The notes under the pieces were generated by a model. It saw only the letters and a list, made by a program, of their open reading frames with translations, did not search any database and had not been told where the DNA came from. Source: an uncultured Clostridia bacterium (lineage in GTDB: Bacteria > Bacillota > Clostridia > TANB77 > CAG-508). From it: 64,000 nucleotides of DNA. Of the stretch, positions 1-64,000 are shown in pieces (positions within the stretch are counted from its first letter, which is position 1; every line of letters begins with the position of its first letter). The stretch lies in assembly GCA_948735595.1 (NCBI GenBank), contig CAPXSA010000027.1, positions 7,106 through 71,105 on the forward strand. Reading direction: 5' to 3'. The position numbers and the translations under genes are program-made.

Positions 1-9104: not shown

Positions 9105-9638
9105 ATGAATATTTTAAACATTGCTATTAATAATGGAGAAGCTGCTATCACTGCACCTTGGAGTTGTTATACAGGTACTATTTCTATTCTAGGAACTATC
9201 CGTGAATTTCGTTTATATTACAAACATGTAAAAGCTTCTACTGTTAACTTTATCAACCATATTATCGAAGTAATACTTCCTAATAAATTTAAAAAAGCTA
9301 AAACAAACGACTTATTAAAAATTGTAGTTGCTAAATTATATGATAAAATTGCAGAACAAGAAATTGAAAGAGCAATGGAAAAAACAAGATTGTTATTAGG
9401 TTTTGCTCCTGAAGATTTTACTATGAAAAGATTTAAAAATGGGCAAATTTCTAAATGCTATACAGATGAAAAGAAAATTGTAATTAGTCCTGATATTGTA
9501 AAATATGATAGAAAAACTATTGAATACATTATTTTACATGAGTTTTGCCATTTAAAATACAAAACACATAGCAAAGGCTTTTGGCAAATGATGAAAACTT
9601 ATATGCCTAATTATGAAAAATATGAAATGAGTATATGA
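9105..9638 (+). CDS. YgjP/DUF45-like (SprT/M48-like) metal-dependent hydrolase
   Basis: HEFCH zinc motif in ILHEFCHLKYKTHSKGFWQMM; good AGGAGG SD. Confidence 0.7.
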   Translation: MNILNIAINNGEAAITAPWSCYTGTISILGTIREFRLYYKHVKASTVNFINHIIEVILPNKFKKAKTNDLLKIVVAKLYDKIAEQEIERAMEKTRLLLGFAPEDFTMKRFKNGQISKCYTDEKKIVISPDIVKYDRKTIEYIILHEFCHLKYKTHSKGFWQMMKTYMPNYEKYEMSI

Positions 9639-9685
9639 CAAACATAAGAGCAAATCTCTATTAAAAAGAAATTCGCTCTTACCTC

Positions 9686-10180
9686 TTACTTATTTATTCT
9701 TTCATAATTAATATATTCATAATCATATGGATTCTTCTCATCTTTGAGACCATTTTCTTTTAATGTTATTCTCCATTCTTCTTCATTTACTTTTGGAAAA
9801 TACACATCACCTTCAAAATCTTGATAAATTTTGGTAATATACATTTTATTGACATATGGCATTAATAATTCATAAATACTAGCACCACCAATGACAAAGT
9901 TTTCTTCTTCTGATTGAATATATTTATCCAATAACTTGATGTCTGATATCACTTCTACATTTTCATCTTGTATTTCTAATCTATTACTCTTGCATAAAAC
10001 AATATGTTTTCTGTTAGGTAATACTCTTCCTAAAGACTCAAAAGTTTTTCTTCCCATAATAATAGTATGACCAGTTGTTAGCTGTTTAAATCGTTTTAAG
10101 TCTTCTGGCAAATGCCAAATTAATTGGTTATCTTTTCCTATTACATTATTTTCTGCAACAGCTACAATAATACTTAACAT
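9686..10180 (-). CDS. folA: Dihydrofolate reductase
   Basis: MLSIIVAVAENNVIGKDNQLIWHLPEDLKRFK and GRKTFESLG motifs; directly downstream of thyA. Confidence 0.95.
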   Translation of the reverse strand: MLSIIVAVAENNVIGKDNQLIWHLPEDLKRFKQLTTGHTIIMGRKTFESLGRVLPNRKHIVLCKSNRLEIQDENVEVISDIKLLDKYIQSEEENFVIGGASIYELLMPYVNKMYITKIYQDFEGDVYFPKVNEEEWRITLKENGLKDEKNPYDYEYINYERINK

Positions 10181-10194
10181 ATTTTTCTCCCTTT

Positions 10195-11052
10195 TTATAT
10201 AGCTACTGGTATTCTTCCTAAATTAATTTCTTTATTATAGTCATATCCTTCTACTATAAAGTCTTCTACTTTAAATTCATAAAAGTTTTTAGTAGGATTA
10301 TTAATTTTTAATTTAGGACATACTTCCATAGGCTTTGCTTCTATTAATTGTTTTACTAATGGAATGTGTCTATCATAAATATGGCAATCTCCAATATTGT
10401 GAGTTAATGTTCCTACTCCTAATCCTGCACATTGTGCAAACATATGCTGAAGAGCTGCATATTGCATCGTATTCCAACCATTAGCTGTTAACATATCTTG
10501 TGAACGTTGATTTAAAATCAAATGTAATTTTCCTTCTTTTACTAGCCATTGTGTTCCAAACGCACATGGTTCTAAATTCATATCTTTTAATTCTTCATGA
10601 TTAAAAAGATTTGTCATCATTCTTCTACTAGATTGTTCATTATTTAATAGATAAAGAAGATAATCTACTTGGTCCATTTCCTTGATACCATCTTTCGTTC
10701 TAAAAGAATACTTTTTACCTAATTGATACCCATATGCTTTTCCTATGGTACCATTCTCATCTGCCCATTGATCCCAAATATGAGAATTTAATTCATGAAC
10801 ATTATTTGATTTTTTTTGCCAAATCCATAAAATCTCATCTATGGCATTTATCACTGTCTTTGTATTATTTCTTAAAGTAATCATTGGAAATTCTTTTTCC
10901 ACATCATATTTATTACTTACTCCTACAATAGAAATATAATTTGCATCTTCTCCATCTTGCCATTTTGTTCTAACATTTGTTCCTTCTGAAGAATATCCAT
11001 TTTCTAATATTTCTTTACAAGTATTGATAAAATTTTGGTCCGCTTGTGTCAT
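10195..11052 (-). CDS. thyA: Thymidylate synthase
   Basis: 285 aa ThyA-type protein. It carries the catalytic-Cys context EPCAFGTQW and lies directly upstream of folA. Confidence 0.9.
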   Translation of the reverse strand: MTQADQNFINTCKEILENGYSSEGTNVRTKWQDGEDANYISIVGVSNKYDVEKEFPMITLRNNTKTVINAIDEILWIWQKKSNNVHELNSHIWDQWADENGTIGKAYGYQLGKKYSFRTKDGIKEMDQVDYLLYLLNNEQSSRRMMTNLFNHEELKDMNLEPCAFGTQWLVKEGKLHLILNQRSQDMLTANGWNTMQYAALQHMFAQCAGLGVGTLTHNIGDCHIYDRHIPLVKQLIEAKPMEVCPKLKINNPTKNFYEFKVEDFIVEGYDYNKEINLGRIPVAI

Positions 11053-11144
11053 ATTTATTTCCTCCTATTTTACTTTTTGTTTATTAGTCTATCATTCTCT
11101 GAAACCTTTTTCAACCTCTTTTTTTAGTTATTTCTGTGTACCAT

Positions 11145-12038
11145 TTAATTTTCAATTGACAAATCAAAATTAGGTACATATTCTTCTTCATGCTCTCCTA
11201 ATTCCTGCATATAGCCATTTTCCAATTTTAACGTATACAAATAATTTTCAATCTCTTGATATTCTTTTTTAGTTAGCTTTCGGTTAAGGCTTTCTTCTTC
11301 CTTTGCTTGATAGGTTGGAAAATATTGTACCATTACACTCACATAAGTTCCTTCTGGCATATTTTCTTTTATCCATTTTAAAATATGTTTGGTGTTTTGC
11401 AAATGATTTGGTAAAACTAAATGTCTAATTATGACCCCTTTTTGTATCATTCCATTTTCATTAAAAATTGGTCTTCCTACTTGTCTATCCATCTCTTGAA
11501 TCGCCTCAGTTGCTATTTCAAAATACTTATCAACTTTAGAATATTTTTTGCTTAATTCATTGGAATAGTATTTTAAATCAGGTAAATAGATGTCTATTAA
11601 TCCTTCTAATTCTTTTAATGTTTCTATATTTTCATATCCATTGGTGTTATAGATAACCGGAATAGAAAGTCCTTCTTTCTTTGCTATAATCAGTGCTTCT
11701 TTTATTTGTTTGGCATACGCCGTTGGAGTTACTAAATTAATATTATGCACCCCTTTTGCTTGTTGCTTTAAAAATATGTGTGCTAACTCTCCTATTGTAA
11801 TCTCTCTTCCTTTTCCTTGCTGACTAATCTCATAGTTTTGACAATAAATACAGTTTAAATTGCAATGACTAAAAAACACCGTTCCTGAACCGTTTTCACC
11901 ACTAATACACGGTTCTTCATAACGGTGGATAGAGGCTAATGCTATTTTTATTTTATCATTGCATTTACAATATCCTATTCCTTTGGTTCTATCTATTCCG
12001 CAATTTCTTGGACATATGTTACATTTTTCTAAATTCAT
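11145..12038 (-). CDS. Radical SAM protein (PflX/YjjW-like activating-enzyme family)
   Basis: CNLNCIYCQN CxxxCxxC cluster motif. Confidence 0.8.
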   Translation of the reverse strand: MNLEKCNICPRNCGIDRTKGIGYCKCNDKIKIALASIHRYEEPCISGENGSGTVFFSHCNLNCIYCQNYEISQQGKGREITIGELAHIFLKQQAKGVHNINLVTPTAYAKQIKEALIIAKKEGLSIPVIYNTNGYENIETLKELEGLIDIYLPDLKYYSNELSKKYSKVDKYFEIATEAIQEMDRQVGRPIFNENGMIQKGVIIRHLVLPNHLQNTKHILKWIKENMPEGTYVSVMVQYFPTYQAKEEESLNRKLTKKEYQEIENYLYTLKLENGYMQELGEHEEEYVPNFDLSIEN

Positions 12039-12183
12039 TTTTTATTTAAGATACTAACCGTATCTGCTCCTTTATTTCAAGCATATTTTCTGCTTCATTT
12101 TATGCCATTTTTTTACCCTCGTCAACTACTAATTGACATTTTTCATTTTTTTGATATAATTCCATTTTAAGGAAGTGAAATGT

Positions 12184-12607
12184 ATGATATCAAAAAGTAA
12201 AGTGATTGTAAGATATGCAGAAACAGACCAAATGGGAATTGCACATCATAGTGTTTATCCAATTTGGTTTGAACTTGCTAGAACAGATTTAGCAAAACAA
12301 GCTGGATTCCCTTATTCTAAAATGGAGCAAGTAGGCGTTATGACACCATTAGTAGAACTTAGTTGTAAGTACAAAAAGCCTGTCCATTACGAAGATGAAT
12401 TAATTGTAACAGCTACTGTTAGCAAATTATCTGGGGTCAAAATAGAATTTTATTATGAAGTATTTTTAGAAAATGAGAATAAGCCAATTTGCATGCGGAA
12501 CTACAACACATGCATTAGTCAGTAGTAAAGATTTTCACATTATTAATGTAAAAAAAGAATTTCCTGATATATATAGCGTTATGGAAAAGATGATGGGAGA
12601 AGAATAA
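12184..12607 (+). CDS. YbgC/4HBT-family acyl-CoA thioesterase, interrupted by a frame break at CGG 12496-12498
   Basis: The N-terminus VRYAETDQMGIAHHSVYPIWFE is typical of 4HBT proteins. The +1 frame after 12496 reads GTTTHALVSSKDFHIINVKKEFPDIYSVMEKMMGEE and stops at 12605-12607. Confidence 0.75.
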
Positions 12608-12608
12608 A

Positions 12609-13349
12609 ATGAGTGTATTTGAAAAAAAATGTTATGTAGAAGTAAAAGATGTTGCCTCTCGTGGCTTTTTAACAAATGAGGGCTTTTTAAATTTATTAGA
12701 AAATGCTGCTTGTAGTCATTCAGAAGTGGCAGGTTTTGGAATTAATCAAATGGAACAAACCCACCTTTCTTGGGTTTTATTACAATGGAAAGTTAAAATC
12801 TTGAAAAGAGTGTTGTATAACTCTCCTGTTCTTGTAAGAACTTGGGCAAGGTCTGCTAATAAATGTCTAACCTATCGTGATTTTGAAATGTATGATGAGA
12901 ATAACGAATTAATTGGTATTGCCTCTACCAAGTGGAGTTTAGTAGACACACAAACAGGAAGAATTACAAAAATTACTCCTGAAATTATTGGTCGCTATTC
13001 TCCTGAGGATAACAAAAATGTTTTTGAAGAAGTAGAAATTGCTAAGTTAAGAGAACCTGAAGCTATAGATACAATAAATCCTTGCTATACTTTTACAGTT
13101 GCTAGAAGAGACATTGATATGAATCAGCATATGCATAACATTTATTATTTAGATTATGCAGTAGAAGCTCTACCTGAAGAAGTTTATCAAAATGAAAATC
13201 ATAATGAATTTGAAATTATGTATAAAAATGGGGCTAAACTTGGAGAATCTGTAAATTGCTTCTATTTTAAAGAAGAGAATACCCACATTATTGTAATGAA
13301 AAATGCACAAGATAACAGATTACATGCAATTATTCAATTAAAAAGCTAA
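12609..13349 (+). CDS. Acyl-ACP thioesterase
   Basis: 246 aa with double hot-dog architecture typical of acyl-ACP thioesterases (HLSWVLLQWKV..., DIDMNQHMHN). Confidence 0.8.
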   Translation: MSVFEKKCYVEVKDVASRGFLTNEGFLNLLENAACSHSEVAGFGINQMEQTHLSWVLLQWKVKILKRVLYNSPVLVRTWARSANKCLTYRDFEMYDENNELIGIASTKWSLVDTQTGRITKITPEIIGRYSPEDNKNVFEEVEIAKLREPEAIDTINPCYTFTVARRDIDMNQHMHNIYYLDYAVEALPEEVYQNENHNEFEIMYKNGAKLGESVNCFYFKEENTHIIVMKNAQDNRLHAIIQLKS

Positions 13350-13397
13350 GGGTTGGAAAACAGAACCGTCCCCTTTTCCAAAAGGAGAAAATAATTT

Positions 13398-14165
13398 ATG
13401 TTAGAAAAAATAGAATATATCTTTCCTAATAATAAGATAAATACTCAATTGTTTGATTTATTTGCTACCTTATTTGAGATCATTCCCTATGCAACAATTG
13501 ATACTAAAGAAATAAACTTAATTTCTTCTTCATTAATGCCTAAAACAGTGTTTAGGATGGATGATACTACTACTGTTCTACAATTGGATATTGGAAATTC
13601 AAAATATCTAAATTTATTAAACAAAAATAGCACCTATAGTGAGGATGAAACAATCACAAAATTACCTATTCAAGATGTTAAAAAAAGATTGAAAGGACAT
13701 ATAAAAAGAGTTGACCATACAGGAATTAATCTTCCTAGTAGTTTGTATAGCAAAAAAGATTGGAATACTTTATTAAAATATCTTGCTTCTATTAGTAATT
13801 TATATAATTATCCGACAGGGGAACCCTGGCCTTTTTTAATACCCTCTACAACAGATGAAAATTTAAATGAAATTAATAATTTTACAATACTAAGAGAACC
13901 TCGATTTGAAATAGTTTATGATGACTATACTAATATAGTAACCATTCAAATTGATATTGAAACAGATTTGTCAAAATCTGAAGTAGAAACACTTTTTCCT
14001 AAAGGTCAAGGAACTTACTTTAATTCTTTAGAAAATATTTTTAAAACTGTTTATCTAGATTACACCAATTATATAAATATAAGACTTGATATTAGATTTG
14101 CATGTTCACATAGTGATTTTGAGAGTGGAGAATGGTTTGTTTCTCAAGGAAAAAGAATAAAATAA
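13398..14165 (+). CDS. Hypothetical protein
   Basis: 255-aa ORF with an SD (aaaggag) and native composition. I recognise no family with confidence. Confidence 0.5.
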   Translation: MLEKIEYIFPNNKINTQLFDLFATLFEIIPYATIDTKEINLISSSLMPKTVFRMDDTTTVLQLDIGNSKYLNLLNKNSTYSEDETITKLPIQDVKKRLKGHIKRVDHTGINLPSSLYSKKDWNTLLKYLASISNLYNYPTGEPWPFLIPSTTDENLNEINNFTILREPRFEIVYDDYTNIVTIQIDIETDLSKSEVETLFPKGQGTYFNSLENIFKTVYLDYTNYINIRLDIRFACSHSDFESGEWFVSQGKRIK

Positions 14166-14201
14166 TATACCAACCAATAATTATAATATCCTAAATTTCA
14201 A

Positions 14202-14239
14202 ACAGACTGTTAATAAACTTTAATTTATTAACAGTCTGT
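14202..14239. terminator. 16-bp hairpin between convergent genes
   Basis: ACAGACTGTTAATAAA-ctttaa-TTTATTAACAGTCTGT. Confidence 0.6.
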
Positions 14240-14263
14240 GAAGATTCTAATCTTAGAATTTTT

Positions 14264-14842
14264 TTAAACTTCTCTTGCTTTAATAATTAATCTTTCGTTA
14301 GAATAATTACAACAAGTAATTAAAGTTACTTCTCTTTTTCCATTTGTTTTTTGTGACAAGCCGTACGTTTGATTTGGCTTTACTTTATATTTGTCATAAA
14401 TCTTATATTTTATAGTTCCATTCTCATTGTCTGTTAAAGTAAGAACATCTCCATTTTTTAAAGTATATAAATATCCAAACATATTCTTTGTGATATAGTT
14501 ATGACCTGTAATACAGAAGTTTCCTACTTCATTTGGATTTGGTCCAAAAAATTTCGTCACACAAATTTCCATTGCATTTTTAGTATAATCTTCTAAAACA
14601 CAAGTATCTATCTTTAGTTTTTCTATTTGTAAATTGGCTGTTACTTTGTGTCCTTTATACTGCGTTGCAACTACTTTCGTTTTATTTTTCACCTTTTCTT
14701 TTTCTTCTGTTGGTGTTTCTTCTTGTATATTTTTTGGTTCTTCCCCTGTCTTTATTTGTGCTTCTCCTGAAATTCCTTTTAGCATAAAAAGTAAAATCAG
14801 AAAAAGAATGATGAGTATTAACCATCTTAATACTTTGTTCAT
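14264..14842 (-). CDS. Sortase (membrane-anchored transpeptidase)
   Basis: N-terminal TM segment, His context ITGHNY, and catalytic TLITC motif. Confidence 0.85.
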   Translation of the reverse strand: MNKVLRWLILIILFLILLFMLKGISGEAQIKTGEEPKNIQEETPTEEKEKVKNKTKVVATQYKGHKVTANLQIEKLKIDTCVLEDYTKNAMEICVTKFFGPNPNEVGNFCITGHNYITKNMFGYLYTLKNGDVLTLTDNENGTIKYKIYDKYKVKPNQTYGLSQKTNGKREVTLITCCNYSNERLIIKAREV

Positions 14843-14860
14843 TTGTACTTTTACCTTAAT

Positions 14861-15886
14861 TTATAATTTATAACGTTTTGCTTCTTTTTGGCTTCTTAAA
14901 ACAAAATATAATACTAATAGTGCAAAGACTGCTAATAAAATATATACATATTGAGTTGTACCTGTTTGTGGATAAGTGGTTGGTAATTTCTCATCTGTAC
15001 TTGGCTTTGTAGTAGTTGTTGGCTTTTCTGCTGTCTTTTCTCCTACTGTAATATCAAAACTCTTATCTGCTATAACTGCATCTGAATTTTCTCTATCAAT
15101 TAATTTGATATGAACTGTATATTTCCCATCTGTATTGAATTCACCTTTTAATAGTAATTCTTGTTTAACATCTTTTCCACCAATGGCATATCCATCAGCT
15201 TCTCCCCATCCGCTTTGAAGTATATCAATTTCTGTTCCTGCATTATCTGTGGCAAGTAATTTTGCTGTTGCGTCATCTTTTGGTTTTGCAGTTACTTCTG
15301 CAATTAATCTAACATGATCATAATTTTTTCCCATAGTAGAAGCTGTTGTTAACTTCATATCTTTTGCTTCGTTCTTTTTTATAGTTCCTGTGTAATCTAG
15401 GCTTAAAGAATAGTTTACATAGTTTGGTTCTACTAATACATCTTTAATAATTGGTGTGGTAATATCGTCATAAGTTTCTGAAGCATCAGGATTTGACATT
15501 CCTGTTAGTGTAACAGAAAAATCAGTTGGATTGCTAGCAGTTAATCCTGTTTTTGCTTTAAAAGTAATCACTGCATTTGTTCTTGGGTTAGTTCCTCCTG
15601 TTGTATCATGATAAGTAAGAATTACTTTATCTCCTGTGTCATTATCTGTTCCACCTTCTGAACGTACATATTCAAAGACAGCATCATCATAAGCAGCATG
15701 AATAGTATATGCTCCTAGGTCTTTTCCAAAGCTAACTGTCAAATTCACTTCTTCTCCCGGTGCTATTTTTGCTTTACTTACTTCTGCTTTTACATTGTCA
15801 AGAGTTGCAGCTGAAGTAACGCTTGAAACAGAAATAATTGTAAAAAATAAGATTAAAATTGTAAAAATAGAAAATAATTTTTTCAT
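14861..15886 (-). CDS. Cell-wall-sorted surface protein with a cohesin-like N-terminal domain
   Basis: Signal peptide and a Thr/Pro linker. The C-terminal YPQTG motif is followed by a hydrophobic segment and a basic tail. The gene is adjacent to the sortase. Confidence 0.7.
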   Translation of the reverse strand: MKKLFSIFTILILFFTIISVSSVTSAATLDNVKAEVSKAKIAPGEEVNLTVSFGKDLGAYTIHAAYDDAVFEYVRSEGGTDNDTGDKVILTYHDTTGGTNPRTNAVITFKAKTGLTASNPTDFSVTLTGMSNPDASETYDDITTPIIKDVLVEPNYVNYSLSLDYTGTIKKNEAKDMKLTTASTMGKNYDHVRLIAEVTAKPKDDATAKLLATDNAGTEIDILQSGWGEADGYAIGGKDVKQELLLKGEFNTDGKYTVHIKLIDRENSDAVIADKSFDITVGEKTAEKPTTTTKPSTDEKLPTTYPQTGTTQYVYILLAVFALLVLYFVLRSQKEAKRYKL

Positions 15887-16057
15887 ATTTTAACTCCTTT
15901 CCAAATTTAATTTTTTAAAAATAGTCTAATCGTTCTATTTTCACTATTTATTATGTCTTATTTTTTTATTTTTATTTTTCCAATTTTTTAAATTTTTTTA
16001 ATCTTTGTATTGACAGAAAGAAGCTTCTAGCACGTCAAAATGCTAGAAGCTTTTTTC

Positions 16058-16486
16058 TTACTTTTTCTCAAAAATCATTGTTATTCCATCTTTGTCACGT
16101 ATTTTTCTTTTGCACACAAAGTCTAACTTTTTAGCTACTTTTCTCGAAGCTGTATTTTTAGACTCTATTGACAGAAAAAAGTCTATATCTGTCTTGACTA
16201 CTTCCATTACTCTAGCCACTGCTTCTGTTGCATACCCTCTTTTTCTAAACGGCTCATATACTTTATACCAAATCTCACCATCATAAACGAGAATCACATT
16301 GCCAATTTCTTGTTTCGTCTCTTTTAATAACATAGCATATTTCGTTGAAATATTATCTGGTGTTTTTCTTCTTTGTAATATTAACCGTTCTGTAGGAATA
16401 CTTTCTGGGCACGCTTTTTGGATTTTATTCATTTCTTTGAAAAAATCTTGTAATTCCTCCAAGTCAATTTCTATTTTATAATCCAT
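16058..16486 (-). CDS. GNAT family N-acetyltransferase (RimJ/RimL-like)
   Basis: TERLILQR N-terminal motif and RKRGYATEAV acetyl-CoA site. Confidence 0.8.
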   Translation of the reverse strand: MDYKIEIDLEELQDFFKEMNKIQKACPESIPTERLILQRRKTPDNISTKYAMLLKETKQEIGNVILVYDGEIWYKVYEPFRKRGYATEAVARVMEVVKTDIDFFLSIESKNTASRKVAKKLDFVCKRKIRDKDGITMIFEKK

Positions 16487-16719
16487 TATTCTGCCTCCAT
16501 TTATATGGTTAGATTAGAAGTATAGTAAATTCTACATATTAGTAGACCTTTTTCTATTATAACACTATTTTATGTAAAATGCTAGTTTTTTATAAATTCT
16601 CCCTTTTTCGCATATGTTTTTATCTTTCTTGAAAAAATATTAAATTCTCAATTACGAAATATCGCCTAATAGCAAAAAGAAAAGGAGTCGAATATTATTC
16701 TTCTCCCCTTCTTTTTTGG

Positions 16720-16941
16720 TTAGGCCTTTTGCATATCCAAAACACTGTCTCCAATTCTCTTGGTCAAAACTTCCTCCCCAATGGAGAACTTTTCGAACCG
16801 CTCGTCAAACCCCAAAATGCTTGTCGCATAGCGCTTACCGCTTTCAAAGAGCACGGTGATCTTCGTCTTGATATGCCCGTCACTTATTCGGCATGTTTCC
16901 ACGCCAATTCTTTTGATGACTTCTTTTTGTTGCCTTGCCAT
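16720..16941 (-). CDS. Hypothetical small protein in a G+C-rich islet
   Basis: The ATG at 16939-16941 is preceded by GGGAGG. The 73-aa product starts MARQQKEVIKRIG. Composition is visibly richer in G+C than the flanks. Confidence 0.45.
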   Translation of the reverse strand: MARQQKEVIKRIGVETCRISDGHIKTKITVLFESGKRYATSILGFDERFEKFSIGEEVLTKRIGDSVLDMQKA

Positions 16942-17040
16942 TCTCTTTTTTCCTCCCGAAATATTCATTTCGCTCTACAGTTTTCTCACAGATGCCTTGG
17001 AGTAACTAATAAAGAGCTATTTCTATTATACCACATTTTT

Positions 17041-17691
17041 TTATCTTCCACAACCACAGTCATTGTTTGACATGTTATTTTGCATCATGTTGTTGTTCAT
17101 ATAATTATTATCATTCATGAAAAATCTTTTTTCTGCAAGCTTATCTTGAACGCCTCTTAAGGCTTCTCCAAATCTTTGGAAGTGTACTACTTCTCTTTCT
17201 CTTAAGAAACGAAGTGGATCTACAACATCTGGATCATCTGCACATAAATCGATTAATTTTTCATAAGTTGCTCTGGCTTTTTGTTCAGCAGCCAAGTCTT
17301 CTTGTAAATCTGCAATTGGGTCACCTTTTACTGCTAATACAGATGCACTAAATGGCCATCCAGCAGCAGCTTGTGGATATACTCCAACACCATGGTCTGT
17401 GTAATAAGCGCCTAAGCCTGCTTCTTTCATTTCTTCTGCGCTTAATCCATCTGTTAATTGGTGTACAATACTTCCCACAATTTCTAAATGGGCTAATTCT
17501 TCTGTACCTATATCATTAAGAATTGCCTTAGATACTTGATCTGGCATACCAAATCTTTGACTTAGGTAACGAAGTGAAGCTGCTAATTCTCCATCAGGTC
17601 CTCCATACTGAGAAATAATGAATTTTGCCAATTTTGCATTAGGGCATTTTATTTTTACAGGGTATTCTAATACTTTATTATAAGTCCACAT
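17041..17691 (-). CDS. cotJC: Spore coat protein CotJC (manganese-catalase-like)
   Basis: ELAASLRYLSQRF and EELAHLE ferritin-like motifs; cotJA-JB-JC gene order. Confidence 0.9.
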   Translation of the reverse strand: MWTYNKVLEYPVKIKCPNAKLAKFIISQYGGPDGELAASLRYLSQRFGMPDQVSKAILNDIGTEELAHLEIVGSIVHQLTDGLSAEEMKEAGLGAYYTDHGVGVYPQAAAGWPFSASVLAVKGDPIADLQEDLAAEQKARATYEKLIDLCADDPDVVDPLRFLREREVVHFQRFGEALRGVQDKLAEKRFFMNDNNYMNNNMMQNNMSNNDCGCGR

Positions 17692-17692
17692 A

Positions 17693-18142
17693 CTAGTCTC
17701 TTCCTCCTTCCCATGGCCAAGGTTGTTCTAGCCATCTCCATTTTTTACATGGATAATAAATGCTTAAAGGTCCATATACTCTTTGGTATTGATCTTTTAA
17801 TTCTTTTAATTGTTTCGTATATTCTCTGTGTAAGCAAAGTGCTTTTTGGTCATCATGATGTGTGTCTAAATATAGACCTAACTCAATAACCGCAAAATTT
17901 AAGCATTTGATTTGACCTATCATTTCTTCTCTTACTCGTTTTCTTTCATCACAACATTGTTCTGGTGTCATTTGACAACCACATCCGTCATTTTGAACCA
18001 TGTTTGCAGTGTTATAACCAAAAGCTGCATTAATTCCTTGAGGTATATAGTCACAATTGCAGTTTTCTAAGTTATTTCCCATACATTCACAATTTGTTTG
18101 ATTGTCTTGCATACAACCACAATTTCTATCTTCTAACAACAT
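17693..18142 (-). CDS. cotJB: Spore coat protein CotJB
   Basis: The C-terminal half (FAVIELGLYLDTH...YGPL) matches CotJB. It lies between cotJA and cotJC. Confidence 0.8.
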   Translation of the reverse strand: MLLEDRNCGCMQDNQTNCECMGNNLENCNCDYIPQGINAAFGYNTANMVQNDGCGCQMTPEQCCDERKRVREEMIGQIKCLNFAVIELGLYLDTHHDDQKALCLHREYTKQLKELKDQYQRVYGPLSIYYPCKKWRWLEQPWPWEGGRD

Positions 18143-18555
18143 TTATTACACCCCTCTCCAATTTCATTTGCTTGTTTTAAATACTCGATTTCTGCCATAC
18201 TTTGACCTGGCATATATGGACTTACTAATTCTGGGAAAATTGTTCCCATTTTTAATCCACAGCAAGGTGTAAAAGTTTTATCCATTTCTTGAATTGGCAC
18301 ATAGCTTTGTGCTAACATTGGATTTTCTGGAAATGGGCTTGCTACTTCATCAAATCCGCAACCACAATTATCTGTCATATCGCTTTGTCCACAATGACAT
18401 CCACAGTTGCAACCACAATTACAACCACAACCAACAGCTGCGCTTGGCATAAAGTCAGCATATTCGGCTGTTGTTCCAACATTATTACAAATGTTTTCGA
18501 TTACTTGTGGATTGTAGTTGTTTTGGCAACAACATCTTCTATAACGATTAAACAT
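18133..18555 (-). CDS. cotJA: Spore coat-associated protein CotJA, Cys-rich N-terminal region
   Basis: The C-terminal LAQSYVPIQ...GTIFPEL motif is typical of CotJA. A CGCNCGCNCGCHCG repeat is present. Confidence 0.8.
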   Translation of the reverse strand: MFNRYRRCCCQNNYNPQVIENICNNVGTTAEYADFMPSAAVGCGCNCGCNCGCHCGQSDMTDNCGCGFDEVASPFPENPMLAQSYVPIQEMDKTFTPCCGLKMGTIFPELVSPYMPGQSMAEIEYLKQANEIGEGCNKCC

Positions 18556-18632
18556 CTTTCTTTTCCTCCTTATTTTTCGTTTATACTACATTTTATGACA
18601 AAATGAGGAAAAATGTGCAAAAAAGAAGAGTG

Positions 18633-20066
18633 CTATACTTTTAGCACTCCACCAATGGTCTTATTTAGTTTTGCATGCTTATGTCCTGCTAGGATAGAAG
18701 CACCACCTGCAATCACTACAATATCTCCACTTTCAATATATTTTTTCTCTTTTGCAATTCTAATTCCCTCATCTATCATATCATCAATACTTTCTTTTGA
18801 TTCTACTAAAATAGCATTTGCATTCCATATCATAGACAATTGTTTGCATACTTCTTGATTAGCTGTAATAACATAAATTGGGCATTGTGGCATAAATCCT
18901 GCAAGCATTTTTGCTGTTCTTCCTGTATCTGTGTAGGCAAAAATTGCCTTTGCACATAAGTCCATAGCAGTAGAACAAGTAGAATAATTTAAGTTATACT
19001 CATAATCTTCATTTCCATAATCTCTTTCTTTGTTCTTAAATCTCTTCCAATATTTAAGTGAACCTTCTATTGCTTCACAAATTCTTACCATTGTTTGAAC
19101 ACATTCCACAGGATATTCTCCCATGGCAGATTCTCCAGAAAGCATTACACAACTTGTCATATCATATACTGCATTTGCTACGTCACTTACTTCTGCTCTT
19201 GTAGGACGTGGACTATGTATCATGGATTCTAGCATTTGTGTCGCTGTAATAACTGGTTTTCCTGCCTTATTACATTTGCTAATAAATTCCTTTTGTCTGA
19301 TTGGAACTTCTTCCATTGGAATTTCTACACCCAAGTCTCCCCTTGCTACCATAATTCCATCAGATACTTCTAAAATTTCATCAAAGTTGTCAATTCCTTG
19401 TCTATTTTCTATTTTAGAAATAATTTTAATGTGGCTTCCGTTATTTTCTTCTAATATTTTTCTAATATTTAATACATCTTGTGGTGTACGAATAAAAGAG
19501 GCTGCAATATAGTCAAAACCTGCTGTAATTCCAAATTTAATATCTTCGATATCTTTTTCGGTTGGGCTTGGTAAATTAATGTACATTCCTGGAATGTTAA
19601 TACTTTTTGTATTAGTTAATGGTCCACCATCAATTACTTTACATTTAATATCTGTTCCTTGAATTTCCACTACTTCTACTTTAATTAAACCATCATTAAT
19701 TAAAATCATGGTACCTACATTTACTTCATTACATAAATTTTTGTAAGTAATCGATACTTTTTCTTTATCACCTAATATTTCATCTGTTACTAAAGTAAAG
19801 ATATCCCCTTCATTTAGTTCAATTTTTCCATCTTTGAATTTACCTATTCTAATTTCAGGTCCTTTTGTATCAAGCATCAAAGCTACTGGCTTTCCTACTT
19901 TTTCTCTTGCTTGTTTTACTGTTTCAATTCTAGCTTCTTGGTCTTGATAATTTCCATGTGAAAAGTTAATTCTAGCAACATCCATTCCTGCTAATATTAA
20001 TTTTTCTAAAACTGCTTCTTCATCTACTGCTGGTCCTATTGTACAAATAATTTTTGTTTTTTTCAT
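18633..20066 (-). CDS. pyk: Pyruvate kinase
   Basis: MKKTKIICTIGPA N-terminus. The ATG at 20064-20066 has an upstream GGAAGG SD, whereas the longer ORF start at 20096 has none. Confidence 0.95.
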   Translation of the reverse strand: MKKTKIICTIGPAVDEEAVLEKLILAGMDVARINFSHGNYQDQEARIETVKQAREKVGKPVALMLDTKGPEIRIGKFKDGKIELNEGDIFTLVTDEILGDKEKVSITYKNLCNEVNVGTMILINDGLIKVEVVEIQGTDIKCKVIDGGPLTNTKSINIPGMYINLPSPTEKDIEDIKFGITAGFDYIAASFIRTPQDVLNIRKILEENNGSHIKIISKIENRQGIDNFDEILEVSDGIMVARGDLGVEIPMEEVPIRQKEFISKCNKAGKPVITATQMLESMIHSPRPTRAEVSDVANAVYDMTSCVMLSGESAMGEYPVECVQTMVRICEAIEGSLKYWKRFKNKERDYGNEDYEYNLNYSTCSTAMDLCAKAIFAYTDTGRTAKMLAGFMPQCPIYVITANQEVCKQLSMIWNANAILVESKESIDDMIDEGIRIAKEKKYIESGDIVVIAGGASILAGHKHAKLNKTIGGVLKV

Positions 20067-20286
20067 TTTGTTTTTCCTTCCTTTCGCTTTTTTCATTTTT
20101 TAGCTTATATATATTACCACTTTTCTTCAAAAAATGCTACTATTTTTTAGAATATTCTTTTTATTATATTGAAATTTACGTTAACTTCAGTATACTTATT
20201 TTACATAAAGTTGATTTTTTTTTCCTATTTTATGCTATACTATAGGTAGATTTTGGTATTAGATTAATTAATAGGAGGTATCTAAT

Positions 20287-20655
20287 ATGGGAGAACTTTG
20301 GGAAACTATAAAAGGAATTTGGAGATTAGAACGTCATGGAACTTTAGCAGACCATATGCGTGCTAATAGAGATATCATGATGGGGAAAAACCCTTATACT
20401 GGCAAGCCTCATTTACAAGAAAATACTTCTGCTAGAATAAAACGTCTTGAAAGATATAGGTGTACAGTTTCTACTCCTAGAACCAGTGATGTAGTAAAAT
20501 ATGAAATGGACTTACTTCAAAAGCAAAGTCAAACAGCTACTCCAAGTGAGTTTGATGCTATTTGTGAAAAATATAATACTTTAAAAAGAGAATATGAAGC
20601 TTTATTAGAAGCTGAAAAAGCTGATAAACAAGGGAAGCAAGAAAGAGAAAGATAA
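20287..20655 (+). CDS. Hypothetical protein
   Basis: 122-aa ORF with an AGGAGG SD. No family recognised. Confidence 0.5.
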   Translation: MGELWETIKGIWRLERHGTLADHMRANRDIMMGKNPYTGKPHLQENTSARIKRLERYRCTVSTPRTSDVVKYEMDLLQKQSQTATPSEFDAICEKYNTLKREYEALLEAEKADKQGKQERER

Positions 20656-20680
20656 AGAGAAATAACACATTAATGTCAAA

Positions 20681-21127
20681 TTAATGTGTTTTATTTTTAT
20701 GAAATATTCTTTGAATAAAATCCCTTAATTTTGTAAATATACTTTCTTTATATGGTACTATTTGTAACTCTTCTCTTGGCTGATTTAATTTCTTTTCTTT
20801 AAATATCTCATTAGGATTATATTTTTCTCTTAGTTCTTTTTGATAAATTTCTTCATTTTTTAGATATATTTGATATAACTCTTGTTTTATCTTTTCATTT
20901 GGACACCAATACTGGTATTGAAACATAGCAAGTATTGCCATTGTTGTTTTTGTTAGCCTACTAGCATCTACTAGATTTTCTTTGTTCAATTCTATCTCAT
21001 AATTTTTTAATTTTTCTTTCCCTAACATTTCTATCATTTTTTTAGGAATTTTCCTTATATACTCTTGTGGCATTTGATGTAAAATTTCATATACTTCTGC
21101 ATATGCCTTTTGCATTTCATATGTCAT
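20681..21127 (-). CDS. Hypothetical protein, third gene of a three-gene cassette
   Basis: 148-aa ORF tightly spaced with 21142-21351 and 21355-23145. Confidence 0.5.
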   Translation of the reverse strand: MTYEMQKAYAEVYEILHQMPQEYIRKIPKKMIEMLGKEKLKNYEIELNKENLVDASRLTKTTMAILAMFQYQYWCPNEKIKQELYQIYLKNEEIYQKELREKYNPNEIFKEKKLNQPREELQIVPYKESIFTKLRDFIQRIFHKNKTH

Positions 21128-21141
21128 TATCCTTCTCCTAT

Positions 21142-21351
21142 TTAATTCTTATTAATCCATTCTTTTGGTATTTTCACTTCATATCTATCATTTAATATCT
21201 CAATTGTTTCTTTGTCTGTTATAAGTTTGCCATCTATTACATATACTTTATGCTTTCCTTTAAAACATTTCTTTACTTCACCATAGTCATTATCTTCAAT
21301 GGTTAATAACACCATTAATTCCTGCCCATCAATTTGTAATTTTTCTCTCAC
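21142..21351 (-). CDS. Hypothetical small protein, middle gene of the cassette
   Basis: 69-aa ORF that starts 3 nt after the upstream stop codon. Confidence 0.45.
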   Translation of the reverse strand: MREKLQIDGQELMVLLTIEDNDYGEVKKCFKGKHKVYVIDGKLITDKETIEILNDRYEVKIPKEWINKN

Positions 21352-21354
21352 TAC

Positions 21355-23145
21355 TTAGTCATCTCCTTTTTCTGTAGGTGCTTTTGGCTCTATTTCTCCT
21401 ACTTTTAGGTTAGCTTTCATTACATCTGCCACTTGCATCATTTGACTTGTTGTCACTCCTACTTTTGCAGTTTCTTCCATCAATTGAATATCTAATTTGC
21501 TCATATCATCAGTTAGTCTTCTAACTTCTCCTACCTGTGCCACCTCTAATTGTCCATCTTCTCCTATTATATAGTATTCTCTACTTGTTTGACTTTTTCC
21601 ATTTTCATCTTGTGTAACAAACCTCATAGTAATATCTTCTCCAATAATTTCCACACTTTCTAAACTCTCATTTCTTTGCGTTTGAATTCTTCCAACTTGT
21701 TCCTCTATTCTTTTCCACTGTGAAGTTTCCATACCCTTTCCCCAACAAGTTATCTCTCCTTCTTCTCCTACCAAAACATAACTATTAGATATTTCATCTC
21801 CTCTTTTATCATATCTTCTTCCCTCTAATAAATATGTATATTTTGTATCAACATTTTGAATTGATAGTTCATAGTGGTTTCCTATTCTCTGATATTGAAC
21901 ATCTACAAGTGATATATGTTTAAGACCTTCTACTTGTCCATAAATATCTCTGTTTAAATCCATTATCTTTAAAAAATCATTTATCATATTTGCTTTCGAA
22001 AAATCCGCTTTATTTACAATTCCTTCTTTGATACAAAATTCTTCAAAATTCTCTTTCCCAGCAATCTGTAAACATTGATGCAATCTATAACTCATTGATA
22101 TTTCAGAAATAGCTTGAGAATGTAATAAAAAATTTGCTATCTGCTCAAATCCTTCTAAGCGTATCTTCACATCTTTTCCATTAATGGTCTCTATTATTTC
22201 CATTTTCTCTTCTGTACTCAATTCTTGGTTTGCTAGAAATTCTATAAAAACCTTTTGTATGGTTTCTGTTTGAGGAAACATACATGTAAGATTAGAATTT
22301 AACACAGCTATCTTTAATAATTCCTTTCTTAGTAAAACATCCCCTGTACACTCTAGTGCTACTGTAACAAGGTCATTAGCTACTATCACAATTTCTTCTT
22401 TTGCTACATCGTGCATTTTTCTATATTCTTTTACAAATTCCTCATCGTTTCCCGCTATAACCTTTTCTAATATTGTTAATGTATCCTGAAAGTCTATCAG
22501 CTGTGATATTATTGTGCTAATCTCGCCTCCTCTTATTCCATATCTTCTATCAATTTCAGTACTAAAAAGTTCTTCTAATGTAAAATCATCTGTAACCTCT
22601 TGTATCAAATCTTGATCAAAGAACTTTTCCAATACAGTTTCTTTTCCTATTAATCCAAATAAAATGTTGACAGTTGTTTTTTCTCTATTATATCCACTAT
22701 TTTTTATTCCCGTAAGTTCTTCTGCTAACCAATCTGTAATCCCTTCACTAATTCCTCTTCCTATTTCTTTATAATATATACTTTCTTCTTCACTATTGAG
22801 ATAACTCCAACCTCTTATATTTTCAAAAGGATGGTTTGATGTTTTCTGAATGAGTAATCCTATTTTACTATATTCACCTTTACTGTAAGTCAATGCATGC
22901 AATATCTCATGGACAATAGTTTGTTCTTGATTACATCTTTCAAAATCTATATTTATTATTCCGTTTTCATTATTATAACCACCTGCTGTATTTTTTTCCT
23001 TTTCTGGCTCATAAGTAACTTCTCTTATATTCTCATTTAATCGTTTCCTAATTTCTGTAACAGAAATAAACTGAGCAAGTAATGGATGACTTCCATAATT
23101 CCCAACAAACCACTCTATTAATTGCTCTTTGTTCATTTTCTCCAT
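21355..23145 (-). CDS. Large cytoplasmic protein with an N-terminal HExxH zinc-metalloprotease-like domain
   Basis: GGYNNENGIINIDFERCNQEQTIVHEILHALTY resembles lethal-factor-like or MA-clan peptidase cores. No signal peptide. The remainder is unrecognised. Confidence 0.5.
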   Translation of the reverse strand: MEKMNKEQLIEWFVGNYGSHPLLAQFISVTEIRKRLNENIREVTYEPEKEKNTAGGYNNENGIINIDFERCNQEQTIVHEILHALTYSKGEYSKIGLLIQKTSNHPFENIRGWSYLNSEEESIYYKEIGRGISEGITDWLAEELTGIKNSGYNREKTTVNILFGLIGKETVLEKFFDQDLIQEVTDDFTLEELFSTEIDRRYGIRGGEISTIISQLIDFQDTLTILEKVIAGNDEEFVKEYRKMHDVAKEEIVIVANDLVTVALECTGDVLLRKELLKIAVLNSNLTCMFPQTETIQKVFIEFLANQELSTEEKMEIIETINGKDVKIRLEGFEQIANFLLHSQAISEISMSYRLHQCLQIAGKENFEEFCIKEGIVNKADFSKANMINDFLKIMDLNRDIYGQVEGLKHISLVDVQYQRIGNHYELSIQNVDTKYTYLLEGRRYDKRGDEISNSYVLVGEEGEITCWGKGMETSQWKRIEEQVGRIQTQRNESLESVEIIGEDITMRFVTQDENGKSQTSREYYIIGEDGQLEVAQVGEVRRLTDDMSKLDIQLMEETAKVGVTTSQMMQVADVMKANLKVGEIEPKAPTEKGDD

Positions 23146-23232
23146 GTACTGCTTTCCCCTTTGTATAACTTCTCTTTAAGTTAGGCTATTTATTACAAAT
23201 AAGGGAAGTAAAAATTCACTTCCCCTTATCAC

Positions 23233-25797
23233 TTATTTTGTAATCCATTTAATTAAATTCAAGTTAGCAGAATCTAAAATCATCTCATGTCTTGGCATTA
23301 CTCTAAAGGTATAGCCATAGTTTCCACCATTAACTAAATTTACCTTTCCTTTATAAGTATAGGTCCTATTTTCTTCATCTGCATTTTCTAACGTTAATGG
23401 AATAATACTAATATCATCTACTACACCATTTTCGTCAATTCTTCCATAATATACTTGTGCTTCAATATTGTCTTTATCTATATTAGATAATTTCACTTTA
23501 CATCTTACCTCAATATTGTTTCCTGCATCAATAGTAATATTATCTAAATTATCTTCCTGTGTAATTTGAATATCTTTCCATGTATTTTGTAAGCTTTCTT
23601 TCCATTTATTAAATCCACCTACTTTTTCTAAGTCTGTATAGTAGTTGTCATATAGATTACACAATGGAATATATAACTGATCTACATAGTCTGTTAGCAT
23701 TCTAGAGGTACTAAATCTACCACCTGTGGAGATAATAGAGTCTTTCATGTATTGCATCCATCTATCTGAGATGCCTTTTTCATCTTTTTCATAATACATT
23801 GGTATGATTTTGTTTTCTAAAGTTTCGTAAATACTTTGGCTGTCTGCTCTATCTTGCGACTCATAATCAGGATATTCTGCGTTTGTTCCAATGGTCCAAC
23901 CATTTTTAGAGTTATATCCTTCTGCCCACCATCCATCTAATACACTAAAGTTGATAACACCATTGACTGATGCTTTTTGTCCACTTGTGCCTGAAGCTTC
24001 CATCGGTCTTCTAGGAGTATTAAGCCATACGTCCACACCACTAATTAAATATCTAGACATCGCAATATTATAATTTTCTAATACAAATATCTTTCCTTTG
24101 AATTGTGGTTTCATAGAAATTTCATGAATATATTTAATTAAATCTTGTCCTTCTTTATCTGCCGGATGTGCTTTTCCTGCAAATATAATCTGAACTTTAC
24201 GGTTTTGGTTATTTAAAATTTGTGTAATTCTTTCTAAGTCTTTGAAAATTAAAGTTGCTCTTTTATACGTAGCAAATCTTCTGGCAAATCCAATGGTTAA
24301 TACATTTGGATCTAAGCTATTTACCATATTCATAATATCATCATAGTGATAGCCATATCTTCTTAAACGATTTACTGTATTTTCTCTTACTAAAGCTAAT
24401 AGCTTCTCTTTTCTTTCTTGATGTGCTTGCCATAATTTATCATTTGGAATATCTTGTATTTTTTTCCATACTTCATCATCATAGATTTTATCTTGCCAAT
24501 ATGGAATTAAGTATTTGTTATATAACTTCTTAAGTCCCGGAGCAAGCCATGAGCAAGTATGTATTCCATTTGTTACATAGGTAATAGGGGATTCGTTTGC
24601 TGCAATTTCTGGCCAAACTTCGCCAAATAACTCTCTTGAAACAGCACCATGTAACTTACTAACTCCATTCTTTTTACCTGCTACCTTTAGTGCTAAAATT
24701 CCCATGTTAAATCCGCTATTTAATTGAGCATTTGGTTTCATTCCCATTTCAAAAAACTCTTGCTTTGTAATTCCTAGTTTGTCCCAATAGCCTTTAAAAT
24801 ATTTTTCTACTAATTCTAATGGAAATATATCATTTCCTGCAGGAACTGGTGTATGTGTTGTAAATACTGTTTTACTTGACACAATATCTCTTGCAATTTG
24901 GAAAGAAATTTTCTTTTCTTTCATTAATGTATAAATTAGCTCTAATATTAAGAAAGAAGAATGTCCTTCATTCATATGATAAATGGTTGGATTTAGCCCT
25001 AATGCTTTAAGTAAGGCAACGCCACCTTGGCCAAGTACAATTTCTTGCTGAATTCTCATTTCTTGGTCTCCACCATATAACGTTCTAGTAATCTCACGAT
25101 ATTCTTTTGTGTTTTCATCAATATCAGAGTCTAATAAATATAAATCTACTCTACCGACCGTAATTTTCCATGCTTTTAAATACAACTTTTTCTTTGGAAG
25201 TTGCAAAGCTACTAAAATATCTTTATCATTACAATCTTTTACTCTTGTTAATGGTAAACTTTCTGCATCAATATCGTAATATTCAGTTTCTTGTTGTCCT
25301 ACTCCATTAATTTTTTGGTGAAAATATCCATTTTTGTATAGTAAACCTACTGCTACTAGTGGAATCCCTAAATCACTAGCAGATTTCAAGTGGTCACCTG
25401 ATAAAATACCAAGACCTCCAGAATAAATAGGCAAAACTTGATCCAAACCATATTCTGCTGAAAAGTAGGCAATTAAGTTGTTACGATTATCAGGATATTT
25501 TTTGGCAAACCATGTATTTTTACTTTTTCTATAATCTTCAAAATCTTCTACAACTTTGTCATATTCTTTTAAAAAGTTTGCACTTTGTGCTGCTTCTTCT
25601 AACTTTTCTTGTGATACAGATTTTAAGAACTTAACAGGATTTTTCTCTGACCTCTCCCATAAGTCAATATCAATTTCTTTGAATAATCTTAGAAACTCTG
25701 TGTTCCAAGACCACCAAAGGTTATAGCTAATTTCAGATAGTTTTTCAATTCTTTTGGGTAATTGTGGATTGACTGTAATGCGATTAAATACATACAT
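23233..25797 (-). CDS. glgP: Alpha-glucan (glycogen/maltodextrin) phosphorylase, GT35
   Basis: 854 aa. Contains GGLGILSGDHLKSASDLG and EASGTSGQKA, the latter being the pyridoxal-phosphate Lys region. Confidence 0.9.
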   Translation of the reverse strand: MYVFNRITVNPQLPKRIEKLSEISYNLWWSWNTEFLRLFKEIDIDLWERSEKNPVKFLKSVSQEKLEEAAQSANFLKEYDKVVEDFEDYRKSKNTWFAKKYPDNRNNLIAYFSAEYGLDQVLPIYSGGLGILSGDHLKSASDLGIPLVAVGLLYKNGYFHQKINGVGQQETEYYDIDAESLPLTRVKDCNDKDILVALQLPKKKLYLKAWKITVGRVDLYLLDSDIDENTKEYREITRTLYGGDQEMRIQQEIVLGQGGVALLKALGLNPTIYHMNEGHSSFLILELIYTLMKEKKISFQIARDIVSSKTVFTTHTPVPAGNDIFPLELVEKYFKGYWDKLGITKQEFFEMGMKPNAQLNSGFNMGILALKVAGKKNGVSKLHGAVSRELFGEVWPEIAANESPITYVTNGIHTCSWLAPGLKKLYNKYLIPYWQDKIYDDEVWKKIQDIPNDKLWQAHQERKEKLLALVRENTVNRLRRYGYHYDDIMNMVNSLDPNVLTIGFARRFATYKRATLIFKDLERITQILNNQNRKVQIIFAGKAHPADKEGQDLIKYIHEISMKPQFKGKIFVLENYNIAMSRYLISGVDVWLNTPRRPMEASGTSGQKASVNGVINFSVLDGWWAEGYNSKNGWTIGTNAEYPDYESQDRADSQSIYETLENKIIPMYYEKDEKGISDRWMQYMKDSIISTGGRFSTSRMLTDYVDQLYIPLCNLYDNYYTDLEKVGGFNKWKESLQNTWKDIQITQEDNLDNITIDAGNNIEVRCKVKLSNIDKDNIEAQVYYGRIDENGVVDDISIIPLTLENADEENRTYTYKGKVNLVNGGNYGYTFRVMPRHEMILDSANLNLIKWITK

Positions 25798-25945
25798 ATT
25801 TAATTCCTCCTTAGTACTTTTTGATAATTCTTTTGTAATTTTGTCTCTTATTTTTCTTTTTATATTATCTATTAAGATAGGAAATTTGTCAATTGATTTT
25901 TGAGTAGATTTTATAAATTTTTTGCCAAATTAATCGATAAATAAA

Positions 25946-25982
25946 ACATGACTATACTATCTTAGTCATGTTATTTTATCTC
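25946..25982 (-). terminator. Intrinsic terminator of the MFS gene
   Basis: AACATGACTA-N8-TAGTCATGTT followed by a T-run on the minus strand. Confidence 0.6.
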
Positions 25983-27230
25983 TAAAAATTCAATTTCACT
26001 TTTTTGATACTCTTCAGGTTTTAATCCTACTTTTTTATCCATTCGGTCTAGTAATAACACTAAAGCTATTGTTAAAAAGCACCCTATAATACACATGGTT
26101 CCTGCCGAATCGATATTTCTTAGTAGAAAAGATGCAAATAACGAAATGAGTGACCTTGCTATACTTTCTGATAAGTTATAGCAAGAAGATATTTTATTTC
26201 TTAAAGAAGAAGTTGTAAAATTGTTTAAATATCTTTTAATTAAAGTGTAAAAAGGTCCTTTTACTACAAATTGTATCATATATAATATGACAATAACTGT
26301 TAGGGTAAAAGTATATGGTAATTTTAAAGCAACCGTTATTCCTACTAAAATACATGATACTGCTGTTGGAAATGATAGGACTGCTAATGTTTTATTATGA
26401 AAACGATTATGGAGTCTATTTTGATTTTTAGCAGCGATTCCTGATATTAAGCCTAATGCAGCAAAAATCACACCATAATATTGTTCTGGAACATTTAATT
26501 GTTGCAAAACTCCACTTCTTAAACTAGTTAGAGTTCCTAATAATCCTGCAAACATTGCTCCAAAAACTAATAAATATTTCAATCTACTAGATTGGAACAT
26601 ATATCGGAATGAAGTCTTTAATTCTTTTATATATGTTTTCATTCCTTGTATCTTTTCTGTTTTCTTTATTTCTCCAAATTGATATGCAATAAAAGCAGAT
26701 ATGACACAACTAATTAAAGCTAATGATAATGGTATATATGGATTAACTACATATAAAAAACCTGCTACTACAGAAGAAATAGCATCTAAATAATAATACC
26801 ATGAAAATCCTTTTCCATCTATTTTAGAAAATCTACTTCCTCTTTTTTCATCTTTTGGTAAAGAGTCATATAATAAATTGGTTTCAGCAACGCCTTTAAT
26901 ATCAAAGGCTATGGCTGAAAAGAATTGTGCAATAATTAAATACATTAAATTAGAACTCATCATAAAACATGCTACAGAAACGCCATTAATTAAGTTTGCA
27001 AAAATAAGACTTTTCCTTTTCCCTATTTTTTCAATCAAAATCGTTAATGGCATCAATAATACTGATTTAAAAATTGGATATATCGCATCTGCTAATAAGA
27101 CATCAGCTGCGCTAATACCTTTAACTTGCGTTAAAAATAAAAATAATATTGTATAAAAAAATAGTAAATCCCACGAAATTGCTTTATATATGGGAAATAA
27201 TCTTACATTTTTTTCTTCTTTTGTCTCCAC
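25971..27230 (-). CDS. MFS transporter
   Basis: 419 aa with about 12 predicted hydrophobic helices. Confidence 0.75.
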   Translation of the reverse strand: METKEEKNVRLFPIYKAISWDLLFFYTILFLFLTQVKGISAADVLLADAIYPIFKSVLLMPLTILIEKIGKRKSLIFANLINGVSVACFMMSSNLMYLIIAQFFSAIAFDIKGVAETNLLYDSLPKDEKRGSRFSKIDGKGFSWYYYLDAISSVVAGFLYVVNPYIPLSLALISCVISAFIAYQFGEIKKTEKIQGMKTYIKELKTSFRYMFQSSRLKYLLVFGAMFAGLLGTLTSLRSGVLQQLNVPEQYYGVIFAALGLISGIAAKNQNRLHNRFHNKTLAVLSFPTAVSCILVGITVALKLPYTFTLTVIVILYMIQFVVKGPFYTLIKRYLNNFTTSSLRNKISSCYNLSESIARSLISLFASFLLRNIDSAGTMCIIGCFLTIALVLLLDRMDKKVGLKPEEYQKSEIEFLEIK

Positions 27231-27438
27231 TTTATCACCTTATTAAAAATTTCTATCATATAAAAAAATTATACAAATATTTGCGGAATTTTGTCAAGAG
27301 TTATAAAAAACAAATTAACAAAAACGTAAAGAAAAATTAATAAAGTTTTAATAGCATTTTTAAAGTACAAGCAGTATAATAAAATTATCAAGTGTGAAAG
27401 GAGAATATCGGTTTTAAAAACTGGTAAAAAGATAAATT

Positions 27439-28167
27439 ATGAAGAAATGGATTTTGAGAATTTTATTAGTTTTAGTTATCATAGTAGGTATTATAGTTGG
27501 TGTTTTTATTTATAATGGGCATGAATTATATCAAAACGCTTTAAATACAGTTAGTCTTTCTGATAAAGTAGATAAAATTCAAAAAGATGAAAATTACATA
27601 AAATTAGAAGATTTACCTAAAGATTACAAAGATGCAGTTATTTCTGTTGAGGATAGACGTTATTATAACCATGGTCCTATTGATTTAATTGGTATCTCTA
27701 GAGCACTCTATACTAATCTCAAAAATCAGCAATTTCTAGAAGGTGGTAGTACGATTGCACAACAAGTTGCTAAAAATTTATATTTCATTTCACCTGATGA
27801 AAATGCTGCGCACCGCAAAGTTGCTGAAGTATTTATGGCTAGTGACTTAGAAAATGCTTATGGAAAAGATACTGTTTTAGAATTATATGTAAATACTATT
27901 TATTTTGGAGATGGCTACTATGGAATCCAAGAAGCAAGTCAAGGATACCTCAAAAAAGATGCTAAAGATTTAACACTATTTGATGCTACTATGATGGCAG
28001 GTATCCCTAATGCTCCAAGCGCATATGCGCCTACTGTTAATATGGATTTAGCTTTAAGTAGACAAAGAAAAGTAATTTCTACTATGGTAGAAAATAAATA
28101 TATTTCTCAAGAACAGGCTGACGAATTAATTAAGCAACAAGATGATTTTAAGTTACCTAACAAATAA
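27439..28167 (+). CDS. Monofunctional peptidoglycan glycosyltransferase (GT51)
   Basis: N-terminal TM segment; EDRRYYNHGPID and GGSTIAQQVAKN motifs. Confidence 0.85.
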   Translation: MKKWILRILLVLVIIVGIIVGVFIYNGHELYQNALNTVSLSDKVDKIQKDENYIKLEDLPKDYKDAVISVEDRRYYNHGPIDLIGISRALYTNLKNQQFLEGGSTIAQQVAKNLYFISPDENAAHRKVAEVFMASDLENAYGKDTVLELYVNTIYFGDGYYGIQEASQGYLKKDAKDLTLFDATMMAGIPNAPSAYAPTVNMDLALSRQRKVISTMVENKYISQEQADELIKQQDDFKLPNK

Positions 28168-28176
28168 ATATGTTTA

Positions 28177-28250
28177 TGTCAGATTAGGGACATACGTTCA
28201 TCCAACAAAAACTTCGTTTTCGTCAGATGAACATACGTCCCTAAACTAAC
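28177..28250. repeat. REP-like element, long variant
   Basis: tgtcagattagggacatacgttcatc ... gatgaacatacgtccctaaactaaca. It shares the tgtcag, GGGAC/GTCCC and aaactaac blocks with the other copies and lies between convergent genes. Confidence 0.55.
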
Positions 28251-28251
28251 A

Positions 28252-29176
28252 TTATGCTTCTATCCAATCTAGAATATCATAATATACTTTTTCTTTAATA
28301 TCTTCATTTAATAATTCATGCCTTTTTCCTTTATACAATTTATGAGACATATTTTTGTATCCAATTTCTTTTTCTAAAAATTCATACGCATTAATCCATT
28401 TTTGTAAATTGCCAATTACAGGATCCTCATCTCCTGCAATAAAAAATATTGGAAGTTCTAAATTTTTCCTTTCCCATCCTTTTTTCGAATAAGTCTTTTG
28501 TACTAATTTATATAAGTTTTGAAAACCGTTTAAGGTAAAGACATACCCACATTTTTTGTCTTGGTTGTATTTTTCTTTGTTTTCTTCCTCACTACTAATC
28601 CAACAATTTTCATCTTCTTTTTCTTTCTCAAACTTTTTAGGATACGAAGAAAAAGTTAATTTTTGCATTAACTTACTTCTATATTTATCTCCCTTAAATT
28701 TCCCTATTATTTTTGCTAAGAAAATACCAAAACTAGCCCCTATATTTTTACTAGGTGCTCCACAAACAATTAATTTATTAATCTCATTATCATATTTTTT
28801 TAGATAGCATCTTACTACCATAGACCCCATACTATGTCCAAAAAGATAAACGGGTAAGTTTGGATATTCTTGTTTTATGACTTGTGTTACTTGGTGTAGG
28901 TCCTCTACAATATAACTTGCAGTTGAATCGTAAAAGTACCCTAAATCTTCTTCTGCCTTTATGCTATCTCCATGTCCTCTATGGTCATGTATCACTGTTA
29001 TATATCCGTTTTTCCGTTAAAAATTCCATAAAAGGATAATATCTTTCTTTATGTTCTGCCATCCCATGTGAAATTTGCACAATTCCTTTTATCTCTTTGC
29101 TTTCTGGTAACATAATTTTCATTGCTAAAGCTAATCCATCACATTTTGATTCAATTTTCTTATTTATTTGTTTCAT
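28252..29176 (-). CDS. Alpha/beta hydrolase (lysophospholipase/monoacylglycerol-lipase-like), interrupted by a frame break at CGG 29006-29008
   Basis: ORFs 28985-29176 and 28252-28995 join as ...FMEFLTEK|GYITVIHDHRGHGDS. The GHSMG nucleophile elbow is in the downstream part. Confidence 0.8.
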
Positions 29177-29415
29177 TTTTATCGCTCCTATAATATTTTG
29201 GTACTTTCGACTTTTATGGTTTCTATTGTATCATATTTAAAGAGAAATGCAATACAATACTGTCATTACGAGTTTGTCTCATTTTATTTCTTGTTTATCC
29301 TTAAATTTTTCCTATAATCTTTATAACGATTTGTTTTGATTTTAGCAATAACATTTTGTTATACCTTATAATTTCTTTAGTAATATTTTATTGTTATGTT
29401 TTAGGGGGCTAAAAT

Positions 29416-29667
29416 ATGAAAACTCGTATTAAAGATTTAAGGGAAGACCATGATCTTACTCAAAAAGAATTAAGTAAATTTCTTAATATTTCACAAGTTG
29501 CTTATTCTTATTATGAACTAAATCGAAGGAATATTCCTTTAGAATTATTGGCAAAATTGGCAGATTATTACCATACTAGTGTTGATTATTTGCTATATCG
29601 TACTGATGATATGACACCATATCCAAAGGATAACAAGCAAAATTGTAAAGAATCGCTTGTGGTATGA
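29416..29667 (+). CDS. XRE-family helix-turn-helix transcriptional regulator
   Basis: IKDLREDHDLTQKELSKFLNISQVAYSYYELNRR. Confidence 0.8.
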   Translation: MKTRIKDLREDHDLTQKELSKFLNISQVAYSYYELNRRNIPLELLAKLADYYHTSVDYLLYRTDDMTPYPKDNKQNCKESLVV

Positions 29668-29686
29668 GAAGCTACTCTTTGTTTGC

Positions 29687-29726
29687 AAAAATGCCAATAT
29701 CTAATTTTGATATTGGCATTTTTCGT
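29687..29726 (+). terminator. Intrinsic terminator after the XRE gene
   Basis: AAAAATGCCAATATC-loop-GATATTGGCATTTTT. Confidence 0.75.
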
Positions 29727-40779: not shown

Positions 40780-41817
40780 TCACTCAAAATAATTTAACTT
40801 CATTGCCTCTTTTACTTTCTTCATAGTCTCTTTTGCAGTTTGTCTTGTCTTTTCAGTTCCTTCTTTCAAAATCTTTTCTACTAGTTCTGGATGTTCTTCA
40901 TAGTATTTTCTTTTTTCTCTAATTGGCTCTAGAAATTGATTTACATTTTTGGCTAATTGTTTCTTACAAGCTACACAGCCTCTTGCTCCCGCTTTGCATT
41001 CTTCGCAAACACATTTTACTTCTTCATTTGTGCTAAATAGTTTATGATAATATGCTACCATGCATACATCAGGATGCCCTGGGTCATCCTTTTTTATTCT
41101 TGCAGGGTCTGTTACTGCACTCATAATTTTTTTGTTTACTTCTTCCTCTGTATCTGCCAAATAAATAGCATTTCCTAAAGATTTTCCCATCTTGTCATTG
41201 CCATCTAGTCCTTTGATTCTTTTGTATTGAGATAATACTGGCTCAGGTTCTTCTAAAATCTCACCATAAATACTGTTGAATTTTCTTACAATTTCTCTAC
41301 ATTGTTCAATTAATGGTAGTTGATCTTCTCCTACAGGTACAACTGTTCCCTCCACCACTGTAATATCTGCAGCTTGGCTTACTGGATATCCTAAAAATCC
41401 ATAAGTAACACTTTCTCCAAAAACTTCTTTTTTCTGTGCTATCTCTGTTTTAACAGTAGGGTTTCTTTCTAGCCTAGCAATTGTTACTAGGTTAGAATAA
41501 AATACTGTTAGTTCTGCAGTTTCAGGTATCATAGACTGAATATATATGGTTGTTTTCTCGGGATCAATACCAATGGATAAATAGTCCAATATTACTTCTT
41601 TTACATTTTTTCTTACCTTTTCAGGATTATCAAAATTATCTGTTAATGCTTGCACATCTGCAATTAATATATATGGATCATATTTCCCACTATTTTGCAT
41701 TTCTACTCTTGTTTTTAGTGAACCGAAATAGTGACCAATATGCAATTTTCCTGTTGGTCTATCACCTGTTAACATACGTTTTTTCTTTTCTTCCATTTTA
41801 TCATCCCTTATTCTCAT
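40780..41817 (-). CDS. trpS: Tryptophan--tRNA ligase (start may be the internal ATG at 41794-41796)
   Basis: TGKLHIGHYFG (HIGH) and KMGKS (KMSKS) class I signatures. Confidence 0.9.
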   Translation of the reverse strand: MRIRDDKMEEKKKRMLTGDRPTGKLHIGHYFGSLKTRVEMQNSGKYDPYILIADVQALTDNFDNPEKVRKNVKEVILDYLSIGIDPEKTTIYIQSMIPETAELTVFYSNLVTIARLERNPTVKTEIAQKKEVFGESVTYGFLGYPVSQAADITVVEGTVVPVGEDQLPLIEQCREIVRKFNSIYGEILEEPEPVLSQYKRIKGLDGNDKMGKSLGNAIYLADTEEEVNKKIMSAVTDPARIKKDDPGHPDVCMVAYYHKLFSTNEEVKCVCEECKAGARGCVACKKQLAKNVNQFLEPIREKRKYYEEHPELVEKILKEGTEKTRQTAKETMKKVKEAMKLNYFE

Positions 41818-41837
41818 TTTATTTTTCTTGCATATCT

Positions 41838-41866
41838 ATTATACTGGATTTTCCTATAATTTACAA
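41838..41866 (-). promoter_or_regulatory. Putative trpS promoter: TTGTAA, 17-nt spacer, TATAAT
   Basis: The reverse complement reads ttgtaa attataggaaaatccag tataat. The short leader leaves no room for a T-box. Confidence 0.45.
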
Positions 41867-41879
41867 GGTATAAATTGTA

Positions 41880-41912
41880 AAAACTCTATAGCTAATTGCT
41901 ATAGAGTTCTTT
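41880..41912 (-). terminator. Intrinsic terminator after rpmA
   Basis: AACTCTATAGC-aatt-GCTATAGAGTT followed by TTTT on the minus strand. Confidence 0.75.
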
Positions 41913-41917
41913 TTCAT

Positions 41918-42193
41918 CTATTTTGCTGTGCTTCCTTCTTCTACTGGATAAACACTAACTTTTTTCTTGTCTCTTCCAAGTCTTTCAAATTTTACTTTTC
42001 CTGTTACTTTTGCAAATAACGTATCATCACTTCCGATACCTACATTAGTACCCGGATGAATTTTAGTTCCTCTTTGTCTTACTAAGATATTTCCTGCTGG
42101 AACAACTTGCCCATCAGCTCTTTTAAGACCTAAACGTTTTGATTCACTATCTCTTCCGTTCTTAACACTACCTTGACCTTTTTTATGAGCCAT
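41918..42193 (-). CDS. rpmA: 50S ribosomal protein L27, without the Prp-cleaved N-terminal propeptide
   Basis: Starts directly at [22 protein letters not shown]. Confidence 0.95.
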
Positions 42194-42330
42194 GCTTTAT
42201 CTCACTCCCTTCACATCTTTATTAGGGTATTCTATACCTGAATTTTTCTATCTCTTTTCTACGGTTTACAATCTCACATACGTTCGATTGCATTAGTTAG
42301 CTGTAACTCGCCTTGCTTCGTACAGCTAAC

Positions 42331-42729
42331 TTAATCCTTTTTTGCTGTATCAGCCTTTTTGGTTGCTGGCTTTGCAGATGCTGTTTTTGTTTCAGCTTTA
42401 TCTTCTGCTTTTGCGCTAGCTGTTTTAATATTTGTAATTTCTACTTTTGTATATGGTTGTCTATGTCCTTGTGTTCTTCTATAATTCTTTTTAGCCTTAT
42501 ATTTGTACACTAAGATTTTTTTACCTTTACCATGAGAAACTACTTTTCCTTCTACTTTAACATCTTTTATATAAGGAGTTCCTACTTCTACTTTTTTGTC
42601 ATCAGATACTAAAACAACATTATCAAATGTTACTTTTTTACCTTCTTCTACATCTAATTTTTCGAAGAATACAACATCTCCTTTTGTTACTTTGTATTGT
42701 CTTCCACAGCTTTCAATAATTGCGTACAT
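42331..42729 (-). CDS. rplU: 50S ribosomal protein L21 with a Lys/Ala/Thr-rich C-terminal extension
   Basis: [14 protein letters not shown] start with an AGGAGGTG SD 9 nt upstream. The tail [28 protein letters not shown] extends beyond the canonical ~103 aa. Confidence 0.9.
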
Positions 42730-42917
42730 TCTTCGTACACCTCCTATATTTGTATACTCGCTAAGCATAAATAACAAGGCAATTACTTCTATTTTAAGTA
42801 ATATTTAGTTGCCCGACTCAGGCGGCTTACAGTTAGATAGTATATCATATTTTGCTTTACGCTGTCAAGTGTTTTAGCTTGTTTTCCTCCTCAATTTTTA
42901 CAATCTACTTTATACAC

Positions 42918-42945
42918 GCAAAAGAAGCCGCAGTCTGCGGCCCCT
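42918..42945 (-). terminator. GC-rich intrinsic terminator of the 42956 gene
   Basis: GCCGCAG-a-CTGCGGC followed by ttcttttg on the minus strand. Confidence 0.7.
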
Positions 42946-42955
42946 TTTGCTTTTC

Positions 42956-43417
42956 TTACTTTCGGTCTTCTACGATGTTGAAGGCTACGACAAGTTCGCT
43001 GTTTTCCTTATCAAAGTAAACATCGAACCCTTTCCTTTCTAATGCTTCAATAAAGGGCATTAGATAAGTGACAATCGCTCTTCCCTCGAAAATACAGCAC
43101 GTGTAATGTTTTTTCTTAAAATCGGCTTTGGCGAAGAATTCCTTGAATTTAGGCATTTTATAATCCTTTGCCAAATCCTGTTTGCAAAGAATCCAATCTA
43201 TGCCAAATTTGAAGGAGTCAAACATGAAATTCTCCACCCGCAAAGTAATGCCTAATTGGGTAGCTTCACTAAAGCTTATCCAATTTTTTTTGCCATATAG
43301 GCTCTGTAGATACTGCCTGACTTCGCTAATAAACTGGTCTGCTCGTTGATCATAAAGTTGTTCTCTGTGAGCATTATTCTCACGAAAAACATTCCGCAAC
43401 GTATCGACATCCACCAC
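42956..43417 (-). CDS. Hypothetical protein in a G+C-rich islet
   Basis: 153-aa ORF with its own GC-rich terminator. Composition is visibly different from the flanking genes. It contains two in-frame CGG codons. Confidence 0.45.
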   Translation of the reverse strand: MVDVDTLRNVFRENNAHREQLYDQRADQFISEVRQYLQSLYGKKNWISFSEATQLGITLRVENFMFDSFKFGIDWILCKQDLAKDYKMPKFKEFFAKADFKKKHYTCCIFEGRAIVTYLMPFIEALERKGFDVYFDKENSELVVAFNIVEDRK

Positions 43418-43510
43418 TGTATCCTCCTTATTTCTTTCCCAAAAGTAACAACTTTATAAAAGGTGTCCTTACATATTATATCATATTGCGCATACTAAAG
43501 CAAACCCATA

Positions 43511-46500
43511 CTATTCTACGCTTTTAAGCGACTCTATCATATTAATCTTTTTGAGTGCAAAATAAGTAAGAATATTGACAATTGTTGCAAATAACAAAGT
43601 AATCACAATTCCATACACATAGCTTGCTAATTTAATTTGTGGATTAAACATAAAAGCATCTAATTCGCAAGTTTTGATAATAAAAGTAGTTAAAAAATTA
43701 CCACCTAGTAATCCCGCTAAAATTCCTATTAGTGTTAGTAAAAGGCTTTCTTTCCCTACATATTCATATACTTCTGGGTCATAAAAACCTAATACCTTAA
43801 TAGTTGCAAGTTCACGTATTCTTTCACTAATATTGGTATTCGATAAGTTATATAGTACTACTAATGCAAGCAACCCTGCTGCTATAATTAAAACCCATAC
43901 AACTAAAGCCATATTATCCATTACTTCAGAAAAGATAGTTGTAGCTACTGAATTGAATTCTACACTAGAGATGTTATCTTTATCTGCTAAAATTGACTTT
44001 CCTAAAGTATTTTCCTGTTCTTCTGATAGTTCTACCGTATTCGCAAAAATTGTATTTAATTTTGCTTCTTCCTGATATAACTGCTTATAAAGCTTTGGTG
44101 ACATATAGATATAATGTAGCAAATAATTTTCTGTAATGCCCACTACTTTAGTTTTCACTTCTACTTTATCAGCATTTTTGATGGTAATTTCGTCACCATC
44201 GTGAATTTCCAATAATTTTGCCAATTTTTCTGTAATAATAACCCCTTGTTCATCCAAAGTGTAACTTTGTTCTTTTTGTTTTCGATTACGTAGAACAATA
44301 AACTCTTTTAAATCTTCTACATTTTCAGGCACGACTAGTTGAATACTCTGATTATTCTCGTTTTTTACAATTTCTACAGATTGTCTATTTAATCGAATTG
44401 TATCTTGAATTTCTTTATTCTTGGCTATCTTTTCATAAGCTTTTTTACTTTCTTCTTGTCTTAAATTATCTTTTAATGTAATTTCTACTTGGTGTTTAAA
44501 AATATCGCCATACTGGGTTGGTATCATGCTACCCACAGCATCTCGAAGACCGAAGCCTGCTACAATTAAGGCAGTACATCCTGCCACACCAATAATTGTC
44601 ATTAAAAATCTCTTTTTATAGCGAAATATATTTCTTATCGTTACTTTTTGAGTAAAGTTTAAATGTTTCCATATGAATGGTATTTTTTCTAACAATACTC
44701 TTTTCCCCGGTTTTGGTGCTTTGGGTCTCATTAAAGTTGCAGGTGTAGTAGCTAATGCTTTGATACAAGAATACGCTGTTGCACCTACTGTGCAAATCGA
44801 TGCTGCTAAAAGACCTGCAAGTGTAAGTCCTATATCAAAACTTAATACTGGTTCTCCTATGTTATACATCATAGCATACATGTTACAAATAATCTTAGGT
44901 ATCATATAGAAGCCAATACTAACTCCTATGATACTTCCTAACACAGTTGCTAAAGTTGCATAAATTAGATATTTGTTAGCAATCTGTCTTTTACTATAAC
45001 CTAGCCCCTTTAAAGTACCAATTTGGACTCTTTGCTCTTCTACCATTCTTGTCATAGAAGTTAAACTAATGAGTGCTGCTACTACAAAGAATACTACTGG
45101 GAATACCTTTGCAATATTGTCAATTCTATCTGAGTCTTGCAAATAGCTAACATACCCTACGTTTTGGTTTCTATCTAAAATATACCATTCTGGCTTTTTG
45201 ATATCCGCTAATTTGATTTTAGCATCTTCTAATTTCTCTTGGGCTTCCTTTATTTTTTTGTCTGCTTTTTTTTGCTCTGTTTGTAGTTTTGTTTCATTAG
45301 TTTGAATTTCGCTTTCTGCTGATGTCAATTCTCTTTGAACTTTTGCAAATTCTTGGTCTGCTGTTTTCTTGCTTGTCTCATATTGTTGCTTTTTTGTATT
45401 TAAAGTGTTCCTTCCTTGTTTTAATAACTGTTCTTGTTCCTCTAATTGCTTTAAAATTTGTTCTTTCTGTTCTGGACTTACAAAATCTAATGTTGCTAAC
45501 AACTTTTTCTTTTCCGTTTCAAATAACTTTTCTTTTTCTTGAAGTTCTTTTTCTGCTTTATCTAATTCTGCTTTTCCCTGTGCCAACTGAGCATTGGTCG
45601 TTGTTTTCTGATCTTCTAGTTCTGCTTTTCCACTTCTTACTTGCCTTTTTGCATCTTCTATTTTTTGTTTGGCATCTTTTATTTCTTTTTCTGCTTTTGC
45701 CTTTTGAGTATTTAATTCTTTTTGTGCATCTTGTATTTTTCCATTTGCTTCATCATAAATTTCTTGATATCTTGCTTGTCTTCTCTCTTCTGAAATATCT
45801 TCAATACTCTGCTTTACTTCTTCTATTTTATCTTCATATTTAGAAGAATATGTCTTTAATTCTTTTGCTCCATCGGCGGTGATATATGCTACTGTTCTGA
45901 TGTTTGTATCAAAGTTTTCAAGTGGAATGTACATATAGTAGCTGATTTTTCCTGAGCCTAATTTGGTCGTTCCTCTATCACTTGAAATATATAGTGGAGA
46001 ATGTACTGTTCCTACAATGGTAACTTCCTTTTGTTTTAAAAGCGGTTGGTCTTTGCCATCCTCATCTTGAATATCCTCTACTTCGATTTTAATTTTGTCT
46101 CCTATCCTTTGTTCTGTTCCTGCAAGAAATCTAGGTTCTACTACACATTCTTTGTTGTTCTCTGGAAGTCTTCCTTCTACCACTTTTGCTTTATTAATTT
46201 CATTTGACAATGTCATTAGCTTTACTACTTCTTCTGTTTCGCCAATATTAACAATAGCATCAGTCGCATAACTTGCTTCTACTTTTTCTACTCCTTCTAT
46301 TTTTCTTAACTCTTCTATATCTTTTTCAGTAATTCCAAGTGTGGATAAAACTTGAATGTCCATTGCTTCATATTCATCAAAAGTTTTATCTAGGGTGTTT
46401 CTCATATCAGGGCTAGTTACTCGAATTCCTGCAAAAAATCCCACGCCTAATAGAACGATTAATAACAAGGAGAGAAATCGTTTAAAAGTATTGGTTATTT

Positions 46501-46534
46501 CTTTCACAGTATCTTTCATTAAGGCTTTCTTCAT
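43511..46534 (-). CDS. ABC transporter permease, FtsX/MacB-type, with a long coiled-coil extracytoplasmic insertion
   Basis: 1007 aa with two FtsX-like 4-TM modules. A central Lys/Glu/Gln-rich coiled coil separates them. The gene is adjacent to the ATPase gene. Confidence 0.8.
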   Translation of the reverse strand: MKKALMKDTVKEITNTFKRFLSLLLIVLLGVGFFAGIRVTSPDMRNTLDKTFDEYEAMDIQVLSTLGITEKDIEELRKIEGVEKVEASYATDAIVNIGETEEVVKLMTLSNEINKAKVVEGRLPENNKECVVEPRFLAGTEQRIGDKIKIEVEDIQDEDGKDQPLLKQKEVTIVGTVHSPLYISSDRGTTKLGSGKISYYMYIPLENFDTNIRTVAYITADGAKELKTYSSKYEDKIEEVKQSIEDISEERRQARYQEIYDEANGKIQDAQKELNTQKAKAEKEIKDAKQKIEDAKRQVRSGKAELEDQKTTTNAQLAQGKAELDKAEKELQEKEKLFETEKKKLLATLDFVSPEQKEQILKQLEEQEQLLKQGRNTLNTKKQQYETSKKTADQEFAKVQRELTSAESEIQTNETKLQTEQKKADKKIKEAQEKLEDAKIKLADIKKPEWYILDRNQNVGYVSYLQDSDRIDNIAKVFPVVFFVVAALISLTSMTRMVEEQRVQIGTLKGLGYSKRQIANKYLIYATLATVLGSIIGVSIGFYMIPKIICNMYAMMYNIGEPVLSFDIGLTLAGLLAASICTVGATAYSCIKALATTPATLMRPKAPKPGKRVLLEKIPFIWKHLNFTQKVTIRNIFRYKKRFLMTIIGVAGCTALIVAGFGLRDAVGSMIPTQYGDIFKHQVEITLKDNLRQEESKKAYEKIAKNKEIQDTIRLNRQSVEIVKNENNQSIQLVVPENVEDLKEFIVLRNRKQKEQSYTLDEQGVIITEKLAKLLEIHDGDEITIKNADKVEVKTKVVGITENYLLHYIYMSPKLYKQLYQEEAKLNTIFANTVELSEEQENTLGKSILADKDNISSVEFNSVATTIFSEVMDNMALVVWVLIIAAGLLALVVLYNLSNTNISERIRELATIKVLGFYDPEVYEYVGKESLLLTLIGILAGLLGGNFLTTFIIKTCELDAFMFNPQIKLASYVYGIVITLLFATIVNILTYFALKKINMIESLKSVE

Positions 46535-46558
46535 TTTTCTATACTCTTTTCTATGTAT

Positions 46559-47260
46559 TTACCACTCAATTTGTTCAATTGGTGTTGGATAGCTATTTTT
46601 TTGAATATCATAAGCAGTTCCATTTTTAAAATGAATTACCCTATCTGCCATTGGTGTTAATGCTTGATTATGAGTAATAATGACAACTGTCATTCCCTCT
46701 TTTCTACAAGTATCTTGTAACAATTGCAAAATTTGCTTTCCTGTTTTGTAATCTAATGCACCTGTTGGTTCATCACATAACAATAACTTTGGATTTTTCG
46801 CAATAGCCCTTGCAATTGCTACTCTTTGTTGTTCTCCTCCTGATAACTGAGAAGGAAAGTTATTCCTTCTTTCTTCTAGTCCTACCTTTTTTAAAATAGC
46901 CTTTGGGTCTAGTGGATTTTTGCAAATTTGTGTAGCAAGTTCTACATTTTCAATCGCAGTTAGATTTTGTACTAAATTATAGAATTGAAAAACAAACCCA
47001 ATATCTTCTCTACGATATTTGATGAGTTCTTTTTCTTTTAAGGAACTAATTTCTTTTCCATCTATGATTACTTTGCCTCGTGTTACAGTATCCATTCCTC
47101 CTAGAATATTAAGTGCAGTGGTCTTTCCTGCACCACTAGGACCAACAATAACTGTTAGTTCTCCTTTTTCTATTTCAAAATTGGTATTATCTAATGCTTG
47201 TATAAAAACTTCTCCCATTTGATAAGCTTTTACTACACTTTTAAATTCAATATATGCCAT
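46559..47260 (-). CDS. ABC transporter ATP-binding protein (MacB/LolD-like)
   Basis: GPSGAGKTT Walker [15 protein letters not shown] signature and [12 protein letters not shown] Walker B. The start at MAYIEFKSV has a GGAGG SD. Confidence 0.9.
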
Positions 47261-47363
47261 ATTTCCTCCACTTAAGATTCTCACTTCTTCCTGTAATAGT
47301 ATATTCCACTTTTTTCCTTTTTTCAATTCCTTTATTAAAGTTCATTGTGAATTTTTGGACACA

Positions 47364-47420
47364 AAAATGTCGTACTAGGGACAGATGTCAGACAAACTAA
47401 CGTCCCCTGTACGACATTTT
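47364..47420. repeat. REP-like core embedded in the loop of a terminator-like palindrome
   Basis: AAAATGTCGTAC-tagggacagatgtcagacaaactaacgtcccct-GTACGACATTTT. Confidence 0.65.
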
Positions 47421-47422
47421 TA

Positions 47423-49549
47423 TTATTTCTCTTTAAATGTTACTACTTCTGAGTATGGTCCATATGTTTTTACACCATTAATATATTTATATGCTCTAAC
47501 TCTTGCAGTATAATCATAATTTTTTCCTGTAATTCCTGAAATCTCTGTACTACTATTATTAGCATACATTGGCACATGACCAATTCCCGGTACTGTTAAA
47601 TCAATTTCATATCCTGCTGCACCGCTTACTCTATTCCATTTTAAAGTTACAGTCGTTTTGTTCATAGTTGACTTTAATCCGGTTACTTTGCTAATAGATG
47701 TATTGTTTTCTGTTTTGTTATAGCTTTCTGTTCTAAAGCTTGTTACACTAGAATAATTGCTATAAGCTGTTTCATATTTTCCATTTACATATTGATTTTT
47801 ATATGCTCTTACTCTTACCTTATAATTAGTAGAATAGTCCAACATGTTACTGGTTAAAATCATATGGTTTTCTGTCACATAATCTACATGTTTGTATGCT
47901 CCACTATTTTTAGAAATTTCCACTTCATAACCTGTAGCACCTTCTACTTCCCACCATACTAAATATGCTTCATTTCTGTTTCTAATTTCAGCTGTTAGAT
48001 GTGTTGGAGTTGCAGGTTTTACAAGTGTTTCTTTTGAAGTTGTAAATCCTTTAATTGTTGCGCTTTCACTGGTATACTCTTTTCCATTTACCTTTTTATA
48101 TGCTTCAATTTTTACTTTGTAATAAGTATTTGCTTTTAAGTTGCTAAAATTGTAGCTTCTATTTGATGTTGAACCTTTATATTGGTAGCTTCCATTGCCT
48201 TGAGCAAAATAAATATTATATCCATTTGCACCACTTACAGCTGTCCAACTAATTTTAGCACTATTTTTAGTTAAGTTATCTACATAAATAGTTCTAACAT
48301 TTCCAACAGTAATTTTGTCTTCTTGTGTATTAAATCTATAGCTATATGATTCATTACCGTATTGTTTTTTTCCATTTACCCATTTATAGGCAACTATTTT
48401 TATTCTATAAGAACTGTCATCATCTAAGTTTGATAGAGCAACTGTTCTATTGCTTGTATCTTTAATTGTTTCATATCTTCCACTATTTTTAGATAGTAAG
48501 ACTTCATAGCCATCTGCATTATTTGCTTTTGACCAAGATACTCTAGCTGTTGTAGTACCAATGTCATACACTTCTACTTCATCAATATCTCCAACTGTTA
48601 TTTTTTCAGTTTTAGTTGTGAAAGAAGCATAAGTTGATTCATCTCCATATACTTTTTCATTTTTATCCCATTTATAAGCAACTATTTTTACTCTATAATA
48701 GCTGTCTGAAGTCAAGTTAGATAAATACACTCTGTTCCCTGTTTTTGAAGTAATATTTTGATAGCTTCCGTAGTTTTTAGATAATAAAACATCATAGCCA
48801 TCTGCATTATTTACTTCTTTCCATGTTACAGTTGCTGTTGTTTTTTCCACATCATAAACTGTTACATTTGTTACTTTATCTAGTTTTATTGGGTCATTAT
48901 TCTCATTGTTATTATCATCTTTATTAAAGTCAATAGTTATATATTGCGCTACTGATTTTTCACCATAACTTACATTATCTGTATTTAAATTTTTACAAGC
49001 CCTAACACTAAAACCATATGTCATACCATTTGAGAAACCTTGTAGTATTGCATTTGTTGTGGTTACTTCCCCGATATTCATATTGCCAAGTCCCGGAACA
49101 TCTACGAATACTTGATATTTATCTGCATTATTCACTTTTGACCAATTTAACGTGACATAACCATTTGCTTGTGTTACAGTTAAATTTTGTACTTGCTCTA
49201 AATTTTTTGGCAAAGTTGTAGTAAAGTTAATTTCATTTGAAAATGCAATTTCTGTTTTTGTATTATCATAGGCTGCTACTTTTAAACGATAAGTAGTATT
49301 TTCTGAAAAATTAATCAAAGTTGCTTCATTTGAATTTACAGAACCAATTTTAGTTCCATTTACATATACATTATATCCAGCACTATTAGAAACAGAAGAC
49401 CAAGTAAGTTTCATTTGGCTACCATTTAAGCTAGCTTTTAAATCACTAATATTTCCTACTAAGCTTACTGCTTGCATTGCTGTACTCATCATTAGTAATA
49501 GTAAAATTGTTAGAGTCATAATTGATACAATTTGTTTTTTATATCTCAT
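47423..49549 (-). CDS. Secreted protein built of about seven fibronectin type III repeats
   Basis: Signal peptide, followed by repeated units of the form W..V..A.GY.V......Y.......T...L...T.Y..KV.AY. Confidence 0.75.
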   Translation of the reverse strand: MRYKKQIVSIMTLTILLLLMMSTAMQAVSLVGNISDLKASLNGSQMKLTWSSVSNSAGYNVYVNGTKIGSVNSNEATLINFSENTTYRLKVAAYDNTKTEIAFSNEINFTTTLPKNLEQVQNLTVTQANGYVTLNWSKVNNADKYQVFVDVPGLGNMNIGEVTTTNAILQGFSNGMTYGFSVRACKNLNTDNVSYGEKSVAQYITIDFNKDDNNNENNDPIKLDKVTNVTVYDVEKTTATVTWKEVNNADGYDVLLSKNYGSYQNITSKTGNRVYLSNLTSDSYYRVKIVAYKWDKNEKVYGDESTYASFTTKTEKITVGDIDEVEVYDIGTTTARVSWSKANNADGYEVLLSKNSGRYETIKDTSNRTVALSNLDDDSSYRIKIVAYKWVNGKKQYGNESYSYRFNTQEDKITVGNVRTIYVDNLTKNSAKISWTAVSGANGYNIYFAQGNGSYQYKGSTSNRSYNFSNLKANTYYKVKIEAYKKVNGKEYTSESATIKGFTTSKETLVKPATPTHLTAEIRNRNEAYLVWWEVEGATGYEVEISKNSGAYKHVDYVTENHMILTSNMLDYSTNYKVRVRAYKNQYVNGKYETAYSNYSSVTSFRTESYNKTENNTSISKVTGLKSTMNKTTVTLKWNRVSGAAGYEIDLTVPGIGHVPMYANNSSTEISGITGKNYDYTARVRAYKYINGVKTYGPYSEVVTFKEK

Positions 49550-49623
49550 AATAACGCCCCTTTCCGCCTAGATTTTATCATGTTTTATGTTTACTGTCAA
49601 GTTATTGGTACTAATCTTAAGAT

Positions 49624-49854
49624 TTATTTTGCAATAACATTGTTAACGCTAGTATCTCCCCCCGGAAGAATTGTAATTCCGCCATTTGGTGAAGTAACTG
49701 TGTATTGATTTTGACTTGCATTTAACATACGTTCTAATTCATCCACCTTATTTTCATAATAATATAAAAGTCCACCTATTCCCACTAAAAAGAGTAATAC
49801 TAATAAGCTAATCGTAACAATAAATGTTTTCATACGAACAATTTTGTTTTCCAT
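49624..49854 (-). CDS. Small single-pass membrane protein
   Basis: 76 aa with one TM helix. Its start lies 3 nt downstream of the dnaE stop. Confidence 0.5.
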   Translation of the reverse strand: MENKIVRMKTFIVTISLLVLLFLVGIGGLLYYYENKVDELERMLNASQNQYTVTSPNGGITILPGGDTSVNNVIAK

Positions 49855-49857
49855 GTT

Positions 49858-52800
49858 TTAAACCTCCTTAATTTGAGCCTTTCCTTCTCCCACCAATTCT
49901 TCAAATTGCTTTAAGATTTCTGGTGTCATATAAATTCCCCCTGCTTTATCTACCTTTTCTCCATTGACAATTTGTAACTGAATATTATTTCTATCTCCTT
50001 GGAAAAAGTAAATTGCTCCTTTCAATTTATTTCGCATTTCTTCATCTAATTCTGTAATATCAATTTCAAATACTTTTGCTTTTGTTTCCGTAAAAGGAGT
50101 TATTGTTCTTGCTACAATCTTAGGTTCTTCATCTTCACGTATACTTAATCTTCCTTCTACAATAACAATATTTTCCTCAATTAAACTACTGCTGCAAGCT
50201 TGATAACAACTATCAAATACAATAAATTCTGTTGGTCCATATAAATCTTCAATGGTAACAAATGCCATAAGTTTATTGTTCTTCGTATACTTTTTCTTCA
50301 CACTAGTAATAATTCCTGCATAAGTTACATTTTGTCCATCTTTGAATTCTGTTTGATGTTCTTCATAGGTTTGCTCTCTTTTGAATTCTCCTTGTTCTTC
50401 TAGGCTCATTTCATTTTCGCTGCTGATTTGTCGTAATTGGAAGGTATTGATATTGGTTTTTGCTTCAATTTGTTCTCTCATATCTTCCAATGGATGTCCT
50501 GAAATATATAACCCTAGCATTTCCTTTTCCATAGATAACAAATCTTTTGGTTCATATTCAGGAAGCGTTGTGTAAGTATATTTCATTTCTTCTACTTCTT
50601 TGCTACCACCTAAATCAAACATAGATACTTGACCTTCAAAACTCTTCTTTCCACTATCTGAAATCATATCTATAATTTTCTCAAAAGATGCAATAAGCGT
50701 TTTTCTTGTTTGCCCTAAATTATCAAAACTTCCTGCTTTGATTAAACTTTCCACACATTTTTTGTTGACACCTAAATCTTTAATCCTTTCACAAAAATCA
50801 CTAAAGTCTTTGTAATCCCCATTTCTTTCTCGCTCTGCCACAATGTTATCTACTGCATCAGTTCCTACATTTTTAATACTTCCCATACCAAAACGAATTT
50901 GATTTTTGTCTACTGTAAATTTAGTATCACTTTTATTGATATCTGGTTTTAAAATCTCAATCGCTAGTCTTTTACATTCTTCTACATATCCTGGAATTTT
51001 ATCTTGATTTCCCAAAAAGCTATTTAACATTGCTGCCATAAATTCTGCTGGATAATATGCTTTTAAATATGCTGTTCTGTAAGATACTACTGCATAAGCT
51101 GCTGCATGAGACTTATTAAAAGCATATTTTGCAAATTCTGCCATTTCATCAAAAATCTTATCTGCTGATTGCTCATCAATACCATTTCTAACACAACCTG
51201 GAACAATAATATTTCCTTGTTCATCTACTTGTCCATGAATAAAGATTTCTCTTTCTTTTGCCATAACTTCTAGCTTTTTCTTTCCCATAGCTCTTCTTAC
51301 TAAGTCTGCTCTACCTAGTGAATATCCTGCTAAATCCCTTACTATTTGCATAACTTGCTCTTGATAAACCATACAACCATAAGTAACTTCTAGGATTGGC
51401 TTTAAAGATGGATGTGTGTATACTGCATGTTCTGGGTCCTTTTTATTGGCAATATATCTTGGAATTTGGTCCATTGGACCTGGACGATACAAAGATACAC
51501 CAGCGATAATATCTTCTAAGCAGTCTGGTTTTAATTCCTTCATAAAGTTTGTCATACCTTGACTTTCAAATTGGAATATGCCTACAGAATCTCCATTTTG
51601 CCACAGTTTATATACTTTAGGATCATTCATCTTTTCATCAAATTGTACATCAATTCCTTGATTTTTCTTCACTAAATCAATGGTATCTTGAATTACTGTT
51701 AAAGTACGTAATCCTAAGAAGTCCATTTTCAAAAGTCCTAATTCTTCTAGTGTGGTCATAATATATTGTGTAGAGACAATACCATCTCTAGCATAGAGTG
51801 GTACATAATTAACTACTGGCTCTCTTGCAATAATCACACCACAAGCATGAGTTGAAGCCTGTCTTGGCATTCCTTCTAATGCCATAGCAATATCTAATAA
51901 CTTTTTCATTGATTCATCTGATTCATATAAATCTTTTAATTCTCTATTTTTCTCCAATGCTTTATCAATGGTAATATGTAATTCATTTGGTATCATCTTT
52001 GCTAACTTATCCGCTTCTGCATATGGCAAATCCAGTACCCTTGCCACATCGCGAATAACCATTCTAGCCGACATAGTTCCAAATGTAATAATCTGAGAAA
52101 CATGGTCTTTTCCATATTTTTTCTCTACATATTCAATTACTTTATCTCTTTTTTCATAGCAAAAGTCAACATCAAAATCGGGCATACTAATTCTTTCAGG
52201 ATTTAAGAAACGCTCAAAAAGAAGTCCATATCCAATCGGGTCAATATCTGTAATGCCAATAGCATAAGCCACAATAGAACCTGCACCAGACCCACGCCCT
52301 GGTCCTACTGGTATGTCATGTGTTTTCGCATAATGAATATAGTCCCACACGATTAAGAAGTAATCTACATACCCCATTTTATTAATAACACCCAATTCGA
52401 ACTTCATTCTCTCTTGCATTTCCTCTGTGATGTTATCCCCATAACGTTCCTTCATACCATCCATTGTTAATTTTTCTAAGTAATCATAGTGAGTTTTAAA
52501 TTCTGCTGGTACATCATAGTTCGGTAAAATCGTATGTCCAAATTCAAATTCCACATTACACTTTTCTGCAATTTTTACTGTATTCTCAATTGCATCTGGT
52601 ACATTGCTAAAAAACTCACTCATTTCTTCTGGTGATTTTACATAGAGTTCATCTGTATCAAACTTCATTCTATCTTCATCTGTCATACGCTTTCCTGTTT
52701 GAATACAGAGTAGTACTTCATGGTTATAGGCATCTTCTCTTTTTAAATAATGGGCATCATTAGTTGCTACTAGTGGAATATCTAGTTCTCTTGAAAGTTG

Positions 52801-53370
52801 AATTAATTTTTGGTTAGCAAGCACCTGTTCATTAATACCATTATGCTGAATTTCTAGGTAATAATCCTCTCCAAAAATAGACTTATGCCACAAAGCCACT
52901 TCTTTTGCCTTTTCCATATCATTTGCCAAAATTGCTTGATTGACTTCACCTGCTAAACAAGCACTACAACATACTAAACCTTCATGATATTGCTCTAAAG
53001 CTTCATGGTCAATACGTGGCTTATAGTAAAAACCTTCTGTATAACCTAAAGACACTAATTTCGCTAGATTTTTATATCCTTCATTGTTTTTAGCCAATAA
53101 AATTAAATGGCTATATCTAGCATCTAAATTAGGGTCTTTATCTGTTCTAGAACGTGGTGCTACATAAACTTCGCAACCAATAATAGGCTTTACTCCATTT
53201 GCTTTACACGCTTTATAAAAATCAATAGCGCCAAACATAGCACCATGGTCTGTAATCGCCATAGCATCCATTCCTAATTCTTTTGCTCTCACTGGTAAGT
53301 CTTTTATTCTATTTGCTCCATCTAGTAAGCTAAACTCACTATGGATGTGCAAGTGTACAAAATTTGCCAT
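49858..53370 (-). CDS. dnaE: DNA polymerase III alpha subunit (DnaE type)
   Basis: PHP domain N-terminus FVHLHIHSEFSLLDG. 1170 aa. Confidence 0.95.
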   Translation of the reverse strand: MANFVHLHIHSEFSLLDGANRIKDLPVRAKELGMDAMAITDHGAMFGAIDFYKACKANGVKPIIGCEVYVAPRSRTDKDPNLDARYSHLILLAKNNEGYKNLAKLVSLGYTEGFYYKPRIDHEALEQYHEGLVCCSACLAGEVNQAILANDMEKAKEVALWHKSIFGEDYYLEIQHNGINEQVLANQKLIQLSRELDIPLVATNDAHYLKREDAYNHEVLLCIQTGKRMTDEDRMKFDTDELYVKSPEEMSEFFSNVPDAIENTVKIAEKCNVEFEFGHTILPNYDVPAEFKTHYDYLEKLTMDGMKERYGDNITEEMQERMKFELGVINKMGYVDYFLIVWDYIHYAKTHDIPVGPGRGSGAGSIVAYAIGITDIDPIGYGLLFERFLNPERISMPDFDVDFCYEKRDKVIEYVEKKYGKDHVSQIITFGTMSARMVIRDVARVLDLPYAEADKLAKMIPNELHITIDKALEKNRELKDLYESDESMKKLLDIAMALEGMPRQASTHACGVIIAREPVVNYVPLYARDGIVSTQYIMTTLEELGLLKMDFLGLRTLTVIQDTIDLVKKNQGIDVQFDEKMNDPKVYKLWQNGDSVGIFQFESQGMTNFMKELKPDCLEDIIAGVSLYRPGPMDQIPRYIANKKDPEHAVYTHPSLKPILEVTYGCMVYQEQVMQIVRDLAGYSLGRADLVRRAMGKKKLEVMAKEREIFIHGQVDEQGNIIVPGCVRNGIDEQSADKIFDEMAEFAKYAFNKSHAAAYAVVSYRTAYLKAYYPAEFMAAMLNSFLGNQDKIPGYVEECKRLAIEILKPDINKSDTKFTVDKNQIRFGMGSIKNVGTDAVDNIVAERERNGDYKDFSDFCERIKDLGVNKKCVESLIKAGSFDNLGQTRKTLIASFEKIIDMISDSGKKSFEGQVSMFDLGGSKEVEEMKYTYTTLPEYEPKDLLSMEKEMLGLYISGHPLEDMREQIEAKTNINTFQLRQISSENEMSLEEQGEFKREQTYEEHQTEFKDGQNVTYAGIITSVKKKYTKNNKLMAFVTIEDLYGPTEFIVFDSCYQACSSSLIEENIVIVEGRLSIREDEEPKIVARTITPFTETKAKVFEIDITELDEEMRNKLKGAIYFFQGDRNNIQLQIVNGEKVDKAGGIYMTPEILKQFEELVGEGKAQIKEV

Positions 53371-53386
53371 TTCTTTTTTCTCCTTT

Positions 53387-53435
53387 TGTCAGTTTGGGGA
53401 CGTTAGTTTAACTGACATATGTCCCTAAACTGACA
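53387..53435. repeat. REP element immediately 3' of the RAYT gene
   Basis: tgtcagtttggggacgttagtttaactgacatatgtccctaaactgaca. It is the reverse complement of the 54713-54760 copy with two mismatches, and lies 16 nt from the RAYT stop. Confidence 0.8.
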
Positions 53436-53451
53436 TTTTAAGTTTCTTTTC

Positions 53452-54240
53452 CTATTTATCTTCTACTTCTTTTTTCATTGCTCTATAAATTGTTCTTTCA
53501 TTCATTCCTAAAATTCTTGCTAATTGTTTTCTTTCTATTCCTTCTAACCTTGCTATTTGTGCAATTAACTTGTCTCTTTTATCCACTTTTTCGTTTTGAA
53601 TAGAAACTATATTTTCAATATTGAGCAATTGCTTTATCTTTTTAATTGCTTGTTCATCAGACAACTTCACATTTTCAAATTCAAAATCATCCTTTTCATA
53701 ACCTTTTACTTTCCCATATTCTATATGAAAGATTTCAAAATTCCTTTTACTCATTTCAGCCATTTTCAATACTTTCTCGGTCTCAATTAGTCGAGAAAAT
53801 TGGCTATATTCGTGATAACTACTCCAATAGTATTTTGAATATTGGCAAATTCCTGACTTTTCTGGATTGAAATGTATATATCGAATAATATTCAGTAAAT
53901 ATGGCAGATTTTCCACATACTTACTTTTAAATCTATTATAAAACACATGTCCTATCCTATTATACTTCTTATTAAAATACAAAGCATAACTAATGGCCAA
54001 TGACTGAATAACCTTGGATAGCTTATCTTCTTTATCCATTATCACTAAGTGAACATGATTATGCATTAGTACGTAAGCATATAAGTCATAATAATATTTT
54101 TCCTTCGTTTCTTTTATACATTTTAAAAATTTTCTTCTATCAGTATTATCATAAAATATTTCCTGTTGATTGATACCACGAAGAATAACATGATAAACTC
54201 CTGTATAAGATTTTTGATTTTCTCTACAACTTCGGGGCAT
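53452..54240 (-). mobile_element. REP-associated tyrosine transposase (RAYT; IS200-like Y1/HUH transposase, COG1943 type) with a C-terminal DnaA-C-like HTH
   Basis: YHVILRG, HUH motif LMHNHVHLVI, GHVFYNRFKS, and catalytic Tyr context RYIHFNPEKSGI. The C-terminal HTH is QLARILGMNERTIYRAMKK. No IS ends or tnpB are present. Confidence 0.8.
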
Positions 54241-54352
54241 AGTATTCCTACCTTTTCTTTCAATATTTGCCCCCTATTGATTTTTTATTACTATATCATT
54301 TTTTCTACTATATTTCCATATAAAAACTAATTTTATTACTTTTAACAGCCTC

Positions 54353-54592
54353 TTAGCCCTTCATTTTAATTAATGTTTCTATTGGTTCACTTTGTCTTTG
54401 TGGAATTCTTAAAATCTCAAATTTTGAAATCTTATCTCCAAACCTAATCTCCACAATATCACCTATCTTAACCTCATAACTTGGTTTAACTATTTTTCCA
54501 TTAACAGAAATTCTACCGCCATCTGCAGCTTCATTTGCAACAGTCCTTCTCTTAATGACTGTTGACATTTTTAAAAATTTATCTATTCTCAT
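54353..54592 (-). CDS. yabO: S4-domain RNA-binding protein (YabO/RqcP, Hsp15-like)
   Basis: MRIDKFLKMSTVIKRRTVANEAADGGRISVNGK S4 motif. 79 aa. Confidence 0.8.
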   Translation of the reverse strand: MRIDKFLKMSTVIKRRTVANEAADGGRISVNGKIVKPSYEVKIGDIVEIRFGDKISKFEILRIPQRQSEPIETLIKMKG

Positions 54593-54712
54593 CTTTTTTC
54601 ACTTCCATTCTCTATTAGAGTTTTATAACTCTTCTACACTACTTTTCTTGCTTAGTATCTCTAATTCATTATTAGCCATTTCTATTCCTTATTTCAATAT
54701 TTTCTGAAAAGT

Positions 54713-54760
54713 GTCAGTTAAGGGACAGATGTCAGTTAAACTAACGTCCCCAAACTGACA
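54713..54760. repeat. REP element overlapping the addA 3' end
   Basis: tgtcagttaagggacagatgtcagttaaactaacgtccccaaactgaca. It is in inverted orientation relative to the 53387 copy. Confidence 0.8.
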
Positions 54761-57700
54761 CATTGCCACTCACAATTTGCTAAACAAATCTTTGCGCTTG
54801 TAACTTTCTTTCCCAATGCTTGTTCTAATGCTTTTCGATAAATGTCAATTTGTATTTGATACTTATCTGCTACTTGTTTTTCTTTTCCTTTTGGCACATA
54901 GTCTGTTTTGAAATCTACTAAATGCACTTGTTCTTGCTCATCTATATAGTATAAATCGATCATCCCTTGTACTAAAATATTTTTTTCAGAGCCTGCTTCC
55001 TTTGCTTCTTTAAAAATTTCCTTAGCTGGTAGATTGATATAAAATGGTTGCTCTTTGTATATTTGTTTTGCTTTTTTTAGTTTTTGGAATAGTTCTGATT
55101 TTGTATAACTATATACTAAATTAGCATCTATCGCTTCTGCTTCTATTGATGTAATGATTTCTTTTTGTACTAATTCTTGAACTAAATTTTGAATATCTTG
55201 TAATTCATATTCTTTTCTTTCATCTAATTTTTGAATACATAAGTGGACTAAAGTTCCTTTTTGTGCAGGGGTTAGTTTAGTTACTTCCTCACTTCCTAAT
55301 GCTTTTACTTGTATGTACTGCAATTGATTTAATGTCTGCATTTCTTCTAAATTTTCAGTTTTTTCTTTTGTACTACTTCCATCTTCTTCCCAATTTGCTT
55401 GGCTTTCTAAAGAAGGAAGCTGATTTACTTGTTCTTGTTTTAACTTAGTTACAGAAGTTTTGGTTGGAAGTTTTGTATCTACTTCATAAGCATATTTCCA
55501 TTCCAAGCTTTGTTTTAATTTAGAAAGTTCGGTGTCTTTTTGCTTTTCTACTTCTTCTTGAATTACCTTTGTAATTTCTATTTCTTCTTTCTCTTGTGTC
55601 ACTTGCAATTCCTTGATTAAATCTTGTTTTGCAAAAGTTTGTAAAGTTATGATATCACTTAATTCTAATTGTTTTCCTTTTAAAGATATCGTTTTTCCTT
55701 GATAAAATAGATATACATATTCTAACCAATCTAAATAGGAACTACATTTTTTCATCAGCTTATAATCTATCTTAAACGCTTCATCCTCATACATAGCTAA
55801 GTTTTTTTCTTTTTCTTGCAAAGCTTTTTGAAAATCCTTGCTTCTTCCTGTGATAATTAGTTTTTCTTTTGCTCTTGTTAAAGCAACATACAAAATTCTT
55901 TCTTCTTCTGAAAGGGTTTCTTGTTTTATTTTTAGGCTAATTGCTTTTTTTGCAGTAGTTGTATATTTTAGCTTTTTAGCAGTATCAATTAAAGTTGGTC
56001 CTAGTCCTAAATCTTGATGCATTAAAATAACTTCATTTAAATCTCTTAAATTAAATTTCTTATGTGTATGGCTTAGAAATACCACTGGAAATTCTAACCC
56101 TTTACTTTTGTGTATACTCATAATACGAACAACATTAGCACTTTCTCCAATTAATTTCGCTGAACTCAAGTCTCCATTTTGTTTTTTTAGCTTTTCAATA
56201 AATTGGATAAAATGAAATAATCCTTTAAAACTTGCTGTTTCATATTGTTTTGCTTTCTCAAACAAAGTCTTTAAATTAGCTTGTCTCATTTCTCCATTTG
56301 GTAATAGTCCTACATACTGGTAATATCCGGTATCTAAATAGATTTGCCAAATTAGTTCATCTAAAGGCAAATATTCTGATTGTGCTCTCCATTTTTCTAA
56401 TTTTTCTAAAATTGCTTCTATCTTGCTTTTTAGTGGTTCTTCACAAGATATTCTTGTTTTGATAAGGGCTTCATAAAAATTACAATTCCTATCTGTTAAT
56501 CGAATCGTGATTAATTCATTATCTGTCATTTGCCCAATACTAGACCTTAACACTACTACGAGTGGAATATCTTGCATTGGATTGTTAATTAATTTTAAAA
56601 TGGATAAAATGGTTTCAATTTCTACACTTTCTAAATAGGAAGTAGAACTATCACTAAATACTGGTAAGTCATAATCTGATAATTCTTTTTCATAAATAGG
56701 TGCTAAAGTGCTTGTTGCTCTTAATAAAATGACAATATCTTTGGGTTCAATTTGTCTATATCCTTTTTTTCTGTCATATACTTGATAATCACTTTGTAGC
56801 AAGCCTTTAATACGTTTTGCTACAAATCTTGCTTCTAATACATCATCTTCTATTCTATCAGTATTTTCTTCTTCCTCTTCTTCACCAATGATAGCAGTAA
56901 TAGTGTCATCTTCTTTCATATCAATGACATTTAATTCTGTTATTCCTGCATAAGAAGTTTCTTCTTCTGGTTCTGGATAATTTGCTCCATAGTTTAAATA
57001 TTCATTCTCGTTATAGGTAATGTCTCCTAGTTTTTCACTCATAATGGCTTCAAATACCAAATTTGTAATGTCTAAAATATTATTCCTACTTCTAAAGTTA
57101 CGGAATAATTGAATTTTCAAATCATCCTTTTCTTGCTTGTCTTCTTTTGTTTGATAGCTTGCATATTTTTGCAGAAACAATTCTGGTCTTGCTTGCCTAA
57201 ATTTATAAATACTTTGTTTGACATCTCCTACCATAAAGATGTTATTTCCTTTAGAAATACTGGTTAAAATAGCCTCTTGTACCAAGTTGCTATCTTGATA
57301 CTCGTCAATGGCTATTTCTTCAAATCTTTCTTCATATTTTTTGCTGACTTGTGTTTTGTTCCCTTCCTCATCTAGTAACAATTTTAATGCTAAATGCTCA
57401 ATATCATTAAAATCTATACAGTTCTTTTCCCTCTTCTTCTCTTTGAAATTTTCACTAAATTCTAAAATGAGCTTTGCTAACTTCTGCAAAATAGGGTAAA
57501 GAGTTGCAAAGTCCTCTACAATTTCCTCTGAAGTATTTTGAATTAATTTTGATACCTTTTCCTTGATGTCTTTTTTCACTCTATCTCTAATTCCTTTTGC
57601 TTCTTCTTTGATGTCTAAAGTCACCTTTTTGTCTACTGGCCATTTTCCAAAACTAATCTGGTGGACTTTTTGGTATACTTCATTCCACGAACTTTTTGCT

Positions 57701-58485
57701 TCTATCATTTCTTCTAGCTGTAAAATATCTTCGCTAATCACTTGATAAAACTTACTACATTCAGGAAATTTCTCTAATTCCCTTTGCACCTTTTTTAATT
57801 TTAGGAGACTTCCTTCTAACTCTTCTTGTATTTCCTCTAAAATCACCTTACCTAAAACAGTTTGTCCAAAGTCCAAAGAAGTATCCACCTGAAATTGCTC
57901 TACTTTTTCTTGTAGCCACTTTTCGGGGAAAGGACTACTTTGAATAAAGCGATAAATGGATAAAATTAACTCTTGTAATGGCTCATCTCCACGATATCCT
58001 GTATAAGTTTCTAGTAATTCTAAAAAATCGCTATCTTGCTCTATATATTTTTGCTCTAATAAATCTTCTAACACTTCTTGTTTTAATAAATCAATTTCCG
58101 TTGTATCTGCAATTCTAAAATTGCTTGGTAAGTCAATTTCATAAAAATGATTACGAATTACATCTAAACAGAAAGAATGTATAGTACAAATACTTGCTTT
58201 GTTTAACAAGGTAATTTGTCTTTGTAAATGTTCATTTGATGGGTCTTGTTCTAATTTTTGATAAATGGCTTCTAAAATTCTTTCTCTCATTTCTGCTGCT
58301 GCGGCATTTGTAAAAGTTACCACTAATATTTTATCAATGTCAATTTTGTCATCAAGAATTTTATGAATCATTCTTTCTACAAGCACAGCAGTTTTACCAC
58401 TACCAGCGGCAGCAGCTACTAAAATATTAGAACCTTTACTTTCAATTGCTTGCAATTGTTCTGTCGTCCATTTTACGTCACCCAT
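54736..58485 (-). CDS. addA: ATP-dependent helicase/nuclease subunit A (AddA)
   Basis: UvrD-type N-terminus AAAGSGKTAVLVER and a C-terminal PD-(D/E)XK nuclease motif GMIDLYY...VDFKTDY. 1249 aa. Confidence 0.9.
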   Translation of the reverse strand: MGDVKWTTEQLQAIESKGSNILVAAAAGSGKTAVLVERMIHKILDDKIDIDKILVVTFTNAAAAEMRERILEAIYQKLEQDPSNEHLQRQITLLNKASICTIHSFCLDVIRNHFYEIDLPSNFRIADTTEIDLLKQEVLEDLLEQKYIEQDSDFLELLETYTGYRGDEPLQELILSIYRFIQSSPFPEKWLQEKVEQFQVDTSLDFGQTVLGKVILEEIQEELEGSLLKLKKVQRELEKFPECSKFYQVISEDILQLEEMIEAKSSWNEVYQKVHQISFGKWPVDKKVTLDIKEEAKGIRDRVKKDIKEKVSKLIQNTSEEIVEDFATLYPILQKLAKLILEFSENFKEKKREKNCIDFNDIEHLALKLLLDEEGNKTQVSKKYEERFEEIAIDEYQDSNLVQEAILTSISKGNNIFMVGDVKQSIYKFRQARPELFLQKYASYQTKEDKQEKDDLKIQLFRNFRSRNNILDITNLVFEAIMSEKLGDITYNENEYLNYGANYPEPEEETSYAGITELNVIDMKEDDTITAIIGEEEEEENTDRIEDDVLEARFVAKRIKGLLQSDYQVYDRKKGYRQIEPKDIVILLRATSTLAPIYEKELSDYDLPVFSDSSTSYLESVEIETILSILKLINNPMQDIPLVVVLRSSIGQMTDNELITIRLTDRNCNFYEALIKTRISCEEPLKSKIEAILEKLEKWRAQSEYLPLDELIWQIYLDTGYYQYVGLLPNGEMRQANLKTLFEKAKQYETASFKGLFHFIQFIEKLKKQNGDLSSAKLIGESANVVRIMSIHKSKGLEFPVVFLSHTHKKFNLRDLNEVILMHQDLGLGPTLIDTAKKLKYTTTAKKAISLKIKQETLSEEERILYVALTRAKEKLIITGRSKDFQKALQEKEKNLAMYEDEAFKIDYKLMKKCSSYLDWLEYVYLFYQGKTISLKGKQLELSDIITLQTFAKQDLIKELQVTQEKEEIEITKVIQEEVEKQKDTELSKLKQSLEWKYAYEVDTKLPTKTSVTKLKQEQVNQLPSLESQANWEEDGSSTKEKTENLEEMQTLNQLQYIQVKALGSEEVTKLTPAQKGTLVHLCIQKLDERKEYELQDIQNLVQELVQKEIITSIEAEAIDANLVYSYTKSELFQKLKKAKQIYKEQPFYINLPAKEIFKEAKEAGSEKNILVQGMIDLYYIDEQEQVHLVDFKTDYVPKGKEKQVADKYQIQIDIYRKALEQALGKKVTSAKICLANCEWQCVSLGTLV

Positions 58486-58800
58486 AAATAAACTTCCTTT
58501 TTCATTTTTTCAAGATTATTATATCTTATGGGGAGCTCATTTTCAATGTTTTTTTAAGTTTTCATTTGCTTTATTTTTAAGAAATGAATGTGAATTGATT
58601 TAAATTATAATTGATTAAAATAATTTTTCTTTTTTTGGTCATACTATTTTTAAGGAGGCTAAAATAGCAAACTAACAAAATCTAAAAAATAACATTTTTA
58701 AGATTTTGTAACATTTGCATACAGTTCATGTAAGTCTTAAAGGCTTACAAATATTATGGAAGGAGGATATGTTAGCCTTTAAGACTAACATAAACTAGCA

Positions 58801-59235
58801 ATGGATGAAAATATTAATTTAACTATTTTAAATGAAATTGGAAAAGCTACTAGAATGGGACTTTCTAGTATTACCTTTGTTTCTGAAAAGGTAGAAGATG
58901 AAACCATGAAACAAGATTTAAGTACTCAATATGCAGAATATGGGAAAATTTTAGATAAAGTAAACACTCAATTTGAGAAGTATGGAGAAATTCCTGATGA
59001 AGAACCACTAATGGATAAAATGATGAGTTGGACTGGTGTTCAAATGAATACTTTAAAGGATAGTAGTAACTCTCATATTGCAGAACTAATGATACAAGGA
59101 AATTTAATGGGTGTGATTGAAAGCCAGAAATTATTAAATCATAGTCCTGAAATGGAACCTGTTGTTAAGGATATTTTAAACGAGTTTATTACTCTTCAAA
59201 ACAACCATATTGAAAAAATGAAGGAGTATTTATAA
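58801..59235 (+). CDS. Hypothetical helical-bundle protein
   Basis: 144-aa ORF with no SD directly upstream. It is preceded by a mini-ORF and a hairpin, described in the findings. Confidence 0.5.
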   Translation: MDENINLTILNEIGKATRMGLSSITFVSEKVEDETMKQDLSTQYAEYGKILDKVNTQFEKYGEIPDEEPLMDKMMSWTGVQMNTLKDSSNSHIAELMIQGNLMGVIESQKLLNHSPEMEPVVKDILNEFITLQNNHIEKMKEYL

Positions 59236-59250
59236 GGATTTTTAATCTAC

Positions 59251-59290
59251 AAAAACGTGTGAATAATCCTATTTTTCACACGTTTTTCTT
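59251..59290. terminator. Bidirectional intrinsic terminator
   Basis: AAAAACGTGTGAA-loop-TTCACACGTTTTT. Confidence 0.75.
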
Positions 59291-59325
59291 TATTCTATTT
59301 GACGAGGTCCTTTATCTTTCTATTA

Positions 59326-59445
59326 AATAAAAAAGATATATGCTCTTATACTTGCAAGAAAGTGCTTGCTTAGAACATATATCTTCTTAATACATATTTT
59401 ATTACTTTTCAAGAAAAATTCATCGACTTTTTTCGACACTTCAGG
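59326..59445 (-). repeat. Conserved 3'-UTR/terminator module, copy B
   Basis: It aligns with 37411-37535. On the minus strand the hairpin AAGATATATGTTCT...AGAGCATATATCTT is followed by a T-run. Confidence 0.7.
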
Positions 59446-59447
59446 TC

Positions 59448-64000: not shown

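Follow-up and report, generated by a model that had tools for sequence, protein, structure and literature searches.

Architecture of the RAYT-1 locus

The window analyzed here, a 64,000-nucleotide stretch from an uncultured Clostridia bacterium, carries between dnaE and addA a gene, RAYT-1 (positions 53452 to 54240, minus strand), that encodes a 262-amino-acid Y1/HUH enzyme. The enzyme has the motifs HNHVH, RYIHFNP, and NPEKSG, and it ends in a helix-turn-helix (HTH) at the C terminus. The open reading frame, its length, and the HNHVHLV and RYIHFNP motifs listed in a first-pass annotation are all present in the sequence. RAYT-1 is bracketed by inverted copies of a compound element. The left bracket (53387 to 53435), the 49-nt element TGTCAGTTTGGGGACGTTAGTTTAACTGACATATGTCCCTAAACTGACA, lies 16 nt beyond the RAYT-1 stop codon, between that codon and the dnaE ribosome-binding site, and is predicted to fold as DNA at -13.9 kcal/mol (z = -6.6). 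The right bracket (54712 to 54760) is the inverted 49-nt element and also supplies the end of addA, namely its last eight codons (CVSLGTLV) and its stop codon. The bracket arms (53387 to 53439 and 54708 to 54760) are 53 nt each and 94% complementary, in line with the earlier description of an element 16 nt 3' of the gene with an inverted partner on the far side of "yabO."

That label was incorrect. The gene in question (54353 to 54592, minus strand), which lies inside the bracket, is a lineage-specific gene for a 79-amino-acid S4-domain protein (Pfam S4, E = 2.8e-13) rather than a conserved neighbor. Of the relatives checked, only those that have the RAYT-1 cassette also have this gene, and at 80 loci of RAYT homologues elsewhere it was linked to none. 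At the right-bracket site, the closest relative, G008, has only a 31-nt hairpin, with an 18-nt indel. The entire bracketed segment is absent from the addA-dnaE interval in G006 and G020; therefore, gain or loss affected the cassette as one block. The RAYT-1 copy of G010 is truncated.

Sequence and predicted structure of RAYT-1

RAYT-1 matches Pfam Y1_Tnp with an E value of 5.6e-12, while its HTH matches are weak (HTH_23, E = 5.7e-4). Among NCBIfam models, it scores 55.5 bits on REP_Tyr_transpos, below the RAYT equivalog cutoff of 80 bits, versus 19.3 bits on transpos_IS200, for which the cutoff is 55 bits. A search of the PDB with the single RAYT-1 sequence returned no match, and a profile search returned only 4ER8, E. 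coli TnpA-REP (E = 4.6e-5). The AlphaFold2 model (pLDDT, 86.5) has a helical C-terminal domain, and its best Foldseek match is again 4ER8 chain A (E = 8e-7), with IS200/IS605 TnpA proteins as matches 2 to 25. By both sequence and fold, RAYT-1 is nearer to E. coli TnpA-REP than to IS200/IS608 TnpA. These comparisons do not group it with ordinary IS200/IS605 TnpA, and the RAYT-like assignment and C-terminal HTH proposed in the first-pass annotation are borne out by the model scores, the 4ER8 match, and HTH_23.

Residues H62, H64, and Y121 are invariant across 30 homologues, of which 12 have an HTH_23 match and 3 an HTH_28 match. At the tyrosine, RAYT-1 reads YIHFNP, with the class-2 signature Y---NP (Quentin et al. 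2018, PMC6006769), followed by EKSG. Across the family, the consensus here is NPxKAG, and NPVKAG is a common form.

The genome has two RAYT copies in total. The second paralogue, RAYT-2, lies on another contig, is 66% identical to RAYT-1, and has YIHFNC, with NC where NP is expected behind the tyrosine. It is bracketed by its own loop variant, and both paralogues are bracketed in this genome (G000) and in relatives. In the doublets flanking RAYT-2, the second unit contains the sequence GGGGACAC, and GGGACAGA and GGGGACGT flank RAYT-1, agreeing with the motif GGGG[AT][CG]A[CG] at 7 of 8 positions.

A dispersed family of hairpins

The bracket elements belong to a family that numbers about 100 units, spread over about 48 intergenic sites in the 1.45-Mb genome (G+C content, 30.6%). 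The 15-nt unit TGTCAG[GT]TNNGGGAC has 24 exact occurrences and 61 when one mismatch is allowed, versus 0 to 2 in shuffled sequences, confirming the genome-wide family expected from the first-pass annotation. A looser pattern finds 105 units at 53 loci, versus 6 to 10 in controls. The commonest 16-mers of the genome, with up to 15 copies, come from this family, and 47 of the 63 occurrences of GGGACGT are intergenic, intergenic DNA making up 12% of the genome. Of the 53 loci, 48 are outside long open reading frames. The solo copies listed in the first-pass annotation are intergenic, as it states; the right bracket overlaps the 3' end of addA.

The units are hairpins about 31 nt long, each with a conserved loop motif, GGGGACGTT, and a stem that need only pair. 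Observed stem pairs include TGTCAGTT/AACTGACA, TGTCGCAC/GTGCGACA, and TGTCGTAC/GTACGACA. We read these compensatory stems directly off the sequences because MAFFT alignment of the compound elements places the stems one gap off. Units start with TGTC(A/G) and conserve GGGGAC in the loop; the 5' GTAG tag of classical REPs is absent from the foot of the hairpin. Compound forms include 49- to 52-nt elements, direct doublets with a 35-nt period, and inverted composites of 75 to 129 nt that resemble REPINs. At four loci in G000, the 129-nt composites consist of two inverted units with a short spacer, forming one long predicted hairpin (-49.6 kcal/mol, z = -12.9).

Within operons, elements occupy spacers that run from a stop codon to the following ribosome-binding site, or they provide the stop codon themselves. 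The asymmetric core has no strand bias relative to transcription (23 versus 18), and pairs of filled and empty sites gave no evident target-site duplication or fixed target motif. No Rfam family matched the hairpins, and the only literature matches to the core sequences were unrelated primers.

Within the window, the pattern TGTCAGTT-N15-AACTGACA, proposed earlier as the basic unit, occurs 3 times versus 0.01 expected by chance, and the related copies listed with it are real and intergenic. At 47363 to 47421 lies a solo copy of the bracket element whose outer stem is compensated (TGTCGTAC/GTACGACA; z = -6.2 when folded over 47360 to 47425). A 75-nt long-hairpin variant at 28177 to 28251 (loop type GGGACGTAT; z = -4.7) directly adjoins a stop codon, that of the gene to its right, which is on the minus strand. 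The copy at 2343 to 2373 (plus strand; loop GAGACATTAG) is a degenerate 31-nt hairpin. Of five window elements folded as single-stranded DNA, four (53387 to 53435, 54712 to 54760, 28177 to 28251, and 47360 to 47425) beat all 200 shuffles, with z values of -4 to -6.6; the degenerate copy (2343 to 2374) folds more weakly (z = -2.7) and is equaled by 2 of 200 shuffles. A further solo hairpin at 13353 to 13381 (minus strand), TTGGAAAA-GGGGACGGTTCTG-TTTTCCAA, was absent from the earlier list; it has the Firmicutes-wide loop consensus and is preceded or followed by a stop codon on one side and a ribosome-binding site for the next gene on the other.

Synteny and turnover in related genomes

RAYT genes occupy two syntenic loci in the relatives, the dnaE-addA interval and a site beside radA. 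Beside radA, at least 9 species have a RAYT; identity among these RAYTs is 41 to 67%, with adjoining genes about 62 to 99% identical; across Firmicutes, radA adjacency was found only in the four closest loci from metagenome-assembled genomes (MAGs). The RAYTs evolve faster than their neighbors (dN of 0.014 to 0.052 versus 0.002 for dnaE), yet under purifying selection, with dN/dS values of 0.10 (RAYT-1 against G008) and 0.14 versus 0.007 for dnaE. Other species have the same architecture at the same locus with different stems (TGTCGCG, TGGTAAT, GGGGYCA).

Repeat abundance follows RAYT presence, with exceptions. In the genus, all 9 genomes with at least 24 copies of GGGGACGTT have a full-length RAYT, and the nine genomes without a RAYT match have 0 to 4 copies; related genomes are non-independent samples in this association. 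The exact core is scarce in four RAYT-bearing genomes of the genus. With the patterns used here, no repeat family was found in RAYT-bearing G016 and G021, nor was a flanking inverted repeat found at the G016 RAYT locus. Conversely, G029, from another family, has 29 copies of the core but lacks a RAYT match.

Single elements were gained or lost between close species whose flanks are about 79 to 97% identical. Unit numbers differ between G000 and G008, sites both filled and empty are clean, and orthologous spacers are occupied by different subfamilies in different species.

Hairpins beside homologues in other Firmicutes

We found a hairpin on at least one flank of the homologue at 50 of 66 diverse Firmicutes loci. 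These hairpins combine a variable, compensating stem with a conserved loop, GGGGACG(G)TTC. Correctly oriented GGGAC beside homologues falls within a perfect stem of at least 6 bp in 37% of cases, versus 1.8% in shuffles. In three genomes, GGGGACGGTTCT occurs 81, 97, and 63 times, versus 0 in controls.

Relation to known systems

As a clear Gram-positive case, the locus belongs to a known, little-studied class and is not a new kind of system. Judged by published feature descriptions, the best fit is the class called TIRYT, TnpA-Y1 subclass 2.1, or RAYT group 1, already known from Clostridia (PMC3733652, PMC6006769, PMC5581495). The features shared with TIRYTs and TIRtrons are a long Y1 protein extended at its C terminus by an HTH, which in this class is of the Bac_DnaA_C, HTH_23, or HTH_28 type and here is HTH_23/HTH_28-like, as described for subclass 2.1.2 (PMC6006769); few, chromosomal copies; and inverted flanking repeats with a motif (GGGGACAC, GGGACAGA, GGGGACGT) like the GGGG[AT][CG]A[CG] of TIRYT repeats (Di Nocera, De Gregorio & Rocco 2013, PMC3733652). 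In the genome, this flanking repeat has been amplified to a moderate extent, as in group 1, where the top 16-mer has about 12 copies (Bertels et al. 2017, PMC5581495) compared to 15 here. However, subclass 2.1 genes were described as having no REP-like secondary structures alongside (Quentin et al. 2018, PMC6006769), whereas the repeat here, like that at 50 of 66 Firmicutes loci, folds into a hairpin in which the GGGGACG(G)TTC loop is conserved and the stem covaries freely. In addition, these hairpins build REPIN-like composites and reach 60 to 100 copies in some genomes.

The resemblance to the classical REPtron (E. coli TnpA-REP/YafM, 4ER8; Nunvar 2010, PMC2817692; Ton-Hoang 2012) extends to the HUH/Y1 core, the position of the gene between inverted palindromic units, and the intergenic occurrence of units as singlets, doublets, and inverted doublets. 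It also includes single-copy, vertical inheritance of the gene, its faster evolution relative to neighbors, and coevolution of repeat and protein. The differences are the lack of GTAG at the hairpin foot with the conserved motif in the loop instead, the additional HTH domain, NPEKSG in place of the NP(L/V)(R/K)xG motif of RAYTs (Nunvar 2010, PMC2817692) with a score under the NCBIfam RAYT cutoff, and tens rather than hundreds of copies. The REPtron-like reading of the first-pass annotation was largely right, in that a RAYT-like gene lies between inverted copies of a dispersed intergenic family. That reading needs qualification: the system is not a classical GTAG-tagged pair and belongs to an HTH-bearing class already reported in Clostridia. 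The suggested novelty of the REP sequence class is only partial, given the flanking-repeat motif published in 2013.

Origin of the gene and its hairpins

The arrangement is probably a domesticated, chromosomally fixed, HTH-bearing Y1/HUH transposase of the TnpA-REP lineage together with its cognate nonautonomous hairpin elements. Another reading is an ordinary autonomous insertion sequence of the IS200/IS605 type, selfish, recent, and horizontally moving, with the dispersed hairpins as MITE derivatives. The Pfam Y1_Tnp match, the absence of the bracketed segment as a block from G006 and G020, and the truncated G010 copy are consistent with this. IS200/IS605 TnpA (IS608, ISDra2) shares with RAYT-1 the catalytic fold and a presumed single-stranded hairpin substrate. 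However, those proteins have about 130 to 150 amino acids and no HTH, in contrast to 262 with an HTH and 19 bits on the IS200 model here (cutoff, 55). Where such elements have several near-identical mobile copies, this genome has only two, 66% identical, at loci that keep their synteny across species even where identity falls to 41%. The ends are inverted repeats instead of left- and right-end subterminal hairpins on one strand, and tnpB, common in those elements, is absent, as is IS-type behavior in general, in agreement with the first-pass annotation. We therefore regard an ordinary insertion sequence as improbable.

The hairpins could instead be host functional elements (mRNA stabilizers, processing or terminator-like sites, or HTH binding sites) spread by recombination or selection, with the Y1 protein as a neighbor or a hairpin-binding regulator. 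The E. coli REPs have secondary host roles of these kinds, and the placement of copies between stop codon and ribosome-binding site or as providers of the stop codon, the different subfamilies in orthologous spacers of different species, and the HTH on the protein would all suit such a role. This explanation is unlikely, although less so than an insertion sequence, as elements occur in both orientations relative to transcription, most copies lack a U-run, presence or absence varies between species with flanks about 79 to 97% identical, abundance tracks the Y1 gene, and the catalytic HUH and tyrosine are conserved under purifying selection. Chance likeness of unrelated AT-rich palindromes beside a transposase remnant has nothing in its favor beyond the low G+C content (30.6%), which favors small palindromes. 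It is refuted by counts far above shuffled and reversed controls, and the G-rich core is conserved over phylum-level distances, leaving this reading with a negligible probability.

For the domesticated transposase and its hairpins, a mechanism can be proposed by analogy to IS608 and E. coli TnpA-REP. The protein would bind the hairpin on single-stranded DNA, reading the loop motif, and the catalytic tyrosine would cut and rejoin the hairpin DNA. Copies could thereby spread to short spacers between genes and to sites at the very 3' end of a gene, while the RAYT gene itself would stay in place and be passed on vertically. Each paralogue may serve its own loop variant, RAYT-1 acting on GTTAGTTT and RAYT-2 on GTTCCTTTTT. 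The genomes themselves show the protein family, the bracketing and dispersal of the hairpins, their covariation, their co-occurrence with the gene, and their gain and loss between species. We infer the binding, the cleavage, and the mobilization of hairpins by the RAYT protein, as well as whatever role the HTH may have and any benefit to the host.

Implications

REP/RAYT systems are the standard case of an immobile, vertically inherited transposase that keeps a population of tiny hairpin elements. To our knowledge, nearly all studies of them concern Proteobacteria, and we know of no HTH-bearing subclass member for which a substrate has ever been tested. The locus and its relatives bring the REP/RAYT way of life to gut Clostridia and to this subclass, with a concrete candidate substrate: the loop motif with any pairing stem. 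One genome offers two natural protein-loop pairs, and natural stem-swap variants exist. The repeats also rewrite gene 3' ends, as in the AddA tail, and fill operon spacers, and are therefore relevant to the annotation of such MAGs. We lean slightly toward the free-stem hairpin with the GGGGACG(G)TTC loop being the general DNA substrate of subclass 2.1 (group 1, TIRYT), the largest RAYT subclass, throughout Firmicutes, although its only published survey described no REP-like structures. If so, these proteins would recognize the loop instead of a 5' tag and would drive REP-like families numbering as many as about 100 copies in both Bacilli and Clostridia.

RAYT-1 and its bracketing elements

The locus features claimed from sequence by the first-pass annotation, namely a RAYT-like ORF, inverted 49-nt brackets and other copies of the element, are all present in the window. 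The RAYT-1 ORF (53452-54240, minus strand) encodes a 262-aa protein with the motifs HNHVHLV and RYIHFNP. On one side is dnaE (49858-53370, minus strand), and on the other are a gene for a 79-aa S4-domain protein (54353-54592, minus strand) and, beyond it, addA (54736-58485, minus strand). The left bracket (53387-53435, 49 nt) follows the RAYT-1 stop codon after a gap of 16 nt, and its inverted partner, the right bracket, lies at 54712-54760. The 53-nt arms of this inverted repeat are complementary at 94% of positions. In the window, TGTCAGTT-N15-AACTGACA is found three times, where chance predicts 0.01. Five window elements were tested for folding as single-stranded DNA. Four of them (53387-53435, 54712-54760, 28177-28251 and 47360-47425) scored better than all 200 shuffles, with z of -4 to -6.6; the fifth, a degenerate copy at 2343-2374, folded less well (z -2.7, 2 of 200 shuffles equal). 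An additional, sixth copy is at 13353-13381. The window covers positions 7106-71105 of contig C27 in the source genome, G000. This genome is a 1.447-Mb draft of 29 contigs with a G+C content of 30.6%, and its close relatives by protein match are uncultured Clostridia MAGs only.

Pfam identified RAYT-1 as Y1_Tnp (E 5.6e-12), with weak C-terminal HTH matches; HTH_23 was matched in 12 of 30 homologues and HTH_28 in 3 of 30. The 30-sequence alignment has the consensus RYIHxNPxKAG and invariant H62, H64, Y121, N125 and W139. A profile built from it gave one significant match among PDB sequences, E. coli TnpA-REP (4ER8, E 4.6e-5). The AlphaFold model (pLDDT 86.5) also matched 4er8_A best by fold (E 8e-7, TM 0.68 on target), followed by the TnpA proteins of IS608, ISDra2 and IS200. 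Together with NCBIfam scores of 55.5 bits for REP_Tyr_transpos (cut-off 80) and 19.3 bits for transpos_IS200 (cut-off 55), these matches uphold the earlier reading of the protein as a RAYT.

RAYT-1 has the features described for TnpA-Y1 subclass 2.1.2 (Quentin et al. 2018, PMC6006769), and its membership in subclass 2.1 is probable. The same authors equated subclass 2.1 with RAYT group 1 of Bertels et al. (291 of 292 sequences) and considered it probably the same as the TIRYTs of Di Nocera et al. RAYT group 1 is present in Clostridia too (Bertels et al. 2017, PMC5581495). The REPtron-like arrangement originally proposed is real. The locus is probably a well-resolved member of the TIRYT/subclass 2.1/RAYT group 1 class and falls outside the classical REPs with their GTAG tag.

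A genome-wide family of hairpin repeats

The basic repeat unit spans about 31 nt and forms a hairpin with a stem, a loop starting (T)GGGGACGTT, and a return stem. The 15-nt unit TGTCAG[GT]TNNGGGAC has 24 exact copies in G000 and 61 with one mismatch, compared to 0-2 in shuffled genomes. With a looser pattern admitting other stems, 53 loci with a total of 105 units were detected, compared to 6-10 units when the genome was shuffled or reversed, establishing the genome-wide family that the first-pass annotation had proposed to count. The commonest 16-mers of G000 come from this GGGGAC hairpin family, with at most 15 copies each; the 16-mers flanking RAYT group 1 genes were reported to have about 12 genomic copies (Bertels et al. 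2017, PMC5581495).

The suggestion that copies are confined to intergenic DNA holds for 48 of the 53 loci, which lie outside long ORFs; the right bracket encodes the 3' end of addA. Four of the five loci inside ORFs are single units, a number at chance level, and the inside-ORF locus at contig C4 26517 looks like an ORF-caller artefact in which the gene start was extended upstream. Similarly, 47 of 63 occurrences of GGGACGT fall within the intergenic 12% of G000, as defined by an ORF proxy. Co-directional gene pairs flank 37 of 49 repeat loci, with convergent pairs somewhat enriched and divergent pairs depleted. With respect to transcription, the asymmetric core occurs on either strand without preference (23 vs 18). 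Many copies begin flush at a stop codon and end shortly before the next ribosome-binding site.

Loop variants in G000 include GTTAGTTT and GTTCCTTTTT (17 copies each), GTAT/GTAC (about 20), GTTCT (3) and GGTTCT (2). Compound forms comprise a hairpin plus inverted half-unit (49-52 nt), direct doublets with a 35-nt period, long hairpins of 75 nt, and inverted composites of 129 nt at four loci (fold -49.6 kcal/mol, z -12.9). The GTTAGTTT loop occurs with three arm sets: TGTCAGTT / AACTGACA / AACTGACA, TGTCGCAC / GTGCGACA / GTGCGACA, and TGTCGTAC / - / GTACGACA. Because these differ at 3-4 paired positions altered on both sides, with G-T intermediates seen, they provide direct covariation for the hairpin.

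An unrelated intergenic family of about 65-70 nt, TTAAGTTAGCTGT..CGAAGCGAAGCGAGTTACAGATAACTTATGCAATCGAGC..GATTGTAAAC.TTA, has about 20 copies, among them window 42264-42331, C7 41907-41979, C25 23104-23172, C24 44827-44894 and C14 27897-28020. These are often in tandem and often start inside a TAA stop codon; three are nested in the GGGGAC hairpin loop, at GTTA|AGTT.

Two syntenic RAYT loci

One further copy was found in G000 by tblastn: RAYT-2 (C14 50769-51539), 66% identical to RAYT-1, with a GH15-like gene on one side and radA on the other. Its brackets are inverted units with the GTTCCTTTTT loop; those of RAYT-1 have the GTTAGTTT loop. A RAYT match is present in 16 of the 25 genus genomes searched, G000 included. 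The dnaE-RAYT-addA locus occurs in G000, in its closest relative G008, and in G003 and G022, while the copy in G010 is truncated. The GH15-RAYT-radA locus occurs in G000, G002, G009, G010, G011, G012, G013, G016 and G020. At the latter, RAYT identity to G000 is 41-67%, compared to about 62-99% for the adjoining genes. Between G000 and G008, dN/dS is 0.10 for RAYT-1, 0.14 for RAYT-2 and 0.007 for dnaE. Thus, the RAYT genes are functional, fast-evolving and inherited in place, which is reported RAYT behavior (PMC2817692) and unlike that of insertion sequences.

Beside RAYT-2, G000 radA is split at its 5' end (C14 about 51620-51790): the zinc-finger N terminus reads to an in-frame CGG (ACA CGG AAG TGG TAT GGA TAA), after which radA resumes in the +1 frame (C GGA AGT ...).

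In G006 and G020, addA adjoins dnaE directly, with neither RAYT nor S4 gene between, and in G003 only a doublet-bracketed RAYT separates them. The S4 gene, initially called yabO, is not a conserved housekeeping neighbor: among the relatives checked it was found only in genomes with the G000-type RAYT-1 cassette, and it was not found beside RAYT homologues elsewhere (80 loci). The right bracket supplies the last 8 codons and stop codon of addA (window 54736-54760). The AddA tail and stop codon are likewise read from the element in G008 and G022 (...CEWQCVSLGTLV*, as in G000) and in G003, which uses another frame of its own element (...LLLSVLGR*). The C termini of the element-free relatives G006 (...KDEYYLEIL*) and G020 (...KDNFSLLA*) are unrelated. 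In G022, the S4 gene and the right-hand element are separated by an additional gene (L003 2642-3013), whose 123-aa product is 45% identical to that of G000 C4 57867-58205.

Co-occurrence and turnover

Six genus genomes contain 55-95 G000-type units, and each of the six encodes a RAYT with 59% identity or more; genomes lacking a RAYT match have 0-3 units. The stem-independent core GGGGACGTT has 24-55 copies in nine genus genomes, all with a full-length RAYT, and 0-4, the reversed-control level, in nine without a match, although related genomes are not independent samples for these counts. Exceptions are G002, with 64 units of a different loop, and G003, G016 and G021, with a RAYT and few copies. 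G029, from another family of the same order, contains GGGGACGTT 29 times, compared to 10 in the control, and has no RAYT match; either the repeats outlived the transposase or the gene is missing from the assembly. In other species, the RAYT next to radA also lies between inverted arrays, which share the architecture but have different stems (TGTCGCGTTGGGGACGTTTCTTAGCGCGACA in G009, TGGTAATTGGGGACGTTTCCTAATTACCA in G013, GGGGYCAGT...GTCCCC type in G012).

We compared 47 repeat-bearing sites of G008 with G000; RAYT-1 is 97% identical between the two. Clean filled and empty sites with conserved flanks were found at L111 1019, L116 1048 and L120 6830. Other sites gained or lost precisely one unit, of 35 or 18 nt, among them the right-hand RAYT-1 bracket, which in G008 is the 31-nt hairpin only. 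In addition, a 129-nt composite has collapsed to a short palindrome or single hairpin, and several orthologous spacers carry different repeat subfamilies. No target duplication was seen at the 47 sites.

Proposed mechanism

Established family knowledge and the structures matched by the fold search make it most likely that the RAYT protein binds its hairpin as single-stranded DNA, by analogy with IS608 and E. coli TnpA-REP. By this analogy, we infer binding, cleavage and trans-mobilization: the protein would read the loop motif, then cut and rejoin via Tyr121. The stem sequence would be free provided pairing holds, which would account for the three stem versions with one common loop in G000. 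The HTH may contribute by binding duplex or hairpin DNA or by directing the protein to replication forks, an idea from Quentin et al. (2018, PMC6006769).

The hairpin across Firmicutes

At 80 loci from named Firmicutes genomes, with homologues 33-48% identical, most have an inverted repeat between both flanks. The arms have the form [stem]-GGGGACG(G)TTC(T)-[stem'], where almost every taxon has a stem of its own, or a GGGGACAGG variant in Bacilli. Of 184 correctly oriented flank GGGAC motifs, 37% lie within a perfect stem of at least 6 bp (1.8% when shuffled), and 50 of 66 loci have a GGGAC hairpin on at least one side. The 12-mer GGGGACGGTTCT has 81 copies in Desulforamulus putei, 97 in Halobacillus locisalis, 63 in a Syntrophomonadaceae MAG and 4-5 in each of two other MAGs; the reversed control gave 0 in every genome. 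Many of the 97 H. locisalis copies (NODE_2, about 762-805 kb, L046 genome) lie no more than about 40 kb from the RAYT homologue, and this clustering suggests local spread.

Automatic and manual searches had detected no REP-like sequences near subclass 2.1 genes (Quentin et al. 2018, PMC6006769), but these hairpins suggest that such sequences do occur there, at least in Firmicutes. The REP sequence class, first suggested as possibly new, is so only in part. Since the TIR motif GGGG[AT][CG]A[CG] and the self-complementarity of some TIRs were published by Di Nocera et al. (2013, PMC3733652), the hairpin idea for TIRYTs is not wholly new. What is added here is a unit defined across Firmicutes by a conserved loop and free stem, along with two protein-loop pairs within one genome, two syntenic RAYT loci, and both filled and empty repeat sites.
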